In this document: in pieces, positions 1 through 41,524 of the stretch
Layout of the letters: each line of letters begins with the position of its first letter
How positions within the stretch are numbered: the first letter of the stretch is position 1
NCBI GenBank assembly: GCA_013115145.1
Contig: JAAPAO010000299.1
Location: 1 to 41,524, forward strand
Direction of reading: 5' to 3'
Source: Perkinsus chesapeaki ATCC PRA-425
Taxonomy: Eukaryota > Protista > Perkinsozoa
Length of the DNA: 41,524 nt
Translations under genes and position numbers: made by a program
Notes under the pieces: model-generated
Told to the model about the DNA's origin: nothing
The model's input: only the letters and a program-made list of their open reading frames with translations
Databases searched by the model: none

Positions 1-69
1 CGAAACGGAAATGAAACCGCGCTCGCATGAGCGAAGCGAAGTATCACAGATATACAAACGTCATGCATC

Positions 70-300
70 TACATTATCCAGGGACAGCATCCCCTATGTT
101 TATAATCACACTTCGGGAAACATCAACGCCGACCTCGAAGGAGAAGAGATATGGGACAAGGGGTATCACTTCGTTAGGCAGGAAGACTTCCGTGTGATGC
201 AGTACGATAACAAAAGTGAAGAGGTTCGTCTGAGGTTGAAGCAGCCGGCTCTTATGTTCTCCACCAGGAACGTCCGTACTTTTTCTAAATGTTGATAGAT
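70..300 (+). repeat. Block A, copy 1 of a diverged tandem duplication; lies within ORF 11-295 (94 aa, hypothetical)
   Basis: Matches 1513-1741 at offset 1443: ATGCAG at 197/1640, GTACTTTTTCTA at 276/1719. Peptides YNHTSGNINADL...MQYDNKSEEVRLRLKQPALMFSTRNVRTFSKC versus YNNTPGNINVHL...MQDFKKSHEIRLRLKQTAFVFSSSGTCTFSRSW. Confidence 0.8.
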
Positions 301-628
301 CAGCCGGGACTCCCCAGTAGCAACTCTCGGTAGTACATCCTTTCGAGCATTGCCTGGCTTGAGCTGATATTCAATGAGTAGTACTTATCATAGCATAGTA
401 TAAAAAACCGTGAGCCCTCAAGCGACTCACAAAAGCGCTTAGTGGCGTATACTTTAGACTTCGCCGTAATCACTCTCAACTTAAGCTCCAAACGAGTATC
501 ATAGTAGCCACTGCTTGACTAGCACTGCTAGTGTCGTCGAAGCGCTATGATCTGAAGCACACCTGAATAAATTGCCTCATAGCCACGATGCAACTATAGT
601 TCTTAGCCCTGAAAAAAATCTGAGACCG

Positions 629-818
629 CACATCAGTGCTCATGCAGGTGTGGTCAAAGCCGCAACCATCCGATGCCTAGCATATAAGATATCTGTTCAT
701 CGATGGCACTTGAGCGTGAGAGGGCGGATCGTCATAACGGGATTGCCGATCGACGGAGGCTGAGGTGTCTTGTTGATTTCACGCTTTGTGATCGCATTCT
801 AGCAGTTCGGACACCTTG
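629..818. repeat. Block B, copy 1 of the same diverged tandem duplication
   Basis: Matches 2338-2528 at offset ~1710, including an identical 20-mer TTGAGCGTGAGAGGGCGGAT at 710 and 2421. Confidence 0.85.
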
Positions 819-1512
819 CAAGAGAACGCGCATAAACTATAACACAGAAATCCCTTATCAGGAAGAACCTCAGTGTATGCGCTAGACTGCTCAATCCGCA
901 TAGCTAACACAAACATCACAGGTACCCAGATAATACTACAGACAAAACCTCTTGACCTCGGTATCATGTTTCTAGTATGGTTTATACTCCACTGTTCAGT
1001 ACATGCAGGAGGCTACATACATATTTTTACACGTATGAAACCGCATGCCGATCGCAGGAATCGTGGCGCATCTTGCGCTCTGCGTACGATCGCCTTCGTA
1101 CGATAAGACCGAAAAGGAAATGAGAGATACGTTCATTCCGGAGAAAACGACGACAGTCAAGAAGATTAGGACTCATTACTTCCCACCGGGTCTTGTGAAC
1201 TGTCCCGGGCCGGTACTTAACACTAAAGGAATCGCTCCTTCCGAGAAATCTTTCTTATGCTGGGCGAGGCATCATCATTCAAAAGTTGTCCGTTGTGTGT
1301 GTGCCAAATCCTATGTAGCCCATAGAGTGAAATCCTCTCGCCGAATGCACTTGTAGTTAAAAGTGACAGCCCGGCTGGAAACAATGGCTATTTCACCGAG
1401 CATACCGTTTTCTGGCCTTGGCGTAAGCAACCAAGGTGGAACCCATCGCTTATCGCTATTGCGAGAATGAGTCTCAGGATGACTGCTGGGCACAGCAGTA
1501 ACGTTGAAGAAT

Positions 1513-1741
1513 TATTATCCATGGAGTTATCATCCCCTAGGCTTATAATAACACTCCAGGTAACATAAATGTTCACCTACAAGAATAGCGAATAGATGGC
1601 AAAGGGTAACAGCTCGATAAACAGAGAGATCTACAGTTAATGCAGGACTTCAAGAAGAGTCATGAGATACGGCTGCGGTTGAAGCAAACGGCTTTCGTGT
1701 TCTCGAGCAGTGGCACCTGTACTTTTTCTAGAAGTTGGTAG
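1513..1741 (+). pseudogene. Block A, copy 2 (disrupted)
   Basis: Homologous to 70-300, but with an in-frame stop and a frame offset upstream of the MQ...RLRLKQ segment. Confidence 0.6.
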
Positions 1742-2337
1742 AGCTTTGTCACTCCAGCGGGAGCTGACCAACTAGTCCCGAAGCAAATACCATCTCCACG
1801 ACTCCTCGCGCTGCTCAAGCCCTACAATGCGAACCGACCCTAATCTGGCAGATTCTTATCCCCTCTCGGCGACGCAACCATCGGTCTCCAATACTAGCTC
1901 CGACTACGGATTGAACTCAAGACATTCATTAATACTAAGACGGCAAGGCAGTTCTTAGGTTAGTAATATGAGACTACGTTTTAATCACTAAGGTGAAATT
2001 AGTTTACAGTTCGTTACGATTTCATACAAACACTCAGGATAGGTCCTCAATGTCTCTCTTAGAGCCAACGCTTTACATAGTCCTTAAATGACAGGCATCC
2101 AGATCGTGCAGTCGCCTGCTGAACAGCCATCTGACACTGAAGAGATCGACGAGGACATTGAGTGAAAATATTCATCGATTCGAGTGCAATTGAAGTTTGA
2201 AATGTAGATATGATGATGACTTCGACTCTGCGTCTGATGACGGTGATGACATACTATCTGGGCAATATATGAACAGGCACCATACCAAGGACGTAGGCTA
2301 GGAATGGCAGTGCTGTTCAAAAGTGCATACTGTAGCT

Positions 2338-2528
2338 CACATCAGTGCCCATCCAGGAGGGGCCAAAGCCCCACCCATCTGATGCTAAGCATATCGAAGA
2401 TATCTGTTCAGCGATGGAGCTTGAGCGTGAGAGGGCGGATTGTCATCAACGAATTGTCGATCAACGGAGGCTAAGGTGTTTCGTCGATTTTACGCTTTGT
2501 GATCTCATTTAGCAGCTCCGACACCTTG
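2338..2528. repeat. Block B, copy 2
   Basis: Homologous to 629-818 (see block B, copy 1). Confidence 0.85.
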
Positions 2529-3499
2529 ATCGAAAGGAGAAATCATAGCCTTCATCTCCAGCAATCCCACAATGGTATGTAGGCTTGCCTCTTATAGAAT
2601 GTGGGAAGCTACATCATCCATATATCTTAGGGAGAGAAAAGGCTAACTTGAGTCGTTTGCAACGTTTACGCGAACTCGAGAGAGCTGGCATTAAGAAGAG
2701 AATAGGACCCGAGCCCGAGTCGTAATTAACTGGTTTCTATGTTCTTCCAAATACTCATGTTCAGATATGTTCATCTTGACCATTGGCCAGAGTCAAAGTA
2801 TATTTTATTGCAGCAGCGCCGAGGCAGCAAGTTCTGTCAATCACGAACTATTGGAACACAATCAAATGATGATAACACCGAAGAGCACGTCCAGACGGTA
2901 AACTGCATCGACATCACTTGATTATCTTTTGCAAGTTATTCTTCTGAACTGACCCTACAGATATTGCCCACAAGATGTGATGCGGCTACAGAGTACGTCT
3001 GCCCTTCGTTCGGGGATTTTAGTTGGGATGACTTTGGTGGGTTAAGAAAAGCAGCTGGAAGAATTCTAGATGTTCTCGAGAATAGGGCGCTCGATGAGAC
3101 GAATATGCACGATAGGGATAATGTGAGGATTTAAGGCCAAGTTAATGCCAACTCGTCGTATATTTTTTGTTTGTTAGGGGTTACGTAAACTTTGGGGAGG
3201 GTTCCTACCTCCCTCTCTGAGTGACATAAGTGACCTGTCTCTGCCCTAGCCTCACTATGCTAGCTTTAATCAGGCGCCTCAATCCGAGTGTTGGAGGACT
3301 TGATAGCTGTCGACCACGACAAGGATAAGCTTATCGGGATAACCATTACTCCGGAATGGCTATCAAATAAGAATGATGCGTTCATGTCGTTTTTAACTAA
3401 ACACGTCAAGGTTTCAAAAGAGGAGCACTCTCCTGAGCTAGCCGCCCACTGAACCCTCTTTTCAGAGTATCATTCTTCTCTTCGGTGCAAGGTCTTCGG

Positions 3500-4400
3500 T
3501 TACAGATGGAAGGACTCCGGCAAGGTTCATATGCTACTCTCCAAGGTGAGATCGTGACTAACACCAACTCTCCAACTTAGGAGATTGCTTCCTCCGCAGA
3601 ACCTTGACGTGTTCCATGGGCCTAAGGGGAAGTCCCCTGGTCGTCGCGGGCTCCACAGACGGCTCGCTCAATCTTTGGTCCATATCCTCTCATCGCGCAT
3701 ATGAGCGCTTCCATTGGGATTATGAGGTATTTAAGCCCTTAAAGGAGTTAAGTGCATACGGTATCAGATCTTGTCCAGCTTGCCAGATGATTGTAGGGAG
3801 CCTTTGGCTTGGGCTGCTCCAGTCTTTTGTACTCGAGAGATAGTAAGGAAGTGCTTTTGCTACGGATTGTAGCCGACTTATAGTAGAGTACCGAAGATCC
3901 ACTTGTAAGCGCGAAGGTGGCAGAACCGCATGTGACTGCGATAGTAGCCTTGCGGCAAGCTCATGAATCTACCGCGACGTTAATGATGTAGTTACCTTGA
4001 GCTATAGTGACGATAACCACTCTTAAGATACTCAATGGACGAGCTTTCAATTATGTGTTGTTGGGGGGTTAGCGGGAGTGCGAAAGAGCAGCCACAACTT
4101 ATCCTCCACTCATCGATGAACTTTGGATTATCATGTAGGCCAGCTAAGGCACTGCAACGTACCAGAAGGGCGGATTAGGCCCAGCAAGCTTCACCTTGCT
4201 TCGGTCTAGGGTTGTTATATCTACACCTCTGGTTGGAGTCAAGCAGTACGATCGATGGAGCGGGGCGGCTAAGGAAAAGTCGCCAGTGTCTCTTTCTGAT
4301 GATGTCGCGGTGCGGAGTGAGCCTCGAGAGACAACCACTAAGGACTTCAGGTGCACCATCTTTGTGCATCTACGAGGCCTGATGAGGTCTTGGCATTGAC
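3500..4400 (-). mobile_element. Decayed LTR-retrotransposon integrase-like remnant (Ty3/gypsy-like)
   Basis: Minus-strand peptides across frameshifts and stops occur in integrase order: PNPPFWYVAV, FALPL, RFMSLPQG..RFCHL, LQVDLRYST..QS, KDWS, LIPYALNS, then VGELVLV (resembles the post-core GPY/F region). The catalytic DDE residues are not recognisably intact. Confidence 0.45.
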
Positions 4401-5515
4401 ATCGAGAAAAGCAATTTTGCTGAACTCGAACTACTGCGTGCCTGTACAGGAATGGACGATCGATGGAGGGAGGAGCGCAACTTCTTGTTCTGATGGCCGT
4501 TTCCTTATGTAAGGGCACGACCATCGCTGCAGGGCTGATAGCTCTTCGGGGGTAGTCTGGCACCATCGGGGATATTCTTACTGTCATCTGGCATCGACAG
4601 TTTTGCAAAGTTGTCCAACGTGAAGTTGCCCCCTGGAGCGTGCCTACTGAGTGCATTCGAATTGCGTGATATGGATTTAGTGGTAGGATACGGTGCATTA
4701 TCCGTGTTGTTTACATTCCTTCTATTATTATCGGTAGGCTGTTGGTTGCAGCTCGGGGGGCGTACTACTGGAGCTTTACAGTGTGATGTGGAGCAAACTA
4801 AGTTTGCAATAATGTCACATGATATTGAATTCGCGGGTACCAAGGGTGTTTGTGTTATCTAATTGAGGGTCGTGGCGCATAGCTCATGCCAGGTGGGGTA
4901 AGGTAGCCTTTGTGGTAGGAGTAAATAGCAATTCGGCAATACCCCGAGTATCGGGTCCTTTGTTTCTATCACTTTCATGCTTGCGTTTTTACGAGGAACA
5001 TCCTCCCACTTAAAAATTTGATATAACGACGACACTATGACTGTGACAGCGACTTGTATGACTGCTATATGGTGTCACCACGTAACTTCACGTCAAACCT
5101 CACAAACTTCACAGGGCTGCTAATCGGTTTCGTGTCTATACTGTCATGTTCAGTGCTCCTCTTTGGTAACGATGGTGTGAACATCCCCTGTAGTTGAGGA
5201 TCACATTATATGTCTCACGCAGCACGCACGCATACACAAGCCACGAGCCATGTATCCAACAGTTGGGTGGAGTAGTCATACTGTATACGATACTCCAGCA
5301 TTTCTACCCTTATTCGAGCAAAATGTCAACACCGGAGCATATCCGACTTGCTACGTCTGAAGCTACTCATCGATCTGTAGCTTACTCACCAATTACGTCG
5401 ACGCGCGTGGGTTCGCTTTTACACTCGAAGTAGGACATGCCATTCTTAAGTTATTATAAGCCACCGCAAGATAGCAAGATTTCACATATGTCGCGATTAT
5501 ACCATCGTTGCATTA

Positions 5516-8005
5516 ATGAAGAGAGCTCACGAAGAGGAGCATTTCCTAGATGGTTGCAGAGTAAGGATTATTCCCTATTGTAGACACTTTGTATTCTCCG
5601 GGATTGGTTCGCATCACCTACTACCATCACTGGCTATTATTCCTTATTGTAAGGCTTAGTCGTCCCCCATTACTATTACTTGCCATTTATACCATAAAGA
5701 GCACCACGATTAGGGGTGTGTTGTTATAATATCAACCCTTCTTACCCCTTTAGACTCCCTATCGGATAGGAAGTAGAGTCCAGAGACTATTATTACTAAA
5801 TTGTTTGCAGATATACATAGTTCCATTGGGATCCCTATCGCAAACAACATGGCGTTATAAGATACTAGTTAAAAGAGCACAAGAGGCCGGTGCTGATGTT
5901 ACCCGGAACTTGGTAGATGACTCTATTTGTATAGCATGTACCGAAACAACGGTGTCTTCTTTATACCAAGTCGTTTTGTGTACAGGTAGCTCTGTATCGC
6001 CTATCAAATTGAAAGGTATCTTCAGCGACGTCTCCCATCTCCCTTTATTACTGAAAGCTGAATGGTTATGTGACTCGCTAGATGGACAAAGGAAGCTCCC
6101 GTATGGTCGGTATCGAATTGAGCTCGTCGATGGCTCACAGACACCTGACCCATCGCCGACACTACCCAGTCCTGAGGGTTGCGAGAATGAGGAAATTGAA
6201 GGAGTCTCAGACAAGATAAATAACAATGACGAGGGTAACACGGAGGATATGGTGGAGGCTCCGGTGGCAATAAATTGCAATAAGCAGTTGAGCCAGCTCT
6301 TCAGAGATCTAGAGGCCAATCTCCGGCATAATAAAGGGGGATTAGATGAGTTTAGGGCCAGGAGCTATAGGCGAGCTGCCGACAAGATTGATAAACTAAG
6401 GTAAGGCATAGTTGGATGGTCATGTTGGTCAAGGGTTGTATTGCTGCAGCTTCCCATTGGATAGTGATGCTGCCGTGGATCGATTTGAATCTGAGTGTGG
6501 TACAGGGATTGGAACTAGAATAAAGGATAAGGTATTGCTAGGAGTATTGCTTTGGGGGTAGACTAGCAACAGGTGCGCGAGTTCGTAAGAACTGGGTCGG
6601 TCAAGAAGGCGGAAGTTGTGAATTCTGCAGAACGTAATAATGGGTTTGGTAGACCGGCTTGACAATCTTGTCGTTCTCGTTATCAATACTGCTGGTGCAT
6701 GGTTTAGGTACAATAGGCATCCGGGAACTAACCAACGTATGGGGAGTTGGGGTGAGCACTGCGGAAAGATGGTAATACACGGTGGGCGGGCGGTTACCGT
6801 AAGTCAGTTGTATCTGGTATATGAGGTACGCTATGGGTATACGGAACGTGGAAGCCCTGAGACATTCGACGGATGTCTCCTTGAATCATAATCAACAAAT
6901 AGGTCTTAAGTAAGCTCTTTATCTGTGAGTTTAGAAGTTTGATCCGAGCTTAGATATTTTGAGGAATTCAACTCAAAGATTCCTCGTCAAGAAGTGGATG
7001 ATATCGTTACGGTCGTCCGTGCCGGAATAGATCGAGCAACTTTGCCCAAGTATGGTGGCATTGCTAATTTTAATGTAGTAGTATATCTGCCATGGTTATC
7101 GCACTGTATAAGATTCTCCTAGGTTGAAGTTTGCGGTAGCTATCGGCGAGGAAAGGCCTTTTGTGGAGATGTTGATTTCTTAGTAACACATAGAACAATA
7201 CAGCTGACCTACGCTGAAAACTACTCTATATTAACGTAGTAGTGGCATAGGTGGCATAGGGACCGGTGATAGGGCCTTGTAGGTCGATAATCAACAGTTT
7301 ATCCACCGAGGGTGTCTCGGATAGGTTCCCCGAAGCTAAGCTTACGGACCATCTCAACCAGTATAGATCATTTGGTAAAAGATATTCCTTATCAGTAGGT
7401 CAATTTTCTTTGTTAGGAAGCAGTGTGGCAACTGTAGATGAGGAGGATGATGATGATAGTGACAAGGCTGATGCGATGAGCGATAGGATGTCATCTCCAA
7501 CGTAATTCTAGTGATGGGCTGCTTTTATCGGTGTATGTGATTTGTCATTAAAGGTACTTTGGGGTATTCCATCTCAGCCCTCATCATATTCATAGGCGAA
7601 TAGATATTAAAGTTTGGCCATTGAGAGAATATCCGTAATAGGGGGACTGACTTAGTGGATAGGCAAGTGGACTAGACTGCTTCAGGTATGCTTTAGTTCA
7701 TTTCACCGGTAGTGGGGTTTTCAATAGGAAAATGAGGTACTATGCTAAGACCAAGCTGGGCTTGAAGTGAGTAATCGAGAGTGCAATCGGAAGGCTAAGG
7801 CTTTTCCTTTCCTATAGGGTAAATGACCATGGTGTGTTTCGGAGGGATGGCAGCTGTATAGAGTGTAGTACCGAAGGAGAGGTGTTTGATTGTTTGAAAA
7901 TTAAATATATGTAATAGTACGTGGAGGTGGGACTATAATAGTGTTCTTAGGGATCCCACCTTGCGAGAGTCGGAGACAGCTTTGGAGATACTGGAGACTC
8001 ATTGA
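5516..8005 (+). CDS. Family X DNA polymerase (Pol lambda-like) with N-terminal BRCT domain; multi-exon
   Basis: Exon 1 MKRAHEEEHFLDGCR (5516-5560) splices in frame to IYIVPLG (intron 5561-5810). BRCT-type EWLCDSL; 8-kDa domain RARSYRRAA and GIGTRIKDKVREF; HhH LTNVWGVGVSTAERW; GSYRRGKAFCGDVDFL; HRRIDIK; ALVHFTGSGVFNRKMR; C-terminal YMDPTLRE; stop at 8003-8005. Confidence 0.93.
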
Positions 8006-8566
8006 AATTAATGAATGAACAAGCTAATTACTGTTTTACCGACTGTGGTGTGATAGATTTGTTTAAGTCTCTATAGTCTCTATGTATGGCGTTGACTTCA
8101 CCTTACCACGCTCTTTTATGCCTCTTTTCCCTCAATGGACTCTACCACTTTTACGCCTGTTAGCGGTGAATCAGCCAGTTGCTGCTGCTGTTGCTGCTCA
8201 TCTGTGGTTCCCCCTCCAGAGTGATGGACACACGTTTTCTTAGATCTGACGTGGTTGTCAGGTGCCATTTCGTGGAGTGCAGTGATAAGGCAACACAAAC
8301 AGTGGGGCAGGTCGAAGCTCAGCCTACTGTTCTTTATCCGCCTACTGGTGGGGGTGACAGCAGCATTGAGAGACGCATCGATCGACTTGTATGGCAGAAT
8401 AGAGTTAAGCTTAATGAGCTGAGACTTGTTCTTGCTTATCCATCCATAACATGATGAATATGCACTGCTGCTGCTGCTGCTGTTGTCGTACCTGCATTAA
8501 AGTTTTGTATAGTGTATGGGAAGGGGTTGAGCAGGGGTATGATTTGGTTGTAGTTTCTAGATAGAA

Positions 8567-8607
8567 ATGTCCTTCATGAATCAAGGGCAGGAACAATACC
8601 ATCACCC

Positions 8608-8646
<39 letters not shown>

Positions 8647-9780
8647 GCAGGATCAGCAGCCTGATAACCGAGACCAAGACGGTGCTAGTGTTTTCTCGAT
8701 GGCCCACCAGCAGCAGCAGCCCCCGTCTACACACTACTCTGTTCGCAATACCTTCATTGACTTTACCGATCCCGATAAGCCCTTGAACGAGCTCTACGGT
8801 TTAGATGGTACAAATGATCGACCAGCGATGGACTTGAAAGCCAGGAGTATGCCCGAGGTCAGCAATGTTGATCGGACAGCCTCGCAGTTGGCAAGTATGC
8901 TTTTCCGTGGTGGTGCCGCCTTTGGGCTCCAGCAACCGGCACCTGAGGTTCCCCCGGGTATATCGAATGTAAGTCGTAGGTCCTCCCATTAAATCATACA
9001 TTATCGCACCTCTTTCAGATGCTCCATCATCCCTTTTCGGGGCCGCCTGAGACAATTCCTGAGGTGTCTAGGGCTGCTGAGATGGGGTCGGAGTCTTCGG
9101 TGCAGGGCGACCATGATATCCTGTCGGGCTCGGGTGGCATTGGGCCTGCTAAGGAAGGCTCGGTGGGCTCCCCCTTCGAGAACTTTGTGCCGAGGGAGCA
9201 GCAACAGCATGAGAAAAATGGCACAGCTGCGGCGTCGGTGAGCAAGGAAAAGTCCAGCAATAATAATACCGAGGCGCCAAAGCGATCCACTGGTCCAACT
9301 CATATCAGACTAGAAGATCTTACTGAGGAGGAGCGTGATAGCTTGTTGAATGCTATTCCAAGAGACCCTAAGACAGGGAAAATGCTATCTGCCGGGAGTA
9401 TAGTACATGATCTTGGCACCTGTCGCCCATGTGTTTTTGCCAACAATAATGAGAGACCGTGTGTGTACGGTGTCGAATGCCTGTTCTGCCACTACCCACA
9501 CGATATCCGTAAGAGATCTCGGATGAGTAGGAAACAGAGGCAAGAGGTAAGGAAGATGAGAGAATCTCAAAACACTATTGGTTGCACCCTCGGCTCACCG
9601 GTGTTACCAGATGATGCTCCAGCTGATGATATTTATCACTGCCTTATGGGACATGCACACGCTGTTGAATTACAGAAGGTATCTCTTAACCAGCTCCTAG
9701 ATACCAGTCCACGGCTTCCTATGCCATCTCCACCCTTCCCATCAACAACAACATCATCGATGAGTCCCTCGAGGCGTTAG
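8567..9780 (+). CDS. CCCH (C3H1) zinc-finger protein of the alveolate GSxxHxxGxCxPC type, with N-terminal poly-Q
   Basis: Exon 8567-8968 joins 9019-9780 via a phase-0 50-nt GT-AG intron. Motif GSIVHDLGTCRPCVFANNNERPCVYGVECLFCHYPH followed by a basic helix. Confidence 0.85.
8609..8650 (+). repeat. (CAA)12(CAG)2 microsatellite encoding Q14
   Basis: Read directly from the sequence. Confidence 0.95.
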
Positions 9781-10298
9781 ATAGGTCATAGTGGGCAGTA
9801 AGATAACAAGCATTTCATTTCTATGCACCTAGTTTGTTGGTATCTTATTCTGTTACTGCTGCTGCTGCTGATGCTCTTGCCGTTGTATAATTGAATACAG
9901 CTATCTTTCCCGCGTATGATAGATTGTCCATGTGAAGATGGTAAGTGATTCCTTGTTGTTGGATATTTGCTGTGGCTGGTGAGGCACGAAGATGAAGCTA
10001 TCATCGTATCAACTAGGCTATGTAACCACGCTCAACTATTGCTGTCCTATTACATTAATGCCCTTACATCTTGGTATCTACTTCAACATCTCTGCAATCA
10101 TCATCATCACCATGCGTTTGTGTTGTTAATATACTATTATTCTCATCAGCGTGCATGCCTGTTGGGCCGCCGCTCCCTCACTTACCATTGGCAGCACTTT
10201 CTCTCATCACACTTCTACAGCTTATTGAAGCACCACCTGTACTTGTAAATACATTTATATTATTCCTTTGGGCAATGATAGCATTGTAATAATAACAC

Positions 10299-11539
10299 TT
10301 GCACTCCAACGCACTAGGAATACTGGCCATTCTCAGACAACGTCTCGGCCGCAGTTTCTCGTCTCGTAAAGAAGTTGACATACAGATCCAGCAGGAAGTA
10401 GCTTCAAGCTCGGTGTATGATACCGCAAGGTCTGAGTTCGATTCGGAAGCGCCGCCGTCAAGGAGCGCCAGTCAGTTGGTGGAAGGCATTCAGTGGGGAC
10501 TGTGGTGTATTACAACAGCAACTGAAGAGGCGGTGCTTTCAGAGTGGTATCTGGTGATACTTATGCCCAGACAGTGAGCTGCATGATCGAAGAACTCCCG
10601 CCTGACTTCATCCTCAAGCACTGTGGTTGGCGAGTTATTGCGAGAGACTACCTGCGTTTCGCTAGAGCTCGAGATGGTAGGTATTAGTGATGTATAATGG
10701 ACATAGAGAGCCTTCAGGTAAACTAGATGAATCATTGAAGCTGATGAGAGAGCATGTAGAGTTTCGTAGAGCTCATGGCCCTATTGAGAACATGAATCCT
10801 AGTGTTGACTTTCCTCATGCCATGGCAAGCAGTGGGTCTAGACTATTGGATATTCTAACAATGATTATACTGTCTGTTTCAGAAGCATGGAAGTTTGCTG
10901 GAGTAACTCGCTGTGGTCATCCCTTTGCTGTGTTTAAAGCCAAGAACATAGTACCCAAAGATATTCAAGGCGGTGTGGAAGAGTACGACGGTTCCTCTCT
11001 CCCTTACAAACTTATCAATACCAACTCCTTAGATATGTCAAATATCTTGCCTACAATCTGGATTCTCTGGGAAAGACCGCCGACTCAATTCCTGACAGTG
11101 ATGGAAAATTAGTAGTCTTGATAGACCTACAAGTGAGCAGTGTCTCAAGAAGGCACTAGAAGAAGAAGAACTCTTATTTTTAGGGATGGTCCATGTCCCG
11201 AAATGTGGATATGAATTTTGCACGCCAATTTGTCCGTCTGGCCCAAGACGAGTTCCCCGAGCGACTATACGCCGCTATGCTGGTAGTTGGAGTTCCGAAC
11301 AGTCCGACGTGTTAGTTGAGTTGGTTCAGGTAAACTGTCCGTTTGTTTTTACTGCATTTTGGCGGGTAATACGGCCCTGTCTTGATGTTAAAACTAGAGA
11401 AAAGATTGACATCTTTGGGTCTAATTATCACGATGCTTTGGTGAGTAAATTTTTAAACAAGGAACAACTTGAAGAGGAGTATGGTGGAACGCATCGTCCC
11501 TATCCAGACAAAGTTGAACATACCATGACTTTCTTGTAA
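10299..11539 (+). CDS. CRAL-TRIO/Sec14 lipid-binding protein; multi-exon, start not resolved
   Basis: RDYLRFARARD (CRAL-TRIO N), LMREHVEFRR, FAGVTRCGHPFAVF, and VNCPFVFTAFWRVIRPCLDVKTREKI...LEEEYGG typical of the Sec14 C-terminus. Confidence 0.85.
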
Positions 11540-12207
11540 TTCAACTGCATTAAAGTGAAGCCTCAATGTTAAAAGTGTTGCGTACAAGTTGATGCTAGTT
11601 AGGACTCCCCCCAAAGCAATTGAATATGCATTAACCAGCTAGTACTGACGTTCTACTTACACAATTAAGGCGGCCCCGCTGGAACATGTAGAACCGCGAT
11701 GCTTTCCAACGGTACGTATTGGCTACGGTGTAACTTACAAGAGCGGCCTTAAATAATCTTTAAGATGTCCTAAACAATAATATATTCGGATAATGGACCA
11801 TTATTAAAGGTTTACATAGAGTTCGCTATTCACAGCCTCATAGTTTAGAGACGAATTGCTTGTACCATTTCAATCTTGAAACGAATAGAATGATGGGAGT
11901 GTGCAAGAGCCTGATAACATAGGTCAATGCTTACACTGTCTATTAATATGAGGAGTGCGAGGTACTCATACGTACTAACCTATTCAAAGAAACCTCTACT
12001 GATAGACGGCAGCTGGGGTATTAAACTAAGGTAACTCAAAGTCAACAGCATGAATAATAGTATAGCATACACTGATCAGTCATCATCCGGCAATACATCA
12101 ATAATAAGACCGACCCGAGCATATTCCACACTCCAGTACGAGATACACAATAATATCGTACTAATAAAGTAGCAGCATAGCTGGGCATGCCAAGAGATAG
12201 TCACTTC

Positions 12208-12642
12208 TTAACCGGACTTGAACAAAAGGATGGCGACCTGTCCAAGATAGAAGTAGATGAAGTGCTTGCTCTCATGCGTGACATAGGAGCCGAAATTACG
12301 GCCAACAACGCAGTGCCAGGTAGGATTGTATCTGAAGGGGGAAGTGATTGAGGCACGACCGTAAGCAATAAAGCTATTACTTCTTGTCGAATTCCTTCTT
12401 AATATAGGCAGCGATATCCTTCTCGATGTTGTACCTGAAACGATACAAATACAACCAAACCAAGGAATCGCGAGAGTAGTGCAGGCGCTGTGGGACAGCC
12501 AGATAGACAAGCCAGCCAACCGCAGAGAGAAAATGGCTTCCTTGACGTACTTCTCAAGGGCTTGAGTAGCGCAATCGATAGCATCCTGCTGCATGTCCTC
12601 CGACATGTCGGCGTTCTTAATAACCGCCTTCCGCTCTGCCAT
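12208..12642 (-). CDS. DYNLL: Dynein light chain LC8, 89 aa, 3 exons (12551-12642, 12381-12434, 12208-12331)
   Basis: Spliced product [89 protein letters not shown]; GT-AG introns of 116 and 49 nt. Confidence 0.98.
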
Positions 12643-13477
12643 GATTACTGAAGGGTGTTTAGAAAGGAGTCTGACCCACACAATAATAGCTTCTGATCGA
12701 TCATCATCACCTCGAATACCCTTGACCACAAAACCACGTTAAACATCTTCACTATACGCTAATACGAGCTGAGGTAAAGTAGTGGAAGCCTCAACTGTCT
12801 CATACATTCTAACTTCATGCACATCCCGCTCACCCTCAATGATCGCAGCCTACAGTTTCATCGAAGGGCGAGCGAGCAACTGCACGAAGGCCCAGAAATT
12901 TCGTGCAGTTTTCTTGCAATTTGTCGAGCACAGTTTGTAAAAATGTGGTGTCAACTGACTCATGTTACTCTTGTTGACTTGTGAATGTCTCAATTGTACT
13001 GCACAGACCCCTGAATGCCTCAACAGGGCGCTCTGAGCGCGAACGTGCGGTAGATCCCGCAAATCCTTGCCAGCGTAATTGACCGTTGGATGATAGTATA
13101 AAATCACTGTGACATCTCTGCTGTCTTCTAGTAAGTACGCTGAACAGTAGAAATCCTGAAAGGCAAACAATCATCTGGTGTCCCCATCGGAAGATGCGGG
13201 GACAATTTTTGTGTCGGAGCATTTGTGCCAGAGAAGGCTAGGCCTTGTTTTATTTGGCGCTAACAGCATCTGTGACTTTACTTCTAAACGTGTTCTTCTT
13301 TCTTTGCTTCGGCATTCTGTCTGATGCTCCTCTAGCTGACTTCAAGGCTTGCGTTCCCTGTCGTGAAGTACCCTGTTATTAGTTGTAGTCGAGTGCTTCA
13401 ATTCGTGCATCTTAACGTATCGTAGAAGCTAAAGTATTGTTGTCTTTTAGTTCAAATTTCGTATTAATATAGATAAC

Positions 13478-14437
13478 ATGATATCCTACGCATTCGTTGC
13501 TGTTCCCCCATTCCCAATCATAACACCAGAAGTGGCCCAGTCTGTCAGTGAGGGTTTCGAAAAGGCCAGTGCCAAGGTCCAAGAACGTGTCGACGACTTC
13601 AAGAAGACCCCTACTGGTCAGAAGATCTCTGCCGCTGCTACCAGCGCAAGTGACTATATGTCAGCGGCTTTCGATAGCTTCTTGGACAGAACTGAGGCCT
13701 TGGTTGATAGCATGCTCCCCCCTCTTGAGGAACCTGCTGACGTTGCTCATTCTGAGGATGAGTCTGCTGCCACTACTACGACTCCTTCCTGCTCCACAAA
13801 GGATCAGGCTGCCGATGAGAAGCCCGCTACCGATGCTCAGCAGCATCAAAGTGAGCTTGCTCGTGCGCTCGGTCTCGCTGGTACCGTTTGCTCTCGAGTG
13901 TACATTCGTGCCGATAAGTACGTCATTGAGCCTTGTAAGGAGTACACGTCCGGACTGTGGGAGTTCTGGCGCTTCCTGTGGACCGGTGCTAAGGAGTCCT
14001 GCTGTGATGCTTGGGCTACATTCAAGGCCTGGGTTAGTAGGAAGTACTCCGAGATGAAAGAGAAGGCTCCTGCTGTATGGCACTCTATCAAGGTTGGTGC
14101 TGTCGGATGCTGGGAGTGGTTGAAGAGCGTTGCCTGCTTCACATTCGCCAAGGCTAAGGAATATTCTTTGTTGCTTAAGACTAAGGCCATCGAGGTCTAC
14201 AACATGGTTCTCACTCCTGAAAGGAAGCATGCTATACAGGAGGTTTATAAGATGGTCTCTGTAAAAGCATATGAGCTATTCAATCTTGCCAAGGATGCTG
14301 TCGTCAAGGCCGCTAAATTCGTCTATGCCAAGTTGACTTCAATCTTCACTTGGGAGAACTTCGAGAACGGTTGGACCGCCATCGGCTCTGCTTTCGCTTG
14401 CCCGTGGGCTTGCGGAGCATCTGCCACTAAGGCGTAA
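13478..14437 (+). CDS. Intronless 319-aa amphipathic helical protein, perilipin/PAT-like candidate
   Basis: Open 960-nt ORF. LDRTEALVDSMLPP resembles the perilipin L-x-x-S-E-x-L-V-D-x-x-L-P signature; tandem 11-residue repeats at 13988-14185. The CDS is solid; the family call is inference. Confidence 0.6.
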   Translation: MISYAFVAVPPFPIITPEVAQSVSEGFEKASAKVQERVDDFKKTPTGQKISAAATSASDYMSAAFDSFLDRTEALVDSMLPPLEEPADVAHSEDESAATTTTPSCSTKDQAADEKPATDAQQHQSELARALGLAGTVCSRVYIRADKYVIEPCKEYTSGLWEFWRFLWTGAKESCCDAWATFKAWVSRKYSEMKEKAPAVWHSIKVGAVGCWEWLKSVACFTFAKAKEYSLLLKTKAIEVYNMVLTPERKHAIQEVYKMVSVKAYELFNLAKDAVVKAAKFVYAKLTSIFTWENFENGWTAIGSAFACPWACGASATKA

Positions 14438-14539
14438 ACCTACAAGTCAGATTTGTTGATGCTTAAAGGGAGACGGTCACCACAGGCATCCTCACAAGTT
14501 ATTCGTTATATCTATTCTAGCTGCTGCTGCTGTTGTCTT

Positions 14540-15140
14540 ATGATACTTCCTCTCCCTCTTGGTCCAGTCATCTTCATCCATGATGAGGTTTGGGCTAATT
14601 CCGTAAATGTTTCAGTGATAGAGCTTGAAGGTAGTTGTAGACAGCAGGATATACACAATATGGCAATACGGCATCAATTTTCTCTTCTCTAGTTTCGTTG
14701 CCAATAGGATGCTATCTGGTTGAGTTCATTCAGTCTACACGGGGATCAACATTTGGGGCATTCCTGAGGTAATCGCGGCAACGTGCAACGCCCTCCATGG
14801 AGGATAAGGAATAAAGAGCGAACAATAGTCCTTTGTAAATTTCGTGTAGGCATTGGTGGGGTAAGGCACCAGGTCGGTATCGATACAGTTTAAAATGGTG
14901 GATCATGTAAATGGAGAACACTTCTCTCTCTTCTCCCAGCCGCATCCATTGGTACCTTTAGCAACCTTTGTGGTTGATAAGGATAACTTGGACGATATGG
15001 ATGAGCAAAAGGCTTCTGAAGAGTATGCTAGGAAGATACCAAGGTAGTAGATGGACGGGTGGGATGATGATGATGATGACAGTAACGCCGTATGCGTATT
15101 ATTACCTACTACTATTGACATTGTATTCAGACTCCACTAG
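14540..15140 (+). CDS. Hypothetical small multi-exon protein
   Basis: Exons join in frame via GT-AG introns: MILPLPLGPVIFIHDEVWANSVNVSVIELE-GCYLVEFIQSTRGSTFGAFLR-SVSIQFKMVDHVNGEHFSLFSQPHPLVPLATF...RLH*. No recognised domain. Confidence 0.45.
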
Positions 15141-15377
15141 GCTATTGCCAAGTGCGTGATGCTCAGGTCTGGGAAGCCCAGAAATTAGTTTGGATTCATC
15201 GGCGTTTTTTGCGGTTTTCCTCCGAGCTAGTGTGATTGTTATGATGCGGACTTCTACTACTAAAAATATCACGTCGTTGGTCCTCCTCCTTTCAGCTCTA
15301 ATATCCCCAGCGATGAAGCCCTTTTTGGACTGCCGGATTTTGCTGGTCAACTGAGAGATGTGACAAATCTAGTGGCA

Positions 15378-18300
15378 ATGGCGACCGCTACAGAAGGCTG
15401 TGATACGCCTTTGGCGGTGCATAGGATCGGGTAGTGCTAGGAGTATGGGCGTAGTTGGACGCTATAGCGCCTGCTGAATAGGTCTTGTTTGGTTCTGGAC
15501 TCCTCCAACGCTCCCATAGGGTCTTCGGATAGGGACGGCTTCGTCACATTGTGTCCGGCCGAGCAGTGCTCTCCTAAGGCCACACCCGCCTTAGCAACAA
15601 CACTGCCGGATACCACTCCAGAGGAGCTCGGACTGAAGGCTACAGTAAAACGAACGTTCCTGCACTTTACGGATGCCGAGGAAGAAGAGGAGCAAAAGGA
15701 GGCTGTAGTGGGGAGAACTAGGAGCGCTCCCCCGCGTCAAGGGGAAAAGGCAGTCAGCGATACGGACGAGGAGAGCAGCAATCAGAAGCTCTTGTCGGTG
15801 AAGCCAGTGAAGGAGCGTAATCCTCAAATTCGTGACCTCCTGGCTTTGGAGGACGGCCCTGTTCGTGACCCTCGAACTATGTTCCGGTTGGCCGTCCCTC
15901 GCCTCTGCGCCCCGCCATCTCGGTTCGGTCGTACGGTCCAATGGACTCTAGGCGGGTACAGGATACTACTGGGCTGTGACATGGTCGTGTTCCCTACAGA
16001 CAGTCGTACCTCAAATCCACTGGATTCTTTGGATTCCCTCTCATCCATGGCCTCTTTGAAGTTGGTCCCTCCTGGCACCAACTCCAGGGTGTCCAAGAAC
16101 CTGAGAAGGGATGCCTGGGTCGAGAATAGTCTGCTAAGTATTGGTAAAGTGGCTTGGTGCCACGGTAAAAGGGTTAGCCTTTGCAACACCTCTGATCTAG
16201 CCGATCAGCAGCAGGAGGAAGAGGATGGTACCTTCGACCCTGCGCAAGTGATAGACCAGGCGGAGCGACTTTTGCACTTCCTAAGACGCCACTGTACAAG
16301 GCAAGGGGGAACATACTACCTTTATCGGGACACTAACGCATGCGTGCTGTATGATACCACCAGCAAGCCTTTTGGAGACCAGTTGTCGAATGAGGGTGTT
16401 TCGCCAAGCTCATCGATGTTGAGCCGGCCTCTTGCAGAGCTCTGTGTGACTCTGGCTTCTAGGATGCCATCGGCTCCTGTTGAGACCAGACTGGATGTCC
16501 TCTGGAAAGGCCTAACTCTCATCCACCCTCAAAGGGTAGTATTCCGGCATTGATCGCCTTTGTCCCACCTAGTGTCTCCTCAGACCCGATATCCGGAGCT
16601 CTACTCGGTTATTTGTATGCAGCTCTCTTCCGTGGCTGATGAGATGGATTCTCGTATAGGACTGGTGCGATGTTGTCATCTACTAATGCAAGCTTTGGCG
16701 GCGTTTGATGAGAAGTAAGCTAGCTTCTCGTTATAACCCACTGATAGGGTTTGCTGTCAGGCCAAGTAACGGTAGTAATTACCGTCCAGATGCCTCAAGA
16801 GGCGGTGCTCCTCATCTCGGTGTCCAACTGTATGTATCATTCGCCTTCACTACTGTCCGTGCTGTTGAGAAGGTGATGGTCCCTCTTTACCAGAGCTGGT
16901 AGGCTTTCCTTTGGGAACTCATTCCTGTAGTGGTCCTCCTAAAGGTGCCGAGTGACCGCGGCTGAAGAGAAGGCCAATCGGAGCGAAGAGAGGCTGCGGC
17001 ATTCGATAGCTTGGCAGTTGTGGCTGCTACAGTGGCTCGCGTTGGCTGAGGTACATGACCTTTGCTGTTTACTTTATTATTGGTTTTGGCTAGGTGTCCT
17101 TGATGAAGGTGGACGCTGATAGACGAGCTGTTGAGTGCTGGAACGTTGAGAGGGATCTATGCAGGGTTATGGCACACAGACTGCATACTATAGCCAATTG
17201 CGGTATATCTCCACAGCAGATTTCGCAAGTAAGTCACACGCCACAAAATGTAGTGTAGAGTGTCGGTCACTAGGTGTCCAGCAACGTCGCTCTCGAGATC
17301 GTTCACGACGACCTTGAAGTCCTGGGTGAGGCGGCGGTCATACCCAACATCACAACGGAGACCTATTCGGAGTTGATATCGGCCACAGAAGGCCTTACGG
17401 ATGGCACGTTGAAATCCACCGGCTTACGGGGAGATTGGCTAAAGTAATCACCTCCGGGTTGTGCCATGGGAGACGGAGGGATGGTTTGTTAGGCACGTTG
17501 TGGTGAGCGACAAGCGACGCAAAGAGCTGGGCGAGGATGGCACTGTGGTGGGGTTCCTGAAGCTCACTGTGAAGTATCTGACTAGGGCACTGAAGACGGC
17601 AAATGCACCGCAAAGAGAACACAAACGACGACAGAAGTGGGCTCGTTGGTGTTGTTGGATAGTTGATAACTTTGGTGTGGCTCAAGATACACAGATGACT
17701 TTAGAAGGAGTGGCCGTGCTCAGCTGGCCAGCACTATCAATGAGCTTGGGACCATCCACCTTGGCAGGATGGTGGAGCTAATGCGAGCTGGGCCCTACCC
17801 TGATGATGACGGTGGGGCTGTGGCCTCTGCTGTGGATGCCTTCTGCGAATCATACAGTGAATTTGTTGCTGCCGGAGATAAACTCAACGTTATGGTGCCT
17901 CTGGTCAACTTGGCGAGGTAAGGATCGGACTCTCCATCGAGGCGGAAGCAGTGCTCCCTGTAGGCTTTGGTTGGCCCTTGCTAATTGTTCCGCATCGACG
18001 CCAGAGTCTGTTGAGAACTACCAGTGCATGTATAGGGCCATACGCCATTTGGATAGAGCAGCGAAGTGAGGGACACACAACTGCTGTCATTTCCCGTATT
18101 GTGATGGTTCCCTTCAGATCCACCTCAGCCAACAGGGATGCCGACTCTGCGTTTACTAAGCGTGACATTTACGCCACTGCTGCCGACCAAGCCCAGAGAC
18201 TCGGCAGGAGCCTTGCAACTGCCTTTATGGATGCAGACAATCTAACGCAGGAGGGTAAGGCCGCTGGACATCCCTAATATCCGGCTCTGTCCCCGATAGG

Positions 18301-19155
18301 CCCCTACACGTTGCCTGTGAGAACAGCTATGGAACACGATGTCATCTGGCAGCCTGGTGATGACTTCACAGCAAAGTGTAAGAGCCAGCCTATCGGCAGC
18401 CTCGCCTCGAGTGTCCTGTCAGAGGCTCTAGTGTACGCTGGTAAGGCGTGGGATACCAATAGCAGTGATGATGGTGAGTTCCATTGGAGTTGCTCTGGTG
18501 AGATTCCCTATCAGAATCGGCACAAGCGTTGGCGCGATGTACAGCGTTGGTTGATGTCGGCCGGGCAAAGGTAAAGTTAGGTGAGGTACTCAAGGTAGCG
18601 TCCGATACCGGCAAGCGGAGCGATGCTGCCATTACGGTGAGAGCATGGGCTCTCGTGGCGTTGTAGTAGTATGTATTTAGATCATATCGCGTCGTTCGGA
18701 GGCTGCCTATCAGTGGCTTTCTAAACACGTTGAGAAAGAGCCTGATGCGTTCGTGGAGTGTGTTGTTGTTAAGGCACAGCTGGCTCAATTGCTTGATGGG
18801 TAACCCTGTCTTAGCTGCTCTGTCTACTATCATCCCCTCAGGTACGTGAGTATGGCGAAAACCATGGCTGAAGCGGAGCAAGTAGCAAACGGAAATGAGC
18901 ACGTCATCGCAGCGCTCAGGAGTGCTTTGGCGAAGCTTTCTAATGTGGAGTTGCGCAGACGACTCTCTAAATCAGGTTGGCAATATCTGGTTTTTAGCTT
19001 TAACCATTGCAATGACATCAGGTCGAGCCAGCAGCAGCAGCCGCAAGCTGGTGAAAGCGCTCTATCTATTCTCAATTAATGGGAGTCACGATCGTCCCCT
19101 CTGTGAAGAGCTAGAGTATCTCTTAGCCCAAGAGGAAGGGTCCGCTCGGTGTTAG
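15378..19155 (+). CDS. EDRF1: EDRF1-like protein (EDRF1 N-terminal domain plus helical C-terminal region); multi-exon
   Basis: ATG 15378, intron 15431-15481. FGRTVQWTLGGYRILLGCDMVVF, DAWVENSLL and LLHFLRRHCTRQGGTYYLYRDTNACVLYDTT match the recalled EDRF1 pattern (WTFEDIHMLVGSNMPIF; ILSFLKSNCTKEGHTYWLF..LYDLT). Coding-like exons continue to a stop at 19155. Confidence 0.75.
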
Positions 19156-19567
19156 TTCCTATTATACATTGTCCCTAAACCGTTTCAAGCTAGCTGTTAA
19201 GCATCAATAGTTTAATAACTGCAATAATAATTGCTGAGTGAAACACCCCAAACGCTCGTGCCTTGTGTTTGGTGTAGTGATGCGCATGCGTGCAGCAGAT
19301 CTGTGGCGTATTTGATAAGTTCCTGGTAGAGGTTGCTTTAGAGGTCTTATTTAGAATGTGGTAAGGATCTTTGAGGGTAATCCTCAATCTTATGATCGGG
19401 CTCGGGAATGAAGATGTCTGTGGCAGAGTGCGGTAGCAGAACCCAATCCGAGTCCAACATGTCGCTTATCCAGCCACTCGGTGTGTAATTGAATTAGGTC
19501 ACTTCACTAGCTGAAGCCACTTGTCGAATACCATGTCATATCAAAGCTTTTCACCCAGTTGACCAAA

Positions 19568-22514
19568 ATGTCCAACACAACAACTGTCGACCTCGATGAT
19601 ACTGTAGTTGTAGAAAGTGATAATGAAGAAGACACAAGACACCATGACGAAAATGAAGTTACAAATAACACAGACCGAACACAGTCTAGTACGGACTTGT
19701 CGAGAGCCTCCCGCTTTGCGATCGTATCAGGCGGACGGTTGAATGTCTCGAGTGTGGCCAAACGGCGTCGAGGGTCTAGAGGGAAGATTATAAGTGAGGT
19801 TCTTGCTTGCCAACTATACCTAGCTGTGCAGTCCTTACAACAGGCAATAGTGGTGCGTCTTCCTCATCGGCTCTGGGTAGCAGCAGTTCTGTAATAGCCT
19901 GTACTCAAGTGCAAAGTGAAGAGGCGATTGAAGAGGATACTATAGATGATACCAGTGGAGCAGGAGGAGTGTCGGCTGCCGTGGCCGACATCAGTATGAA
20001 CACGACCGCCCATAGTCGATCCGAGTCGACGAAGAGTAACCTCGGGCCACCACGCTCAGACGGCCTACTGCACTGCCTCAGGCCATACCCGCTCCCTTAG
20101 AGGCCAACATCGCCCCGATCATAGGGAGGATGCCCATGAGTATCCTTTCTTCGTAAGAGGCTGCTGTCCGGTGAAACGTGTTGATCTTGCTTAGCTCGCT
20201 CGCTGCGTCGGTGAACGGGTGAAACTGTCCGGTGGCACTCCGCCGACCTCGGCCGCCAGGACAGCTGCTGGGATCTCTGGTGGGACACTAGTGGTGGAGG
20301 TGCCTGAGTCTCATGACCTCATGGGATGGGCCTTCACAATTAGTAAGAAGATGCCAACTTTGAACTGGCCCATTTTGGACCGGAGGATTGGCTAAATTTT
20401 TAGAAATTATCGGTATGGCATCGGGGACTGGGAACACACTGGCTTTTGGTATGCTACCAGAGCTGCCTAATCGGTGGAATAAATCACTTTATAGCAGACC
20501 TGAAAATTTAGTTAATCCAGTAAGCCAGTGTAGCACTCCGCTGAACACCCCTTCTGTCTTGAGGTACTTATAGGTTATGATTTACCAAAGGTTAAGATCG
20601 GCAAGGATGTATCCATGCAAAAGCTCGACAGCAGGCTCTGGCGGCCTAGGGTCACTCACCACCTGTCTACGCTTGACTATGGCTTACCTTTAGACCATGC
20701 TGAAGGAAGGCTCTGAGCTCACACTAAGGGCGTGGCACGGTGGTGCTGGTGGACAGTGGTGGGTCCTGATGGTCGAGAGTGAAGGGCAGAGGCGGATCTC
20801 TCCCTATCTCACAAGCATTAGAGTGCTGCTCCAAGTGCTATGATGTCTGGGGTAACTTTTGTACCAGGTATCGGAGCATCCTCGCCCCTATGGGTTGGTC
20901 GACCTATCGGGTAACGTCAAAGAGATCGCTCTGTTGAGGGACAGTCCACCGCCGGCCCTGGAGACTGCTGTAATCAACCACGGTGAGCATTTCTGAATGA
21001 TACTTAGCCGGAGGCAAATAGCCTTTAGTTCCCGATCTCTGCCCACCACTGCAATCCGTGGCTGAGGGAGTTTTCGCTGAAGGTTTTCTAAGGTGCGCTA
21101 CTTACCACCGACGGTCATGGCTGAATCTCCACTTAGTCCCTCGTTGCGGTTGTCTCCAGACATGCGGACAGCAGTACGATATGAAGGACTGAAACAGGCC
21201 GTTGCGTTCATGCGGTTGCCTCTGCCAAGTCGGACCTCACCAGCAAAGATTGCGGTGACTTTCCTGCATCACCCCAGTCGACTACTTTGCTTTGTCAGGT
21301 TAGAGTCCTATCAACGATTAAGTGCGGCCCGAAGAGTTCCATGGCTTTAGGACTGTGCTCATCAAAGTCTCTCCCTAAGCGGCGTGTTGATATGACCTAC
21401 ATCGACAACGCTAGTGACCTCAATGGGCCTGCGTTCGTCTGCGGGTAGGCCCAGTTTACACATCAGTTGCCATTTGTCGTCTACCAGATACGAGCTTCCT
21501 GTAGTCTGTGACATACCGGTGCATCTCGCTGGAGATCTACCATTTGAGAAGATACCCTCTAGGCTGCTCCGGCCGGTAATGCTCCTTCTATACGAAGTGT
21601 TTGGAACGCGCCTCTACAGAGAAGATTTGTCTCGGGCGATGTCTTCAAGTTGACCGTCTGTGTTGAGTCCGATTCGAATGGAGAGGAAGTGTGGATGGTT
21701 CGAGCGTGGCAGAACGACAAAGACGTCGCCGGTGCAGGCCTCTGGTTCTCCACTGAGGTAGAGTATCGGCTTTAGTTACTCGGAAGTTGTCTTCACCCTT
21801 GGTGGATGCCTGCAAGGCTGATGGCTCATTGCTTTGCGCAGTCGATGTTGCCGGGAATGCAGCTGCCGTTCGGTAGATCGTTGACCCACATTTATCTGTT
21901 ATATTTGCTGTGTTATTCGCCAGGATTGTCGATATTGAAGAGGACTCGGCTGAGTTCCCGTGCCCTCAAGGGTGCAAGTTCCATTTGTACGGCCTCAATT
22001 CAAGCGTTCGAACGCCATATCACAAGGATACCACTAGCATGCTTCACGTAGCTATCCCCCTTCCTTACAACATTGTTATATGTCGCCTTCAGCCCGGAGT
22101 AGCGTCTGGTCCCTATAGGATCGGTCGACATAGAAAGTGCAACCTGTGTATCGACTCTGCGTCCAAGGCTGAGTTGGTCAGCCGGAACCATTGCAGCCTC
22201 TCAATCGAGGGAGATCAATTAGTGGCCTCAGACGGTGGCGGAATAAATGGAACGTAAAGATACCTTAGCGGCTTGGCTGAGATCAAGCGAGCATTTGTCA
22301 GGTTCGTGAACCATAAGAGGTTGGCGCCCAAAGCATCACGAGCGCTCCCTCAAGGTGAGCGTGGTCATCCGTGACTTCGCACGAGGGCTTTTCAGGATGC
22401 ATCCTCGGCCTCGGGGACCGAATAAATGGTTTGGAGTTTCTCGTTCGACTTTCTCCAGAAATCGGCACTTCTGATGATCAAGCTGATGATATTTCCACGG
22501 AGGCACAAACATGA
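19568..22514 (+). CDS. Neuralized-homology (NHR/NEUZ) x2 plus C-terminal FHA domain protein; multi-exon
   Basis: NHR start LRLSPDMRTAVRYEGLKQAVAFMRLPL and end LLCAVDVAGNAAAVRIV; an earlier NHR-like end YGLVDLSGNVKEIALL; FHA RIGRHRKCNLCI..VSRNHCSL..GINGT-FVNHKRL..GCILGLG; stop 22512-22514. Confidence 0.7.
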
Positions 22515-22550
22515 ACATCATTTCTCTCAACTTATTGATTTGAGTTGAAC

Positions 22551-25500
22551 TTAGTGCACGCAACCGATGCAAGGGACAGAAACAGGGAGTGAAATAAAGG
22601 TCAAGGATAACGTACAACAGGTTGCGAGGAGTATGGGCCGCACGAGAACGGCTGGTGAATGCTCTCCTCTTGGATTGGTGGAGTGTGAAAGCTTTGTCCA
22701 GGAGACCACCTTCCCATGAAAGTATATCGATAGTTGTGCGTGTACCGGAAGCCTCCGCCCCAGTCGCTGACGATAAGAACCTGCGACGAGCGTGGCCGCG
22801 ACTGACGGACAATAATGTCTCACAATCATGGCTTGACCTGGGAGGATGAGGTCATGGGTTGTTATGGATACATTGGACCCGTCCTCTGAAGGCGTCCATC
22901 CACGAGAACTTGATAAATTAACGGCATTGCTGACGGTTGATTCGAAATAAACGGCACGACTGTTGAGGGGAAGATTGTATGGTCAGGAGGGGTAAAGACT
23001 CTTACTTCGCTGTGTTGACCACGTAGACACAGTAGCCGGCGTCATAAGTGGTATAAAGGTTAAAATCATGATTAATTTCGCATGATCCAGTAGCTACTAT
23101 GTGAGCTGCCAAGGCAGTCCGCTCTGCTTCGAAACCAACCTGAAGGGGTATGTCAATCACCAAAACCACGACGGAGTTAGTGTACCCAGAGGTCTCGGAC
23201 AATCGCTGGTTTAGCACTGAAGACTCCGAGCGTGAACTCTCGCCGCCGTTGTGCTTTTTCGCCGGAACGATGGTTGAACGTCAAAATGATCGCGAGGAAT
23301 CTAGTTTCGACATCACTCTGGCTTTGTCGGGTGTGAGAGTAGAGCCAGGTGTCGAGCTGAACCGTCGAATGTGTGCTCCTGAAGGTATCCGTAATGGCGG
23401 CTGCTAATCCGCAGGTATCTTTCTTAGGATCTTGTCTCACCTTGGTGAACTGGCCACATAGTCTAACACGTTTGAATTAGGCGGAGGTCGGCGTCTGAAC
23501 AATACTATACCAACATCATTCGGGAAGCTATCGTCTTCTCCACTTCTACTTGAGTTCTGAGTGAACATGTTAAGCGTTGGTAGGTCGTCGTTAATTACTT
23601 GAAAAACTGATAAATTAGCTTGTGTATTGGCAAAGGAGGATATCTCGGCGGCCGGCACAGCAGGGAACGACAGTTGCGCAGGGAAGGGCATTATAGGGGT
23701 ACGTGCCTCCGACCACGAGTCTTCATGGAGACAAACTGTTATAGCGCTGAAGTATCTGAGACGACTCGGTTCCCATGGCGGAAGGGAAAACTGCACAAAG
23801 GAAATCGCCGCGTATGGTGAGAGTTTGTGAGATTGGCCCACCTCCGCATGTCACTCAGGGGTATCCAGAACGTCCCTGGCCCTGTGGGGTCCTCGTCGGT
23901 TGTCGCTTGTAGCGCCACCTCGAGCTCAGGAGTCCATTGCGGTGATGTCGGGCCGTAGGCTCCTCGCCAGACCCGTGAACCTGCACCGAAGTTTACTTAT
24001 AGTAATTAATGGACATGACCATTATACCCCATGGGTTTCTCAGCTTCAATAAGCGTAGGTCGCCGATTGTTGCCACCTGCAGTGAGGTAAGATGGTCCGA
24101 AAAGTAGGGATGACTTCTCACCTTAAGAATGCTATAACAGTGCTGACTGAAGAGGCCCATGGCTTCGTATTCTTCCTTACCAACACCATCAACGAAACCA
24201 CAACTCGCGCACATGACGTGAACCCCCGCATGGCTCAGCAGCGAACCTAGGAGGCGAACACGGTTGGATCAGAAGCGCGTGACAGAGTGACTTACCCCAA
24301 AGGACCTCATCGTCTTGTTGAGTAATCTCCCGACCTCCGTTTACACCGGAACCTCCGGCTTGTAAACGATAAACCACACAAGGCCATCCTGTCAATGCGG
24401 TTAGGCCTTCCGCGGCCGTTCCTGGGAGAGTGTCTGACGAGGCCAGATGATGGGAATGTCACCTACCTGCTTCAATCGCCTCGTACGAGCCATTTAGCTT
24501 CGCATAGGCCTTCTCAAGAAGGGATACCCACAGAACTCTTGAGCTCCTCCCGGCAAAGACACGATGGCCAGGGCTAGTTGAGAGGAAATGGTCGTCGACG
24601 ACTACAAGCCTCCACGCTCCACTGGAGTTACAAAGACGAACCAAATAAGCTCCGACAGGAGATGCTTCACCACCTCCCTAGGAAAAGGTCCGAGTCAAAA
24701 AAGGCAGCTTAGGCGCTCACTTGATAAGGAAATAGATCCTTGATGAGACTTGGTCGCTGCTGGCATAGGGCGGCCAGGGCCGAGAGTATCCAACAGTCTC
24801 CGAGAGCACCCTGAACCAGCGGGCATGAAGAACAAGTCGAGAGAGCAATTACCTGCAGCACGTCTTCAGGCAAGGGCCCACTAGTGGGGCTAAACAGCTG
24901 GTAGTTGGGACCGGGACGCAACCAGGGGAGCTGGGTGATCTGAATGAGCAACTTCGTGAACAGAGTGGCTGTAAACCCTACTTCACTCCATCGGTTATGA
25001 ACATTGGTATCAGTTGGTACTCCTGTGGGGCTATCGCCAAACAAAGCTCGCGGACCGGGCGGGAACTCATCGTCGACAAATGGTTGGTTCAAAGTTAGAC
25101 ATCTGCTCAATATTTACCGGATCCTCAGTCATCCCAAACGCACGCTTCAGTTATGAAATCGAGCCTCGCCTTCGCAACGGTTGCAACGTTATCAGCCGAC
25201 AAGATCCTTCCTCTTGCCGATTCTCTGCATGGACCATAGTCCTGTTCAGCAAAAACTTTCAGATGACCAATACCATTATTTCACACCTCAATCGAGGGAT
25301 CTCCGTTAACTGGTGTTAGTACTCGACACGCTTGACAATCGACCAATGTCGCCGGCGGCCGGCTGATGATATACCTGACCGTACAGTTTGGACAGTACCG
25401 ACACAACATAGCCTCATACTCTAATATCCTCTTGCATCCTCGACATTTGATCCTCTCTTTCGGAGCAGGGGCACCACAGGAAGAACAGTAGGGTAGGGTT

Positions 25501-25733
25501 ACAGGGTACCATTTGTCACAGGTGATGCAGTACCACCGAACACCTTGCTGCGGGCTTCGTGGGGACCCTTTGTTCTCGGATGGGCCTGTTGTCTCGGTAC
25601 CGTTCGCGATTCGTGTCCGTGGCGTTTCAGCCTCCAAAAAGGCAGGATTCGCCTCTCTCTCGCAGCAAGTGCAAACTAGAGCATCGGGCGGGTTAGAGTA
25701 GGTGCAGGAGGGACATTGCCATCGATCGCTCAT
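22551..25733 (-). CDS. SOL/calpain-15-like cysteine protease: RanBP2-type zinc finger(s), CysPc, SOL C-terminal domain; multi-exon, exact 3' end uncertain
   Basis: WQCPSCTYSNPPDALVCTCC; FVDDEFPP; catalytic QGALGDCWILSAL (Cys), QHCYSIL (His), LRNPWG (Asn); LWVSLLEKAYAKLNGSYEAI; C-terminal TFNH, NLSSSRG..THDLILP, GEHSP as in the SOL domain. Confidence 0.9.
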
Positions 25734-26178
25734 ACAAACAATAAAAACTCAACGTTGGAATATCCAAGATGCCTTCTCAGCTAAACCCGAAAAAATCCTC
25801 GTAGGTGCTAATAGTTTGCCCAGATTCCCTCAGTTTTAACTCTCATCGCTTATATGTCATTATTAAGCATAAGGAGGTTGTCCTTTATAACAGGTTGTGT
25901 TCGCTTCTACCGTACTAGAATAACACAAGTCCAATGGATAGATAATGGCGGTCATCTACCTGCCGACAACATAATAAACCTCTCTTCATGCAAAGGATAA
26001 CAATATAATTATCGCATACTCGTTGGAATGATGATGATGATGCTATCGAGACTTCAAGAACGGAGCTCGATAAGGCACCCAACGGATGTATTGCATACGT
26101 AATAGACTGAGTCTTGCAATAGCAACTAAGACTGCTGCTTAACAGATGCTGCAGTCGATCGTGCACTAACACCTAAGC

Positions 26179-27672
26179 TCAATCGTTTTGTTTATCTTCT
26201 CCTTCATCTTGAGGGATCTGAGAGACAGGCTTGTCCGTCTCTACCAATTACAATTGTACCTCAACACTGTGGAGTCTCTTTCTCCATTGTTTGAGCTCGG
26301 CATCGAACGCCCTCTTGCTGATCCTCTCCTTGGGATTAGGTGTTACCGGATCAACTGCAGGGTTCCTCTTACTCGGAGTCACCTGACAGACGAACGTATT
26401 TCAAGTCCGGTGCAGCTCTACCCATGGCCTACCGCAGCCCGATAGGCGAGGTAGTTCTCTGTCATCTTCCCTATTTCTATTTGCTTCGAGCGCTGCTCTG
26501 CTCTCGCTTGCCATTGCTCTTCTGTTGCCGGAACCTCCGACCTGACCATGGTACCGTTGCGCCCTTCAGTCACCTGGAGGCTCACAAAGGAGTCTTCGTA
26601 GCGGCGCCACCAGTCGTCCTTCTTCGAGCTCGAAGAGCAGGGCGTCGGCGACGCAGCTCAGTCTGTGGGGTCTGGCCGATGCTGCTGATGAACCGTTATT
26701 CGCTTGTTTCTCACCTTAACATCATCAGCGGAATCAAAGCTCTGTATGGTCGGAGGGGCATCACCACCGAATATTGGATCAAAGGTAACTTTAGCGTTCG
26801 GGTCAGGGAAGAACGATGGGCCCTTGGCAACATCCTGATAGGCGTCATCAAACAGTACACCAATAAAGTGTGAATTCTGCGGAGTCTGGATACCACAGAG
26901 ATCAAAGTGACATGATATCTCTGGTTCACTTGAACGGATAATATCTTACCCTCTGTCCTGTATTCAGCTTGCGGAACTTGCTAGCTGTTTCGAGCTCCCC
27001 CTGCGCTGACACCGATGATAATCGTTTGGCTGCCAGACGTTTGCTGTCCTCGAGGCCTATGACAAAATGCCACTAACAGTGATCTGTAGATGGCTACCTG
27101 GTAGATTGCTGAGGAAGTCTGCGCCACTGACGCTTCCCTTAGAGTCCTCTGGGATAACGATCTTCGCGTCACTCATCAGGAAACCAAAGCCGGCCGGTCG
27201 GCTTTCTTCAGGTGCAGTGGTCAAAGCTGATACGTACATTACTCCCCGATTGGTAAGCCACAACTCACACCTGATACACCAGCTGCTAACTTGCTCATAT
27301 CCGCCGGAGGCTCGAGATAGGAGTCTTGGCCATCTAAAGGGGCCGCTGCCTTTGGGAATGTGGTCGTTCCTCTCGCCACTGTTCTACGATTTATGGGAGG
27401 CACAGGCATTGAAAGACCTGAAGAGCTCATCACATGCTTCTCTTTCCAAGCAGCGGTTCAGGCTTACTGTCATCGCTGGCGTAATCTGCCCAGCATATCT
27501 TCGAAGGAGCTATTGTGGCTCCTGCTGCATGCTTGGGCAGGTTTTCCATTGCCTTGCCAAATGAGTCTTCCTCTTCAGAGGACATGTCTGCCCAATTCAA
27601 CTTGGTGCCCCCTTCAAGTGCTGTTGATGAGGAGGGCTGGGGAACAGCAGCAGTGGCTAAAGATGATGACAT
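26179..27672 (-). CDS. Histone RNA stem-loop-binding protein (SLBP) domain protein; multi-exon
   Basis: Spliced C-terminal exons give RAEQRSKQIEIGKMTENYLAYRAAVTPSKRNPAVDPVTPNPKERISKRAFDAELKQWRKRLH, matching the SLBP RNA-binding domain (RxKQIxxGK..Y..Y..P.TP...SxRxxD..xKxWxxxLH). The N-terminus is low complexity. Confidence 0.85.
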
Positions 27673-27841
27673 ACTACTTCTACCAATTCAAGAGATCTGA
27701 CATAATATATAACAGTAGCGAGACGACCACGGGAATTGAGCCCTAAGGACATTATTGAGAGATGAACGGGCATTGATGGACTGGAACGAAAGGGCAGAAG
27801 AAAGGGTTCAACAACAGGGCTCGTGAGGATTGAATTGTCAA

Positions 27842-29700
27842 TCATATCATGACTTCAGCGGAGCGAGTATCTCTGAACTCCCTCCTAGAGAGTTAGCCAT
27901 GTCCGTCAAAGAACCTAAACACCATCGGTACTCCAGCCAAACAAGGCCAAGCGTCTACCAGAGCCAATGGAGCTGTCGGTGGTGCTCTCTCGGTAAGCCT
28001 TGAGCTTCTCTTCACTAGTGTGGACAACCATCTGCTCAGCTGCGTCTGCAATATCACCGTCGTTGTAGTGTCGGGCGACTAAACAAGCACATATGAGGGT
28101 AACCAAGTCGGACATTGTCCTACGCGACAAAAGCAGGTTGGCCATCCTTGCCGTTTCGATCTCAGCATTGTCAATCTGAGCAACTCGATACTCCATACCT
28201 TGAGCCACCTAACGAACCATCTGATAGGCTACCCCTATTTATCAATGCTCATGCTACATTGACTATCTTAGTGGTCTGAGCATTGACCTTCACGGTGACG
28301 TTATAGGCCCACTCGTACATAGCTGTTTCTGCGTTGGCCACTGAGCAGGGATACTCTTCCCCAGGCCCAGCTCACCACCGGCCTGGCTTACCTGCCGTCA
28401 ACACCTTCGACACATGCGAATGAATGCCCTCCATCTTCGTCACAGCGCTGGCTAGGATGACTCGCATCTCTTCCAGTTCTCCCTACGAATCGAATACACC
28501 CAACGAGACCACAGCATCTCCTACAGCCTGTTGGGCCGACTTCGCCTCGAGTATGCGGTACACAGAGCTGAGGTGGTCTCTGACCTACAAACGAATATAG
28601 TAAACCTATAAACTTTGCGCCGCTCGATAACCCTACCGTCTTTTCATCGGCCATCCACTTCTCCAGCGTATTCGCTCTGAAGGAACTCTTCAACGGCGTG
28701 ACCGTGGAAAATCTTACCTCACAGCGACATTGTTGTAAAGGTCGAAGATGCTTTCAATCTCCTTGTCGAAAGTCGAGCCCTGAGAAGATGCTCAGAAGTC
28801 TCAGGGATGTCTACGAGCCACCTTGCTATCAACAACTTTGGACAAGTCGATGACAGCCCGAACTCTACTCTCACTCTGTTCGACCTGCAATGGAATGACG
28901 TTCGGAACCCAGAGGTCAAACGGAGGAGAAACGCTACGTTCTTCTCGACTTGAAATACCTGGCCCTCAAACACCTGAATAGCATGATCGATATCTCAAGC
29001 GCCGTCTACAACTTGACCTACTTTGTATCTTCCCACTGCATCCTCGAGGGTATCCACGCAGGTGTCAAGATTCATGCCAAATCTGAAAACGACAATCACA
29101 ATCGCCCGAACGTCAGGCTACATGGTCTGCCCCTCCAAATTCAACTCGGATTGAGTCTGCGACTCGTCCCTCCGTTTTAGCACTAACAGATGACAACCAT
29201 GCAACGCAGCAGGTGCAATCGCTCACTTACTTTCCTTCATGTCGTTCGAGAAGAAGCCCGGATCCTTGGCTTGATCTGCTGACAACATATGCCTGCTGGA
29301 TAGGACTATAAAAACTACACTCACCAAGGTCTACTCCTTGAGGGTCGTTCGGGGCCAGGTCTACCTTCGCCTTCGCGAACTGCGCCTAACACATGCCCAC
29401 AATCCGCTGTGCCGTCAAGTGCGACTTACCGATACTGTGCCGGTCAAAGAAGACACACAATCCATACCGTCCCGTTCGCAATCTCGGTCAACACTGCCGT
29501 ACGCCACCGCCACCCGGAGGCTCAGGATGGGTGCGACCCATTGGAGTAACTGATGGAGGATAAAGCGGCATGTATTAGCAGTTTGGGATGGGGAGGGGAG
29601 GCTCACCACAGCAAACATATGGGGTGCCTTCTTAACCACCTTCAGCCAGGGGAATAAAACAGTGTAATAGCTGCAGAGAACAAGTGTACGACTGCTATCT
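27842..29700 (-). CDS. Hypothetical helical/coiled-coil protein; many short exons, 5' end obscured by the low-quality junction
   Basis: Exons join in frame via GT-AG introns (e.g. FGMNLDTCVDTLEDAVGRYK, VEQSESRVRAVIDLSKVVDSK, VRDHLSSVYRILEAKSAQQAVG, MEYRVAQIDNAEIETARMANLLL). No family recognised. Confidence 0.6.
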
Positions 29701-29709
29701 GCGACGGCT

Positions 29710-29874
29710 GGGGGGGGGGGGGGGGATTTGAAAAAAAAAAACATTAAAAATTTATACGAAACGGGAGCCATTTTTGATTTTTATTTACAAAAAAAGCGGC
29801 AAAAGCCCGAGTTGGGGGAATAAACACGGGGGGGGGTGGGGGGGGGTNNNNNNNACGCCCCCCCCCCCCCCCCC

Positions 29875-29921
<47 letters not shown>

Positions 29922-29947
29922 CCCCGCCCCCGCGCGCCCCCCCCCCG
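29710..29947. other. Assembly gap (7 N at 29848-29854) with poly-G/poly-C low-quality read tails
   Basis: G-runs, Ns and C-runs. 29726-29828 is a noisy copy of 29948-30051 at constant offset 222. Confidence 0.9.
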
Positions 29948-30011
29948 AATTGACAAAAATCAACCTTATCAAGTTCTACGAAACTCGATCCATGTTTGCT
30001 ATTGAATTACA

Positions 30012-32235
30012 CTACAAGCGGCAGAAGCAGCAGTAGTGGGCATCATCACTCGTGGGGCTTCGTCGAGGAGAGATTGCTCAGGTTGGTAGTTCCGCCGAGG
30101 GAGGCCCCACCACAGCTGCCTCCACCGGCAACTAGCTGTTGCTGGAACAGAGAGAACGAGCTCACGCATCTAAGGTTGAAGCTGGTCTGAGCACACTCGA
30201 AAGGATATGCCTGACCTGAATTCCATATGGGGCAAACGATTGAGAATATCTTCCGAGCGAACAGTCGTGTTTAGGTCCGCCGAGAAGTAGTATCTAAAAC
30301 ACAGTAGACAGCAGCCGTGGGGATAACGCCCTTACAGTATAAGGGAGACCAATGGGATCTCGACCAAGTTAGCCTTGATAGACAGAGCTACGTCCTCGCC
30401 AGGAGGCACGCCGATAGGGATGGTTGTACATGAAATAGCAAAACCCTGTAACGTCGCAAACCCGTCGCGCTGCGCATCGCAGATAAAACGCTCCGGGAAA
30501 AGCCTTGGGGCGAATCTTTTATTACTCCAGTGTAGGTTGACACCGGACGGGAAGCATATGAACACTGGGGCTCGATCGCTGTTCATGACGGTCTGCCATT
30601 GGTGATGCGGTGGCCTAGACCTTCCAGGGGCGGCTCCGGGTGGAACCGAAACGGCACTGACCTGAACAAAACGCCTGGGCTGGGAATCGAACCAGGGATC
30701 TCCCACTTCCCATTGAAACTGAGCTGCTGGGAAGCGCTTAACACAGAGTCTCTCAGCAAACCCATGCTTGACAGGCAGACGAAGATCGGCCGACTCGTAG
30801 ACAATACGGATGCGGCCTTCATCAGCTCTATCAAGGCGAACAACCCAGGAGAAGAATTGACCTAATTGCATGAAATGCACGAAAATCAAGTTGAAACCGT
30901 CGAGACCTTTGATGATCCTAACGGCGTCCCCCGACTCGGTGGGTCCACCAGCCGACTCGGGAAGCAAGGCGCGTAGACTTGGGATGTACCATTCTGTTGA
31001 GGAGGCAGTGGAGTCCGGTGGGGAGTAGCCAGAAAGGGTCTAATTGAGCATGCAGCGGAGAAGGGCCTGGCGCTGGACGCACGTCAATCTCAGCGAACTT
31101 GCCACGAACAGCAGCGGCCTGTCGCCACTCCGGCCAGCTTTTGCATTGTCGTAGGAGGTCGCAGATCGAATCAAGACCGGCCCATTCGGTGACGAAACGG
31201 ACAACACCTGGGAACGGGCTGACGAGATTGGAACCAATTCCTCCATGACCGACTCTCGCAATCGAGATCCGTCGCAATCGCCTGGGAGGCTGGTCCAAGA
31301 ACATGGGCCATGGCGAACTGGGAGAGGTGACCGTCCAAAAGCTGCTTTCTCAAGGCATCGGTGTGGAGTAGACGGGGCAGTTGCTGGCCAACATAGGCCG
31401 ATACTTCGCGGGAGATGGACGGATGGGATGCCAGCGAAGGATGTAGCAAAATTGACAGGCAACTGGCAGCAGAACATCTCGAGTACACCCGCTGCGCAGT
31501 TCGACTACTTGTGGGGGTCCAGCTTAGGTAGGATTACTTGGGCCACCATCTCCTCGGTCAACGCTTCAATGCCGAGGTTTCTGGCCTCGGCCAGCACGCT
31601 TAAAGTGTCAGCTGCGGATAGGGTGGGGTCATCACGGGCCAGTCCACCGAAGTACATAAATCTCACCAAGGCTCGCATGACGCTCAACCTATAATGCTTC
31701 TACCCAAATTCGCCCTTCTCCTCCGGACTTACTTCTGGTGTATCTCAAGTTTATTGGTCGACCTTGGCTGACACAGCTGCTGCCTCAACACCCCACCTAG
31801 AAGGCTACTTCAAGGCTACTATCCCACCATCAGAAGCCCTACTGTGTGCCGCTAGGATCACCGAGTGGGCCTTGATTTCACCGCTGCCTCCAGCCTCGTT
31901 GGACGTACCTGTCAGGAGGCCCTCGCCAAACTCCCTTCCCTTCAAAGCGTCTTCCTACAGACTATAGTGAAGTCCGTAAGTATACGCTCCTCGAACATCC
32001 TTCTCAAGTTCATCTGAAGCAGCTCGTTGCCTTCCATGGCCTGAGCCCCTTCTTCAATGTGGGCCGGGGCGGCACCACCACCACCGCTGCAGACAGACTC
32101 GGCCCTGTAGGACTTGACAGAATCTGGACGAATAGACGGGACACTCGGGGAAAGGATCATTGCTGCGACCAAACTGCCCGGAAAAATCGCCGATGCCAAC
32201 TCGGAACTAACGAAAGCCTCACAGAAACGTTGCAT
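30012..32235 (-). CDS. BTB/POZ (plus BACK-like) domain protein with a beta-rich C-terminal region; multi-exon, start codon uncertain
   Basis: LLQMNLRRMFEERILTDFTIVC, EIKAHSVILAAHS, MRALVRFMYFG, VLAEARNLGIEAL, then SAASCLSIL (BACK-like). Confidence 0.85.
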
Positions 32236-32253
32236 GACAAATTCACTGCGCGG

Positions 32254-32967
32254 TCAAGCGGACGTAGAAACGCCGCCACCGCCGCCGCCGACGAGGCCTT
32301 GTCGCTGCCACTTAGCAAGCTGGACTCTCGCTGGGACCTCTGCGCACACTCGATCCATTTTAAAGTGGTTGGCTGAGGATAAAGATATTAACCAGAGCTG
32401 GTCGAATAGTGCTACTTTGGTTCCTATATTGGCAGTTGATAGGGAATCGGCCCTGTATGCCAGAGAAGCCTCTATAATCTGGAGCTAGGCCCGGCAGACC
32501 TGGCACTCCAGGTATCTAATAGAGCCTTCCTGCACAGTGTAAGCATGAGCCCACCTGGAAGAGTGCGCCACCAACAGGGACTCTCGCCACATGATAAGCT
32601 ATCTCTCCCTTGCCCTTCCCTCGCTTTGTCCCCTCCACTCTGTTCGTTACTGGGAACGTGGCGTGTACAAGCATGTTGAACTCCTTTCCTCTGCCACCAC
32701 CCAGTTGACGAACCCCTCAGCACTCCGACCTACTTTCCCAGCTTCCTCCGAAGTATCTTCCGTGCCTCCTCAAGATGCTCAGCTTTGATCCTCTTAGCCT
32801 CCTGTGCGATCAATGTCTTACCCATATGTATTATAGGCTTCTGCTCCAGCTCGGGTATGGCAGCCTGATGACCGCTGCGCCACGAAATTCCACACCACAG
32901 CCACCCACAGTACCTTGGGAACTCTAAACTGCACTGGCTTCGGCGGTCGGAACTTAACAGGAGGCAT
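32254..32967 (-). CDS. MRPL16: Divergent ribosomal protein uL16, probably mitochondrial; multi-exon
   Basis: Spliced product includes LIAQEAKRIKAEHLEEARKILRRKLG, FPVTNRVEGTKRGKGKGEIAYHVARVPVGGALFQ and IQGRFPINCQY, matching uL16 (ALEPxxI..QIEAAR; PVTxxP.ETRMGKGKG..YWVA.V..G..LFE; KLPIKT). Confidence 0.8.
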
Positions 32968-33151
32968 CTTTGAAGCAAAACCAACCCCTGCGGCCCCACA
33001 CCGAATGCTCGATGAGAAGGCAACCCCGACGGTGACAAGGAAGCTTTCGTCATGGCGCATGCGCCTCCTCTCGATCATGACCTGATACTGTACGGCCCAC
33101 TGCCAACTTGAATGCAATATAAGCTTGGTCACGGTCCCTGAGGGGGAACGT

Positions 33152-35197
33152 TTAAAGCGGTGTCAAGAGAGATGATGACCTCAACTCATGCCGCGTCTGT
33201 GCGCCTGCCAGCTGGCACTGCCGCAAGCCATGACGCTCCAACGCCGCCTCTCCTCGCTCCCTCAGAGCTGGTATCCACTTCACGCATGGCAGATATCCCC
33301 TCATACCCCGTACTAGATCCTCCTTGTCTGACGGGCTGACATCCTCCAATATGCGCAATAGGAAAAGCTGCTCCCGCTTGACCCCACCAAAGAGGACTCT
33401 GGGGTGGATCCCCAACACCCGACCGACATATCTCAGGTCCCTACGGAATCTCACACAGCAATAAACCCTCAAAGCCCAGAGGGACTCCCAAAGGTCCTCA
33501 CTAACCTCTCTTAACCGTCCTAGCAGTTCCTCAACGCTTATCAGTATAGCCTTGTCGATGCCCTTCATTTCTGCGGTCAAGCTTGAGCCCACAAGCTGCT
33601 CTATTTTACCTAGACTTGTTCGCTCCAACAATCGCACCTTCGGTCGCAATAGCGCAGGAAAGCCAGGAGGCATTTCCTCCAGCGGGACCAGGTCTGACAT
33701 TGGTACTTCACTCAGGCTCGGTAGATTGCCGAGCAGCCTCAGCATGAGCCGTGTTGCAAAAGCGTGGAACTCCTCGGCTGGTAGCCCTTCCTGTACGGCT
33801 TGAATGCTAGAGAAGCACCTAGGCTCGGGTGCCGCTGCCTCTCGGTTAGTCTGGTAAACTCGAGCGGGACAGCCGCCGCCTCCGCCGCCGCAGCAGGCCC
33901 ACAGTGTTCGCATCAACGGAGCCGCCTCAGGGTTCCCCTGGGCTGCAACGAATGCCCTGCACGGAGATTCCCTATAAGCTCTCACGACCAGACGATGCAA
34001 CATATCCTTATTAATGGCCCCTTTACCAAGGACTGTGACGGCGTCCATTGGGGGACTACTCAGGCGCCAGCATTCCACGGTGCTCTCGGTCTCTACCGCG
34101 ATACGCGGTAGTTGCTCGCTTGTTGCATTCATAGGGTACACCCGGCGCTCCGGCTGACTTACTGGAGGCAGGCAGAGTCCAGCCACAGTTAGTTCACACG
34201 AGATTGTGTTAGCGATGGTTACACCGAACTGATGAGAAGCGAGCATCACCAATGGTACGCCTGTGGGGAAGTAGCCAAGGCTGGCGATGGGGTCGGTTAA
34301 AGTAGGAATTGGAATACGGCGAACAAAGGGAGGCCTGTGGAAGGCCATAAAGGTATCGAAATCGAGCAAGACAAGAAGGCCAGATATCACCACAGCTACC
34401 TCACACCCACGCACTGCCACATGAACCCATGAGGTTCCTACAGCTACATCCAGAACCAGGGCTATCGGGCCAGGCATGTCCACCGTGTTCAAGACCACCG
34501 CCAGTCCAGTGTCCTCTACGATGCCGTCATACTGGGTGCAGAGGTCACAGCATCGACCTGGAGATTGCGAATGATACACCCCAGCTGTCCCACAGCGATA
34601 TAATGGTCTATTTGCCACCTCTGAGCATGCGTGCAGACTGGCGCTCATACCGCTCTTTTCTACAATCGCCGCTTGAACATGGCTCAACCTCGGCACCAAA
34701 GACACTGCTTCCCTCGACACTGTACACCCCGACACCGTATACACCTCCGTCGAAACACCATCGCTTGTCCACACTATCCCCTCCTGAAGGATCGCAGCTT
34801 CCTCCTCAGACGAGCACCATGCGTGTATGCTCTGGCTTATACACCGACTTAAACGCCTAGCGCCACACAGGCTAATGCAGTCCAGACCCTCATTACCTAC
34901 ACGCTGCTTTGGCGGCGGCCTCCACAGCCACGACGGCAAAGGGCTTATCCCATAGCGCGGTCTATAGATACGAGCCGAGCCTTGCCCTTCCTCTTCGTGT
35001 GACAGCAGCAGCACATCGCCGTTCACCGATGACTGCAGTGCAGCGGTCGATAGCTCCTCAGCGTACATTCTTTTAACCCTACCCCATGGTACTCCTACAT
35101 CATCCGAAGATGCCTCTGTAACTCTCTCCAACACTGAGGATGCCAAAAATGGCTCATCGTCCAGACTAGAGTCCTCCATGGTGGACGAATATGACAT
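33152..35197 (-). CDS. 681-aa single-ORF hypothetical protein
   Basis: Uninterrupted 2046-nt ORF; beta-strand-like N-terminal half and Leu-rich helical C-terminal half; no family recognised. Confidence 0.75.
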   Translation of the reverse strand: MSYSSTMEDSSLDDEPFLASSVLERVTEASSDDVGVPWGRVKRMYAEELSTAALQSSVNGDVLLLSHEEEGQGSARIYRPRYGISPLPSWLWRPPPKQRVGNEGLDCISLCGARRLSRCISQSIHAWCSSEEEAAILQEGIVWTSDGVSTEVYTVSGCTVSREAVSLVPRLSHVQAAIVEKSGMSASLHACSEVANRPLYRCGTAGVYHSQSPGRCCDLCTQYDGIVEDTGLAVVLNTVDMPGPIALVLDVAVGTSWVHVAVRGCEVAVVISGLLVLLDFDTFMAFHRPPFVRRIPIPTLTDPIASLGYFPTGVPLVMLASHQFGVTIANTISCELTVAGLCLPPVSQPERRVYPMNATSEQLPRIAVETESTVECWRLSSPPMDAVTVLGKGAINKDMLHRLVVRAYRESPCRAFVAAQGNPEAAPLMRTLWACCGGGGGGCPARVYQTNREAAAPEPRCFSSIQAVQEGLPAEEFHAFATRLMLRLLGNLPSLSEVPMSDLVPLEEMPPGFPALLRPKVRLLERTSLGKIEQLVGSSLTAEMKGIDKAILISVEELLGRLREVSEDLWESLWALRVYCCVRFRRDLRYVGRVLGIHPRVLFGGVKREQLFLLRILEDVSPSDKEDLVRGMRGYLPCVKWIPALRERGEAALERHGLRQCQLAGAQTRHELRSSSLLTPL

Positions 35198-35316
35198 TGT
35201 TCAAACAACCTAAGTTGGCCCCTACCCAAGAAACGCAACAGAGAGCTAGCTCGAGATGCCTCAAACGTAACGCGATGGAAACTATGCTACTGTGCATCGC
35301 TCCGCTATAATATTTC

Positions 35317-35948
35317 TCAGTTTTCAGCATCGGACATCTCCACCTCCTCAATCTCCTCACCCTCTGCTGCCTGTGGTACCGTCACTATTACTCGTCGCTT
35401 CGGCTTGGATGCGGCCTGCCATGGCATATCCCTATCGCCCCTTCCCACCAGTACTACATTGTTTCCTCTCCGCCTCGGTTTAAATGTACCATCGGCTCGG
35501 GCCACTACGTCCGACTTTGTCCGGGCGAAGGCAATCCTCTGATAACCACACCTTCACTCAATGTCATACCAAACCTCTTACCAATGGTTTATCAAGGAAA
35601 GGGAAACCGTTGAGCGTCTTCATCGCCAAAGCAGCATTGGAGGCATCTCGAAAGGCAATCTAATCCGAGTTTCAATCACTAACAATGCTGCCTTTCCTTC
35701 CATATTACAAACGCTTGTCCCCTCCTCGATTGGCTCTTCCCAGCATACACTGCTAGGACCGGACCGAAACTAGCGAATAGCTCGAACAACAGAGGCTTCA
35801 GATCTGAGCATCCCACCGGTCATCCGCATCAATCCCCCATATTACTACCGTCCAACTTTATCTTATCGTTTAGATTATTGACGTACAGTGTATTATTGAT
35901 GCCTCCTCCAAGACCCGCCCCCTGCTTCTGACGATTCGCTGTGGCCAT
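35317..35948 (-). CDS. U1A/U2B''/SNF-family snRNP protein with a single RRM; 4 exons
   Basis: Spliced product NNTLYVNNLNDKIKLDDLKPLLFELFASFGPVLAVYAGKSQSRRGQAFIAFRDASNAALAMKTLNGFPFLDKPLRIAFARTKSDVVARADGTF matches U1A/U2B'' RRM1 including its C-terminal helix. No second RRM before the stop. Confidence 0.9.
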
Positions 35949-36061
35949 GTTAGTGCTGCTGCTCCTCTACTATTAATGAGCTCCGTTAAAGTGATAACAA
36001 AACAACTACCAAATGTGCTGGGAAAATACTATATAGGATAATAATGGATATGATACGGTGA

Positions 36062-37190
36062 CTAAGTCCAAGTAAACTTTTTGATGATCGGCTGAGCATC
36101 CCTTTCCAGCTGCTTCCTCGGCGACTCTCCTTTCGAATGCCGTCGCTTCGTTATCTACCAAATAGCGGTTCGCGCTACCCTCCACAATGACTGCCTACCT
36201 TGCCCATAGGATCACCCTCTTCATCAGAGGATGAACTGCTACTGCTACCCACCGACTCCCGATCAGAGCCACCAGAGCTGGAGCCACTACTCGACCTGAA
36301 ACATCTCAACTGCATAGGGCAACATGCTCCCAGTATAGTACCCTGCCCCGCTGCTTGAGGACCCACTGCTGGAGTTGTTATCATCGACTTCCTCTGAGGA
36401 CTCTGACGATGATGATGCGTTGTCATTGATAAAGTTATCAAACTCCCCAGGCTTCTTTTCCTTCTTGGGCGCTGAAACATTAGCAAACAAAATGATCGCT
36501 CGACCAGCAGACCGGCCCCTAGGAAGCAATTTTGTGGCGCGCGAAATATTGCCCAAAGCCACCGATTACTACTCCGTTTGCTCTTCTTTGTACGTCCAAG
36601 TGCCTTCTCAGCTACTTCCTCATTATCGGCGAATCTGAAGATCCAATCGATGCCTGACGAATCCCTATCATCTATCCTAGAAGTTCCGAACATTGGGATA
36701 GCAACGCACTCGAGATTTCTATCGCTCGTTCGATCGATTTGATAAAATCATCGACACCACATCTCTATGGAGAAAGCGCTGAGTACAGTGGTAGCTACTG
36801 CTGATGCTCCATCATCCCAAGGTACTACGTTCCATCGGTGAAGCATTGCTTGTCCTTCTTGGGCAGTTTATTGAACAACTCCGCGTATTGATTCTTGGTG
36901 TACTTCTGGTCAGGGGCCTGCGTGCAAATTATACTATAACATAGCTAACACCCTCGCAACGTGAAAGACGCACAAGTTTATATAAAAACGCCGAAGGAAA
37001 GTCCAAGAGGTGATAATCGACCGAGCTCCTTCTATAAAGGCGAGCGGCTATGTCGAGTTCAGCAGGAAGTTGCCGAGTGGATCGAAGAGAGAAATATAGC
37101 TAATCCATAGCTTACTTTGTGTTTCATCATCTTAATGAAGTTGGCCAATCCTGTAGTATTCTCGTTAACAGATCGCCTGAAATAACATTA
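36062..37190 (-). CDS. Hypothetical multi-exon protein with Ser/acidic low-complexity C-terminal region; start uncertain
   Basis: Coding-like exons (APDQKYTKNQYAELFNKLPKKDKQCF; DDFIKSIERAIEIS; GIDWIFRFADNEEVAEKALGRTKKSK; KKEKKPGEFDNFIND plus poly-Ser) ending KQLERDAQPIIKKFTWT*. Confidence 0.55.
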
Positions 37191-37538
37191 ATAGTAGAGA
37201 AGCGATAACAAGGGAAAGCCTGAGGCAAAATAACGACATATTCAACGAAAAAGCCGTCACTGAGAGCCTACGAGAAGGCCAGCTCAAATTTCAACCCAAC
37301 CAGAGCATCCAACGATTCAGACACAGAAAGAGACTTCTCACCCGGTCAAATGGAATTGAAGCGCTCTAGGCCGGACGAGACAGATAAATAGAGCTCACAA
37401 GGGCAATGACCAACCTCCACTCTTAGGTCTAGGGAGTTTCGTGGCGCGCTCCTTGGAGCCGTTATTAGCGAAATGGGCAATGAACAAAGGGCAACTCTTC
37501 CAAAGTGGGCAAAGTGAGGCAGAGCGATCCACGACGAC

Positions 37539-38108
37539 TTAGTACTTCATTTTTTCGACTTTCCTCTGCTCCTGCTTGACCTGAGTCTCCAAGTCCTTCC
37601 GCGCCTCTCTCTCCGCCTTATCTCGCGTCTGTCGCCTAGTTTTGAGATCTTGGTACCTGATAGATGGGAGCTTCCCTTACGAACGTATTTACAGTAAAAT
37701 CGACTGGACCGACCAAAGAAACGGGGAACCGAAGGGGGACTTACGGGAGGTTAAGACTCTTGTAAGATTCTTCGGCGAGGGAGCCTGTGAAATTAGCTAT
37801 TTTCCCCCACATGGTTGCGTAACTGAAAAACACAGAAAATGCCCCTCGGAAGCATATAGAGCAACTAAGGCCGAAATGAGCCATAAGATACAAAATAGGT
37901 TAAGAAGGCGACCAATCGGAAAACTATAAACGCGCGAAACTTACGCAACTGAAAACTTTCGCCATGATATAGGTTCGGGATTCTCGTAAGTCGACAAGCT
38001 GGTTGGACGCTTCCGTTTGGCGCCTTTAGATCGAGGTCCAGAACTCTTAGGGCTGCTTGGCGGTGAAGGCCGAGACCGGTTAGTGACCGTTGGAGAGGAA
38101 GCTGACAT
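37539..38108 (-). CDS. Small hypothetical basic protein; multi-exon
   Basis: MSASSPTVTNRSRPSPPSSPKSSGPRSKGAKRKRP... spliced to YATMWGKIANFTGSLAEESYKSLNLP and a charged tail YQDLKTRRQTRDKAEREARKDLETQVKQEQRKVEKMKY*. Confidence 0.55.
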
Positions 38109-38604
38109 TATACCGATAAGGTAGGGCAGCTACACGCGAAGAAGATGATGAAAGGAGGGCAGAAAAGCAGCATCTTTAAAACCGACGAGACGATCGTTTG
38201 GGACTCAGCGCACGCCTATACAATCGATTTAAATTGCGGTAGAAAGGAAATCGAGACGGCCTGTGATTAAGCTTGCCGCGCAGTGGGGACTCTATTCAAC
38301 CTTTGAGGAATCTTGTAGGGAGGGAGATACGCTTAGGAGGCATATCACTGTAGCGATCACGAGCGAGAATCCACTCGCTAAGTGAAGGAGACGGCGCGTT
38401 TGACATGTTTTACTTGAAAAGGCATTACTATCCCCCCTCACAATGCCACCAGCTCCCTCACTCTGTTTCCCCTTCTTCAACAGCGAGCATGGCCTCCCTG
38501 GTGCCTTCAGGCGGAGAAGTAACTCCGAGGGCTGGCCGAAGCTTGCACGGTGATGTCATCTTTTCCTATTAGGGCGGTCGTCTCTTATCGAGCACGGGGA
38601 GGCC

Positions 38605-40457
38605 ATGGAGGTTATGAAGCGGTTGAAGCGGGAGAACTCGGACCTTGTCACCGTGGACCCCAACAGTGTAGCTCCCTGGGCGAATCTTCCAGGTGGAGGA
38701 GAGCGTCGGATGAGTGCGGCTCACAACCACCATAACCACAATCCTGAGGTATCTTTAGAGCTATCGTCGGAGAGAAAGATTCCCAACAGGTTCACAAGGA
38801 GGAAATTAAGAGCTGTCCTGTAGAAGAGACCGCTAAGATTGCTGAGCACGACAAGACAATCGATGAACTGGCTAGAGAATGTGAGAGCCTCCGGGGTTCG
38901 AAAGCTGATTAATTTCGCACTCCAACAGGTTCCACTATAGTTGACGGCAAGCAAGTTACGCCAAGTTCGAATAAGGATACCACGGTCGAACCTGCACCGA
39001 AAACGAGAAGGAAAGTAACCATACTAGTGGCAGAAACGCTTTGTTAACTCTCCCGGCTCAGAGCATAAAAGAACTCCTCATCCCCAGCACTGCTGCTGTA
39101 GCGCCGGTCAATACAACAGACGATAAAGCAAAACCAACAACGAAAAAGGCTAAACAAAGCAAAAAGAAAAATAGCAAAGACCGCCGCGATAGCGCTACAA
39201 TGTGGGAGGGACCTGACCAAACTGTGGCCTTCTTCGACTGGGACGACACCCTCTTTCCGACCAGTTGGTAAGGGCGGCGGCATTCCGGTGGTTAGTGACT
39301 CCCTTTTGATAGGATTAAATGGTGCAGTCCGGAACTTGTATGGAATGAGCCTTGCCCAGATGACCCGAAGTCAGATGCTCCTTCCACGGTTTACCAAGAA
39401 TACCAAAAAGTCAGGTACTTGGAGCCTCTTCGAGAGTGCGATCGAGCGGCTTCCCAGTTACTGAGGGAAGCTAAAAAATATGCTAATGTAGCCTAATCCT
39501 CTACCTCCTGGTGGGCGAAAGATTCTCCCTAGGTCGGTATTGTGACATTGGCCTCTGCTCCTTGGTGTACAATATCTGTTAAGAACTTCATGCCCGAGCT
39601 GGAGAGGACGATCGAGGAGCTACAGATTCCTATTATGTACGCTGGAACTACCATTGACAAGCAGTTAGCCGCACAACTCAAAACAGACGGGGTACGTATT
39701 ATATAATGACGCAAATTACAGTGTATACTCAGTACTGTGTAAATACCATTAAGAAGGAGAGAGCAATGGACTTTATGTTGTCAAGATTCTATGGAAAGTA
39801 GGGTTAGTGACGAGCCTCTCCAGCAATAGGGACATCCGTAGATACGCTAAGCAATCTTGGAAGAACGTTATCTCAATTGGTGATGCGAGATATGAACGTT
39901 ACGCTCTCCAAAACGCTGTTCGATCCCACGATAACGACTCCAAGAAGTGCCGTACCAAGACTCTAAAAATGATGTCTGGTACTTACCTCGTCCTTACTTC
40001 CTCCTACACGGGCAGTTTGTTGTCCAGGTCCTGAGATTGAGCAGTTGACGGCTCAGCATAAGATACTTACTGCATGGTTGCCGGCGATGATATCCAAGGA
40101 CGAGAACTTCGATGTGGATATGGACAATGATTCTGGTGTGTTGAGGTCTATTCACAAGTATCTTACGGGTGAGATATCGATGCTGGTGAGAGTGTGCTAT
40201 TTAATGATGCAGGTGAAGATGTCGAGGGGCTTGGAAGACCGATAAAGAAACCTGTGACAGCCGAGAAGAAGAGCGAAACTGAAGCTGTTGAGCCAGCAGC
40301 AGTGCAAGAGGAAGAAAAGGCTGAAGCATTTAGCGGGAATAAGGAGGACAAAAAGGAAGATGTCAAAAACGATAACAGAGAACCTTTTTTGGCAGCTAGT
40401 GACGATTCTGATACGCACGACCTCTACGGTGTGGTACCGAATGCTGTCAGTCGGTAA
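38605..40457 (+). CDS. HAD-superfamily hydrolase-like protein (DWDDT type); multi-exon
   Basis: Motif I AFFDWDDTLFPTSW (39233-39250), motif II IVTLA, motif IV NVISIGDARYER (39873-39884), then KTLKMM; charged N- and C-terminal tails. Confidence 0.8.
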
Positions 40458-40799
40458 CCGAGTCACCGCTGTTTCTCAAACCTTATCAGAGTACGATTCT
40501 TTTGCCGCACGCTTTTCCATTTGTTTATCAAAGCTTATTTGATCGGCGCATTTATGATGGTATGTGGCCAGAATGGTCCCCATTTTCCCCGTTGTCCGCG
40601 CCATGCCGTAATTCTGTATTTAACACGGTCATGATCAACCCATTGTGCTGTTGTGAACGAGAAAGCATTGTGTTTGCAGTGAACTGCAGGAGGGGCCCTA
40701 ACGAATGCCTTAAAGGCGTTACAGTAGGACATGATAACCGAAATGGACCATAGCCATCACGACACAACCGCGTTTGCTATTACAAGTAAAAGACACCTT

Positions 40800-41524
40800 A
40801 AACGTACACAAAAATTGCTTTGGTCGTAGATAAGGGCCGTTTATTGGGCAGACTCCGCAAGCACTGGCGATGGCATCGACCACGTAGGCACGTTGACCGA
40901 GACATCATGGGTATAGGAAATCTCAGATGAGCCATTGATATTCCATTACGAGAGGCCCGGAGCGGAAGGGATAACAGGTTTGGGAGGATGGATGCCGCAT
41001 CTGCCAAGCCCCGGGATTGTTGTGAGCAGCTTGGGACATCTTACGCTGGGCCACCCAGCAGGTGTAGTTCTCACCTCATACCTTCGCTGTTTTAGTTGCC
41101 TAATCTAGCTCCCAAGCATGCGGCAATTCCGTACAGCCTTTGTGCCATGGACCCCTCTTCTGCCAAGCACCGGGCAGCATACTGTCATGTTTTCTGAATA
41201 GCTCATTCTTGAGCTGTCAATTCAGTTATCTTGTATTTATCTGCTCCACAGTAGGGCTCACCATGGTCTTCGCCCATCTGCTTCATGATGCGGTTGTCCA
41301 AACGTCTTTTTATAGACCATGTACGCTTTCAGACGACACGTATCAGTAGCTCTCATCTCAGTTCATCACCACTCCTTGTCTCCCGAAGACCGGAGTAAGC
41401 CTACTGCCAGCACCTGCAGCTCCGTTACTGAGTGAATAGGCGTTATTTATATGTGCTGTTCCGTAGAACTGTAACCAACTCAAACGCGCAAAGCAATAAA
41501 CCAGATACTTGTCCTTTGAGGCCT
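40800..41524 (-). CDS. Probable partial multi-exon gene running off the right edge; unidentified
   Basis: Coding-like segments (LKAYMVYKKTFGQPHHEADGRRPW; LKNELFRKHDSMLPGAWQKRGPWHKG) bounded by GT/AG; no full model could be built. Confidence 0.3.

What the first reader, a model, noticed from the sequence alone, without database searches (positions are those of the whole stretch)
13478..14437. Candidate perilipin-like lipid-droplet protein with a clean 11-mer amphipathic repeat array in an alveolate
Residues 171-236 parse into consecutive 11-mers: AKESCCDAWAT / FKAWVSRKYSE / MKEKAPAVWHS / IKVGAVGCWEW / LKSVACFTFAK / AKEYSLLLKTK, with an upstream CKEYTSGLWEF. Position 1 is hydrophobic, Lys is invariant at position 2, and position 9 is aromatic in five of the six. 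An 11/3 helix periodicity is the established lipid-binding architecture of perilipins, exchangeable apolipoproteins and synucleins. The upstream LDRTEALVDSMLPP (13682-13723) resembles the perilipin 'SEELVDxYLP' element. Perilipins are described mainly in animals, fungi and amoebozoans. The gene is intronless in an intron-dense region, and the repeats are unusually Trp/Cys-rich (possible palmitoylation). It may be a divergent PAT homologue or a convergent lipid-droplet coat.
Basis: partly seen in the sequence, partly recalled or inferred. Interest (0 to 1): 0.75.

Follow-up and report, generated by a model that had tools for sequence, protein, structure and literature searches.

The report
Perilipin-like amphipathic repeat protein of Perkinsus
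This is a real, expressed, intronless gene of the oyster and clam parasite Perkinsus chesapeaki; its all-helical protein has 11-residue amphipathic repeats and a weak but consistent resemblance to perilipins, so it is a testable candidate lipid-droplet coat protein in a group where none is known.

Summary
ORF 13478-14437 (+, 319 aa) exists, and the six 11-mers parse as written. Lag 11 is the strongest self-similarity (z 5.2). The Lys at position 2 and the aromatic at position 9 are conserved in Perkinsus marinus orthologues at about 62% identity.

RNA contigs show a stand-alone, unspliced mRNA with a spliced leader at 13449/50 and a poly(A) tail at about 14707. The deposited 1379-aa GenBank model is therefore a chimera.

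The perilipin reading is partly supported.
- Seven of 11 full-length family members hit Pfam Perilipin at E 2e-5 to 1e-3 and three more at E 0.005 to 0.07, all below the curated cut-off (12.7-24.3 bits against 33).
- The match lies in the N-terminal part (residues 18-100 against profile 118-201, the perilipin 11-mer region plus the LVDxxLP motif). It does not lie in the Trp-rich repeats.
- There is no PAT domain.
- A language-model search of residues 15-150 ranks Perilipin, REF and Cap20 clusters first, with weak scores.
- The fold models are low-confidence and uninformative.

The Trp-rich repeats match the 11-residue repeat of phage tape-measure proteins best, probably by convergence.

The family has two paralogous subfamilies and was found only in Perkinsus. 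Lipid-droplet binding is inferred, not shown.

The parts
13449..13450 (+). AG acceptor of spliced-leader trans-splicing; the mature 5' UTR is 13451-13477 and contains no ATG
   Evidence: an RNA contig carries the loose end CCGTAGCCATTTTGGCTCA directly before 13449; the sequence reads ttttag|ttcaaattt.
13478..14437 (+). Complete coding sequence, 319 aa plus stop, without introns
   Evidence: contigs tile it with no splice-type joint; a 319-aa transcript-derived protein, P0158, differs at one residue.
13478..13528 (+). N-terminal hydrophobic, Pro-rich segment (residues 1-17), specific to subfamily A and highly conserved
   Evidence: 13 of these 17 residues are invariant; absent from subfamily B.
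13529..13777 (+). Residues 18-100: the stretch matched by Pfam Perilipin profile positions 118-201; predicted helices 17-43 and 45-79
   Evidence: Pfam. (helices); lag-11 z 4.0; 22-residue windows with muH 0.44-0.48.
13682..13723 (+). LDRTEALVDSMLPP motif (residues 69-82); L69, E73, L75, V76, L80 and P81 are invariant in both subfamilies
13724..13843 (+). Acidic, Ser/Thr-rich linker (residues 83-122), predicted non-helical, variable in length between members
   Evidence: no helix at residues 80-118, pLDDT 24-35; gaps and low conservation.
13862..13912 (+). Conserved RALxLxxTVCSRVxxR block (residues 129-145) shared by both subfamilies
   Evidence: R129, A130, L133, V137, S139, R140 and R144 are invariant.
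13922..14218 (+).
   Evidence: matched by phage tape-measure repeats.
14219..14392 (+). Further predicted helices (residues 248-305); in the model they pack with the repeat helices into a bundle
   Evidence: low confidence.
14399..14413 (+). C-terminal CPWAC motif (residues 308-312), conserved in subfamily A only
   Evidence: C308, P309, W310 and C312 are invariant; absent in subfamily B.
14438..14707 (+). 3' UTR; poly(A) is added at about 14707
   Evidence: loose end of 15 A behind 14707; the genome is not A-rich there; no RNA contig lies at 14856-17500.

Best explanation
The gene encodes a member of a Perkinsus-restricted family of all-helical proteins. The parts, in order, are:
1. A perilipin-like N-terminal amphipathic region ending in an invariant E-x-L-V-D-x-x-L-P motif.
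2. A disordered acidic Ser/Thr-rich linker.
3. A C-terminal array of 11-residue (11/3) amphipathic helices.

In this subfamily the 11-mer unit is h-K-(E)-x-A-x-x-x-W-x-x. On an 11/3 wheel, positions 4, 8, 1, 5 and 9 form a narrow apolar stripe. The invariant aromatic sits at one edge of the stripe, with the invariant Lys next to it at the polar/apolar boundary.

The most likely mechanism is reversible binding to a lipid surface. In solution the helices are disordered or folded back into a bundle. On a phospholipid monolayer with packing defects, as on a lipid droplet, they lie flat with Trp and Lys at the interface. The protein would thus work like perilipins and exchangeable apolipoproteins.

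Shown here: the gene structure, its expression as a mature mRNA, the repeat and its conservation, the 11/3 hydrophobic periodicity, and the sub-threshold Perilipin similarity.

Inferred: common descent with perilipins (about 45% likely) and lipid-droplet binding.
For: Real gene:
- A spliced leader and a poly(A) tail sit on contigs that cover only 13449-14707.
- P. marinus and P. olseni have orthologues of 310-323 aa.

Perilipin likeness:
- PF03036 is the top Pfam hit for all five subfamily A proteins (E 2e-5 to 1e-3; residues 18-100, or 1-82 in P. olseni, against profile 118-201).
- It is the first or second hit for five subfamily B proteins that are only 26-28% identical to the query (E 3.4e-5 to 0.07, starting at profile 117-122 and running collinearly to profile 239-355).
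- Profile positions 118-201 correspond roughly to the 11-mer repeat region of perilipins (residues 114-204 in PLIN3, PMC10238389), assuming that profile numbering tracks PLIN3 numbering, which I did not check.
- Eight phage-type or other 11-mer-rich control proteins hit Apolipoprotein, ApoLp-III, Phasin and YtxH, but none hit Perilipin at E <= 0.001.
- A feature search of residues 15-150 ranks two Perilipin clusters, REF (a plant rubber-particle and lipid-droplet protein) and Cap20 (Pfam Perilipin_2) first, with scores 0.75-0.81.

11/3 amphipathic helices:
- Lag-11 z 5.2.
- Hydrophobic spectrum peak at 98.5 degrees, z 3.7-5.4 in the query and three orthologues.
- The paralogous subfamily carries a different, stronger 11-mer array (lag-11 z 9-12; peak 98.5 degrees, z about 6). 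The 11/3 array is therefore the conserved feature, not its sequence.

Architecture: predicted all-helical, with a disordered linker.

Against: - All Perilipin scores are below Pfam's cut-off of 33 bits.
- The same proteins hit phage tape-measure profiles equally well or better (P0002: phrog_167, E 3e-7, 29.5 bits). Hits of this size can therefore arise from shared periodic composition alone.
- A family profile found nothing convincing in the Protein Data Bank and did not find the TIP47 C-terminal domain. One profile gave no hit at all and the other gave three unrelated hits at E 0.39-1.3.
- The models are low-confidence (pLDDT 36.8 and 47.5). Foldseek gave no hit at E <= 0.001. The TIP47 match (1szi, Z 7.9, rank 45) lies within the range expected for any helical bundle.
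- The Atlas structural match to a Perilipin cluster has TM 0.31.
- The feature scores are under 0.9, a level that shuffled proteins often reach.
- The amphipathic moment is modest (0.26-0.29).
- No localisation or proteomic data were found for Perkinsus.
Confidence: 0.5

Rival explanations
1. A soluble hendecad helical bundle or coiled-coil scaffold with no lipid role. The 11-residue period would build a straight, non-supercoiled bundle with Trp in or beside the core, as in the repeats of phage tape-measure proteins. The Perilipin hit would be a by-product of periodic composition.
For: - The repeat region hits hundreds of tape-measure proteins (495 at E <= 0.001, 41 at E <= 1e-10). Those scanned carry TMP_3 or PhageMin_Tail domains.
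- PHROG tape-measure hits are as strong as the Perilipin hit.
- The model packs residues 151-314 into a bundle that matches designed helical bundles best (Z 12).
- The apolar positions 1, 4, 5 and 8 are the core positions of hendecad coiled coils (established knowledge).
Against: - It does not account for the conserved N-terminal region with its LVDxxLP motif, which hits Perilipin and no other Pfam family at a comparable E-value.
- In the paralogue the array is replaced by Ala/Lys/Asp/Thr-rich 11-mers of the apolipoprotein kind, which have a weak core.
- The bundle model is low-confidence.
Confidence: 0.22
2. An amphipathic protein that binds another membrane or protects against stress, rather than coating lipid droplets. 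Examples are a LEA-like desiccation or osmotic-stress protein, or a coat of the vacuole or another organelle.
For: - The subfamily B repeats (AKETAAKYxxD type) resemble the 11-mers of group 3 LEA proteins and apolipoproteins; this is partly from memory.
- Sub-threshold Apolipoprotein, YtxH and Phasin hits.
- 11/3 helices also bind bilayers, for example synuclein (established knowledge).
Against: - No LEA family appears among the Pfam hits, even at E <= 1 to 10.
- The top feature-based neighbours of the N-terminal part are lipid-droplet coat families.
- A Trp-rich, fairly hydrophobic array (mean hydrophobicity 0.55) is unlike the very hydrophilic LEA proteins.
Confidence: 0.2
3. A secreted or host-directed membrane-active factor of the parasite.
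For: Trp- and Lys-rich amphipathic helices are membrane-active in many peptides (general knowledge). The N-terminal 17 residues are hydrophobic.
Against: - The N-terminus is short and Pro-rich, and by eye it does not look like a signal peptide; no predictor was run.
- Subfamily B lacks this segment altogether.
- No toxin or pore-former family passed any threshold. The AhlC, NheA and AhlB matches are in the generic helical range.
Confidence: 0.05

Closest known systems
Perilipins (PLIN1-3, PLIN5; insect LSD-1 and LSD-2), Pfam PF03036
   Same: - An amphipathic 11-mer helical region ends in an E-L-V-x-x-x-L-P type motif followed by acidic residues. That perilipins have this motif is my recollection of their sequences, not a tool result.
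- A helical C-terminal half follows.
- The Pfam match is collinear from profile position about 118 onward.
- Like PLIN3, the protein is predicted to be largely unstructured or helical, with no transmembrane segment.
   Different: - No PAT domain: nothing aligns to profile positions 1-116.
- Scores are below the family cut-off.
- The protein is shorter (319 aa).
- The C-terminal half is itself a Trp-rich 11-mer array.
- It carries a Pro-rich hydrophobic N-terminal tag and a CPWAC tail.
- It occurs in an alveolate, whereas perilipins are described from opisthokonts (PMC8100218; bioRxiv 10.1101/2025.10.20.683490); that they are also known from amoebozoans is my own knowledge.
Fungal Cap20/MPL1-type perilipins (Pfam Perilipin_2, PF17316) and plant REF/SRPP/LDAP (PF05755)
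   Same: These are small lipid-droplet or rubber-particle coat proteins without hairpins. They are among the nearest named clusters by language-model features for residues 15-150.
   Different: There is no HMM hit to either family at E <= 10. The feature scores of 0.75-0.78 are leads only.
11-residue repeats of phage tail tape-measure proteins (Pfam TMP repeat PF05017; Belcaid et al., PMC3271669, abstract only read)
   Same: - The unit is nearly the same: hydrophobic, Lys, (Glu), x, Ala, x, x, hydrophobic, Trp/Phe, x, x, with the same 11-residue period.
- E-values go down to 5e-21 because several units match in series.
   Different: - The tape-measure proteins are bacterial-virus proteins of 600-2100 aa, with TMP_3 or PhageMin_Tail domains.
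- Here the gene is a 319-aa eukaryotic one whose mRNA is spliced-leader trans-spliced and polyadenylated.
- The N-terminal domain and linker have no counterpart in tape-measure proteins.
- Convergence on a hendecad with an aromatic stripe is the simplest reading.
Exchangeable apolipoproteins and apolipophorin-III (PF01442, PF07464); bacterial phasins
   Same: They have 11- or 22-residue amphipathic helices that fold as a bundle in solution and open on lipid. The paralogous subfamily gives sub-threshold Apolipoprotein hits. ApoA-IV and phasin PhaP appear among the structural matches (Z 8.8 and 8.1).
   Different: - The window protein itself has no Apolipoprotein hit.
- Scores are far below the cut-off (22-26 bits against 90).
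- The structural matches are not above the helical-bundle background.
- No signal peptide is evident by eye (no predictor run).

Membership tests
Perilipin (Pfam PF03036) | Whole-protein score at or above the curated gathering score (33 bits) | tested here: not met
   The scores are 22.6 bits for the window protein, 18.6-24.3 for the orthologues and 12.7-23.5 for the paralogues. One paralogue variant (P0154) gives no hit.
Perilipin (Pfam PF03036) | N-terminal PAT domain (about residues 1-116 of PLIN3; PMC10238389) | tested here: not met
   No member aligns to profile positions below 117, and the proteins begin at the equivalent of position about 118.
Perilipin (Pfam PF03036) | Central region of 11-mer repeats forming amphipathic helices | tested here: met
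   - Residues 18-100 align to profile 118-201.
- Lag-11 is the top self-similarity for residues 17-80 (z 4.0).
- Windows reach muH 0.44-0.48.
- Helices are predicted at 17-79.
- In subfamily B the periodicity of this N-terminal stretch is not significant.
Perilipin (Pfam PF03036) | C-terminal alpha/beta domain plus 4-helix bundle (TIP47 structure 1SZI) | tested here: inconclusive
   - The model of residues 151-314 is a helical bundle, but pLDDT is 50-68.
- 1szi_A matches at Z 7.9, rmsd 4.8 over 128 residues, at rank 45, within the helical background.
- The family profile does not find 1SZI by sequence.
- Subfamily B aligns on to profile positions 330-355 at low score.
- No beta strands are predicted.
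Perilipin (Pfam PF03036) | Localisation on the lipid-droplet monolayer | not testable with these tools
   No paper in the held library links these proteins, or any perilipin, to Perkinsus.
Phage tape-measure protein | Tandem 11-residue units with conserved Trp/Phe | tested here: met
Phage tape-measure protein | Long protein (hundreds to thousands of residues) with a tape-measure N-terminal domain, encoded in a phage tail module | tested here: not met
   The protein has 319 aa and no TMP_3, PhageMin_Tail or Tape_meas_lam_C hit. The gene is eukaryotic, with a spliced leader and a poly(A) tail, and lies next to a dynein light chain gene.
Exchangeable apolipoprotein / ApoLp-III (PF01442, PF07464) | Score above the curated cut-off | tested here: not met
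   The window protein has no hit at E <= 10. The paralogues score 22-26 bits against a cut-off of 90.
LEA group 3 (LEA_4) | Profile match to the LEA 11-mer family | tested here: not met
   No LEA family is listed for any member at E <= 1 to 10.

The most novel reading that the evidence does not exclude
The two Perkinsus subfamilies are true, PAT-less homologues of perilipins and coat the parasite's lipid droplets. That would place a perilipin-type coat in the SAR supergroup. The family would then either be much older than the opisthokont/amoebozoan lineage and lost repeatedly elsewhere, or have been transferred. It would also show that the module of 11-mer region, LVDxxLP motif and helical bundle, rather than the PAT domain, is the ancestral core.
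Probability: 0.35. Interest if true: 0.7.

Novelty: new variant of a known kind. Interest (0 to 1): 0.55.

Why it matters
Lipid droplets occur in all eukaryotes, yet their major coat proteins (perilipins, oleosins and the algal and stramenopile droplet proteins) look lineage-specific. This keeps open whether the organelle's proteome is ancient or was invented repeatedly (bioRxiv 10.1101/2025.10.20.683490; PMC8100218).

No lipid-droplet coat protein of Perkinsus turned up in the literature searches made here, and I know of no perilipin-type one described for any alveolate. Perkinsus trophozoites contain lipid droplets (my own knowledge, not checked here).

A candidate family with a perilipin-like N-terminal module and interchangeable 11/3 amphipathic arrays gives a concrete protein to tag, and Perkinsus marinus can be transfected. 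It also offers a natural experiment on which repeat chemistry, Trp/Lys-rich or Ala/Lys/Asp-rich, targets which surface.

Practical points:
- The deposited gene model is a fusion and should be split.
- The near-identity of the repeat unit with the tape-measure repeat of phages is a striking case of likely convergence on a hendecad with an aromatic stripe.

Tried and rejected
1. Sequence and profile searches of the Protein Data Bank with the protein, with A1 and with A2 gave no hit or only noise. The best hits were CTP synthase and similar at E 0.39-1.3.

2. AlphaFold2 with 4 and then 10 aligned sequences gave pLDDT 36.8 and 47.5. Foldseek against the PDB gave no hit at E <= 0.001. The Atlas shape search gave TM <= 0.43, with a Perilipin cluster in second place at TM 0.31. 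VIA-align wide gave only generic helical bundles. None of these discriminates between the readings.

3. The whole-protein language-model search gave no usable hit.

4. I tried to fetch real perilipins for a profile-profile comparison, using a word search with alignment A3 at E <= 10. It returned only the eight Perkinsus proteins. The hhalign test against a perilipin alignment could therefore not be run.

5. A metagenome scan for further family members matched 373 pattern stretches, none confirmed.

6. The exhaustive representative search listed only Perkinsus proteins as full-length relatives. Its top 150 were filled by tape-measure proteins, so 345 weaker hits were not seen.

7. Horizontal transfer of a tape-measure fragment from a phage was considered and rejected as the main reading. 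Only the short periodic unit is shared, the unit varies between paralogues, and the gene has ordinary eukaryotic mRNA processing.

8. The annotated 1379-aa fusion model was rejected.

9. Palmitoylation of the repeat Cys was rejected as unsupported, because those Cys are not conserved.

Full report
**What is there.**
The window is a whole contig of Perkinsus chesapeaki. GenBank protein KAF4664023.1 (FOL47_005333) lies on a contig of exactly 41,524 nt, and its first 297 residues are identical to the ORF.

The ORF runs from 13478 to 14437 on the + strand and encodes 319 aa. Lys is at position 2 in 6 of 6 units, an aromatic is at position 9 in 5 of 6, and LDRTEALVDSMLPP lies at nt 13682-13723. One detail is wrong: CKEYTSGLWEF starts at residue 153, which is out of register. 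The in-register upstream units start at 149 and 160.

**Is the gene real, and what is its structure?**
Contigs of four runs from one 2015 study tile 13449-14707 with no splice-type joint. The only joints there are two opposite-strand joins in one run's contigs, which I take for assembly artefacts. Nothing lies between 14856 and 17500.
- One contig carries the loose end CCGTAGCCATTTTGGCTCA just before the AG at 13449-13450. From my own knowledge, this is the spliced leader of the dinoflagellate/Perkinsus type.
- Another contig ends in 15 A after about 14707, where the genome is not A-rich.

The mRNA is therefore mature, trans-spliced, polyadenylated, unspliced and monocistronic. Its 5' UTR is 27 nt without an ATG, and its 3' UTR is about 270 nt.

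The deposited 1379-aa model leaves the ORF at nt 14368 and jumps over the stop codon into the next gene, which is weakly EDRF1_N-like. It is a chimera.

The neighbouring dynein light chain gene on the minus strand has two introns within about 600 nt and its own spliced leader.

**Is the repeat more than chance?**
- BLOSUM62 self-similarity of residues 149-247 is highest at lag 11 among lags 1-40 (z 5.2; lag 22 z 3.4; lag 33 z 2.4). None of 500 shuffles reached this at any lag. The N-terminal residues 17-80 also peak at lag 11 (z 4.0).
- The invariant residues in the alignment with P. marinus orthologues (61-65% identity) are K172, W179, K183, Y190, K194, W201, W212, K216, F223 and K227. These are exactly positions 2 and 9 of successive units.
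- The hydrophobicity spectrum of 149-247 peaks at 98.5 degrees, against 98.2 for an 11/3 helix. There z is 3.7, with p 0.002 at that angle and 0.03 over all angles. Three orthologues give z 4.8-5.4.
- The P. olseni sequence gives no signal (z -0.4). Its alignment carries small insertions in this region, which may break the register.
- On an 11/3 wheel, positions 4, 8, 1, 5 and 9 form the apolar stripe, with the aromatic at its edge and Lys next to it.
- The moment is modest (0.26-0.29 on the Fauchere-Pliska scale). The array is real and amphipathic, but not 'clean'.

**Relatives.**
The word search found only Perkinsus proteins. They include two 'Oxyrrhis marina' transcriptome entries (93% identity, and identical but for one residue), two P. 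marinus proteins (about 62%) and P. olseni proteins.

The exhaustive profile search added a second subfamily (P0086 of P. marinus). Its orthologues in P. chesapeaki (FOL47_010976) and P. olseni came from a follow-up search.

The two subfamilies are 26-28% identical. They share the N-terminal region (FKKT-x-x-G, E-x-L-V-D-x-x-L-P), the RALxLxxTVCSR block and a few C-terminal positions (W212, F223, K227, E228). Subfamily B lacks the hydrophobic N-terminal 17 residues and the CPWAC tail. Its C-terminus is a different and much stronger 11-mer array of the AKETAAKYxxD kind (lag-11 z 9-12; hydrophobic peak 98.5 degrees, z about 6).

No member outside Perkinsus was found by a profile word search or by a metagenome scan. 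The limits of these searches are given below.

**Perilipin or not?**
Evidence for:
- Pfam Perilipin is the top hit of all five subfamily A proteins (E 2e-5 to 1e-3). The match always runs from residue 18 to about 100 (1-82 in the shorter P. olseni model) against profile 118-201.
- It is the first or second hit of five subfamily B proteins (E 3.4e-5 to 0.07). These matches start at profile 117-122 and run collinearly to 239-355.
- In PLIN3 the 11-mer repeats span residues 114-204, after a PAT domain of about 1-116 (PMC10238389). If profile numbering roughly tracks PLIN3 numbering, which I did not check, the match is to the perilipin repeat region and its end motif, and the PAT domain is simply absent.
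- Eight control proteins rich in 11-mers hit Apolipoprotein, ApoLp-III, Phasin and YtxH, but none hit Perilipin at E <= 0.001.
- A language-model search with residues 15-150 ranked two Perilipin clusters, REF and Cap20 (Perilipin_2) first, at scores 0.75-0.81, a level that counts only as a lead.

Evidence against:
- Every score is below Pfam's cut-off (33 bits).
- The same proteins hit PHROG tape-measure families at E down to 3e-7.
- Profile searches of the PDB do not find TIP47.
- Both AlphaFold models are poor (pLDDT 36.8 and 47.5).
- The structural matches are not above background: a Perilipin cluster at TM 0.31; 1szi at Z 7.9, rank 45; apoA-IV at Z 8.8; phasin at Z 8.1; designed bundles at Z 12.

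I could not fetch perilipin sequences for a profile-profile test. I put common descent with perilipins at about 45%. 'Works like a perilipin or exchangeable apolipoprotein' is somewhat more likely.

**The Trp-rich repeats and phage tape measures.**
The profile of subfamily A matched 495 proteins at E <= 0.001 and 41 at E <= 1e-10. Besides the Perkinsus proteins, most of the 150 listed are 600-2100 aa long with several matched stretches, all against query residues about 150-250.

Those scanned carry TMP_3 or PhageMin_Tail domains. Their units (for example IKENAGNIYSN and VKERIGGVWNN) share the consensus hydrophobic-Lys-(Glu)-x-Ala-x-x-hydrophobic-Trp-x-x with the Perkinsus units.

Three facts argue against transfer from a phage: only the short unit is shared, the paralogue uses another unit, and the gene is processed as an ordinary Perkinsus mRNA. 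Convergence on a hendecad helix with an aromatic stripe is the simplest reading.

This matters for the verdict in two ways.
- 11-mer helical proteins cross-hit at 20-30 bits without being related.

**Mechanism proposed.**
The N-terminal amphipathic region and the C-terminal 11/3 array lie flat on a phospholipid monolayer with packing defects. Trp and Lys sit at the interface. Off the surface, the C-terminal helices may fold back into a bundle, and the acidic Ser/Thr-rich linker stays disordered.

Three features are specific to subfamily A and conserved: the Pro-rich hydrophobic N-terminal tag, the invariant C138 and the CPWAC tail. Their roles are unknown. The Cys inside the repeats vary, so palmitoylation there is unsupported.

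The gene structure, expression, periodicity and conservation are shown. Lipid binding and droplet localisation are inferred.

**Literature.**
No paper in the held library connects perilipin with Perkinsus or names these loci. Reviews state that perilipins are confined to the lineages where they were found (bioRxiv 10.1101/2025.10.20.683490; PMC8100218).

Its size fits the 310-aa paralogue FOL47_010976, but I could not confirm that it is the same locus.

**Limits.**
- Only the top 150 of 495 hits of the exhaustive search were visible.
- The word search needs shared 5-residue words.
- The RNA runs are kept as assembled contigs, so they give no expression level.
- The runs' labels are coded, and their RNA nature is inferred from the spliced-leader and poly(A) ends.

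Noticed in passing
window 13478-14368 joined to about 15200 onward (GenBank model FOL47_005333): The deposited 1379-aa model is a chimera. It leaves this ORF after residue 297 at a predicted donor, skips the stop codon, and continues into the downstream gene, which is weakly EDRF1_N-like. RNA contigs run unspliced through that point and end in poly(A) at about 14707.
   Followed up: yes
window 12089-12672, minus strand: A dynein light chain LC8 gene (Pfam Dynein_light, E 2e-28). It has two GT..AG introns (12332-12380 and 12431-12546) and a spliced-leader loose end at 12672.
   Followed up: partly
P0158 and P0001 (UniRef A0A7S3UKP8 and A0A7S3ULT7, labelled Oxyrrhis marina): Transcriptome proteins filed under Oxyrrhis marina are identical but for one residue (P0158) or 93% identical (P0001) to this P. 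chesapeaki ORF. The RNA contigs match the window at 99-100%. This suggests Perkinsus chesapeaki transcripts inside that transcriptome (contamination or mislabelling).
   Followed up: partly
window 13820-14340: Two RNA sequence variants cover the ORF in the same runs, differing at 11-16 positions per 120-220 nt. They fit the 93% variant P0001 and may be alleles or a recent duplicate.
   Followed up: no
P0161 (FOL47_010976, another P. chesapeaki contig), P0086 and P0153 (P. marinus), P0162 (P. olseni): A paralogous subfamily with the same N-terminal module but a C-terminal array of AKETAAKYxxD-type 11-mers. It gives sub-threshold Apolipoprotein and Perilipin hits. It is probably the object of the earlier scan note s1-221190.
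   Followed up: partly
P0005-P0152 (hits): The 11-residue repeat of phage tape-measure proteins has nearly the same unit as the Perkinsus repeats. These phage proteins also give sub-threshold hits to ApoLp-III, Apolipoprotein, Phasin, YtxH and Baculo_PEP_C.
   Followed up: partly
window 15489-16553, plus strand: A 354-aa ORF with a weak EDRF1 N-terminal hit (E 2e-4, below the cut-off). It is part of the gene that was wrongly fused to this one. No RNA contig from the four runs covers it.
   Followed up: no
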